A stretch of 40,000 nucleotides of DNA from Pirellulaceae bacterium (GTDB taxonomy: Bacteria; Planctomycetota; Planctomycetia; Pirellulales; Pirellulaceae). A model generated the notes under the pieces. It did not search any database. It was not told where the DNA came from and worked only from the letters and a program-made list of their open reading frames with translations. The stretch covers positions 221,746 to 261,745 of the forward strand of contig JAGYIQ010000003.1 of assembly GCA_018402565.1 (NCBI GenBank). The letters run 5' to 3'. The position numbers were made by a program, and so were the translations under genes. Shown one piece after another: positions 1 to 40,000 of this stretch. Position 1 is the stretch's first letter, and every line of letters starts with the position of its first letter.

Positions 1-2317
1 GCGGTTGATCCCGCAGTTCAAAGTCCACGCTCAGCCCACGGTACAAACCCACAAAAATCGGCAATTGCAAAAAGACAATCAAGCAGCCACTGAAGGGGTT
101 GTACTTGAAGCGACGGAACAGCTCGCGCTGGGCCAAGCCCTGCTTCTCCAAGTTTTCCGGGTACTTTTCCTTGATCTTTTTCATTTCTGGCGCCAGGGCC
201 TGCATCATCTGGGCGTTGATGACCGCCTTGCGTGAGATGGGCATCATCAACAATCGCACCACGACCGTCAGCAAGATGATGGCCAAGGCATAATTGCCAA
301 TCAGGTAATAGAGTGCGTGTAGCAACCACAGCAGGGGCAGCGAGAACATGCCGAACCAACCGAAGCTGACGGTGTCATCCAAGGCATAGGTCGACAGCAG
401 TTCCGGTCGCTTGGGCCCCGCAAACAGATGGAAGGTCTGACGGTAGCCCGGAGTCGCGGAGACGCTGGGGGCCGCATCTTCCGCCTCGGCCGCGTCTGGC
501 TCCCCTGCCGCTGGGCTGGGGGGCAGCGAGACGGTGTTGTAGAGCCGGAAGGAGAGGTCGTGCTTCATCGTGTCTCGACCCTCCAACTTCGCGCCCACGG
601 GGCCAGCGAATCCGCTGTAACAGACGTACGGAGCCGGGCCCGCTGCCGCCTGAGGCGCCGCCTCGTCCGGTGTGGCGGCACCAGCAGCCAGCGCATCAGG
701 AACCACCGCGTCTGGCTGGGCGGTGTCGGGCTGGGCGGTGTCGGACTGGGCGGTGTTGGACTGGGCGGTGGTCGAGTCGCTGGCCGCCGGGGTGGACGCC
801 GGCTTCAGGCCGGTCGGTGTGGTGGCCTGTGGCAACAGGGCACTGGCGAAGTACAGGGTGTCGACCGCGGCGTAACGCACCGTGCGTTCCTCCGCCGAGC
901 TGTCGCGGGGGAAGACCGTGAACACGCCGTTCTTGTCCACCTCGGTGTCGATTTCCGCCCGGCCGTAGAATTGGTACGGACGCGCCGCGGTGCTGGTGAC
1001 CACGTCGCGAGCACCGGCCGAGTAGCCAATCTTCCAAAAGCCGCCGTGCAATTTGATCTGGTACCACCAGCCTTCAATCGATGTGGCGACGGGGCCACCG
1101 AGACGGTAGGCCACATCCAACGCTTCATCGGTCTGGTTGTACAGGTCGACTTCCATTTCTACGTGATAGCCGGCCACCGCCGGGTCGTGACGCTGTTCGG
1201 CGGCAACCCGCGGCAAACGAAACCGCTTGACCACCACCACCGCCCCGTCGCGAGCGCCCGCCGGTTCCGCGGCGCCCGGAACGTCGGCTTCCGGAGCCAA
1301 CACCGCGGTCAAGGCTTCCGAGGTCTTGAGCAGCCGGCGGTAAACCGCCCGAGGCAAGCGGTAAGTGAACTCGACGCAGTCGCGGCCGTCGGCATCCACG
1401 TACTGCCGCCCCTCCCAATTGTCCTGTTGCATGGCCAGGTCCAATTCCTGCCAGCCCGCCAGCCGCGCGTCCTGCAAACTGAAGTCCAAGGTCCCGGGGT
1501 ACTCCTGGTCGCTGACCTTTTCGCTCAGGTTGCGATACTCGGGCCCCAACATCTGCTTGGGTCGATCCATCAAGGTCGCTTGAACGGTGTACTCGCTCCA
1601 ACCCGCAGCCATTGCCGGTGTTTCGGCGGTTGTTTCGGCCGGTGTCTCCGCGGCTGCTTCGGCCGCGTCCCCGTTCGTGGCCGCGTCACCTGCCTGGGAA
1701 TTTTCGCTCAGTGCCGCGTCGGCGGCGGTGGTTGCCGGAATGGGGGCGGCAGCTCCGCTACGACGAGCCAATTGGACGGTCACCGCCTGCCCGGGGAGGG
1801 TCTGTCCCAAGAAATTCTGCAGGTCAAAATCGCTGCGGATGGGCTGTTGGTCGATGCTCAACAAACGATCGCCGACTCGGACCGGCAGCGGCGCGTCTCC
1901 CTGGGCGACGGCGGTGGTCAAGGGACTGCCCGACGGCAGAGCGCCAATCAAGCAGCCCGTGGCATCGGCCTGCAATTCGAGATACCCTAAATATCCCGAT
2001 TTATTCTCGACTTCACGCGTCAGAAACCGACCTTTGGCATCTCGCTGAACCAATTCGATCCGCCGCACGCCGGCCCCACGACTGTCCAACGTCACCAACA
2101 AGCAGTCGCTGCCCGCCGTGTCGAGCGAACCCAACGTGAAGAACTGCCGCGGGTTGTTGGTCGGATGTCGCCGCGGCGCGTCCTCGGCGACGTCCAATCC
2201 TTGCTCCAAGTTGGCGTCGGGTTTGGGTTTCCGCAAACCGAAAGGATCGGCAATTTGCAGGAAAAAAAAGACCGCCAGAAATAACATCATGGTCGTAAAG
2301 AGACGTCGATTATCCAC
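1..2317 (-). CDS. yidC: Membrane protein insertase YidC (C-terminus cut by the window edge; very long periplasmic domain)
   Basis: This gene is absent from the ORF track because it runs off the left edge. My reverse-complement translation is open from GTG 2317 (alternative ATG 2290) down to base 1. It has an N-terminal anchor MMLFLAVFFFLQI. The end reads ...SFGWFGMFSLPLLWLLHALYYLIGNYALAIILLTVVVRLLMMPISRKAVINAQMMQALAPEMKKIKEKYPENLEKQGLAQRELFRRFKYNPFSGCLIVFLQLPIFVGLYRGL, which is the conserved YidC/Oxa1 core (TM2, C1 coiled-coil loop, TM3). Confidence 0.85.
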   Translation of the reverse strand, partial: MDNRRLFTTMMLFLAVFFFLQIADPFGLRKPKPDANLEQGLDVAEDAPRRHPTNNPRQFFTLGSLDTAGSDCLLVTLDSRGAGVRRIELVQRDAKGRFLTREVENKSGYLGYLELQADATGCLIGALPSGSPLTTAVAQGDAPLPVRVGDRLLSIDQQPIRSDFDLQNFLGQTLPGQAVTVQLARRSGAAAPIPATTAADAALSENSQAGDAATNGDAAEAAAETPAETTAETPAMAAGWSEYTVQATLMDRPKQMLGPEYRNLSEKVSDQEYPGTLDFSLQDARLAGWQELDLAMQQDNWEGRQYVDADGRDCVEFTYRLPRAVYRRLLKTSEALTAVLAPEADVPGAAEPAGARDGAVVVVKRFRLPRVAAEQRHDPAVAGYHVEMEVDLYNQTDEALDVAYRLGGPVATSIEGWWYQIKLHGGFWKIGYSAGARDVVTSTAARPYQFYGRAEIDTEVDKNGVFTVFPRDSSAEERTVRYAAVDTLYFASALLPQATTPTGLKPASTPAASDSTTAQSNTAQSDTAQPDTAQPDAVVPDALAAGAATPDEAAPQAAAGPAPYVCYSGFAGPVGAKLEGRDTMKHDLSFRLYNTVSLPPSPAAGEPDAAEAEDAAPSVSATPGYRQTFHLFAGPKRPELLSTYALDDTVSFGWFGMFSLPLLWLLHALYYLIGNYALAIILLTVVVRLLMMPISRKAVINAQMMQALAPEMKKIKEKYPENLEKQGLAQRELFRRFKYNPFSGCLIVFLQLPIFVGLYRGLSVDFELRDQP
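714..773. repeat. 15-bp in-frame tandem repeat x4 inside yidC (encodes TAQ(S/P)(N/D) repeats on the minus strand)
   Basis: Read directly: ctgggcggtgtcggg / ctgggcggtgtcgga / ctgggcggtgttgga / ctgggcggtggtcga. Confidence 0.8.
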
Positions 2318-2386
2318 GATGTGGCTTCCGCATTAAGGATAGGGAGTGCGACCGAATCTGGCGGCCGAGTTCGCTGGGCAGGGGGG

Positions 2387-3607
2387 TTACTTCACCAGTG
2401 CAAAAGTTTCGCATAGGTGCTTGAGGTCGTTCATGAAATTGGCGGCCCCCACGCCGTTGAGGATCCGATGGTCGAATGTCAACGTGAAGGTGACCGCGCT
2501 GTGGAACTTGAACCCCTCGCCTACGGGTACCGGTTGCCAATAGGCTTCGCCCATGGCCAGCGTGGCGACGGCCGGAGCGACAATGGCCGGGATTCCCATC
2601 CGCATGCCAACCTTGCCGATGTTGGACACGGTCAGTGTGGTGGATTGGTCCGCCTGATCTTGGCCGTTGCGAGCCAAGTCGATCTGCCGGACACAGGCGT
2701 CGAAGAAGTCGGCCTGGCTGAGCGTATCGGCGTCTCGTACGACCGCCGTCACCAAGACATCTTCCGGCAAGCTGACCGCGATGCCCAAATTGGTGTGCTT
2801 GTATTGATTGAGGTGTTTGGCATCCGAGGCCAACGAGCTGCGGAGCTTCGGATGCTTCTTCAGGGCCTCCACCACACACCACAGGCTCATAACAAAGCTG
2901 GTCGGGCCACCCGCTTGCCGAGTTTCGGCGCGAGCCGCATCGATGGCCGTCCAATTGACTTCCGTTTGCACGGTGACGGGGATCGTCTGCTGGGCGCTGC
3001 GAGTCATGCGGTAGTTGAGCGTCAACTGATGCCGCGACAGGGGTACCACGTCGTACTTCTCGGAGGCGACGCCAGGGATCGACATGGCCTCGACCCCGCC
3101 GCTGGCGATGAATCGATCGACGTCTTCGGGCATCAGCTTGTTGCCCACCGCGGGGATCTTCTGGGCGACGGCCAACAGCCCCTTCTCCTTCAGATACTTA
3201 CGGGTCCGCGGCGGGATCTTCACGCCGGCCTCGGTCTCCCGCGCCGCCCCACCTTCTTCTTCCTCGTCGTCGCCCGCCGAGCCACCGCCGTCCGTGTCAC
3301 TGGACGGAGCAGGCGCCGCCTGGTCCTCGATCGGCCCATGACCCGCGGACATCACCGCGGTGCCCTCCGCCACTTCCACCTTGGCGATCTCGGTGCCAAT
3401 CGCCAACACCGATCCGGTCTCCACCGTCCATTCGACCAACACGCCATCGTAAGGGGACTCGACATCCGTCGTCGCCTTGTCGGTCTCCATCACGTAGATC
3501 GGCTCATCGCGGCGAATCGTATCGCCAGGCTTCTTTAAGAACTCGACCAGGAGTGCTTCTTGCAAGCCTTCGCCCAACTGCGGGATGAGGATCGGAATGA
3601 CGGGCAT
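2387..3607 (-). CDS. 2-oxoacid dehydrogenase complex E2 component (dihydrolipoamide acyltransferase)
   Basis: The track ORF is 2387..4117, but recognisable sequence begins at the internal ATG 3607. MPVIPILIPQLGEGLQEALLVEFLKKPGD...VMETDKATTDVESP is a lipoyl domain with the lipoyl-Lys in DKA. It is followed by an acidic/Ala linker and a peripheral-subunit-binding-like segment (IPPRTRKYLKEKGL). The C-terminal catalytic domain carries TLTFDHRILNGVGAANF. No E1 or E3 gene is adjacent, so the substrate is unassigned. Confidence 0.85.
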   Translation of the reverse strand: MPVIPILIPQLGEGLQEALLVEFLKKPGDTIRRDEPIYVMETDKATTDVESPYDGVLVEWTVETGSVLAIGTEIAKVEVAEGTAVMSAGHGPIEDQAAPAPSSDTDGGGSAGDDEEEEGGAARETEAGVKIPPRTRKYLKEKGLLAVAQKIPAVGNKLMPEDVDRFIASGGVEAMSIPGVASEKYDVVPLSRHQLTLNYRMTRSAQQTIPVTVQTEVNWTAIDAARAETRQAGGPTSFVMSLWCVVEALKKHPKLRSSLASDAKHLNQYKHTNLGIAVSLPEDVLVTAVVRDADTLSQADFFDACVRQIDLARNGQDQADQSTTLTVSNIGKVGMRMGIPAIVAPAVATLAMGEAYWQPVPVGEGFKFHSAVTFTLTFDHRILNGVGAANFMNDLKHLCETFALVK

Positions 3608-3763
3608 CGGTTGCTCCACGGGGAAAAGCGGGTTGCACGGGGGGGCGACGGCCCCATACCACTCCAGGACCGCTCGGCGAGAAATTCCAGCGACGCTGTG
3701 GGAACGCGGAAAATCGTCCGGAATTTTAATTGCCCTCTGCCAACCATCCAAGGACGGGTAAGG

Positions 3764-3810
3764 CCCCAGAACCAGACCAGCCCCAGAACAGCCCCAGAAC
3801 CAGACCAGCC
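3764..3810. repeat. Short intergenic tandem repeat (ccccagaac(cagac)cag units)
   Basis: Read directly: ccccagaaccagaccag / ccccagaacag / ccccagaaccagaccag, located in the 500-bp gap upstream of the E2 gene. Confidence 0.6.
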
Positions 3811-4113
3811 CAAAACGACAAAAGGCCGCCAAAACCGAAGTCCTGGCGACCTTCTGAAAATCTCTGGCATACAAGCAGCAATGGGAGCTGCTGGGAGAAA
3901 GACCTGTACCAGACGTGCTGAGCACTGCCTGAGCGGCACAGGCCAACCCGTAAAATTGGTCCCTCAGCCGTATTATCCAGAGGCTTGTATTATACCCGCA
4001 CGTCGTCGCACGGCTACACCTAAGTCTATCGGACAAAGCATTCCAACGTGGAATAAATAATCCTTCACGCTGGCATTTTGCCCCGCCGGTCCCCGTTTTA
4101 CTCGATGCGATCG

Positions 4114-5157
4114 TCAATCTTCATTAAAGAACCGCCCCAGCCGCTGAACTTCCTCACCCGTCAAGGCTCGGTCAAACAACATCAACTCGTCCAAATCGCC
4201 CACATAATCCAGCCCCAACATCAATGCGGCCCGCTCCAGATCCCAGGTGAACTGGAGGGGCCGACGAATCGAACCCTGCAATTTCCCGTCGATGTAAAAG
4301 TGACACACCGCCGGTTCGGCCGCGTCGCTGGCGTTGATCCCGGCAAAGGTCCAGGCCACATGGGTCCATCGTTCTCGCGACAGGGGAGCCTGCGGCACAT
4401 GGACCATCGGTCGCTCCGCAGCCGGAATCGTGTCCCAGGCCCGGTCCGTCGGGTTCCAAAACGCGTAATCGGCGAACACTCCCAAGCGAAAGGTGCGGGG
4501 CGAATCGATGTCGAAGTCAATAAAGAACGAGGCATTGTTCCAAGCTTTATCGGTGATTTGGATGGGATCCGAGTAGCCTTCCCCCAGGTCCTCGTCCGGG
4601 CTCAGCCGCAACCACAGCGATACCGTGCCCTGCCAGTCCCGCGGTTGGTAGTCCAGATTGGCCCCCGAGTAGAACAAGACCTGCTTGGACTTGCTGCGGA
4701 AGCGGAGCGCATCGCCGCGGCGACCCTCGCCGGCCAGGATCTCCACGTCCTGCCGAAGTTGACCGGCTTCCTGGGACAGACGCTGCAGGCTGGGAGCCGT
4801 GTACAGCAAACGGTCCTGCCGAGCCACCTTGGCGTCCGTTCCGCCGTCAAACGGCGCATGAAAGTAGAGACTGGACTTGATCGCCTGCCAATCGTCATCG
4901 ACGGGCCCAGCCGATGGCCCAACCGTCAGCTCAGCCGATGGCCCGACCCGGGGAACGCTGGTCGCAGGTTGTTCAGCCGCAGGTTGTTCAGTGGCTGGTT
5001 GCTCAGTGGTGACCTGTGCCATGGTGACTTGTGCCATGGCGGGCAGTTGGATCGCCACAGCCAGCAGGAGCACTGGGACGGCGGCGTGGATGGCGCGAGC
5101 GTCCCACCGAGCCCACGTGCGACGTTGCGGAAGTCGGAATGTGGCCGAATAACTCAT
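4114..5157 (-). CDS. Secreted LamG/concanavalin-A-like lectin domain protein
   Basis: The N-terminus has a signal peptide (AVPVLLLAVAIQLPAMA), followed by MAQVT and TEQPA repeats. The body is beta-rich and ends ...YVGDLDELMLFDRALTGEEVQRLGRFF, the typical C-terminal strand pattern of LamG_3-type domains that are abundant in planctomycetes. The family call rests on pattern only. Confidence 0.6.
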   Translation of the reverse strand: MSYSATFRLPQRRTWARWDARAIHAAVPVLLLAVAIQLPAMAQVTMAQVTTEQPATEQPAAEQPATSVPRVGPSAELTVGPSAGPVDDDWQAIKSSLYFHAPFDGGTDAKVARQDRLLYTAPSLQRLSQEAGQLRQDVEILAGEGRRGDALRFRSKSKQVLFYSGANLDYQPRDWQGTVSLWLRLSPDEDLGEGYSDPIQITDKAWNNASFFIDFDIDSPRTFRLGVFADYAFWNPTDRAWDTIPAAERPMVHVPQAPLSRERWTHVAWTFAGINASDAAEPAVCHFYIDGKLQGSIRRPLQFTWDLERAALMLGLDYVGDLDELMLFDRALTGEEVQRLGRFFNED

Positions 5158-5455
5158 GGCTTGTCCTCTCGGTGTGCGGGTCGGGACCCCCAGGTTTGAC
5201 GGCGAGCGTTGGCCTCCAGCTTACCAACTCCGCGGATTCTTACCAATAATCCGTCTGATACAGCGAATGCACCTGGAATCCGACATTTCCTTCCTCCGTC
5301 GGCGGCTGGATTGTAGACAGATGGTTCCTCCACAGACTAGGCTTAACACTTCGGCGCGGTTTCACCGACGTCCGGCGGGCGACGGTCTGCCGCCTTGGCA
5401 ACGGCCGGAGGACCCGGTGCCCGTTCCTGCTGCAATCGCAAAGCGAATTCGTCGG

Positions 5456-7696
5456 ATGAGGTTTACGTTCCCCAGTGGTTCGACCCCCTTGGAGGGGTAC
5501 ACGATCAAACGCGGCCTGGGCATAGGCGGCTTCGGGGAGGTCTATTTTGCCGTCAGCAACTCCGGTAAAGAGGTCGCCCTCAAGCGAATCGCTCGCAATT
5601 TGGAGGTCGAGCTCCGAGGCGTCCGCCAGTGCCTGAACCTGAAGCATCCGAATCTGATTGACCTGTGGGACATCCAGGTCGACGACCACGGCGAGAGCTG
5701 GGTCGTGATGGAGTACGTGGCCGGCCCCAGCCTGAAGGACGTGATCGCGGACCATCCCACCGGCATGGCACTCGCGGAAGTCGCCTGGTGGTTCCAAGGC
5801 ATCGCGGCCGGCGTGCATTACTTGCACCAAAACGGCATCGTGCACCGCGATCTCAAGCCGGGCAATATCTTTCACGATGACGAAGCCCAATTGGTCAAGA
5901 TCGGCGACTATGGCCTGAGCAAGTTCATTTCATGCTCCCGCCGCAGCGGTCACACCGAGAGCGTCGGGACCGTGCATTACATGGCCCCAGAAATCGGCCG
6001 TGGCATCTACGGGCGCGAGATCGACGTCTACTCGCTGGGGATCATGCTGCACGAACTGCTCACGGGGCGATTGCCCTTCGATGGTGAATCGTCCCAAGAA
6101 ATCATCATGAAGCACCTGACCGCCCTGCCGGACGTGTCGGGATTGGCGCCACCCTTCGCCCAGGTCGTCGTCAAAGCCCTGGCCAAAGACCCAGAACAAC
6201 GGTATCGCAGCGTATCCGAAATGCTGGTCGACCTGCCCGATCCGTTTTGGCCGCCGGCCCTCAAGCGAGCCCAGCCCGCTCCGACAAAGCCTGCCGCGGA
6301 ACAGGCCAGTGCCGCCGCGGAACAGGCCAGCACTACGGCCGCCATGCTCAGCCCTCCGGCAGAAACACCCAACGCCGGCCCGGGATCACCGAGCCCGCTC
6401 TCGGCGGCCGCGGTCGCCTCGGGCACCGGACCGGCCAATCGCACGGTTCCGGCCTTGGGTCGGCATCGCTTCAATCAGCCCCCGGCTCCCGTCGCTATCG
6501 CTCCGTCGGACCTGCCGAACAACGGCGACGCTGCCTCGACGACCCCGACTGCGACTGCGCGAACGGCTGCGGCCTTGGTTGGGTCGACCTCCGCGCCGCG
6601 AGCTCGCCGCGAGGCCGGCGAAGCCAGCTCCGCGGTGCCGATCCAGTTTCGCGAGACCAGCGGGCCCGCGGCCAATCCCCCCGCCGACGGCCCGCTCGTG
6701 TCGCCGCGACTGGGGACAAGCCTGCCCCGCTCGACTCGCCTCGGCCAGACGCCCCCTGTGGGAGCCGGGGCCGAGATCGTATTCGGCGAAGTGAAGTTCC
6801 ACGATGTGGTGGAGGCGGAGATGGTGTTCGGCGAGCCCGTCGGGGCTGCGACCACGATCGCTGGTCCGGCTGCCGCAGAACCGGACGCCACCATGACACC
6901 CGAGATGCTGGGCAAGCGATCGCCGGCGGCGACCGCCTCCGACGCCGCTCCAACGTCGCCGCTGACACTGAGCCAACGCGTGGCCCAGACCAGCAGTCCT
7001 CAGGTTCAAGCCGCTACGACTCAGTACCTCCAACAGATCTCAGGCGCTGACCAGTTGGCCAGCCTGTTGGGAGGCATGTTGACCGCCTCGGTGGTCACCG
7101 CCGTGATGGCGGCCGCCTGCTTTTACACGGAGTCCGGCCGCGCTGGGGTCCCCAGCCAACGCGAAGATCTGCTGGCGGTTTCCCTCTGGTGGTGGATCTC
7201 CGCCTTCGCCACGACCTGGGGTGTGCTGTCGATCTCCCGCCTGTGGTCAGCCGCGGATCGGCAAGTCGGCTGGCGCCGCTGGACCCTGCTGCCGCTGGCC
7301 GTCGCCGTCGGCGGTTTTGCTTGGGGCTCGGCCCAGGCTTTGGCGATCGACTTCTCCCCGATCCAGGCCCGCACCAATTACTTTGACCAGGGCCTGCTCG
7401 GCTCCCTGCTGTTCACCGATCATCAACCTGGACTGAGTGGCTTCCTCCTGTTCTTCCTCGGGCTGCTGGCCGGCGGGGCCTGGTTCCGACAAACCAACCC
7501 ATTGCGAGTCCACTGGGTCCACTGGGGCTGGGTGTTGCGAGCCGCAGCCTTGGGCCTGCTCCTGTCCCCGCTGGTCAATTTCGACTGGTCGTCCGCCGCC
7601 ATGTTGGGAGCGTCCGTTTCGCTGGCAACGCAATTGTCGGCCCCGTACTTTTCCGACCGTCAACGACTCGCGGTCCAACGCTTGGCCGGAATTTAG
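5456..7696 (+). CDS. Membrane-bound Ser/Thr protein kinase (Hanks type) with a Pro/Ala-rich linker and a polytopic C-terminal domain
   Basis: Kinase motifs are present: GIGGFGEVYFAV (G-loop), VALKRI (catalytic Lys), HRDLKPGNIF, IGDYGLS (DFG variant) and VHYMAPE. These are followed by about 330 aa of low-complexity P/A/S/T sequence and at least 6 hydrophobic helices (e.g. LTASVVTAVMAAACFY, AVSLWWWISAFATTWGVLSI, FLLFFLGLLAGGAWF). The start is uncertain: in-frame candidates are 5267, 5324 and 5456, and the track start 5156 would overlap the divergent LamG gene. Confidence 0.85.
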   Translation: MRFTFPSGSTPLEGYTIKRGLGIGGFGEVYFAVSNSGKEVALKRIARNLEVELRGVRQCLNLKHPNLIDLWDIQVDDHGESWVVMEYVAGPSLKDVIADHPTGMALAEVAWWFQGIAAGVHYLHQNGIVHRDLKPGNIFHDDEAQLVKIGDYGLSKFISCSRRSGHTESVGTVHYMAPEIGRGIYGREIDVYSLGIMLHELLTGRLPFDGESSQEIIMKHLTALPDVSGLAPPFAQVVVKALAKDPEQRYRSVSEMLVDLPDPFWPPALKRAQPAPTKPAAEQASAAAEQASTTAAMLSPPAETPNAGPGSPSPLSAAAVASGTGPANRTVPALGRHRFNQPPAPVAIAPSDLPNNGDAASTTPTATARTAAALVGSTSAPRARREAGEASSAVPIQFRETSGPAANPPADGPLVSPRLGTSLPRSTRLGQTPPVGAGAEIVFGEVKFHDVVEAEMVFGEPVGAATTIAGPAAAEPDATMTPEMLGKRSPAATASDAAPTSPLTLSQRVAQTSSPQVQAATTQYLQQISGADQLASLLGGMLTASVVTAVMAAACFYTESGRAGVPSQREDLLAVSLWWWISAFATTWGVLSISRLWSAADRQVGWRRWTLLPLAVAVGGFAWGSAQALAIDFSPIQARTNYFDQGLLGSLLFTDHQPGLSGFLLFFLGLLAGGAWFRQTNPLRVHWVHWGWVLRAAALGLLLSPLVNFDWSSAAMLGASVSLATQLSAPYFSDRQRLAVQRLAGI

Positions 7697-7730
7697 CGCC
7701 AGGACCGCGCCCCCAAACGCATCAGCCAAC

Positions 7731-8339
7731 ATGACGCTCCAACGATTTCTGCCGTTTGCCTTGAACTTTCGCGCTGGCGTTTCGCCGCTTGGGTGCTGCA
7801 GCCTGCTGATCGCCGCCGCGACCTTGGTCCTGGGCGGAGCGCAGAACGTGTCGGCCGGACCCACGGCAATTGCTCCAGAGAGCGATTGGGCGGCAACGAA
7901 CCCCACGCCCGCAGCGACCATCACGGCCTTCCACCAAGAAACGGCTGACCAGGGCAAGAGAACCCAGGAAACCAGCAACGGCGGAGCGAGTGACAAGGAT
8001 ACGAGCCCCACAGAGACACGCCCCACGCAGACAAGCCCCACGGAGACACGCCCCACGCAGACAAGCGACAGCGCGGCGAGTGACGAAGGCGCTGTCCCAC
8101 CGGCCAACGTCCCACCGGCCACCCTTGCGCCAGCCAACGTTACGCCAGCCAGCGTGCGGCCAACGTTGCGCCGGCCAACGCTGCGCCGGCCACCGTTGCG
8201 CCGGCCACCGTTGCGCCGGCGGACGTGCCGTTGGAGAGTCGCGAAAGGGTCGTGCGGACCATTCGCTTTGCGGTGGTGGTTGTGGCAACCTTGCTGGCCA
8301 TGTTCTCCACCGTGGTCCTGCTCAAGATCAATCGCCTGA
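7731..8339 (+). CDS. Signal-peptide, Thr/Pro/Ala-rich repeat protein. The frame-0 reading probably represents the N-terminal part of a frameshifted gene (see 8225..8470).
   Basis: The internal ATG 7731 lies 34 nt after the kinase stop. MTLQRFLPFALNFRAGVSPLGCCSLLIAAATLVLGGAQNVSA is signal-peptide-like. It is followed by TSPTETRPTQ x2 and PANV/PATL repeats. After about 8155 the frame degenerates into RPTLRRPTLRRPPLRRPPLRRR. Confidence 0.45.
   Translation: MTLQRFLPFALNFRAGVSPLGCCSLLIAAATLVLGGAQNVSAGPTAIAPESDWAATNPTPAATITAFHQETADQGKRTQETSNGGASDKDTSPTETRPTQTSPTETRPTQTSDSAASDEGAVPPANVPPATLAPANVTPASVRPTLRRPTLRRPPLRRPPLRRRTCRWRVAKGSCGPFALRWWLWQPCWPCSPPWSCSRSIA
8004..8057. repeat. 27-bp in-frame tandem repeat x2 (SPTETRPTQ)
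   Basis: Read directly: agccccacagagacacgccccacgcagaca / agccccacggagacacgccccacgcagaca. Confidence 0.8.
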
Positions 8340-8470
8340 CGCACGGCAAGTACATGGGGCGGCTGTGGTGGGTCGGGATCGCCTTGGTGGTCGGTTGGTT
8401 ACTTGCCGGCTGGCTCTGGGCTTGGAACAATGACTTCTGGGCCAAGTGGCTGGACGGACCTCTTTTGTAA
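8225..8470 (+). CDS. Two-TM membrane anchor segment. It is probably the C-terminal part of the 7731 gene, read in a different frame.
   Basis: The track ORF has a GTG start. RTIRFAVVVVATLLAMFSTVVLLKI and LWWVGIALVVGWLLAGWLWAW are clear TM helices. Upstream of 8225 the same frame is open and reads AANVAPANAAPATVAPATVAPADV, which continues the PANV/PATV repeat of the 7731 ORF. The ORF ends 9 nt before the sigma factor start. Confidence 0.4.
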   Translation: MPLESRERVVRTIRFAVVVVATLLAMFSTVVLLKINRLTHGKYMGRLWWVGIALVVGWLLAGWLWAWNNDFWAKWLDGPLL

Positions 8471-8479
8471 GCGTGGCTA

Positions 8480-9142
8480 ATGACTGATTTTGTGGATGCC
8501 GAGCGAGCCGAGAAGCACGCCGCTGAACAGCGATTGGTGGCCGAGATTCGCGGCGGGAGCCAAGCGGCTTGGGGCGACCTGATCGACCGCTACCAGGGCC
8601 GACTGACGGCCTTTGTCGAGAGTCGACTGGCCAATCGTTCGGCGGCCGAGGACATCGTGCAGGAAGCTTTTTTGGGCTTTCTCAGCAGCCTGCCCAATTA
8701 CGACGGGCAGCGGCCACTGGAAGGCTACCTATTTTCGATTTGCAGCTATAAAGTCACCGATTATCTCCGCCGCGAAGGCCGACGACCAACCATCCCGCTC
8801 TCGGGGGGTGATCCCAGCGGCGGGGACTGGGAACTGCCCGGCAGCGATCGCGTCGCCAGCAGCCTGGCGCGGAGCGGCGAACAGAAGCGGATCGAGGAAC
8901 GCTGGGTGGCCGATGCGATCCAGGAGCATGTCCAACGCTGGATGCAAAAGAACAACTGGCTCAAACTCAAGTGCATCGAACTGCTGATCGTCCGCGGTTG
9001 GTCGAATAAAAAGACCGCACAAGCCCTGAACTTGACCGAACAGCAGGTGGCCAACTACAAGTTCGACTTTGTCGCCAGCATGAAAGCCGCGATAAAAAAA
9101 CAGAACGTCGCCCCCGACGCCATCGTGGAACTGGCGGAATAA
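8480..9142 (+). CDS. ECF-type RNA polymerase sigma-70 family factor
   Basis: The sigma-2 region reads DLIDRYQGRLTAFVESRLANRSAAEDIVQEAFLGFLSSLPNYDGQRPLEGYLFSICSYKVTDYLRR. The sigma-4 helix-turn-helix reads LIVRGWSNKKTAQALNLTEQQVANYKFDFV. The linker between the two regions is unusually long. Confidence 0.85.
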   Translation: MTDFVDAERAEKHAAEQRLVAEIRGGSQAAWGDLIDRYQGRLTAFVESRLANRSAAEDIVQEAFLGFLSSLPNYDGQRPLEGYLFSICSYKVTDYLRREGRRPTIPLSGGDPSGGDWELPGSDRVASSLARSGEQKRIEERWVADAIQEHVQRWMQKNNWLKLKCIELLIVRGWSNKKTAQALNLTEQQVANYKFDFVASMKAAIKKQNVAPDAIVELAE

Positions 9143-9525
9143 ACCCGCTTCGCGGCCAAACCATGCCGCTCGCGCGTCCCTCGGCGGACCGATCGCTGAC
9201 GCACTTCGTCCGGCGGGCAGGCTCGCCCCGCCGGAGCGGAAGCTCTTGAATACAGAAAAAAATCCACAATCCACCAAAAATACGGACCTCTACCCCTTGC
9301 CCACACGGCCCACCATCCGGGCTGGTCCCGGTGGAGGCATGACTGACCAGCTACCGGCTACCATCTCCCCCAATAATCAAAAAGAAGGATCGTTGCCCCT
9401 CAGCCACACCGCCTGCAACGCGAATCAGTGGGCGCGGAAGCAGAGTCGTCTCTCATCGGTTGAGGCATCTCACCAAGCGTTGGGCTCGAAAGGGTTTGGG
9501 AGTCTGCATCTCGCGGAACGGGTCT

Positions 9526-9798
9526 CAGGGGACCGCGCACGCCGGCGGCAGTGCGGGTGAATGTCGCTGCGGTGTCTTGTGTGTGTGGAAAGTCGCGTAC
9601 GCATGCGTGCCGCCGCCACGTCTTATCTGGGACCGCACCTGGCGTTGCGGTTAAACACCGCCGCCACGTCTTATCTGAAGGGGACCGCGCACGCCTCTGG
9701 CGTTGCGGTTAAACACCGCCGCCACGTCTTATCTGAAGGGACCGCACACGCCGGCGGCAGTGCGGGTGAACGTCGCTGCCACGTTTTATCTGCAGGGA
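9526..9798. repeat. Intergenic tandem repeat array (48-58 bp units, 3 full and 2 degenerate copies) with hairpin potential
   Basis: Read directly. Units at 9610-9657, 9658-9715 and 9716-9772 each begin ccgccgccacgtcttatctg(aa)gggaccgc(a/g)cac. Degenerate copies lie at 9526-9585 and 9773-9798. There are two tail variants: ctggcgttgcggttaaaca and gccggcggcagtgcgggtgaa(c/t)gtcgctgc. Confidence 0.75.
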
Positions 9799-9817
9799 GT
9801 CGCGGAGGCCGCCGGCC

Positions 9818-12800
9818 TTAGAGGGCCGCGAGCGCCTGGCGGATGACCTCCAACCGCGTTTCGGCCTGGGCCAACGATTGGCGGACTTCGGCCACCACCT
9901 GCTCTGGCGCCCGCTGCACAAAGCTGTCGTTCCCCAGTTTCGCGCGGCGGCCGGCATTGGCTTTGGTCAGCTCCTCCTGCTCCTTCTCCAAACGCTGCCG
10001 TTCGGCAACCTTGTCGATAAAGCCCGTCAAGTCGACAAACACGTCGACACCCTCCAACGACACCACGGCGTTGGGCTGCGGCGGTACGATCTCGGTCCCC
10101 AACTCACGCAACTCCGCGTTGGCCATCGCCCGAAAATAGCCGGCCATCGGTTGCAACAAGCCTTGGACTTGGGCATCGCAACGCAACGAAAACGACAAAC
10201 TGGCCTTCGGCGGTATGTTCTGCCGGTTGCGAATCTCGCGAATTGCCGCCAACACCGCTTGGAAGATCGAGAACTGTTGTTCGCACGGCGCATCGATCCA
10301 AGTCGTCGGCAGTTGTGGCCACGTGGCCGTCATGGCCACGGGACTGGCTGCCCGGGGTGATAGGACTTGGGGTGGCAGGACTTGGGGCGAATCCGCCTTG
10401 GCCAACGAGCCACCAACCGCTTGATCGGCCGACGGGGCTGGGATCAACGACAGCACGGCGTCAAAGCCCCGCTCGGGCGCCACTTGCTGCAGCAACTGCC
10501 AGATCGACTCGGTGACAAACGGCATGGCGGGATGCAGGAGTCGCAACAAGGTATCCAGGGCGGCCGCCAACAGGGCCTGGGCTTGCGGCCGCTGTTCGGG
10601 ATCCTGCAACCGATCTTTGTTGATCTCCAAGTAAAAACTGCAGAAATCATCCCAAGCAAATTGGTACAAGGCCCGGGCCGCTTCAGCAAACTTGAATTGC
10701 TCCAGTCGCTGCGTGACTTCCGTCGAGACGGAGGCCAGACGCGACAGCAACCAGCGATCTTCGACGGGCAACTGCGACAAGTCGATCGGTGTGGGCTGGT
10801 AGCCTTCCAGGTGGATCAGCACAAACCGAGCTGCGTTCCACAGCTTATTGACGAAGTTGCGAGCCACTTCGAAGCGTTCGCTGATGACCGCCCCGCGGGG
10901 CAGGGCCAAGTGCTCAGGCTTCTGGGCCCACTGGGTGGCGAACTCGCCGCTGCACTGCGGGCAGGCGACGGCGGGCAATTCCCGGTTCTTTTTGGTTTGA
11001 TCAAACGAGTGGCCGCAGTGCGGGCATTCGAATTGGACCGGCAAACGAACATCCTGCGTCTCGGTGGCCAACTGGACCATCGAGAACCGCAGCGCATCGG
11101 CACCAAACTTGCCGATGATGTCCAACGGATCGATCCCATTGCCCTTGCTCTTGGACATGGTCTCGCCAAAGCCGTCCAAAATTTTGGGATGGATGTAGAC
11201 ATCGCGGAATGGCACTTGGCCCACGTTGTTCAAGCCTGTCAACACCATCCGCGCGACCCACAGGGTGATAATATCGCGGCTGGTGACCAAGACGTTGGTG
11301 GGATAAAAGTACTGCAGCTCCGGCGTCTGCTCGGGCCAGCCCAGGGTCGAGTGCGGCCACAACGCACTGCTGAACCAAGTATCCAACACATCGGGATCGC
11401 GAACGAAGCCGGCGGTTTCCAAGGCAGTCACCAGCTCGTCCTGGGGGTCCGCCAGACAGACATGCACGGTGGCCAGTGGCAGATTGAGCAGGGCCCGCTG
11501 TTGGGCGTCGGGCTCTTCACAGGGCTCCTCTTGCACGGCCGCGCGACCCTGGGCCGATTTGTCGATACCCAGCGCGAACAGGGACTCGTGAATCTGCTTC
11601 AATTCATGGCGATCCGCGGCGGGCCGAGACCACACGGGAATCTGATGGCCCCACCACAATTGGCGAGATACCGGCCAATCTCGCTTTTCAACCAACCAAT
11701 CCAAGTAACTGCGGGCATACCGCGGCGGGTGGATCTGGACGCGACCATCCTCGACGGCGGCGATCGCATCCTCGGCCAATTGGTCCATCTTGATGAACCA
11801 TTGGTTGGCCAACAGCGGTTCGATCGGGGTCTTGCTGCGATCGGAGTGGGGCAGTTCGATGTCGCGATCTTCGACCCGCTCCAACAGCTCGGCCGCTTCC
11901 AACGCGGCGACGACTTGCTTGCGAGCTTCTTTGATGGTCAGCCCCGCGAAGCGTCCAGCGGTGGCATTCAGCGTGCCGTCGGGATGCATGATATTGATCA
12001 TCTCCAAGCCCGCGCGACGTCCCACTTCGTAGTCGTTGGGGTCGTGGGCGGGTGTGATCTTGACGCAACCGGAGCCCATTTCGGGCTTCGCCCAGACATC
12101 GGCGATCAAAGGAATCGGGCGATCGGCCAAGGGCAGTTGCAACTGCCGTCCCGCCGCAGCCATGTCGGCCAACTGTTTCAAGGCGGCCAAGTGGGTCTGC
12201 CGACGTTGCTCCACGGTCTCTCGTTGGGCCTGGATGTCGACGCGTTCCTTCTCGCTGGCCTTCTCCCAACGCTCGTTCAATTCCGCCAACAACTTGTCGA
12301 AGGCTTGTTCGGGCTGCGGATGCACGGCGACGGCGGTATCGCCCAGCAGCGTCTCCGGGCGCGTGGTGGCGACGACGATGTAGGTCGGCTCGCCCGGTTG
12401 CGGCTCGATGACCGGGTAACGGATATGCCAGAAGTGACCCTTGACCGTTTCATTGAACACTTCGTCGTCGCTGACGGCGGTCTGCAAGAAGGTGTCCCAA
12501 TTGACGAGCTTCTTGCCTCGGTAGATCCAGGCTTGGCGAAACAGGTCGTAGAACGTGGCGAAGACGGCTCGAGCGCAGATCGGATCCAAGGTGAAGCGCG
12601 TGCGAGGCCAGTCGCAGCTGGCGCCGAGACTCTTGAGTTGGCCCAGGATCCGCTGTTCGTATTGGTCCTTCCACTTCCAGATGCGTTCGACCAGGGCTTC
12701 GCGGCCCAAGTCGTGCCGCGTCAGGCCCTCTTCCTCTTTCAGGCGACGTTCCACCACGGCCTGCGTGGCGATACCGGCATGGTCGGTACCAACCATCCAG

Positions 12801-13054
12801 AGGGTGTTGAAGCCCTGCATCCTGCGCCAACGGATCAGGGTGTCCTGCAGCGAGTTATTCAACGCATGGCCCAAGTGCAACGCCCCGGTGACATTGGGCG
12901 GCGGGATGACCATGCTGAACGGCGGCCGTGCCGGGTCGACCTCGGCGTGATAGTCTTGCCGCTGGTCCCACAGCCCGAGTATCGCGGCTTCTTGGGTCGA
13001 AAAATCGTAGCGGTTGGCCAGTTCTTGCGGGTTCAGCGTCTGGCGGGTTTCCAT
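9818..13054 (-). CDS. valS: Valine--tRNA ligase (ValRS)
   Basis: The sequence shows PPPNVTGALHLGHA (HIGH motif), GTDHAGIATQ, TRPETLLGDTAVAVHP, ETMSKSKGN (KMSKS motif), RNFVNKLWNAARF and a C-terminal coiled coil. I place the start at ATG 13054 (METRQTLNPQELANRYDF...) rather than the track start 13108. Confidence 0.95.
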   Translation of the reverse strand: METRQTLNPQELANRYDFSTQEAAILGLWDQRQDYHAEVDPARPPFSMVIPPPNVTGALHLGHALNNSLQDTLIRWRRMQGFNTLWMVGTDHAGIATQAVVERRLKEEEGLTRHDLGREALVERIWKWKDQYEQRILGQLKSLGASCDWPRTRFTLDPICARAVFATFYDLFRQAWIYRGKKLVNWDTFLQTAVSDDEVFNETVKGHFWHIRYPVIEPQPGEPTYIVVATTRPETLLGDTAVAVHPQPEQAFDKLLAELNERWEKASEKERVDIQAQRETVEQRRQTHLAALKQLADMAAAGRQLQLPLADRPIPLIADVWAKPEMGSGCVKITPAHDPNDYEVGRRAGLEMINIMHPDGTLNATAGRFAGLTIKEARKQVVAALEAAELLERVEDRDIELPHSDRSKTPIEPLLANQWFIKMDQLAEDAIAAVEDGRVQIHPPRYARSYLDWLVEKRDWPVSRQLWWGHQIPVWSRPAADRHELKQIHESLFALGIDKSAQGRAAVQEEPCEEPDAQQRALLNLPLATVHVCLADPQDELVTALETAGFVRDPDVLDTWFSSALWPHSTLGWPEQTPELQYFYPTNVLVTSRDIITLWVARMVLTGLNNVGQVPFRDVYIHPKILDGFGETMSKSKGNGIDPLDIIGKFGADALRFSMVQLATETQDVRLPVQFECPHCGHSFDQTKKNRELPAVACPQCSGEFATQWAQKPEHLALPRGAVISERFEVARNFVNKLWNAARFVLIHLEGYQPTPIDLSQLPVEDRWLLSRLASVSTEVTQRLEQFKFAEAARALYQFAWDDFCSFYLEINKDRLQDPEQRPQAQALLAAALDTLLRLLHPAMPFVTESIWQLLQQVAPERGFDAVLSLIPAPSADQAVGGSLAKADSPQVLPPQVLSPRAASPVAMTATWPQLPTTWIDAPCEQQFSIFQAVLAAIREIRNRQNIPPKASLSFSLRCDAQVQGLLQPMAGYFRAMANAELRELGTEIVPPQPNAVVSLEGVDVFVDLTGFIDKVAERQRLEKEQEELTKANAGRRAKLGNDSFVQRAPEQVVAEVRQSLAQAETRLEVIRQALAAL

Positions 13055-13175
13055 CGGGGGCACTCGAGCGGAATGTTGGATTCGGAAGCCGGTGGCACGT
13101 CGCCACAAACGGCGGCTTCATCTTACGGCATAAGTTTTTTTCCAGCTATCGGACTCTGTCACAACCCGTGGCAAC

Positions 13176-13976
13176 TCAGCCGCCGGCCGCCGATGTGTCC
13201 AGTCGCTGCAGCTCGAGTACCGCGGCGTTCAACTCATTGCGGTCCAACTCCCGCAAGTGGTCGTTGTCGGCAAAGCGAAACGGGGCGTCGTCGTAACCGG
13301 GATCCTCGATCGGACGAGAGAAGGTTCCATGGAACTGCCGCAGGCCGCTGGCGTGCAAGGTGGCTAATGACGCAGCGCGAACACCACTGCCAGCGACGAT
13401 GGCCAGCCGCGTTCCCGCCCACTCCTGCATGGCCTGAAGCCGGGTCAAGCCCGCCAACGCTTGTGGCTGTTGGCCTGACGTGAGCAGGCGATCGACGCCC
13501 AGATCGATCAACTGTGCCAACGGGCCTTCCCACTCGGGCAGTAAATCAAAGGCGCGATGAAACACCAAGTCACGCGGGCCACACAAGTCGCGCAGTTCCG
13601 CCATGCGCAGTCCGTCGATCCGTCGTTGCGGATCCAACGGACCGCAGACAACGCCGGCCGCTCCCGCCGCCAGGATGGCTTCCGCATCGTGCAACGCCAC
13701 CCGCCACTGCCGGGCCGAATAACAAAAGCCGCCCGGACGAGGCCGGACCATGACCACCACCGGTATCGCCACCTCGGCCAAGGTCTCGCGGAGCAATCCC
13801 AGCGACGGCGTCAAACCGCCCAACGGCATGCCGCTGTTGAGCTCCAACCGATCGGCCCCGCTTCGCTGGGCCGCAATCGCATCCTCCACATCGGCCACCG
13901 CCACCTCCAACACCGAGCCCGTTGGGGTAGAGGTCCTGGGGGGGAGTTGCCCTGACCGAGCCGCGTCGCCACTCAT
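13176..13976 (-). CDS. cutC: Copper homeostasis protein CutC family
   Basis: LEVAVADVEDAIAAQRSGADRLELNSGMPLGGLTPSLGLL...PVVVMVRPRPGGFCYS...HRAFD matches the CutC TIM-barrel pattern. I prefer ATG 13976, which forms an ATGA overlap with the mnmE stop. The track start 14030 is the alternative. Confidence 0.8.
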   Translation of the reverse strand: MSGDAARSGQLPPRTSTPTGSVLEVAVADVEDAIAAQRSGADRLELNSGMPLGGLTPSLGLLRETLAEVAIPVVVMVRPRPGGFCYSARQWRVALHDAEAILAAGAAGVVCGPLDPQRRIDGLRMAELRDLCGPRDLVFHRAFDLLPEWEGPLAQLIDLGVDRLLTSGQQPQALAGLTRLQAMQEWAGTRLAIVAGSGVRAASLATLHASGLRQFHGTFSRPIEDPGYDDAPFRFADNDHLRELDRNELNAAVLELQRLDTSAAGG

Positions 13977-15568
13977 GTTCGCTGTCCTGGGGAAGTCGGG
14001 TCCAAGCGTTGCCGCCACTCGCGTAGCCATTCATAAACTTGACCGCAGAAGATCACTGCCGCTGGCGGTCGCAGGCCCGGGCCTATCGCGGACTCTGGCT
14101 CAGCTGAGTGCCTCAGCGCGGCGGCTGGCAACACGGCCGAGACCAACGCGGCCACCACAGCGTCCAGCCCCTGGCCCGTCCGCGCAGAGACCGGCCAAAG
14201 GGTGCCAGCCGCCGCGGGCCCCCGCATCTCGGTGGACGGGTACAAGTCGATCTTGTTGAGCAGCACCAACGTTGGGGCGGCCGTGGACAGGGTGTCGGCT
14301 GGCCGGGGCTCGGCTGGCTGGGAGTCTGTGGGCTGGCAGGACACCACACCACCGTCGCGAGTTGACGCGTCGGGCCCAGCCGCCCGGACGGCCAAAATCA
14401 GGTCCGCGTCGGCCGCCGCCAGCGCGATTTTCTGGATCCCCCGAGCTTCCAAGTCATCGGTCGTGGCGCGCCAACCCGCGGAATCGGTCAAGCGAAACTC
14501 CCAACCCGCGATCACCGTCGCCTGCTGGACCAGATCTCGCGTTGTGCCCGGGATCGGGGACACCACGGCACGCTGATAGCCCAGCAAGGCGTTGATCAAG
14601 CTGCTCTTGCCCACGTTCGGCGGCCCGGTGATCAGGACACGGATCGGTCGCTCCAGGTACTGGCCCCAGGACCAGGTGGCCAACAGGTCGTCCAGGCGAG
14701 TCGCCGCGGCGGCTCGATCGGCTGTGGCTGCCACGGCGATCTCCCGCAGTTCCCACAGCAGGGCGCCCCGGAGTTGGTCCCACAGCCACTGGCCCGCGGT
14801 GCCCCCCTGAGATTGGGCCAAGGCGGCGGCCGCCCGCGACTGCAGCCAAAGCAGCGTGGCCTCCAGGTCGGGCTCGGCGGCCGTCCCCTCCGCACCGTGT
14901 ACCGTCGGGCAGCCGGGCAGATCGGCTCGAGCAAAGTCGACCAGCAGGCCCGGCCAGACGCGATCGACCCAATCCGCCGTTGTGCTCACGTGCCACCAAG
15001 CCGGCTCCAGCAACCCCAGCCAGTCGGTGCCACGATCCGCCCAGGTCGCCTCCGCGGTCGCCGCCAACGGCGCAGATTCTTCGCGCGAGCCAGATTCCTC
15101 GTGCGAGCCAGATTCTTCGTGCGGCGCAGATTCCTCGCGCGGGCCAGATTGCTCGTGTGGATCGGACTCCGCGGGCGAGCCAGGCTCATGGGCCAGCGAC
15201 AGCCGCGGGGCTTCCACCACCGCAATCCCCTGCTGCCGGAACGTCTCGCAAAGCGAGCGAGCGACGGCGGGACCGCCATGGGTATGAAGTTCGACCACCT
15301 CGGGTCCGACTCGGCACAGAACCACCTCCTCGGGCCGACGGCTGGCGGGGTCGGCGGCAGGGTGCAGCCAGTGCCCGAACACAATCGCGTTCTGCGGCAA
15401 TTCCCACAACGGCCGGGGTCGCCTGAGTTGCAAATGCTTGGTGGCCACCTCCAAGGCGGGCCGGCCCGACAGACAAAAGACCGCGATGGCCGCCGACTGG
15501 GGCCCGGTCAGGCGCCGGACTTCCCCGGTCGAGGCCCGGGCCGCGGAGCGTTCAAGTGCGGTCGACAT
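13973..15568 (-). CDS. mnmE: tRNA modification GTPase MnmE/TrmE-like (divergent, with an acidic repeat insertion)
   Basis: The N-terminal domain reads IAVFCLSGRPA...EVVELHTHGGPAV. The G domain reads VLITGPPNVGKSSLINALLGYQRAVVSPIPGTTRD...LTDSAGWR...LNKIDL. The middle helical domain is poorly conserved and carries an HEESG-type repeat. The C-terminus reads FCGQ plus about 22 aa, rather than ending in the canonical C(I/L)GK. Confidence 0.7.
   Translation of the reverse strand: MSTALERSAARASTGEVRRLTGPQSAAIAVFCLSGRPALEVATKHLQLRRPRPLWELPQNAIVFGHWLHPAADPASRRPEEVVLCRVGPEVVELHTHGGPAVARSLCETFRQQGIAVVEAPRLSLAHEPGSPAESDPHEQSGPREESAPHEESGSHEESGSREESAPLAATAEATWADRGTDWLGLLEPAWWHVSTTADWVDRVWPGLLVDFARADLPGCPTVHGAEGTAAEPDLEATLLWLQSRAAAALAQSQGGTAGQWLWDQLRGALLWELREIAVAATADRAAAATRLDDLLATWSWGQYLERPIRVLITGPPNVGKSSLINALLGYQRAVVSPIPGTTRDLVQQATVIAGWEFRLTDSAGWRATTDDLEARGIQKIALAAADADLILAVRAAGPDASTRDGGVVSCQPTDSQPAEPRPADTLSTAAPTLVLLNKIDLYPSTEMRGPAAAGTLWPVSARTGQGLDAVVAALVSAVLPAAALRHSAEPESAIGPGLRPPAAVIFCGQVYEWLREWRQRLDPTSPGQRT
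15072..15161. repeat. 18-bp in-frame tandem repeat x5 inside mnmE (encodes HE(E/Q)SG(S/P)(H/R)EES repeats on the minus strand)
   Basis: Read directly: gcagattcttcgcgcgag / ccagattcctcgtgcgag / ccagattcttcgtgcggc / gcagattcctcgcgcggg / ccagattgctcgtgtgga. Confidence 0.8.
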
Positions 15569-16521
15569 CAGCGATGGTCCTCGCCGCCCGACGCTGGATT
15601 CCCGGCACTGTCAGCGGCAGCGGGCGACACGGTGTTGGCGGCCGAAATGTGGCGATCGGCCCATTCCAAGATGGCGCGCAGGAGCAGGTCTGGCTCCCAC
15701 CGCCAATGTGGGGGCAGCAGGGACTGGAACGCTGCGATGCCGCCGCCGGTGAGGATGACTTGGGGTGGCTCCAGCCAAGCGAGGCCGAGCGGGCTGGTCC
15801 CGGTGGCCGGCTGTTCGGCCTGGGTGGTGCGTTGGGCGAATTTCTGCAGGGCCTCGATCGCGGAGCACATCCCGCCCCACTGGCTCCAGAAGAGTCCGGC
15901 CTCGATGGCGGCCTGGGTCGAGGTCCCGGCCGGCAGCGGCAGGGGAGCCTGCAGGTCGATGGCCGTCACGGGCGGCAGGGCGGCCGTGCCCCGCTGGAGC
16001 GAGCGACCCGACACAGCAAATCCGGGATAGATCATGCCGCCCCGGAAGTCGCCGGCAGCATCGACCCAGTCCACCGTCACGGCCGAGCCGGCATCGACCA
16101 CCAGGCTGCCAGTGGCCGTCGGCTCAAAAAACCGCGAGGCGTACCAGGCGACCAGCAAACGATCGACCCCCGTCGCCGCGCGGTTCTGCAATCGATCTCC
16201 CAGCGGCACATCGACCGAGCGAATCTCGTGGCAGCGATCGAGCGGACGCTGCGTGGCCAAGGCCTGCCGCAACGCTGCGGTCGCCGGTGGATTGACGCTG
16301 GAGATCCACCAGTCGCAGGCCGTCTCTGGGTGAGTCTCCCGCAAGAGAGGGGCGAGCGGCGATTGCTGCAGCGCCTCCCACAGCCGGTCTGCCCCGTGCC
16401 GGTCTGTCCCGTGCCGGTCTGTCCCGTGCGACTCGGCTGCCAAGCGATCCCAGGGGACCGCGGCCGAGCCGGTTGGCGCCTTAAAATGGAGTTGACTGTT
16501 GCCGATATCGACCGCGATCAC
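15568..16521 (-). CDS. coaX: Type III pantothenate kinase (CoaX)
   Basis: The protein contains (M)IAVDIGNSQLHF near the N-terminus, LVVDAGSAVTVDWVDAAGDFRGGMIYPG, and GTSTQAAIEAG (the acetate/sugar kinase fold motifs of CoaX). I place the start at GTG 16521, which forms a GTGA overlap with the DUF1501 stop. The track ORF extends to 16752 in a region that overlaps the upstream gene. The stop overlaps the mnmE ATG by 1 nt (TGATG). Confidence 0.75.
   Translation of the reverse strand: MIAVDIGNSQLHFKAPTGSAAVPWDRLAAESHGTDRHGTDRHGADRLWEALQQSPLAPLLRETHPETACDWWISSVNPPATAALRQALATQRPLDRCHEIRSVDVPLGDRLQNRAATGVDRLLVAWYASRFFEPTATGSLVVDAGSAVTVDWVDAAGDFRGGMIYPGFAVSGRSLQRGTAALPPVTAIDLQAPLPLPAGTSTQAAIEAGLFWSQWGGMCSAIEALQKFAQRTTQAEQPATGTSPLGLAWLEPPQVILTGGGIAAFQSLLPPHWRWEPDLLLRAILEWADRHISAANTVSPAAADSAGNPASGGEDHR
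16384..16428. repeat. 15-bp in-frame tandem repeat x3 inside coaX (encodes HG(T/A)DR x3 on the minus strand)
   Basis: Read directly: ccggtctgccccgtg / ccggtctgtcccgtg / ccggtctgtcccgtg. Confidence 0.85.
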
Positions 16522-17990
16522 GTGGTGGGCGATCCCAGGAGCGGGTAGATCGGTTCCGCCCCTTCTACGCCGACCAATTTTTGATCCAAGCCGTTGTAGA
16601 AGAAGCTGAGGCGGTTGGGGTCCAATCCCATTTGGTGGAGGATGGTGGCGTGGACGTGTTTGACGTGGAAGGGGTTTTCGACGGCGGCGGCGCCCAGTTC
16701 GTCGGTGGTTCCGACCGAGATCCCGCCGCGGATGCCGCCGCCGGCCATCCACATGGTGAAGCCGTAGGCGTTGTGATCGCGGCCGGAGCCTTCGGCGTAC
16801 TCGGCCGTGGGTTGGCGGCCGAATTCACCGCCCCAAACGATCAAGGTGGAGTCGAGCAAGCCACGTTGCTTGAGATCTTTCAGCAGCCCGGCGATCGGCA
16901 GATCGGTGGCACCGGCGTGGAGGTTGTGGTTATTTTCCAGATCACCGTGGGCGTCCCAATTCGAATCGTTGTGGGCGCCGCCGGAATAGACCTGAATGAA
17001 GCGGACGCCGCGTTCGACCAGGCGTCGCGCCATCAGGCACTGGCGGCCGAAGTAGCGGGTCTTTGGGTTATCCAGCCCGTAGAGGCTGTGGGTATCAGCC
17101 GTTTCGTCCTCGATATCGACCGCTTCGGGGGCGGTGCTCTGCATGCGGTAGGCCAACTCGTAGCTGGCGATGCGAGCCGCCAGATCGGAGTGGGCCGCGT
17201 TGGCCGCCAGGTGCTGTCGGTTGTACTGCTGCAGGGTATCGATCAGATCGCGCTGGGCGGCGTCGGTCATATCGAGTGGGCGGCGGAGGTCGAGAATCGG
17301 CGAGCCCTCGCTGCGGACGACCGTGCCCTGGAAGGTGGCGGGCATGTAGCCGGTGCTCCAGTTTTTCGGTCCGGAGATAGGTCCGCCGGAGTGGTCCAGC
17401 ATGACCACAAACCCGGGTAGATTTTCGTTGACGGTGCCCAGGCCGTAGTTGATCCAGGCCCCGAGGCAGGGACTGCCGGACTGGATCTTGCCGGTGTTCA
17501 TCTGCAGCATGGCCGAGCCGTGGATCGGGGAGTCGGCCGTCATGCTGTGGATAAAGGCGATGTCGTCGACATGCTGGGCCACGTTGGGGAACAGGTCGGA
17601 GACCCACTTGCCGCACTGGCCGTACTGCTTGAACTTCCAGCGTGGTTCGACGATGCGACCTTCGTTGCGATGTCCGCCGCGGCCGAAGGTTTTGACCTCG
17701 ATCGTCTTGCCGTCCATGCCCACCATGCTGGGCTTGTAATCAAAGGTATCGATGTGGCTGGGGCCACCATACATGTAGAGAAAGATCACCGCTTTGGCTT
17801 GGGCGGGGAAGTGCGGCTCTTTGGGCGCCAGTGGATTGGCCCAGGCCGTGTCGTCGTCTTGGGCCGCGGACAGACGGTTCAAAAAGGCGGGCTCCAACAT
17901 CGACGCCAGGGCGGCGCCGGCGAACCCGGCCCCCGATTGCCAGATGAACTCGCGGCGGGTGCGTCCGCAAAAGTTGGGTTGTTTGGCCAT
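16518..17990 (-). CDS. DUF1501 domain protein (sulfatase-fold, Tat signal)
   Basis: The N-terminus has a Tat-like signal, GRTRREFIWQSGAGFAGAALASM. The body reads VIFLYMYGGPSHIDTFDYKP...IAFIHSMTADSPIHGSA...STGYMPATFQGT...WDAHGDLENNH...GGEFGRQP...GRDHNAYGFTMWMAGGGIRGG, the pattern of the planctomycete-expanded DUF1501 family. Confidence 0.85.
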   Translation of the reverse strand: MAKQPNFCGRTRREFIWQSGAGFAGAALASMLEPAFLNRLSAAQDDDTAWANPLAPKEPHFPAQAKAVIFLYMYGGPSHIDTFDYKPSMVGMDGKTIEVKTFGRGGHRNEGRIVEPRWKFKQYGQCGKWVSDLFPNVAQHVDDIAFIHSMTADSPIHGSAMLQMNTGKIQSGSPCLGAWINYGLGTVNENLPGFVVMLDHSGGPISGPKNWSTGYMPATFQGTVVRSEGSPILDLRRPLDMTDAAQRDLIDTLQQYNRQHLAANAAHSDLAARIASYELAYRMQSTAPEAVDIEDETADTHSLYGLDNPKTRYFGRQCLMARRLVERGVRFIQVYSGGAHNDSNWDAHGDLENNHNLHAGATDLPIAGLLKDLKQRGLLDSTLIVWGGEFGRQPTAEYAEGSGRDHNAYGFTMWMAGGGIRGGISVGTTDELGAAAVENPFHVKHVHATILHQMGLDPNRLSFFYNGLDQKLVGVEGAEPIYPLLGSPTT

Positions 17991-18167
17991 GACAATCTCT
18001 TTCGCTCGTGGATCCCCAGCCCCGTCTCTCGCCCACCGTCCTAATTATACGCCAATGGCGGGGAAATTTCGAGGTCAGCGGTGTCCAACTAGGACAACTT
18101 TGCCCCGGACGTTATGATAGCCCTTCCCCCATTTCGGCCCGCCGCTCCAGATTTGCCCTAGAACCTT

Positions 18168-20243
18168 ATGAAACGCGACATTCGAAGCCTGCGAAACATC
18201 GGGATCATCGCTCATATCGATGCCGGGAAGACCACCGTCACCGAACAGATGCTGTTTTTGTCCGGGACCAAGCACCGGGCGGGGCGAGTGGACGATGGCT
18301 CGACGACCACGGACGACGATCCGGAAGAGCAGCAACGCGGCATCACGATCTACTCGGCTTGCGTCACCTTTCAATGGGGAGCGGTGAACGTCAATTTGCT
18401 GGACACGCCCGGACACGTGGATTTTACGGCGGAGGTGGAGCGTTGCCTCCGCGTCTTGGACGGGGCGGTGGTGGTGTTCAGTGCGCGGGAAGGGGTCGAG
18501 GCCCAGAGCGAGACCGTGTGGCGACAGGCCGATCGTTATGCCGTGCCGCGGTTGACCTTTATCAACAAGATGGACCGCGAGGGGGCCAACTTCCATCGGG
18601 TCATCGAGCAGATGCGCAACCGCCTGCAGGCCAATCCGGTCGTGTTGCAGATCCCGGTCGGCCAGGGACCGGCCCACGTCGACGACCCCTTCCGTGGCGT
18701 GATCGATTTGGTTAAACAAAAGTTTTTAACCTATCGTGACAATCAGGTCGTCGAGTCCGACGTGCCACCGGAGATGCAAGAGGAGGCCGATCTGTGGCGC
18801 GAGCAGTTGCTGGAGAGCCTGTACGACTACAGCGAAGAGATGGCGATGTTGGCGATGGAGGAAAAGCCCATCGACAACAGCCTGATCAAGCAGACCCTCC
18901 GCCAGGCGACGTTGGCGCGGCAGATTCAACCGCTGCTGTGCGGTTCGGCCTTGCACGGCATGGGGGTGCAAGGGGTTTTGGATGCGGTGGCGGATTACTT
19001 GCCCAGTCCCGCGGATCGGCCGCCGGTCACCGGTACCGACCCGACCGACAAGAATCGGTCGGTCGAGCGGGCTCCAAAAATCGACGAGCCGTTCTGCAGC
19101 GTGGTGTTTAAGATCCTGCCGGCCAAGACCGGCGACTTGTATTGGATCCGTGTCTACTCCGGGCAATTGAAGACCAATTCGCGCGTGCTGTGTCCGGGTC
19201 AGGACAAAAAAGAGAACGTCGCGCAGTTGTGGCAGATTCATGCCTCGAAGAAAGAACGCGATGGCCAGATCGATGTGGTGGGGCCGGGCGACATTGTCTG
19301 TGTGATTGGACCTCGCTATGCCATCACAGGCGATACGCTGTGCGATACGCGCGACGTCGTTCAACTGGAGTCGATCTGCTTCCCCGAGGCGGTGATCGAG
19401 ATGGCCATCGAACCGGAATCGACGGCCGAAAAAGACAAGTTGCTGGAAGTCCTGGAGATGCTCAAGCGACAGGACCCGACCTTCCGCGCGAAAGAAAATG
19501 CGGAAACCGGCCAAATGCTGATCGCCGGCATGGGCGAATTGCACTTGGAAGTCGTCAAGCATCGGTTGCTGCGGGACTTCAAGCTGAATGTCAAGGTGCA
19601 CAAACCGCGAGTCTCTTACCGCGAAACGATCGCCAAGGCCGTGACGGTGGAGGGCCACTGCCAACGCGTGGTCAACGGCCAGACCTTGTTCGCCAAGGTC
19701 AAATTGGAGATGCAACCCGTACCCGATATCATGCAGGTCGAAGTTCGCAGCCTGCTGCCGCCGGACAAACTGCCGCCCGAATGGAAAGAGGCCGCCATGC
19801 AGGAATTGGCCAGCCGCAGTCAAGGCGGTGGCACGATCGGCAGCTTCCCCTTGAGTCAGTTGCGCGTCAAGTTGGTCGATGCGGAATCGTCGCCAGAGGC
19901 CAGCAACGAGATCGCCTTTACGATCGCCGCCGCGGATGCGTTTGAGAAGGGATTGGTCGAGGGCGGGCCGGTCCTGTTGGAGCCAATCATGAAGTTGAGC
20001 ATCTCGACGCCGGACGATTATTACGGCGACTTCATTGGCGACTTGTCCAAGCGCCGCGGCCGGATCGTGGACACGGACAATCGTGGCGGGATCACCTTTA
20101 TCGACGCCGAGGCTCCCTTGGCCGAGTTGTTCGGCTACTCAAACGCCATGCGTTCGCTGAGTCAGGGGCGGGCGGGTGCCAGCATGGAGCCGTTTGAGTA
20201 CCAACCGGCGCCGCCCGAGGTGGCCAAGTCATTTGCCTATTAG
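18168..20243 (+). CDS. fusA: Elongation factor G family GTPase (stand-alone paralog, not in an rpsL-rpsG-fusA-tuf context)
   Basis: The sequence shows NIGIIAHIDAGKTTVTEQML (G1), RGITI, LLDTPGHVDF (G3), INKMDR (G4), and C-terminal EF-G domains III-V (LEPIMKLSISTPDDYYGDFIGDLSKRRGRI). Confidence 0.9.
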   Translation: MKRDIRSLRNIGIIAHIDAGKTTVTEQMLFLSGTKHRAGRVDDGSTTTDDDPEEQQRGITIYSACVTFQWGAVNVNLLDTPGHVDFTAEVERCLRVLDGAVVVFSAREGVEAQSETVWRQADRYAVPRLTFINKMDREGANFHRVIEQMRNRLQANPVVLQIPVGQGPAHVDDPFRGVIDLVKQKFLTYRDNQVVESDVPPEMQEEADLWREQLLESLYDYSEEMAMLAMEEKPIDNSLIKQTLRQATLARQIQPLLCGSALHGMGVQGVLDAVADYLPSPADRPPVTGTDPTDKNRSVERAPKIDEPFCSVVFKILPAKTGDLYWIRVYSGQLKTNSRVLCPGQDKKENVAQLWQIHASKKERDGQIDVVGPGDIVCVIGPRYAITGDTLCDTRDVVQLESICFPEAVIEMAIEPESTAEKDKLLEVLEMLKRQDPTFRAKENAETGQMLIAGMGELHLEVVKHRLLRDFKLNVKVHKPRVSYRETIAKAVTVEGHCQRVVNGQTLFAKVKLEMQPVPDIMQVEVRSLLPPDKLPPEWKEAAMQELASRSQGGGTIGSFPLSQLRVKLVDAESSPEASNEIAFTIAAADAFEKGLVEGGPVLLEPIMKLSISTPDDYYGDFIGDLSKRRGRIVDTDNRGGITFIDAEAPLAELFGYSNAMRSLSQGRAGASMEPFEYQPAPPEVAKSFAY

Positions 20244-20269
20244 TCCTCTGAGTTAGGAGACCTACGGTC

Positions 20270-21835
20270 GTGAACTCCCCCACCACCCAGGCTCCGGGAT
20301 CGACCACCGGACCGACCGCTCGGCTCACGGAAGACTGGACCGCTGTCCTCGTGGGTCTGATCGTGTTCCTCTCGGCCTTGGCCGCCGCCTGGTGGTCTGC
20401 CCCGGAGTCTTACCAGGCGGGCGTGGAGGCCGTGGAGCCCGGGGTCAAGTGGACTCATCCTTGGAAGTCGTGGCTGGGCTCCGTGGGACGCTGGGACCAG
20501 GACCCGCGGCAGGGCTTGATCCACACCGGCTTCGAGCCCCAGGCCGACGCCGCGCAGGCGGCTGCGACCCCGGCACCGATCAAGCCGCTCTGGCCGGGCT
20601 GGGTTGGCATGGCCTGCGTCTTGGCGGGTCTGGGGGCAGCGGTCAGTTGGCTTCGCGGCCGCTCGCCGGCCAGCTTCTTGCTGGCTTTTCCTGCTTTATT
20701 TGGTTTAGCTCTCTTGGCGAATGTCATGGCCAAGCAGCAACAGGTGGAGGCCTTGGGCCTGGAGTACGTTCTCTGGGCACTACTCTTGGGGCTATTGATC
20801 AGCAACACGATCGGCACGCCGACGTGGCTGCGCCCGGCCGTGATGGGCGAACAATTCGTCAAGTTGGGGTTGGTGCTGTTGGGCGTCGAGGTCCTGTTGG
20901 GCACGCTGCTCAAGTACGGGATTCCTGGTATTTTTGTGGCGTGGATTGTCACGCCCGTGGTCTTGGTCACGACGTACTTGTTTGGGCAGTACATCCTGCG
21001 GATACAGAGCAAGACATTGAACATCGTGATCTCGGCGGACATGAGCGTCTGCGGCGTGTCTGCGGCGATCGCGACGGCGGCGGCCTGTCGCGCCAAAAAA
21101 GACGAACTGTCGTTGGCGATCGGTCTGTCGATGGGCTTTACCGTGGTGATGATGGTGTTGCTGCCCAAGCTGTGCCTGGCGCTCGGCTTGCCCGAACCGA
21201 TCGCGGGGGCCTGGATCGGCGGAACCGTTGATTCAACAGGGGCCGTGGCCGCCGCGGGAGAGCTGGTGGGAGAACAGGCCGGTGAAGTGGCGGTGACCAT
21301 CAAGATGATCCAGAACACGCTGATCGGCGTTGTGGCGTTTGCAGTGGCGACCTATTGGGTCAGTGTGGTGGAGCCCCAGTCCGACGCTGCAGAAGCGGCG
21401 ACGTCCGGCTCCGAGCCGGGCAACGGTGCGACCCAAGATTCGAGTGGGACGCGTGGCAAGGGCGCGATCGGCGGCTTCAGTGGGATCGGCGAGATCTGGC
21501 GACGTTTCCCCAAGTTTGTCCTGGGCTTTGTCGGCGTGTCCGTGATTGCCTCAGCGATCACGGCATTGGGGGCCTACGAGGCGTTGGGACTGGCCAGTGC
21601 CCAGAGCGGCGTGACCAAGCCGCTGCGTGGTTGGCTGTTTTGCCTGGCGTTTGTCTGTATCGGCCTGGAATCGAATGTGCGACAATTTTTGCCTCATTTG
21701 CGTTCCGGCAAGCCACTGGTGTTGTACGTCGTCGGTCAATCGCTCAACTTGCTGTTGACGCTGGCGATGGCCTACCTGATGTTCGGGTGGTTGTTTGCCG
21801 ATATGTTCCCCGACGCGGCGGAGGCGGCGCCATGA
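20270..21835 (+). CDS. YeiH/UPF0324-family membrane transporter (putative sulfate-exporter family), extended form
   Basis: The GTG start is preceded by aggaga at 20254-20259. The protein aligns in my reading with E. coli YeiH blocks: LLLGLLISNTIG, FVKLGLVLLGVEVLLG, ISADMSVCGVSAAIATAAACRAKKDE, GAWIGGTVDSTGAVAAAG and IKMIQNTLIG. It has many TM helices. Confidence 0.75.
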   Translation: MNSPTTQAPGSTTGPTARLTEDWTAVLVGLIVFLSALAAAWWSAPESYQAGVEAVEPGVKWTHPWKSWLGSVGRWDQDPRQGLIHTGFEPQADAAQAAATPAPIKPLWPGWVGMACVLAGLGAAVSWLRGRSPASFLLAFPALFGLALLANVMAKQQQVEALGLEYVLWALLLGLLISNTIGTPTWLRPAVMGEQFVKLGLVLLGVEVLLGTLLKYGIPGIFVAWIVTPVVLVTTYLFGQYILRIQSKTLNIVISADMSVCGVSAAIATAAACRAKKDELSLAIGLSMGFTVVMMVLLPKLCLALGLPEPIAGAWIGGTVDSTGAVAAAGELVGEQAGEVAVTIKMIQNTLIGVVAFAVATYWVSVVEPQSDAAEAATSGSEPGNGATQDSSGTRGKGAIGGFSGIGEIWRRFPKFVLGFVGVSVIASAITALGAYEALGLASAQSGVTKPLRGWLFCLAFVCIGLESNVRQFLPHLRSGKPLVLYVVGQSLNLLLTLAMAYLMFGWLFADMFPDAAEAAP

Positions 21836-22020
21836 GCGGCGGCGGGCGATTGCTTGCGGGTGGCTTGCTGCTGTACCTAACTTGGGGGTACGCCTGCCCT
21901 TGGGTGCTGTCCTTGCCTCTCTGGCAAGCGCATCGGGAAGCGGTCAAAGAACGTCCCATCGCCGTGGGCGCTCTGTTTTACACCGAATTGGATCATTACC
22001 CCGGAAAGCCGGCGTCATGA
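21832..22020 (+). CDS. Small hydrophobic protein (62 aa), translationally coupled on both sides
   Basis: ATG 21832 overlaps the yeiH-like stop (ATGA), and its own stop overlaps the ThiF-like start (ATGA at 22017-22020). The sequence is MSGGGRLLAGGLLLYLTWGYACPWVLSLPLW.... I recognise no family, and support comes only from this coupling geometry. Confidence 0.4.
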   Translation: MSGGGRLLAGGLLLYLTWGYACPWVLSLPLWQAHREAVKERPIAVGALFYTELDHYPGKPAS

Positions 22021-23102
22021 GTTCGTCGGCGGAAGATCGGCCCACGGGCTGGGCGGACGATGCGTTCGAGGCCGGCTTGGCGGATCGCTATCGCAAGCAG
22101 ATCGCCTTTGCAAATTGGGGGATCGCAGCCCAACAGCAACTGACTGAGGCGACCGTGCTGATCATCGGTTGCGGGGCATTGGGAACGGCCCAGGCGCACC
22201 TGTTGGCGCGGGCCGGTGTTGGGAAGTTGATCCTGGTCGATCGCGATTTTGTCGACTTGTCCAACTTGCAGCGGCAGACGCTGTTTGTGGAACGGGATGT
22301 GGAGCAAGGGTTGCCCAAGGTGGTGGCCGCGGCGGCCCACCTGGCGGCCATCAACCGGCATGTCGAGATTCTGCCGGTGATTCAGGATGTCACGTGGGAA
22401 AACATTGGCCATCACGTGCCGGGGGCGGACGTGGTCTTGGATGGGACCGATAACTTTGAAACTCGTTTTTTGATCAATGACGCCTGCATTCGCTGGGGCA
22501 AGCCCTGGGTTTACGGCGGCTGCCTGGGGGCGGCGGGACAGACCATGACCATCGTGCCAGGTCAGACGGCGTGTCTGGCCTGCTTGATCCCCACGGGGCC
22601 GCCGGCGGCCGGGAGCCTGCCCACCTGCGATACCAGCGGGGTGCTGGGCACGATCATCCAGATGATTGCGGCCTTGCAGGTCAGCGAGGCCCTCAAGCTC
22701 ATCGGTGGTCAAGCCGCTGGGATCAGTCGGCGGTTGACGGTGATCGATAGCTGGGAGCTGGGTTTTCGCTCGTTGAGTCTAGAGAAATTGGCGGCGACGG
22801 GCTGCGACGTCTGCCGGGGTGGCCGCTTCGATTGGCTGGCCGGGCGGCAGCGCACCCAGACGCACGTCTTGTGCGGTCGGAACTCGGTGCAGGTGAGCTT
22901 GCCGGTTCCCCAGCCCTGGGATCTGGCTGGACTGGCGCGTCAATTGGAGTCGCAGGGCCAGGTGTTAAGGAACCCTTACTTGGTGAAGTTCCGGCAGGGG
23001 ACTTGGGGTTTGACCGCCTTTCCGGACGGGCGAGTGATCGTCAGTGGGACGGAGGACGCGGACGCGGCCAAGACTTGGCTGCGGCAGGTTGTCGGCCTCT
23101 GA
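22017..23102 (+). CDS. ThiF/MoeB/HesA-family E1-like adenylyltransferase
   Basis: The nucleotide-binding site reads VLIIGCGALGTAQAHLLARAGVGKLILVDRDFVDLSNLQRQTLF. It also has DGTDNFETRFLINDAC and two Cys pairs, CLAC and CDVC (zinc site). The C-terminal domain of about 100 aa resembles that of the Bacillus-type ThiF. The start is the internal ATG 22017 of track ORF 21795..23102. Confidence 0.8.
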   Translation: MSSSAEDRPTGWADDAFEAGLADRYRKQIAFANWGIAAQQQLTEATVLIIGCGALGTAQAHLLARAGVGKLILVDRDFVDLSNLQRQTLFVERDVEQGLPKVVAAAAHLAAINRHVEILPVIQDVTWENIGHHVPGADVVLDGTDNFETRFLINDACIRWGKPWVYGGCLGAAGQTMTIVPGQTACLACLIPTGPPAAGSLPTCDTSGVLGTIIQMIAALQVSEALKLIGGQAAGISRRLTVIDSWELGFRSLSLEKLAATGCDVCRGGRFDWLAGRQRTQTHVLCGRNSVQVSLPVPQPWDLAGLARQLESQGQVLRNPYLVKFRQGTWGLTAFPDGRVIVSGTEDADAAKTWLRQVVGL

Positions 23103-23215
23103 GCCGCCGCGCAGCCGCTTGCCAGGACAGCCGAATTTGTTCAAATAACGCCGGATGCCGCCCTGGACCGCAGGCGCGGGCGATGGGTCTGGTTGTAGCA
23201 AGAAAGGCGCGTGCC

Positions 23216-24079
23216 ATGCGGTGGAAGGGTCGAGAACGAAGCGAGAACGTCCAGGATCGGCGGGGATCGGGCGGGGCCAAAGTCGCCGCGGCGGGCGGTG
23301 GCGGAATTCTGATGCTGGTCGTCATGCTGGTGGCGATGTACTTCAACGTCGACCCGCAACAGGCGGCTCGTGTGGCTAATCGCTTGCAGCAGATGCAGGC
23401 GCCGGCGGTGGAGCAAGGGGCGGGGGTCGACGACGAGGCCCAGGAGTTTATCTCGGTGGTGCTGCGTGACACCGAGGTGGTGTGGCAAAAATTGTTCAGC
23501 CAACAGGTGCGTGGCGGGCGGTACCAGGCACCGCAGTTGGTGATCTTTAGCAACTCCACACCGTCCAAGTGCGGCACGGCCAACTCGGCGACGGGGCCGT
23601 TCTATTGCCCGGCTGACCAGACGATCTACATCGACCCCAGTTTTTTTACGCAGCTGCACCGCGAACTGGGAGCGCCGGGTGACTTTGCTCAAGCGTACGT
23701 GATCGCGCACGAGGTGGCCCATCATGTGCAAAAGACTTTGGGATTCATGCGAGCGGTAGAGCAGGCGCGCGGGACGCGCGACGAGAATCGGGCGTCCGTG
23801 CGGCTGGAGCTGCAGGCCGATTTCCTGGCGGGTGTCTGGGCGCATCACGCCCAGCGCGAGTTCGAAGTGTTGGAGGACGGCGATTTGGAGGAGGCGATCA
23901 ACGCGGCCAACAGCATCGGCGACGATCGGCTGCAGAAAATGGCGCAAGGCTTTACCATTCCCGAACGCTACACTCACGGCACCTCGGCCCAACGAGTTCG
24001 CTGGTTCAAGGCCGGCTTTCGCTCGGGGGATTTGTCGGAAGCCCAGGCCCTCTTCGACTTGGCCTACGAACGCTTGTAA
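23216..24079 (+). CDS. YpfJ-family putative neutral zinc metallopeptidase
   Basis: MRWKGRERSENVQDRRG is the typical YpfJ N-terminus and is followed by a TM helix. The protein also has GPFYCPADQTIYIDPSFF and YVIAHEVAHHVQ (HExxH motif). The start is the internal ATG 23216 of track ORF 22832..24079. Confidence 0.8.
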   Translation: MRWKGRERSENVQDRRGSGGAKVAAAGGGGILMLVVMLVAMYFNVDPQQAARVANRLQQMQAPAVEQGAGVDDEAQEFISVVLRDTEVVWQKLFSQQVRGGRYQAPQLVIFSNSTPSKCGTANSATGPFYCPADQTIYIDPSFFTQLHRELGAPGDFAQAYVIAHEVAHHVQKTLGFMRAVEQARGTRDENRASVRLELQADFLAGVWAHHAQREFEVLEDGDLEEAINAANSIGDDRLQKMAQGFTIPERYTHGTSAQRVRWFKAGFRSGDLSEAQALFDLAYERL

Positions 24080-24122
24080 GACGATTCAGCGACAGTCTGA
24101 ACGACCCTTTGGGTGGGGACAT

Positions 24123-24153
24123 AAAAAAAGCCTCGCCCGTTGCCGGGCGAGGC
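24123..24153 (-). terminator. Rho-independent terminator of flp
   Basis: The 10-bp perfect GC-rich stem is gcctcgcccg (24130-24139) / cgggcgaggc (24144-24153) with loop ttgc. On the minus strand it is followed by a T7 run (the plus-strand A-run 24123-24129). It lies 30 nt downstream of the flp stop. Confidence 0.75.
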
Positions 24154-24183
24154 TGTATCTCCAAGGGTGCAGACCACCTACGC

Positions 24184-24357
24184 TTAGCGCAGGGTGTTCG
24201 CAATCGTTTGGAAGCGGGTGTTGGCGTTACGGCCAACAGCTTGAATCGTACCGATACAAACGATGACGATCAACGCCAGCATAATGGCGTATTCAACAGC
24301 GGTCGGACCACTTTCATCATTCAAGAAACGAACGACATGATTGGTGAATTTCTTCAC
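24184..24357 (-). CDS. flp: Flp/Fap family type IVb pilin (57 aa)
   Basis: The protein reads (M)KKFTNHVVRFLNDESGPTAVEYAIMLALIVIVCIGTIQAVG. This is the Flp motif (G/xTAxEY followed by a hydrophobic helix). I place the start at GTG 24357, which is preceded by GGAGGA with 7-nt spacing. The track ORF start 24429 adds an implausible leader. Confidence 0.8.
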   Translation of the reverse strand: MKKFTNHVVRFLNDESGPTAVEYAIMLALIVIVCIGTIQAVGRNANTRFQTIANTLR

Positions 24358-24744
24358 AGTACTTTCCTCCACAAAGAGAAAACCAACGTTGGGATTAGTT
24401 ACGACTGACACACATATCAGCCGATGCACAAGTGGAAGTCAGTGGGCCCGATCTCTCGTTCCCTCGTTCCTTCCATGACAAAACTTAGGCCGCAATCGAA
24501 GGCTGTCAAAACATTCTTGATGAATTTGGCTCAAGTTGCAGAGTTTTCCTGTCCACTCAGGTCACTGCAGAGCGGTTAACCGCTGCGATCCGCACAACCG
24601 CTTGCCGTGGCCCTCGGCGTCGTCGATGATGCCGGACCCAAAGTCGCCGGGCGAGGCGTTCCAGAGTCAGCAAGAAGAGTAAATCACGTGGCACGATCGA
24701 AGTCGGCTTCGGCCCCACCCCCCGAGACTGACGTGCAACCCCCG

Positions 24745-27700
24745 ATGCGGGCCTTGGGCGTTACCGTCCATAACCTGAAGTCGATTGACGTGAGCATTCC
24801 CCACGGACAATGGCTGACATTGTGTGGTCGCAGCGGCAGCGGCAAGTCCAGTTTGGCGCTGGAGACCTTGTATGCCGAGGGCCAGCGGCGGTACATCGAG
24901 AGCTTCTCGGCCTACACACGGCAATATTTAAACGCCCAAGAGAAGCCGCAAGCCCGCGAGTTGACCGGCATTCCGCCGTCGATCGCGGTGACTCGCTCCA
25001 GTCGCGGCCTGACGGGCCGCGCCACCGTGGGCTCGAACACGGAGATCTTGGATTACCTGCGCGAGGTATACGCCAAGTTGGCCACGCCCATTTGCCAGAC
25101 CTGTCAGCGGCCGGTGCGACGGGATCGGTCGGTGGACGTCGCCAAGGCCATGGAGCAATTGCCGCCCAGTACTCGAGTCGTGATCGGCTACACCTGGTCG
25201 GGCCCAGCGGGGGCCTGGGAGCAGGTGTCAGCCCACTTGTTGACCAACGGTTTCGCGCGGGTGTCACTGGAGGGACGCGGCCTGAACTTGAGCGACGCTG
25301 CAGGTCTAGCGGTCCGCGAAGCCTCCGCGAGTTGGGAGATCGAGAACGCCGAATTGCCGCTGGCCCTGGCCCTGGAATCGCTGGGGTGGCAATCGGTCCA
25401 CAACCCGACCGTGCCCGAAGTGGCGATCGCCGTCGGGCCCGGGGACGAGGCTGCCGACGACGACGAGACGCAGGTCGACTCCTTCGACTTGCCCCGGAAA
25501 AAACCGGCCGCCAAGCCAGCCAAGGCCCCGGGGAAACCGGCCGTCAAACGGGCCGACAAGCGGACCGTCAAACCGGCCGACAAACCGGCCGCCAAACAGA
25601 CGGGTAAGCGGACGAGCAAATCGGCCAAACCGCGAGTCGCTGGGGCAACGGCAGACAAGCGGCGCATGATTGTCGATGTGATCGTGGACCGCTGGGTAAC
25701 CGGTCAGACCACACGGGAACGGATGATCGAGTCGACTGAAACCGCCCTGGCCCTGGGTGGTCGCGCCTTTGTCTGGGTGCCGGACCCCGCGGCAGAAGCC
25801 GCCCACGCAGCGGCGTCCCGGGAGGACTCGTCAATCACGACTGAGGCCAAAAATAAAAAACAAAAAGAAAGCCACAACCCGGGCGCCGCGTCCCACGCCG
25901 AGGATGCAACAAGTGGGCTGCCCGTCGCCTTGCCTTATCACTGCCTGGATCAGTGGGGCTGGCGTTACCATTTCAGTGACCAATGGCAGTGCGATGGTTG
26001 CAATCAAGTCTTGCCCTTCGCGACTCCCGCGCTGTTCAGTTACAACTCGCCGGTCGGGGCCTGTCCCACCTGCGAGGGATTTGGCAGCGTCTCGCAGTAC
26101 GACATTCGCAAGATCGTGCCGAATACCAGTCTGACGTTGCGGGGAGGCGCGATCGCGCCCTGGACGACCCCGAAGTATTCGAAGAAGTGGCGGAAGATGA
26201 TGCCCAACGCGGCGGCGGCTGGCTTGCCGTTGGATACTCCCTTTGCCGAACTGACACCGGCTCAAGTGGACTTGCTCTGGCAGGGCTCGACCTCGCAGCG
26301 TTTTCCTGGATTGAATGGCTTTTTTCGCTGGATGGAAAAACGCAAGTACAAGATGCACTACCGGATCTTTATGGCGCGGTGGCGATCGTACTTCCAATGC
26401 TCCGACTGCCAGGGACGCCGACTCAACGCCGGGGCGCGGCAGTTCTTTCTGCAGCGACACTCGCTGCCGTCGGCCTGCGAGCTGCCGTTGGAGCAGTTGC
26501 AGGCATGGCTGCAGCAGTTGCCGTTGACCGAGTCCCAGCGACAAGCAGTCCGCACGGTGCTGCCGCAAGTGCTCAGTCGAGTGCAATACCTGATCGACGT
26601 GGGATTGCCGTACGTGACTTTGGATCGGCAATTGAGAACCTTGAGCGGCGGCGAACTGCAACGGACCGCGCTGACCACGGCCCTGGGATCGGCCTTGGTC
26701 AATATTCTCTACGTGTTGGATGAACCCAGTGTCGGCCTGCATCCGCGCGATATCGAACGGTTGACCGCCTCCATTCGTCGCTTGCATCAGGCAGGCAACA
26801 CGGTGATCACAGTAGAACACGAAACGGCCATGTTGGCCGCCGCCGATCGTATCATGGAGATCGGGCCGGGAGCCGGAGCAGAGGGTGGGCGAATTGTCTT
26901 TGATGGCACCTTTGCCGAACTCCAGCGCGACACCGCCTCGCTGACGGCCCGCTACTTGCGCGAACAACCGGCGCCGCGGCCCCGACGGCAACCGAGCGGG
27001 TGGATCGAGCTCCGCGGGGCGCGGGGGCACAACTTGCAAAACCTCGACGTGGCGTTTCCCACCGGCGTGTTGGCCCTGGTGACCGGCGTGAGTGGATCGG
27101 GCAAGAGTTCGCTGGTGCGACAGACCCTGGTGCCCGCGTTGCAAGCTCACTTCGGGGACAAAGCCGACGACCCCCTGCCGTTTGCTGGCTTGAAAGTTCC
27201 GGCGAAAGTGTCCGCCGTCGCCGTGATCGATGGCAGCCCGGTCGGTCGCTCGCCGCGGAGCAACCCCGTGACTTACGTCAAAGCCTTCGATCCCATCCGC
27301 AAGCTGTTCGCCGAGACCGTCACCGCCCAGCAGCAGCGGCTGACGCCGGGCAGCTTCAGCTTCAATGTCCCGGGCGGCCGCTGCGAGAAGTGCGAAGGCG
27401 ATGGCAGCCTGTCGATCGACATGCAATTCCTGCCGGACGTGATCATGACCTGCCCCGAATGTGACGGCCGGCGCTACAAACCTCAGGTCCTGGAGGTCAC
27501 CGTGGGCGGCAAGAACATCGACGAGGTGTTGCAGATGACCGTGCGCGAGGCCTTTCTCTTCTTCCGTCACCAACCGCCCATCCAGCATCGACTCAAGCCG
27601 CTGATCGATGTCGGCCTCGACTACTTAACACTGGGGCAAGGGGCTCCGACCCTGTCCTCGGGCGAATCGCAGCGACTGAAGTTGGCGGCTTTCCTCAGCG

Positions 27701-27984
27701 GCACACGACAGAAGCCGACGCTATTTGTCATGGACGAACCGACCACCGGGCTGCATCCGGCAGACATCGACGTGCTGTGGCAATGCTTCGACGCCCTGTT
27801 GGCGGTCGGGCATTCGCTACTGATTATTGAGCACAATGTGCAATTGATGCGCGCGGCGGACTATTTGATCGACCTGGGGCCGGAGGCGGCCCAGCATGGC
27901 GGCCGGGTGGTCGTGACGGGTACCGCGGCGGACGTGCAGGGTTGCCCGCAGAGCTTGACCGGTAAGTTCCTCAGTGAGGGTTGA
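24745..27984 (+). CDS. uvrA: UvrA-family ABC ATPase (excinuclease ABC subunit A or a paralog) with a Lys/Pro/Ala-rich insertion
   Basis: The sequence shows [53 protein letters not shown], zinc modules (CQTCQ; CDGCN...CPTCEGFG; CEKCEGDG...CPECDG), LSGGELQR...[15 protein letters not shown], a second Walker A ([12 protein letters not shown]), and [12 protein letters not shown]...[15 protein letters not shown]. The start is uncertain (ATG 24745; GTG 24688 and 24607 are in frame upstream). Confidence 0.85.
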
Positions 27985-28058
27985 CCTTCTCGGCATTTGT
28001 CAAAGGTCTTAGAATCGGGCCGCGATGGGCCGACACTCATGGGTTGAAAGGTGAAGAC

Positions 28059-28907
28059 ATGACAGCAGCAACAGCGGCCGGAAATTTTGAATCGGGCCTG
28101 TGCCGGGTGGGGTCGGTGGTGATCGGTGCGCAGCAACCGTTGGCTCTGATCGCTGGTCCCTGCGTGATTGAGAGCTGGGAATTGACGCATCAGATCGCTC
28201 AGCAGTTGGTGGACATCTGCGGCCGTCTGGGGGTGTCATTGATCTTTAAGGCGTCTTACGACAAGGCCAATCGGACTTCGGTCGGTGGATATCGTGGGGT
28301 GGGTCAGTCGGCAGGGTTGGAGATTCTGCAGCGGATCGGCCAAGCGTTCCAGGTGCCGGTCACGACGGACGTGCACGAGACGATCCAGGTGCCGGCGGTG
28401 GCGGCGGTCTGTGACCTGTTGCAGATCCCGGCTTTTTTGGCGCGGCAAACGGACTTGTTGCTGGCGGCGGCCGGAACGGGGCGAGCGGTCAACGTCAAAA
28501 AGGGCCAGTTCATGGCGCCGGAGGACATGCAGCACGTCCGCGACAAGCTGGTAGCCGGCGGTTGCCAGGACGTGTTGTTGACCGAGCGAGGGACGTTTTT
28601 TGGGTATGGTCGCTTGGTCAACGACTTGACGGGTTTGGCTGTCATGCGCTCGTTCGCACCGGTCGTGTTTGATGCCACCCACAGTGTGCAGCGGCCGGGC
28701 GGGATGGGGCATGCCACGGGCGGCAATCGCGAGTACGTCGCGCCCTTGGCGCGGGCGGCGGTCGCGTTTGGGGTGGACGCGTTGTTTTTGGAGACCCACC
28801 CGCGGCCCGACGAATCGCCCAGCGATGGGCCGAACATGGTGCCCTTGGACCAGATGGAAGGTCTGCTGCGGCGGCTGTTGGCGGTGCGTCACGCGGCGTC
28901 TGAGTGA
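28059..28907 (+). CDS. kdsA: 3-deoxy-8-phosphooctulonate (KDO-8-P) synthase
   Basis: [12 protein letters not shown]...[14 protein letters not shown]...GLEIL...VPVTTDVHE...[16 protein letters not shown]...[11 protein letters not shown]...LTERG...FDATHSVQ are the canonical KdsA blocks. I prefer ATG 28059; the track TTG start at 27981 would add 26 aa. Confidence 0.9.
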
Positions 28908-29041
28908 ATTCCGTTTCGACAGCGGTCTCGGGCCACTGCTGCCTGATACCGGCTCGTGATGCCGGCTCGTGATGCTGGCTCGTAAGATTGCCTCCTGCCA
29001 ATGACACGTGCGTCGGGGTGGCGGGGTGGCGGGGTGGCGGC

Positions 29042-30082
29042 TTACTCGACCCAGCTTTGGACCAGGAAGTCGGGGCGGGGCGTCCCGAAATGGGCGGTTT
29101 GCCCGGTGGGGCCGTGATGCAGAGTCAGGGTGGCGGGTGCGAACAGTCGCGGGTCGAGTTTGTAGAAGTCGTAGCCGGCTTGGCGAAACAGTTGTAAGAA
29201 CGTCTGACCGTAGCTGGGCGAGTTCTCTGAGATCAGTTGCGGCCCGAGCCTGGACCAGGCCGCCCAATCGCCGTCGACCCACCAATCGACTTGGCCGTGG
29301 TAGATGATGGCGTCGTTGGTCCAGCCGATCGCGGTCAGGCTTTGGCGGGGCACCGGCGGCAGGGGGGCTCGGCCTTGTCCCTGGCGGACCTGTCCCAGGG
29401 GAGCGTGCAGGACCTCGCCCTGATGCAGGGCGGTTTCCAAGGACCGGGCGACGACTTGCAGGGTGCCCGCGGGGCTGGCGGTGCCCGCCACGCACAACAC
29501 CAGTTGTTCGGGGGCGCAGTTGCACTCGGCGGCCATTTGTTCGACCGTGGCGGCGTCGGGCAGTTGATCACTTTCCAAGACGGCCACCCGCGGCGCGGTG
29601 GGCTGCGTTTGCCAGGCGTCGGCGGGGATCTGAAAATGCTGGAACAGGGGTTCGCGGCCGCGGGCCCCGCGGATCGGTCCGGAGACCATGGCGAAGTATT
29701 TGCCGCAGCTCAACGGCCAACCGGCGTATTGAGCGCCCAGACAGGCGGGGAGGGGCTCGGCGGTGCGGACCACGACGTCCCATTGCCACGGGGCGCTCTC
29801 GGCAGCGGGCTCGACTTTCACCTCCAGTCCCCCTCCGCTGGAGACGTTGGCCAGCAATTGTCCGGCGTCGGCGGGGCAGTGGGGGCTGCGAAAGTCTAGG
29901 ACTTCGGCCCCGGCGACCTGCTGCACCTCGATCGACCAAGCCGCGAATTGGGGCCGGGCGGCCTGCAAGGCGGCGGCGGCTTGTTGATTCAAGCGGAGCA
30001 CATCCAGGAGCCCGTTTTCCGGCGATCCGTGCTCCAGCGATCCGGCCTCCGAGTGGCTCTCAGTAGTGGGGTGGTTTTTCAT
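29042..30082 (-). CDS. mch: Methenyltetrahydromethanopterin cyclohydrolase (Mch)
   Basis: These blocks match Mch as I recall it from methylotrophs and archaea: PACLGAQYAGWPL, YFAMVSGPIRG, SPAGTLQVVARSLETALHQ, APLPPVP, AIGWTNDAIIYHGQV and SPSYGQTFLQLFRQAGYDFYKLDPRLFAPA. Confidence 0.8.
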   Translation of the reverse strand: MKNHPTTESHSEAGSLEHGSPENGLLDVLRLNQQAAAALQAARPQFAAWSIEVQQVAGAEVLDFRSPHCPADAGQLLANVSSGGGLEVKVEPAAESAPWQWDVVVRTAEPLPACLGAQYAGWPLSCGKYFAMVSGPIRGARGREPLFQHFQIPADAWQTQPTAPRVAVLESDQLPDAATVEQMAAECNCAPEQLVLCVAGTASPAGTLQVVARSLETALHQGEVLHAPLGQVRQGQGRAPLPPVPRQSLTAIGWTNDAIIYHGQVDWWVDGDWAAWSRLGPQLISENSPSYGQTFLQLFRQAGYDFYKLDPRLFAPATLTLHHGPTGQTAHFGTPRPDFLVQSWVE

Positions 30083-30299
30083 GGGGCAGATTTTCCTCTT
30101 GGCTTTGCAGGCGTTGGTCCAGCAGGCCTTGGCGGCGTTCGGCGACGGCCAGCCGTAGCTGCAGCCGCTCCAGATCTTGTCGCAGGTCGATGATGACTTG
30201 ATTGAGAGTTTCGATCAGCCTTTGGTCGTGGCAAACGGTCTCCTCCAACTGCTGCAGGCGGCGAGACAAGTCATCGAGGGGATCGGGGACCGGATTCAT
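30060..30299 (-). CDS. slyX: SlyX-family coiled-coil protein
   Basis: The 79-aa protein reads LSRRLQQLEETVCHDQRLIETLNQVIIDLRQDLERLQLRLAVAERR, which matches the SlyX pattern (LE..vafQe..ie.LN..v..qq..i..L). Its 3' end overlaps the mch start by 23 nt. Confidence 0.65.
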   Translation of the reverse strand: MNPVPDPLDDLSRRLQQLEETVCHDQRLIETLNQVIIDLRQDLERLQLRLAVAERRQGLLDQRLQSQEENLPHEKPPHY

Positions 30300-30410
30300 G
30301 CGGCGGCGGTGGTGGCTGGAAGCATTGGGGCGGGCAAGACGATCTCGACTTGGTGGTCGGTAAAACGGATCGACGACGCATTCTAGTCCCTTTCGCGATG
30401 GGCCGGCAGG

Positions 30411-30419
30411 TGCTAGAAT
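30411..30419 (+). promoter_or_regulatory. Candidate extended -10 promoter element (TGcTAGAAT) upstream of the SRP RNA
   Basis: tgctagaat matches TGnTAnAAT and lies about 35-50 nt upstream of the SRP RNA helix. The -35 is weak (tttcgc). This is a sequence match only, and planctomycete promoter rules are poorly known. Confidence 0.3.
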
Positions 30420-30452
30420 GGGGAGTTCTCAAAACGTCCGACGTTTTTTGTC

Positions 30453-30585
30453 CCTGGCGCCTGCGACTGCCGAGCAGTGGGCTCCACGAGGGGGAGCCGT
30501 GAACCGGGTCAGGCCTTAACTGGTGCAGCCCTAAGCGGGGTACTCTTGTGTGGAGCCCTCTGGTCGGCAGTCCGGTTGGCCATCA
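30453..30585 (+). ncRNA. ffs: Signal recognition particle RNA (4.5S/SRP RNA, small bacterial type). The ends are approximate.
   Basis: The region forms a long hairpin. The 5' arm at 30465-30487 (gactgccgagcagtgggctccac) pairs with the 3' arm at 30550-30572 (gtggagccctctggtcggcagtc) at 21 of 23 positions. The apex, ccgggucaggcc-uuaacu-ggugcagcccuaagcgg, parallels E. coli 4.5S domain IV, ccaggucaggucc-ggaa-ggaagcagccaaggcag. It lies directly upstream of dnaX, the classic ffs-dnaX synteny. Confidence 0.7.
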
Positions 30586-30737
30586 AGCCCCTGGGTTAAT
30601 GGCCCCCGGGTTACTGGGTCCCGGGTTATTTGACTTGGGGTTCTTTGGCCCTGGGTGGTTAGTGGGTCGTCGGGCGGGCGGAGTGAGATCACAGTCGCTT
30701 GTCGCAAGGAGCTGTATTGGTGGCCGAGCAAGCCGGT

Positions 30738-32414
30738 ATGGCGGATCAATTTGGCGACAAGCGGGATGGGGCGGAAGCGGCCGATCCCTACGTGGTGGTT
30801 GCGCGGCGGTATCGGCCGCAGTCGTTTGAGCAACTGGTGGGTCAAAATCAGGTATCGCGGGCCTTGGGCAACGCGATTGAGACCCAGCGAGTCGGGCATG
30901 CTTATTTGTTCACTGGAGCGCGTGGGGTGGGCAAGACCTCCACGGCTCGAATCTTTTCTAAGTGCTTGAATTGCGAGACGGGGCCGACGACCCAACCCTG
31001 CGATCGCTGTGATGCGTGCCAAGCCATTTCTCTGGGCGAGGACGTCGACGTGTTGGAGATCGACGGCGCCAGCAATCGGGGGATCGACGAGATCCGTCAG
31101 TTGCGTTCCTTTGCCAGCGTGCGGCCCAGTCGCTCGCGGCACAAGATCTACATCATCGACGAAGTTCACATGTTGACCAAAGAGGCCTTCAACGCCTTGT
31201 TGAAGACCTTGGAGGAGCCGCCGCCGCACGTCAAGTTTATTTTTTGTACAACGAATCCAGAAAAGATTCCGATTACGGTTCTCAGCCGTTGCCAGCGGTT
31301 CGATTTTGCCCCGGTGGTGGCGGACGAAATCAAGGATCGCTTGAAGTTTATTGTCGACGCGGAGGGGGCCGAGGCGGAAGATGACGCGTTGACCTTGCTG
31401 GCACGGCGAGCGGGCGGCTCGATGCGTGACAGTCAATCGCTGTTGGAGCAATTGCTGGCTTTTGCGTCGGGCAAGATCACCGTGCAGTCGGTGCACCAAA
31501 TGCTGGGTACGGCACCGGGCGGCCGGGTTGAGACCTTGGTCCAAGCGATCGCCAATTCGGATGCCGGCGCGGCTTTGGAAGAGATTCACAATTCCATTCG
31601 CGAGGGGGCGGATGTCGGGCAGGTACTGGAACAATTGTCGGGCCATGTGCGGGACTTGATGGTCTTGAGTGTTGGCGGCAGCCCCGAGACATTGCTGCAA
31701 TTGGGTCCGGGAGACGTCGCGCAGGGACAGGTCTTGGCCCAGCAGATGGGGACGGCTCGCTTGTTGGCCACGTTGCAAGTTTTTGACTGGGCTTTGGCGC
31801 GGATGCGACAGAGTACTCAGATTCGTTGCTTGCTGGAGATTGCCGTGGTGCAGGCCTGTGGATTGGCCGCGCTGTCTTCGCTGGCGTCAGCCATCGACAC
31901 GGTGGGGCGTTTGACGGCGGGAGCGGGCAGCGGTCCGGCGGCGCCCCCCAGCCGATTGTCGCTCGGGCCGACCGCGGGAGCGGACGCCCAGGAAAAAAAA
32001 AACGAACCGATAGCTAGTACTGGGGTTACTCGAGAGCCCGAGCCCTCTCGGCTGGCGACCTCCTTCCATTCTACTGCGCCCAACGGACCCTCCGAGTCGG
32101 AATCAAAGTCGGCTCAGTCCGTCGGGCACCCGTCGGCGGGACCGGACCTGCCCGAGGCCGGCGGTGGGTCTAGTATCCCTCCGGTTGGCTTGTCGCCGGT
32201 CGTGGCGAGTGCACAGGTTTTCGCCCCGGTCATCGCCCCGGCGCCCAACTTGTCAGCAGTGGCTGCCGAAGCGGGGCTGGGTTCTGCGCCGGCCGCGGGG
32301 CTGGGTTCTGCGCCGGCCGCGGGGCTGGGCCCTGCAGCTGGCCGCGGGGCTGGGTTCTACGCTGGCCGCGGGGCTGGGTTCGGAGTTGGGTCAGGCGCCG
32401 CCGGGTGGCGGTGA
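30738..32414 (+). CDS. dnaX: DNA polymerase III subunit gamma/tau (frame-0 product)
   Basis: The sequence shows ARRYRPQSFEQLVGQNQVSRALGNAIETQRVGHAYLFTGARGVGKTSTARIFSKCLNC (Walker A), the zinc module CxxCxxC, YIIDEVHMLT (Walker B) and VLSRCQRFDF (SRC motif). Start candidates are ATG 30738, GTG 30720 (with aaggag 9 nt upstream) and TTG 30699. The A10 run and the frame break are covered in the findings. Confidence 0.9.
   Translation: MADQFGDKRDGAEAADPYVVVARRYRPQSFEQLVGQNQVSRALGNAIETQRVGHAYLFTGARGVGKTSTARIFSKCLNCETGPTTQPCDRCDACQAISLGEDVDVLEIDGASNRGIDEIRQLRSFASVRPSRSRHKIYIIDEVHMLTKEAFNALLKTLEEPPPHVKFIFCTTNPEKIPITVLSRCQRFDFAPVVADEIKDRLKFIVDAEGAEAEDDALTLLARRAGGSMRDSQSLLEQLLAFASGKITVQSVHQMLGTAPGGRVETLVQAIANSDAGAALEEIHNSIREGADVGQVLEQLSGHVRDLMVLSVGGSPETLLQLGPGDVAQGQVLAQQMGTARLLATLQVFDWALARMRQSTQIRCLLEIAVVQACGLAALSSLASAIDTVGRLTAGAGSGPAAPPSRLSLGPTAGADAQEKKNEPIASTGVTREPEPSRLATSFHSTAPNGPSESESKSAQSVGHPSAGPDLPEAGGGSSIPPVGLSPVVASAQVFAPVIAPAPNLSAVAAEAGLGSAPAAGLGSAPAAGLGPAAGRGAGFYAGRGAGFGVGSGAAGWR
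32268..32388. repeat. 24-bp tandem repeat x5 in the dnaX 3' region (AAGLGSxx); the third unit is 25 nt
   Basis: Units start at 32268, 32292, 32316, 32341 and 32365 (gccgcggggctgggttctgcgccg and variants). Unit 3 is gccgcggggctgggccctgcagctg, which is 25 nt. Confidence 0.85.
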
Positions 32415-32808
32415 ATCTTTGCTTGATCAGTATCGGGCGGCGTTTCAGTCGATCGACGGCATGATTCGGGACTTGGCCACGAGCTGTGTGGCGGTGGAGC
32501 CTGTCACCCCGAATCACTGGCGGGTATTGATGGAGAACGAGTATTTAGCGGAGCTTTGCCAGCGTCAGGATCGGCGTCAACAGATTGAAGGGGCGGTGGA
32601 GGCGACGGTGGGTCGGCGAATTCGCATCGATTTCGGCTATCGCGCGGAGGCTCAACCGCATGGTGGCTTGGTGGCGAAACCCACCAGCAAGACGCAGGCT
32701 TTGCGGGACCTGCAGGAGCTGCCATTTGTGGCCAAACTCAACACCATTTATAGCGCAGAGTGGGTGGAACTGCTACCGGCTCGGCCGCGAAAAAAGGCTG
32801 ACCACTAG
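32341..32808 (+). CDS. DnaX C-terminal region encoded in the +1 frame relative to dnaX. It is either a separate ORF, a frameshifted continuation, or a sequencing indel.
   Basis: This is part of track ORF 32164..32808. From 32341 this frame continues the AAGLGS repeat and then encodes a non-repetitive 130-aa domain (SLLDQYRAAFQSIDGMIRDLATSCVAVEPVTPNHWRVLMENEYLAELCQRQDRRQQIEGAVEATVGRRIRIDFGY...). Upstream of 32341 the same frame reads as Arg-rich nonsense. Confidence 0.55.
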   Translation, partial: AAGLGSTLAAGLGSELGQAPPGGGESLLDQYRAAFQSIDGMIRDLATSCVAVEPVTPNHWRVLMENEYLAELCQRQDRRQQIEGAVEATVGRRIRIDFGYRAEAQPHGGLVAKPTSKTQALRDLQELPFVAKLNTIYSAEWVELLPARPRKKADH

Positions 32809-33688
32809 AGCGTGATTGAAACGCGCGTTTGATTTTCGTGCGAACTGCAAAAAATATCGATTTCACACGCAAGAAAATCTCTTCACACGGCCCGAGGCCA
32901 TTGACACCCTAATCAGCTGGAATAAAATGCGGGCTACAGGCCAACAGTCTGTACGCTGGTCGTTTAAGGGATTGACCACGCGAAAAGCTCGCAGAAAATG
33001 AGCAACCTGGTTGCTCGCCGCTTTCTGGACCATAGCACTCTGTTCGAACTTGGTGGTTCCTGACCCGAACTGACCTAACTCAAGAAGCAGTGTGCGATCC
33101 AAAGATTGGATAGCGAAACACGTTGACCGCCTGGAAATGGGTGCGGCGAAGGTTCATTGTCAGATGGGCTGATCATCGCATTTATAATGAGGTAGTAAAT
33201 CGTGTGGGTACTATCGCAGCCCAGCTGAGATAGGCCCGGTGCAAAAATACCAAGTAATCAGCGTTTGGCTGGCGTATTGTGGGGGAGCGATACGGCGGTG
33301 AGGCGACGGTGTGTGGATGGGCGGATTACGATTCCTGTTACGTGCTGTTTTTTGTGCGTCGCCGGGATAGTGACGAGTCGATCTTGATGACTTGGTTTGG
33401 CTGCGCCGCAGGTCCTCCGCGATAGCCTTGATTGGGAATTCTTGCTACAGGTCCTCTTGCAGGAGAGTGACGTTGTAGCGCGAGGGTGTTGCCGGTGGGG
33501 GATTCGGGCCGTGTAAGTTTGGGCCATCTTTTGGATGGCGCCTGACGGGCGGTTTGGAGTCGTCGAGGGAACGGGCTTTCGAGCTTTACTATGGGACTGT
33601 GATTTGGCTGTTCGATGCAGCGATGGTTTCAAATTGGAACGATCGACTGCGTGTACCTTTGTTCTCGTTTTTTGGAGGTTCGTGTTTC

Positions 33689-35077
33689 ATGACCAAGCGA
33701 TTGATTGGTTCTTTGATGGCTGCCTGCTTCGCGGCATGCGCTCCCATCGCTCAAGCAGATTCGCCTTGTGGCTGCGGCCAAGTGGCGACCCCGGTTTACA
33801 GTGGCTGTGCCACTTCGGTTGCCTCGCCTTGTGGCACCGTTGCCAGTGATTGTGGTGGCTGTGGCGTCACCTATCAAACTCGGATCGTTTACGAAAACCA
33901 AATGGTCACCGAGATGCAAAAGGTGATGACCACCGAGTGCCATCCGGAGACTCGTACGGTTGACGTGACGACCTACACTCGTGTTCCCAAGACCGAGACC
34001 AAGACTCGCACCTACACCGTGATGGTCCCGACCCAACAGGTCAAGGACGTCACCTACACCGTGTGCGTACCGGTGACCGAAGACGTGGAGCAAAAGTTCC
34101 AGGTCTGCGTTCCTTACACCGAAGAAATCGACCAAACCTACACCGAGATGGTGACCAGCCAAGAGGTCCGCAAGGGCACTCGCATGGTCAACGAAAACTA
34201 CACCGAGACCTTGGTTCGCACCGTGACCAAAGACATGGGTACTTGGGAATGCCAAACCTACGAAGTTCCGGCCAGCAGCTGCGGTTCGGCCGCCAGCTCC
34301 TGCGGTTCGGCTGCGGGTAGCGGCTGTGGCATCTTCGGTGGTCGCCTGTTCAGCCGCTGCGGCGCTCGCCGTTGTGGCGGTGCAGCTTCGGCTTGCAGCA
34401 CTGGTTGCAGCACTGGCTGTGACACCGGTTGCAGCACTGGTTGCAGCACCGGCTGTGACACTGGTTGCGCCCCGGCGACCCGCACTGTGACTCGCCGCGT
34501 GTGGGTTCCCAACTGTGTAACGGAAGAAGTTCCTTACACCGTGACCCGCTGCCGTCAAGTTGCACAAGAGTACGAGTACACCGTCAACGTCTGCACCCCG
34601 GTCGAGAAGACCCGCAAGGTGACCGTGCGACGTACTCGCATGGAAGAGCAAGTTCGCACCGTCAAGGTCACCCGCATGGAACAACAGCAACAGGTCAAGC
34701 AAGTGACCTACTGCGTCATGGTTCCTGAGACCAAGACCGACACCTACGACGTGACCACCTACGAGTGCGTTCCGACCGTGACCCAGAAGCAGATCACTGT
34801 CATGGTTCCGGTTCAAGTCGAGAAGGAAGTTGCTGTAACTCGCTGCATCCGCGTCGCCAAGGAAGTCCAAGTTCCGGTCAGCACCGGCTGCAACACCGGC
34901 TGTGGCGTTTCCGCTTGTGACAGCGGTTGCTCGACCGGCCGTCGCGCTCGCTGCGCCCGTCCTCGTCGCAGCTGTGGCCTGTTCAGCCGTCTGCGTGGTG
35001 GTCGCTGTGGCGCCGCCGCCAGCAGCTGTGGCACCAGCAGCAGCTGTGGCACTGCCACCAGCAGCTGCGGTTGCTAA
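33689..35077 (+). CDS. Secreted YTV-repeat, cysteine-rich cell-envelope protein
   Basis: ATG 33689 is preceded by ggagg at 33674-33678. The signal peptide is MTKRLIGSLMAACFAACAPIAQA. Two blocks carry many xYT(V/E) beta-strand repeats (TYTVMVP, TYTVCVP, PYTEEI, TYTEMV, PYTVTR, EYTVNV...). They are flanked and separated by Cys/Gly/Ser/Thr low-complexity segments (CSTGCSTGCDTGC x2), and the C-terminus is ...SSCGC. The track ORF start 33554 adds a non-signal leader. Confidence 0.8.
   Translation: MTKRLIGSLMAACFAACAPIAQADSPCGCGQVATPVYSGCATSVASPCGTVASDCGGCGVTYQTRIVYENQMVTEMQKVMTTECHPETRTVDVTTYTRVPKTETKTRTYTVMVPTQQVKDVTYTVCVPVTEDVEQKFQVCVPYTEEIDQTYTEMVTSQEVRKGTRMVNENYTETLVRTVTKDMGTWECQTYEVPASSCGSAASSCGSAAGSGCGIFGGRLFSRCGARRCGGAASACSTGCSTGCDTGCSTGCSTGCDTGCAPATRTVTRRVWVPNCVTEEVPYTVTRCRQVAQEYEYTVNVCTPVEKTRKVTVRRTRMEEQVRTVKVTRMEQQQQVKQVTYCVMVPETKTDTYDVTTYECVPTVTQKQITVMVPVQVEKEVAVTRCIRVAKEVQVPVSTGCNTGCGVSACDSGCSTGRRARCARPRRSCGLFSRLRGGRCGAAASSCGTSSSCGTATSSCGC
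34394..34468. repeat. 36-bp in-frame tandem repeat x2 (CSTGCSTGCDTG) in the YTV gene
   Basis: Read directly: tgcagcactggttgcagcactggctgtgacaccggt / tgcagcactggttgcagcaccggctgtgacactggt. Confidence 0.85.
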
Positions 35078-35174
35078 GTTCTCTGGTGAGCGGAGCCGCG
35101 GCTGACGCCTAACCGCTCTTCAAAAGAACCATTGGCTGATTTCAGCCGCCGAGCTCGGCTCGGGATTGAAAAAT

Positions 35175-35211
35175 AAAAAACGCATCGGACCATGTCCGAT
35201 GCGTTTTTTTT
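35175..35211. terminator. Bidirectional Rho-independent terminator between the convergent YTV and secretin genes
   Basis: The perfect 10-bp stem is cgcatcggac (35181-35190) / gtccgatgcg (35194-35203) with a 3-nt loop. It is flanked by an A-run (35175-35180) and a T8 run (35204-35211), so it is U-tailed in both orientations. Confidence 0.85.
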
Positions 35212-35340
35212 GGTTGGTGGGTGGGTTATCGACTGTTCAGAAACGAACAACTCAGTCGCCCAGCGCTTTGTCACAGCCAAAACTTGGCGTGTGTTAAAGG
35301 GGTCCCGAGTCTGCAGGGCGACAAAACACCAGCGGTTGGC

Positions 35341-37140
35341 TCAGCGATATTGAGCGGCCCGTTTTGGCCAAATCGGCTGTTTGACCGCGTCCGGCAAGCG
35401 GGGCTCAGGGCGAGGAGCCGACTGCAAATCGGGAGTGAGAACTGGCATGTCCACTCGCTGCAGATCGTGGAACTCTTCGCTGGTGGGCGAGTTGTGGCAG
35501 TCGACGATTCGCGGCAAGAGGGCTACGACGACTTCCGTTCGTTCGCGGTCAACCGTCCGTCGTTGGAACAGGCGTCCCACCAGCCACAGATCGCCCAACC
35601 ACGGCACTTTGGACTGGCGTTCGATATCCGACTCTTGGATCAGCCCGCCGATGATGACACCATGTCCATCCGGGACCATAATGGTGGTGTTCAGTTCCGT
35701 CGTATCTTCATTCGGCAATTTTGTGACGGGATCGATCTCGCCCTGAGAGACTTTGGGATTGAGCGTCAGCAAGACTTGCCCTTGATCGCCGATTTGAGGT
35801 GTGACACTGAGCACCGTGCCGACCTCCAAAAACTGAACTGCCTCGACCGTGACGGTTTGGGTCGTCGTAGCCGTGGAGAAGGCCAAGCGACCGCCAATTT
35901 GAATGCGAGATTCCTGGCCGTTGATCATCATCAACTTAGGAGAAGCCAAGGTTTTGGCATCCAAGGTGGAGGCCAGCATGTCCAAAACTTGATTGAACCG
36001 AGTGCCGCCCACCGTAAACACCGCACCAGGATTCTGATCGCTACTAAACGTCTGCGTCTTGAGCCAGACTTCTGGTCCCGCTCCGCGCGCCAATTGCTCC
36101 AAATTGATGCCGTGGGCATCGTCTTTGCCCAGCTTGACTTGTAGGATTCGGACTTCCACCGCAACCTGCTTGGGCGGTTGATCGACTTGGGACACGTAGT
36201 CGGCGACCCGAGCGACATACATGGGGAGATCTTCAACCACCAGCTGTTCGACGGCTTTTAACTTGTTGTTGTTGACGGTTTCCTGAGCAAACACACTGCC
36301 GACCGGTGAGATCAAGCCACGCACCACGGTTTCAACGTCTTTCGCCGAAATGTAGCTGAGATTGAAGACCTTGAGCACACGTCCCTGCGCTAAAAAATTC
36401 TGTGGCTGCTCCTTGTCGACGGATGTCACGTAGATCACGTCTTGATGACGCGACCAAGTGCAATTGCCGATCGTCGTTATGGCATCAAGAGCATTGTCCA
36501 GGGTCGTGGGGCGGAGGGATATCGTCACATTCACATTCAGGGAAGCGGGCGCGATGATGCTCAGCCCTTGCTGTTCAGCAATGGCGGCCAACAGGCTGTG
36601 CAACGGAGTATCACGCACCGAAATGGTGACCAAATCCTGCTCGCTGCGAACGGCGTCAGGAGCCAAGGGGGCGGGAGCCACAGCCAACTCAAGTGGGCCT
36701 GGCGTTGGGTTAGCCAAATCTTGCCAGGCCTCAGGGATCGCCGGCAAAAACTTGCTCAAGCTAACTTCCGGTTGGGTTTCTGCCAGAGTCATCAGAGATG
36801 AAGTCGAAACCCCTTCCGCCTGTGTGGGTAAAGCTGCTTGAGCATTCGAGCTCACATACCCCACTTGCTGGTTGGGCGGTCGGACCGCGATTGCTGCCGC
36901 CCCCGACGGCTGATTCGCTCCAGGCCGTGGCGTCCCCATGGTCGGACCGGGCAATTGCACCGCTGGAGGAGCCGGGGCCTGCTCCACCAAGACCGCCGTC
37001 GACGGGGTCCAGGGATTGTGCGCGGCACAACCGATCCAAAATGCTAGCAGGCTCAATCCACAGAGAGCTTGGGCGGGAGAACCACTGACCCGCAGGGTTC
37101 GCCGAGTGAGTTGCTCGGTATTCTTCGCCCAATTACTCAT
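35341..37140 (-). CDS. Secretin (type II secretion / type IV pilus GspD/PilQ family outer-membrane channel)
   Basis: The C-terminal secretin domain reads KTLASPKLMMINGQESRIQIGG...VGTVLSVTPQIGDQGQVLLTLNPKVS...TTELNTTIMVPDGHGVIIGGLIQE...SKVPWLGDLWLVGRLFQ. Upstream are N-domains (VLKVFNLSYISAKDVETVVRGLIS..., VAVEVRILQV). The N-terminus has a signal sequence with Cys (LLAFWIGC) and a Pro-rich spacer. Confidence 0.85.
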   Translation of the reverse strand: MSNWAKNTEQLTRRTLRVSGSPAQALCGLSLLAFWIGCAAHNPWTPSTAVLVEQAPAPPAVQLPGPTMGTPRPGANQPSGAAAIAVRPPNQQVGYVSSNAQAALPTQAEGVSTSSLMTLAETQPEVSLSKFLPAIPEAWQDLANPTPGPLELAVAPAPLAPDAVRSEQDLVTISVRDTPLHSLLAAIAEQQGLSIIAPASLNVNVTISLRPTTLDNALDAITTIGNCTWSRHQDVIYVTSVDKEQPQNFLAQGRVLKVFNLSYISAKDVETVVRGLISPVGSVFAQETVNNNKLKAVEQLVVEDLPMYVARVADYVSQVDQPPKQVAVEVRILQVKLGKDDAHGINLEQLARGAGPEVWLKTQTFSSDQNPGAVFTVGGTRFNQVLDMLASTLDAKTLASPKLMMINGQESRIQIGGRLAFSTATTTQTVTVEAVQFLEVGTVLSVTPQIGDQGQVLLTLNPKVSQGEIDPVTKLPNEDTTELNTTIMVPDGHGVIIGGLIQESDIERQSKVPWLGDLWLVGRLFQRRTVDRERTEVVVALLPRIVDCHNSPTSEEFHDLQRVDMPVLTPDLQSAPRPEPRLPDAVKQPIWPKRAAQYR

Positions 37141-37425
37141 GAATCACAGTCATACAGGAGTCGGTAGCTTCGCGGCCCGCCAGTGTGTCAATCTGTGCGG
37201 ATTGCGCGAACTCTACCGCTCCCATCGGCTGGAGTGGCCAGAAAAATTAAACTCAGTCGGGGTATTCTTTAGACAGTGCCCGCTCGGATGGCGGGGAGGG
37301 AGAAATGGTTAAGATGCACAACTCACAAAGCTTGCATTCTAGCCGATCGAGGCACTGAAGCTGGGTCGACCTCTGCTCAGCCGCCATCCGGGGCACCCGG
37401 CTGGAACACTCGCAGGCAGCGTCTG

Positions 37426-39111
37426 TTACTGGGGGGCCGTGGCCGTGAGGGACGCGACTGCCAGGGGCGGATCGGTGTCGCCGAGAGGAGCTGCCATGGA
37501 AATTGACATGGCCGAGCCGGTTTTGTTTCCGCGGGCTTTGAAGTGTTGGCAGATGCGTTCGATATCCTCGCGGGCGTCGCAAAAGGCTTGCACGACTCGG
37601 CCGTCCCACTGTTGGTTTCTGCCTTCTTCGAGGATCGAGGCGGCTTTGGCCACGGGCATACCATCACGGTAGGGACGGTCGCTGGTCATGGCATCGAAGG
37701 CATCGGCGACCGCCAGGATTCTGGCCATGAGGGGAATTTCCTCTCCCTGTAGTCCGTAGGGATAGCCGCGACCGTCGTACGATTCGTGATGGTGCAAGAC
37801 GCCGGGCAACAGTTTCTCGAGTGGCTTGAGGCCGCGGAGCAGGCGGGCTCCGACCTCGGGATGTTGTTTGATGACGTCAAATTCCTCGTCGGTGAGACGT
37901 CCGGGCTTTTGCAAGATATGGTCCGGGATGCCGATCTTGCCGATGTCGTGTAGGAGTCCGCAGAGGAAGATGTCCTGGCACTGCTCCGGTGACAGCCCAA
38001 GTTGGGCCGCCAGACGTCTTCCCATCAGAGCGACGCGGTCGCTGTGTCCAGAAGTGTAAGCATCGCGTGCCTCGATGGCTCCCACCAAGGTGTGGGTGAT
38101 ACCAACCAGCAGGGTGTCCAGATCTTGGAATAGTCGATGGTTACTGACATGGGACCCCAGCATCATGGCGGAGGCCTCCAGCAAAGTGGCCTCCATGGAA
38201 CCGATTTCATCATGTCCCAAGGAATTGTGGGGCGAACCCGATTGCAGGGTATCGGCCTGTTTATTGAGCCCGACCAACCAGCCGAAGACTTGGCCTTGGG
38301 TGTTGATGGGTGCCAGGACCACGGACTTCAGTTCGGGCGGAACCTCAGCAGCGGAACTTAGCGTACCGCGGTAGTTTCGCACCAGCACCCGTCGGTTGGC
38401 AGCACCGAACCGGGTAATGATATCGCAGCAGTCGGCTTCCGAGATCATCAACTGGCCGGCCACGCCCACCACACGCTCGGCTCGTAGGACTGCGGCGTCC
38501 GTCTCTCCCTCGGCCGGGCTGGCCTTGACCAAACAGACCACTTCGACCTCCAGCAGTTGTCGCAAGTCGGGCAAAATGGCCGAGGCGACATCGATCGGCG
38601 GACGATTGGCAACGCAGTGATCCACGTGCTGCGACAGTCGACGCAAAAAGTACAGTTCTTCGAAGCTGGCCGACAGCCGAGTCGCGTAGTGATCCAGCAT
38701 CTCTTTGTCTTCGGCGTGTCGAACTTGTTGGGCGGCCTGCTGAGCCGCGACCTGAGCGAGCGACCAAGGATTCAACCGGACCACGCCGACAACGATTTCC
38801 GGTTGCAAATCGTCCGATTCAGACCAGGCAGCCAAGATGGCTTGATCTTCAGCAATTGGCCAAAGTTGAGGGGTTGAACTTCGCGCAGCAACCATTTGGT
38901 CGAAACGCAATGTTCGCTGTTCTGGGTTGAGGACGGCGTCGAGCGGATCGAGGGCGTTGGACTTTTGCCAACCCGCTTGGCACTCCGTTGTGTCCGTCAA
39001 CCGTGTCCAAACGTTGAACTGGGCTCCGAATGCCTGCTCCAACTGCTGTTGCAACAGCTGTGTCCGGGGCGATGCTTCGTTCGGCAGTTGGGATTGGAAG
39101 CTGGGTATCAT
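37426..39111 (-). CDS. HD-GYP domain phosphohydrolase (putative c-di-GMP phosphodiesterase) with an N-terminal GAF-like sensor region
   Basis: The sequence shows HSDRVALMGRRLA...CGLLHDIGKIGIP (HD motif), HPEVGARLL, VLHHHESYDGRGYPYGL (HHExxDGxGYP motif) and ILAVADAFDAMTSDRPYR. The N-terminal 330 aa have GAF-like segments (VVLAPINTQGQVFGWLVGLNK). I prefer ATG 39111; the track start 39132 is a TTG. Confidence 0.85.
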   Translation of the reverse strand: MIPSFQSQLPNEASPRTQLLQQQLEQAFGAQFNVWTRLTDTTECQAGWQKSNALDPLDAVLNPEQRTLRFDQMVAARSSTPQLWPIAEDQAILAAWSESDDLQPEIVVGVVRLNPWSLAQVAAQQAAQQVRHAEDKEMLDHYATRLSASFEELYFLRRLSQHVDHCVANRPPIDVASAILPDLRQLLEVEVVCLVKASPAEGETDAAVLRAERVVGVAGQLMISEADCCDIITRFGAANRRVLVRNYRGTLSSAAEVPPELKSVVLAPINTQGQVFGWLVGLNKQADTLQSGSPHNSLGHDEIGSMEATLLEASAMMLGSHVSNHRLFQDLDTLLVGITHTLVGAIEARDAYTSGHSDRVALMGRRLAAQLGLSPEQCQDIFLCGLLHDIGKIGIPDHILQKPGRLTDEEFDVIKQHPEVGARLLRGLKPLEKLLPGVLHHHESYDGRGYPYGLQGEEIPLMARILAVADAFDAMTSDRPYRDGMPVAKAASILEEGRNQQWDGRVVQAFCDAREDIERICQHFKARGNKTGSAMSISMAAPLGDTDPPLAVASLTATAPQ

Positions 39112-39630
39112 GAGCGATTCAACACATGCCAATGGTCGTCAAAGTAATTTAAACTTCGATCCTGACGTCTGTACAAGTTGGTTGCGAGTCGGTCTGTCAT
39201 CGACCACAAGCGTGCTCATATATAGATCGTGATTGACGAAGCGGACCGAAAAAAACTGAGTTTGCGGTTTTTGCTTCCGGAAGTAGTGTCAAGGAGCGAC
39301 TCGCGGCCCGTTGAAAGTCGCGGCGACTGGTCGGGGCGAATCATCGGCCTGTGCGGGCAGTGCAGTCTGGGCAGTTTGGATGGCCTGAGCTGGCTGCGAA
39401 GCAAAAAACGACGAGCAATCCCATTTTTTTCATCACGCGTATCGAACCACGTTCTAGGGTTGGATGGCCGAAACTGAGGTGGTTGCCCAAACCATCCAGT
39501 CTCGCTGCTCAGGTTCGGTACGGGCTGCTGGCTCAAGGGTTGGCAGAGAGTTGCGGTCAGACCGTTTTGATCGCCACCGTCACCGCCAGCTGTCCCTGTT
39601 TGTTTGCGTTGTTCATCGAAGGAGCCTTCC

Positions 39631-40000
39631 GTGATTTCACCACGACCGTATACCGTTCGTCGAGCCTTCAGTCTCGTGGAATTAGTGATTGTGATTCTGA
39701 TTTTAGGTATTTTGGCGGCTGTAGCCGCTCCGCGGATGTTCGATCAAGCGACGACCGCTCGCCAGAACGGTACGCGTCAATCGTTGGTGGTCGTTCGCAA
39801 CGCGATCGAGTTGTTCCGAGCCCAGACCGGCGCTCTGCCCAACGCCGATATCAAGGTCCAACTGCAACCGTTCTTGCAAGGTGCATTCCCACGCGCCGAA
39901 GTTGGTCCGACGACGAATCACAACGACAACGTACGCATCGTTAGTGACGCGAACCCGCTGTCGCCGTCTGGCACGGAGGGTTGGGCCTACAACCGACAGA
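39631..40000 (+). CDS. Prepilin-type N-terminal cleavage/methylation domain protein (type II pseudopilin or type IV pilin-like). The 3' end lies beyond the window.
   Basis: This gene is absent from the ORF track because it runs off the right edge. GTG 39631 is preceded by gaaggag at 39618-39625. My translation reads MISPRPYTVRRAFSLVELVIVILILGILAAVAAPRMFDQATTARQNGTRQSLVVVRNAIELFRAQTG.... This has the class III signal-peptide motif (A/G)F(S/T)LVEL followed by a hydrophobic helix. Confidence 0.75.
   Translation, partial: MISPRPYTVRRAFSLVELVIVILILGILAAVAAPRMFDQATTARQNGTRQSLVVVRNAIELFRAQTGALPNADIKVQLQPFLQGAFPRAEVGPTTNHNDNVRIVSDANPLSPSGTEGWAYNRQ

Follow-up and report, generated by a model that had tools for sequence, protein, structure and literature searches.

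A candidate Thermus-type transcriptional slippage site in dnaX of a Pirellulaceae bacterium and related planctomycetes

The dnaX gene in the window, the whole 40 kb stretch of Pirellulaceae DNA analysed here, contains a run of ten A residues that has probably been selected as a recoding signal like that of Thermus thermophilus dnaX. Judging from the loci compared, the most likely reading is that the dnaX genes of planctomycetes specify a short gamma and a long tau product via slippage of RNA polymerase. An earlier examination of the window (the sequence-only reading) had proposed a gamma/tau recoding site here, naming both Thermus-type slippage and Escherichia coli-type -1 frameshifting as models. 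The retention in relatives of the run, along with stop codons in both shifted frames, supports such a site. Of the two mechanisms, the evidence favours slippage, as stops are present in both frames, all but one of the 55 run-bearing loci among the matches listed have a run of at least 9 nt, and the site is accompanied by no conserved hairpin, conserved SD-like motif or Rfam match.

The A10 run in dnaX

The part of dnaX that would be common to gamma and tau matched the Pfam models DNA_pol3_delta2, DNAX_ATPase_lid and DNA_pol3_gamma3 up to residue 387. The NCBIfam model TIGR02397 (dnaX_nterm) exceeded its 250-bit cut-off with a score of 428.8 bits, which identifies the product as DnaX, and PRK05563 scored 441.5 bits (cut-off 400). 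The gene likely starts at the GTG at position 30720, six codons upstream of an alternative ATG at 30738, as the deposited protein P0001 agrees with this start and relatives such as P0002 have 'MAEQAG' N-termini.

Phased from ATG 30738, frame 0 reads CAG GAA AAA AAA AAC GAA CCG ATA GCT AGT across the run, for the peptide QEKKNEPIAS. The two lysines are K420-K421 when counted from the ATG and K426-K427 with the GTG start. The run begins at codon 419, 31 codons into the linker that follows clamp-loader domain III, the Pfam match to which ends at residue 387. The positions first given for the run and the two stops (Table 1) proved exact when the sequence was re-read. The -1 frame continues AAA CGA ACC GAT AGC TAG and the +1 frame ACG AAC CGA TAG. 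The window has two elements of the Thermus arrangement, namely at least nine sense-strand A residues in dnaX 3' of domain III and near stops in both non-zero frames.

Table 1. Features of the dnaX region in the window
Feature	Position	Strand	Basis
dnaX part common to gamma and tau: domains I-III and first ~30 linker codons	30720..31992	+	Pfam, NCBIfam
A10 slippery run (candidate), GAA AAA AAA AAC in frame 0	31993..32002	+	read directly from sequence
Tau-specific hypervariable Pro/Ala/Ser-rich linker, frame 0	32003..32330	+	protein alignment
+1-frame TAG stop	32011..32013	+	sequence; predicted product ends
-1-frame TAG stop	32015..32017	+	sequence; predicted product ends
24-nt tandem repeat, 4.6 copies, AAGLGS-type units	32271..32381	+	Tandem Repeats Finder
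Conserved tau C-terminal domain, +1 frame relative to dnaX start	32395..32808	+	protein match
TGA closing frame 0 as assembled	32412..32414	+	sequence

The run had been described as very unusual for this DNA, and no other homopolymer in the 40 kb, whichever the base, reaches a length of nine. A8 matches were found five times, at three sites, against 0.62 expected from shuffles. At random positions of the window dnaX, the probability of finding stops within four codons in both shifted frames was 0.0155. Lysine codons in the genes of the window are AAA in 34% of cases and AAG in 66%, and in dnaX with the run excluded 11 of 12 are AAG.

The anatomy of the site, read alongside the literature on the Thermus and E. 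coli RNA polymerases, suggests how gamma could arise. On ten template T residues, the all-A:T hybrid would be able to realign, yielding a pool of mRNAs with 8, 9, 10, 11, 12 or more A residues. Those with 10 or 13 would keep the frame and give tau, and other numbers would place ribosomes in the -1 or +1 frame, where they would stop after three to four codons. The predicted +1-frame products end ...EKKTNR* with one A fewer (430 aa) and ...EKKKTNR* with two more (431 aa), while the -1-frame products would end ...EKKKRTDS* with one A more (432 aa) and ...EKKRTDS* with two fewer (431 aa). All would be gamma-like proteins of 430-432 aa and approximately 46 kDa (45.9-46.2 kDa predicted), with the ATPase and clamp-loader domains I-III and without the linker and the C-terminal polymerase-binding domain. 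The propensity to slip varies with the polymerase.

Distribution of the run and alternative explanations

The comparison set comprised 68 dnaX loci that were at least 50% identical to the window, taken from the matches listed, to which the closest relatives were added individually. As the 68 loci share a phylogeny, the counts that follow are of non-independent events. Runs were scored in the linker zone from -20 to +120 codons relative to the end of domain III. Among the matches listed, a run of A9-A11 was found at the equivalent place in 54 of the 68 loci (27 A10, 24 A9 and 3 A11); one further locus had A8 and none had A7. Runs of at least nine A or T numbered 57 in 27.6 kb of linker, compared with one in 253 kb of flanking sequence and none in the other 92 kb of dnaX, making runs of at least nine A approximately 500-fold enriched in the linker. 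For the larger of the two distances to a shifted-frame stop, the median was 4.5 codons where the null gave 45.5, and the per-locus null probability of the stop distances was below 0.05 in 72% of loci.

In the ten closest relatives (74-97% identical over the N-terminal part), an A9-A11 run and both shifted-frame stops were present in every case (10/10). The sequence-only reading had held that their absence from close relatives would indicate a chance codon choice, so the comparison went in favour of a recoding site. In these ten, the +1-frame stop, TAG or TGA, lies at most 9 nt after the run and the -1-frame stop, TAG, TAA or TGA, 10-15 nt after it. The sequences flanking the run share only 33-44% identity in an ungapped comparison. 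Across the 54 loci, the run occupies all three codon phases (33, 19 and 2 loci), and its lysines are always encoded by AAA and never by AAG. As all three phases are used and AAG is avoided, selection appears to act on the nucleotides rather than on the peptide.

Among the matches listed, run-bearing loci came from Pirellulales, Gemmatales, Planctomycetales and Phycisphaerae, and the isolates that carry one include Aporhodopirellula aestuarii and Gemmata sp. IIL30. Rhodopirellula and Planctopirus are further cultured genera with the run. Thirteen of the 68, including an Anammoximicrobium (L002) and Thermoguttaceae (L011 and L048), have no run, and the device is therefore dispensable or replaceable. 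In two loci (L097 and L098) the layout is reversed: frame 0 meets a stop once past the run, and tau is encoded in the -1 frame. This matches the role reversal expected of a site that is approximately 50% efficient (PMC5009743), and it would also match the two-ORF type of dnaX with an A10 run (PMC3711429).

Elements that stimulate ribosomal frameshifting were sought around the run. RNA downstream of it in the window gave a folding z score of +0.77, indicating no stimulator structure, and over the 54 loci downstream folding fell at a median percentile of 0.525, with no conserved hairpin. An upstream hairpin, as in stem-loop-stimulated slippage, was considered when 37% of loci fell below the 10th percentile relative to other windows of the same genes. 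However, this signal was lost with composition-matched shuffles (median z -0.06 across loci), so it reflected the GC-rich context and not structure. SD-like tetramers precede the run in 9 of 54 loci (17%, against a background of 11%) and are thus not enriched. GGGAG is present 12 nt 5' of the run in the window and, among the ten closest relatives, only in the 97% identical sister. An Rfam scan of the site with E values up to 10 returned no match, including to the dnaX frameshift element. The E. coli-type heptamer A_AAA_AAG is absent, the window having A_AAA_AAA followed by AAC. Of the features of an E. coli-type cassette, the AAG heptamer, a conserved SD-like stimulator, the stem-loop and the Rfam match were all sought and not found.

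These results bear directly on whether gamma could be made mainly by the ribosome, through a -1 frameshift on A_AAA_AAA or A_AAA_AAC or through bidirectional sliding on poly(A), which we consider unlikely. The A_AAA_AAA heptamer is correctly phased in frame 0, the -1-frame stop is conserved, GGGAG lies upstream in the window, E. coli dnaX shifts -1 at the equivalent place (PMC5009743), and orthologous dnaX genes that use either mechanism are known (PMC3711429). As a run of nine or more A residues includes A_AAA_AAA, and poly(A) can itself cause ribosomes to shift or slide, a translational contribution is possible. However, the +1 stop is as tightly conserved as the -1 stop and would be superfluous for -1 frameshifting, and runs reach at least nine in 54 of 55 loci when seven would be enough for the heptamer. 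Neither the window nor the 54 loci have a conserved downstream structure, the low frequency of SD-like motifs and the confinement of GGGAG to the window and its sister offer no general stimulator, the Rfam element is missing, and A_AAA_AAA and A_AAA_AAC shift far less than A_AAA_AAG in E. coli (PMC5009743).

The possibility that there is no recoding, and that the run simply encodes a conserved Lys-Lys(-Lys) motif such as a protease or interaction site or reflects a chance choice of codons, is very improbable. EKKNE is a conserved island in the linker, and Caulobacter gamma comes from proteolysis of tau rather than from recoding (PMC5009743; bioRxiv 10.1101/2022.11.10.516041). Against this, AAG is never used in the run even though it predominates in the genes of the window, the three phases of the run produce differing flanking residues, and a peptide does not explain dual shifted-frame stops that are kept while the triplets change; the approximately 500-fold enrichment speaks against both a motif and chance. 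It is scarcely credible that the run is a DNA-level hypermutable tract, subject to replication slippage or phase variation, or a sequencing artefact. Ten-base homopolymers readily gain or lose bases during replication and with some sequencing chemistries, length or frame variants were seen in L097 (A11) and L098, and there is an apparent 1-nt indel further downstream in the same dnaX. However, the linker is collinear and in frame across the run (EKKNEPIA in the window, EKKNEPIV in P0002 and EKKNEPIA in P0012), and the same run recurs in dozens of assemblies that separate projects produced independently. On/off switching of an essential replication gene would be lethal, and the matches of nine other window genes to Pfam models indicate no general indel noise. 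We conclude that a selected slippage signal is the probable explanation for the run.

The linker repeat and the tau C-terminal domain

Protein alignment identified EKKNE as the only conserved island in the linker stretch. Frame 0 stays open for 137 codons past the run, collinear with the linkers of relatives, and the tau C-terminus then follows in the +1 frame. The change of frame lies within the tandem repeat. Unit 3 (32319-32343) is 25 nt long, with an extra base near 32331-32336, and three-frame translation shows the AAGLGS units passing from frame 0 to frame +1 at the extra base. As assembled, the frame-0 product is 564 aa (58 kDa). The frame-0 product of the sequence-only reading does read past the run, but it ends at the TGA in Table 1 without the tau C-terminal domain, which is in the +1 frame. 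That domain shares 85% identity with residues 518-645 of P0002 (E 6e-77). Its AlphaFold model has a mean pLDDT of 77, and weak fold matches to the model (E 0.004-0.08) include E. coli tau C-terminal domain entries (5fku_E, 2aya and 5fkv_E) and, in the same list, KH-like DnaA domain I and DciA.

The 25-nt unit reflects either a recent indel or a fault in the assembly. Without the extra base, tau would be a protein of 695 aa and 73 kDa. Indel noise throughout the assembly was rejected as the cause of the downstream frameshift, as the nine other window genes checked are not split and match their Pfam models, most over essentially their full length; an assembly error specific to the repeat is possible. 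A shifty-stop +1 event at CGG TGA (32409-14) that would rescue tau was also rejected from the sequence, as CGG cannot re-pair at GGU and the change of frame in the AAGLGS units falls at unit 3 and not at the stop. A reading in which the 1-nt insertion is real, there is no single-frame tau and full-length tau is made via a second, compensating event is very doubtful. If it were real, standard decoding would produce a 58-kDa protein without the polymerase-binding domain, and tau would need a +1 shift or slippage in the 24-nt array besides the event that makes gamma at A10. As tau is displaced downstream in the assembly, the tau:gamma logic is not directly readable from it.

Implications and comparison with known dnaX systems

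In the few bacterial models studied, three routes to gamma are known: E. coli relies on frameshifting, Thermus on slippage and Caulobacter on proteolysis. In the loci compared here, an A9-A11 run followed by stops in both shifted frames has persisted over a very long period throughout a phylum, even as the linker around it changed. This is strong evolutionary evidence for selection of the short form, and for polymerase slippage as a common rather than an exotic way of making it. Much more probable than a real insertion in the repeat is that Thermus-type slippage sites represent the ancestral, phylum-wide route to gamma in Planctomycetota; by the same reading, such sites are also present in loci from Omnitrophota, Verrucomicrobiota and Terriglobia, and the roles of tau and gamma are occasionally reversed. 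In annotation, such genes are recorded as one 'gamma/tau' protein and the second product is omitted. Cultured, genetically tractable planctomycetes gain a simple candidate recoding site. In the literature searched, no link between Planctomycetes dnaX and slippage was found.

In E. coli, dnaX undergoes a -1 programmed ribosomal frameshift at A_AAA_AAG (PMC5009743). An SD-like element precedes the shift site there and a stem-loop follows it, and the cassette corresponds to the Rfam DnaX frameshifting element. The window shares with it the gene, the relative position (gamma is 431 aa in E. coli and predicted to be 430-432 aa here), an A-rich, lysine-coding site and a predicted gamma without the C-terminal domains. 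The window departs from E. coli in that its heptamer does not end in AAG, in that a conserved SD-like element, a downstream hairpin and an Rfam match are all absent, and in that both shifted frames, +1 and -1, have a conserved stop.

Two-ORF dnaX genes with an A10 run have been described (Antonov et al. 2013, PMC3711429), in which tau needs recoding and transcriptional realignment was inferred from sequence only. As in those genes, an A10 run aligned with the Thermus motif is found at the gamma/tau boundary. In the window, unlike in the two-ORF genes, frame 0 leads through the run into the tau linker, so standard decoding passes it; among the loci compared, the two-ORF layout was found only in L097 and L098. 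Caulobacter crescentus makes gamma through partial proteolysis of tau by ClpXP (PMC5009743; bioRxiv 10.1101/2022.11.10.516041), a different route to the same pair of DnaX proteins that indicates the pair is selected for. That route is post-translational and, unlike the window, has no nucleotide-level signal.

The closest parallel in layout is T. thermophilus dnaX, where an A9 run with near stops in both non-zero frames yields approximately 50% gamma through transcriptional slippage (PMC1088944, PMC5009743, both describing the work of Larsen et al. 2000). Shared with it are a sense-strand run of at least nine A residues after the clamp-loader domains, a frame 0 that passes straight through the run (with the C-terminal part of tau displaced to +1 in the window assembly), and close stops in both non-zero frames, from which we predict that a change in A number other than by a multiple of three would give a truncated gamma. 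The Thermus site needs no RNA structure, and none is conserved here. The window differs in having A10 rather than A9, in belonging to Planctomycetota and to a mesophile, in being a candidate site read from sequence, and in that the tau frame is broken again 330 nt downstream in the assembly. The type of mechanism is already known from Thermus, to which the planctomycete dnaX site, as read here, is an added case.

The dnaX gene and its A10 run

The ORF that contains ten consecutive A residues (A10) is dnaX. It has Pfam matches to DNA_pol3_delta2, the DnaX ATPase lid and gamma/tau domain III, the last ending at residue 387, and scores 428.8 bits against the NCBIfam dnaX N-terminal equivalog (cut-off 250). 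As domain III ends at residue 387, A10 starts 31 codons past the last clamp-loader domain, which agrees with its placement just after these domains in the sequence-only reading. The position of A10 in that reading, the frame-0 sequence (CAG GAA AAA AAA AAC GAA CCG ATA GCT AGT) and both shifted-frame TAG positions are exact. Residues had been numbered from ATG 30738, which is in the correct phase but is probably not the start. Because the deposited window protein P0001 and its relatives begin MAEQAG, the real start is probably GTG 30720, which adds six residues to the numbering.

A10 had also been called very unusual, and no other homopolymer in the 40 kb window, whatever the base, reaches nine. 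A8 is matched five times, at three sites, with 0.62 matches expected from dinucleotide shuffles. Outside the run, 11 of the 12 lysines in the window dnaX are encoded by AAG, and the window genes together use AAA for 34% of lysines and GAA for 45% of glutamates. From random positions in the window dnaX, the next stop lies a median of 33 codons away in the -1 frame and 41 codons away in the +1 frame; only 1.55% of positions have both shifted-frame stops at most 4 codons away. The gene order DAHP synthase, methenyl-tetrahydromethanopterin cyclohydrolase (MCH), SlyX, dnaX (27978-30299 region) is kept in close relatives (loci L081, L162, L163, L165 and L166).

Features in and around the window dnaX, and the only other 8-base homopolymers in the window
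Feature	Position	Strand	Remark
8-base homopolymer	2262-2269	+	near junction of two minus-strand ORFs
15-nt tandem repeat, 2.2 copies	30018-30050		within MCH gene, which is on the opposite strand
15-nt tandem repeat, 2.8 copies	30587-30628		just upstream of dnaX
dnaX ORF	30699-32414	+	A10 inside
A10	31993-32002		read directly from window sequence
TAG stop, +1 frame	32011-32013	+	window sequence
TAG stop, -1 frame	32015-32017	+	window sequence
24-nt tandem repeat, 4.6 copies	32271-32381		AAGLGS units; spans frame switch
Repeat unit 3	32319-32343		25 nt
Conserved tau C-terminus	32395-32808		+1 frame; ends TAG 32806-32808
TGA stop, frame 0	32412-32414		end of frame 0 as assembled
YTV-repeat ORF	33479-35077		downstream of dnaX; Cys/Thr/Ser-rich; planctomycete-specific YTV repeats (Pfam PF07639); low-complexity CGS/CST stretches
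T8	35204-35211	+	between YTV-repeat gene and following gene

Conservation of the run and both stops

When the conceptually repaired window DnaX was used as a protein query, thousands of relatives were found. Alignment of the 22 best left the linker between domain III and the C-terminal domain of tau, the long DnaX form, unalignable, bar one island, E-K-K-N-E. DNA was sampled from 80 species-representative genomes and 80 metagenome contigs among the matches listed, and the nine closest relatives were added individually. In each locus dnaX was located by tblastn, and the stretch from -20 to +120 codons around the end of domain III was examined. Among the 68 loci from this sample that are at least 50% identical to the N-terminal part of the window protein, 54 carry a run in that stretch (27 A10, 24 A9 and 3 A11). 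A8 occurs in one locus and A7 in none, and 13 loci are without a run. These loci contain 57 A9+/T9+ runs in 27.6 kb of linker stretch; the remaining 92 kb of dnaX contain none, and 253 kb of flanks a single one. As the run sits in all three codon phases (33, 19 and 2), the encoded residues differ among loci.

For each run, the first stops past it in the -1 and +1 frames were located, and the larger of the two codon distances served as the measure of stop proximity. The median is 4.5 codons, against a per-locus null median of 45.5, and 72% of loci are individually at P < 0.05. Absence from close relatives had been named as evidence against recoding, and clearly the site is not absent: the run and both stops are kept in all of the 10 closest relatives (74-97% identical in the N-terminal part), at nearly unchanged offsets. 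The stop triplets vary (TAG, TAA, TGA), and flanks of 45-75 nt anchored on the run are only 33-44% identical. At the sequence level, this shows that the nucleotide run is under selection, as is the presence of a stop in each shifted frame; it does not suggest selection on a peptide.

Five near-identical sister-species DnaX proteins from different samples (P0002, P0121, P0122, P0123 and P0125; 639-649 aa) carry different numbers of Ala-Pro dipeptide repeats in their tau linkers. Judged from these counts, linker length changes rapidly around a fixed EKKNE/A10 island.

Run carriers include Pirellulales, Gemmatales, Planctomycetales and Phycisphaerae, and two of them are isolates, Aporhodopirellula aestuarii and Gemmata sp. 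IIL30; run-less lineages include Anammoximicrobium and Thermoguttaceae. Similar runs with dual stops were found in some Omnitrophota, Verrucomicrobiota and Terriglobia loci, and the layout looks widespread beyond planctomycetes. An A9 or longer run is present in 26 of 94 distant dnaX loci (<50% identity), and several such loci (L037, L061, L077, L124, L125, L139 and others), from Omnitrophota, Terriglobia, Verrucomicrobiota and further non-planctomycete contigs, have A9-A12 with both shifted-frame stops within a few codons. The planctomycete dnaX locus L008 has a linker without an A-run and a C9 run at 2153-2161 instead.

Predicted products and the tau reading frame

Counted from GTG 30720, mRNAs with 9 A's would give a 430 aa product (45.9 kDa) ending EKKTNR, those with 11 A's 432 aa (46.2 kDa) ending EKKKRTDS, and those with 8 or 12 A's 431 aa; 13 A's would keep the frame and add one Lys. 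The short form, gamma, would be without the linker and the C-terminal domain of about 130 residues. A predicted model of this domain (mean pLDDT 77) has weak fold matches (E 0.004-0.08) to the E. coli tau C-terminal domain entries 5fku_E, 2aya and 5fkv_E and, in the same range, to KH-like DnaA domain I and DciA. The model is consistent with polymerase-binding domain V of tau.

The sequence-only reading had set a frame-0 product beside the gamma-like one, but as assembled that product is not intact tau. Frame 0 gives only 564 aa (58 kDa). The conserved tau C-terminus lies in the +1 frame and shares 85% identity with P0002, a sister-species protein, over residues 518-645 of the latter (E 6e-77). 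A10 slippage cannot rescue the tau frame, because the +1 frame is closed just past the run. The AAGLGS units are in frame 0 in repeat units 1-2 and in frame +1 in units 4-5; as they change frame across the 25-nt unit, the extra base was either inserted recently or is an error of assembly within the repeat. Sister-species proteins are uninformative on this choice, as they are without the 24-nt-type repeat and their (AP)n copy number varies. Nine other window genes checked were unsplit, most matching essentially full-length Pfam models, so the switch does not reflect general indel noise.

Slippage, frameshifting and known dnaX systems

Strong comparative evidence supports the interpretation of A10 as a gamma/tau recoding site. 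The sequence-only reading had offered two mechanisms. In E. coli, gamma arises by -1 ribosomal frameshifting at A_AAA_AAG, with an SD-like element upstream and a hairpin downstream (PMC5009743). In Thermus thermophilus, slippage occurs during transcription of an A9 run, stops lie close by in each non-zero frame, and gamma makes up about half of the product (PMC1088944, PMC5009743). No excess of downstream structure was found in the window (fold z +0.77) or across 54 loci (median percentile 0.525), nor of upstream structure with composition controlled (median z -0.06). SD-like motifs were not enriched (17% versus 11%), and an Rfam scan allowing E up to 10 matched no family. The run is at least nine long in 54 of 55 run-bearing loci, though a heptamer would serve the ribosome. 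Together with the retained dual stops, these features favour transcriptional slippage, in which RNA polymerase would slip at A10 and two DnaX proteins, tau and gamma, would result. The E. coli-type cassette is the less favoured of the two, and ribosomes that shift or slide on poly(A) may contribute.

Two metagenomic relatives, L097 (A11, 3693-3703) and L098 (two adjacent A9 runs, 1389-1397), have the reverse, two-ORF layout, with a frame-0 stop 3-10 codons past the run and the rest of tau, linker and C-terminal domain, in the -1 frame. If this layout is true, tau would need slippage; alternatively, it may reflect homopolymer assembly errors. A true reversal would fit the remark that, where efficiency is approximately 50%, changing a single base can exchange the roles of the two products (PMC5009743).

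No paper linking Planctomycetes dnaX with slippage was present in the literature searched, though a report outside it is possible, and Baranov et al. explicitly set aside product-truncating slippage as hard to judge by comparison. The mechanism itself is already known and will not surprise a specialist; what is added is phylum-wide conservation, and the value lies in this breadth, the clean dual-stop signature and a readily testable site. The window layout differs from that of two-ORF dnaX genes with A10, in which tau requires a recoding event (Antonov et al., PMC3711429). For every stimulator tested the window site departs from the E. coli cassette, and it is a device of the same kind as the Thermus site.
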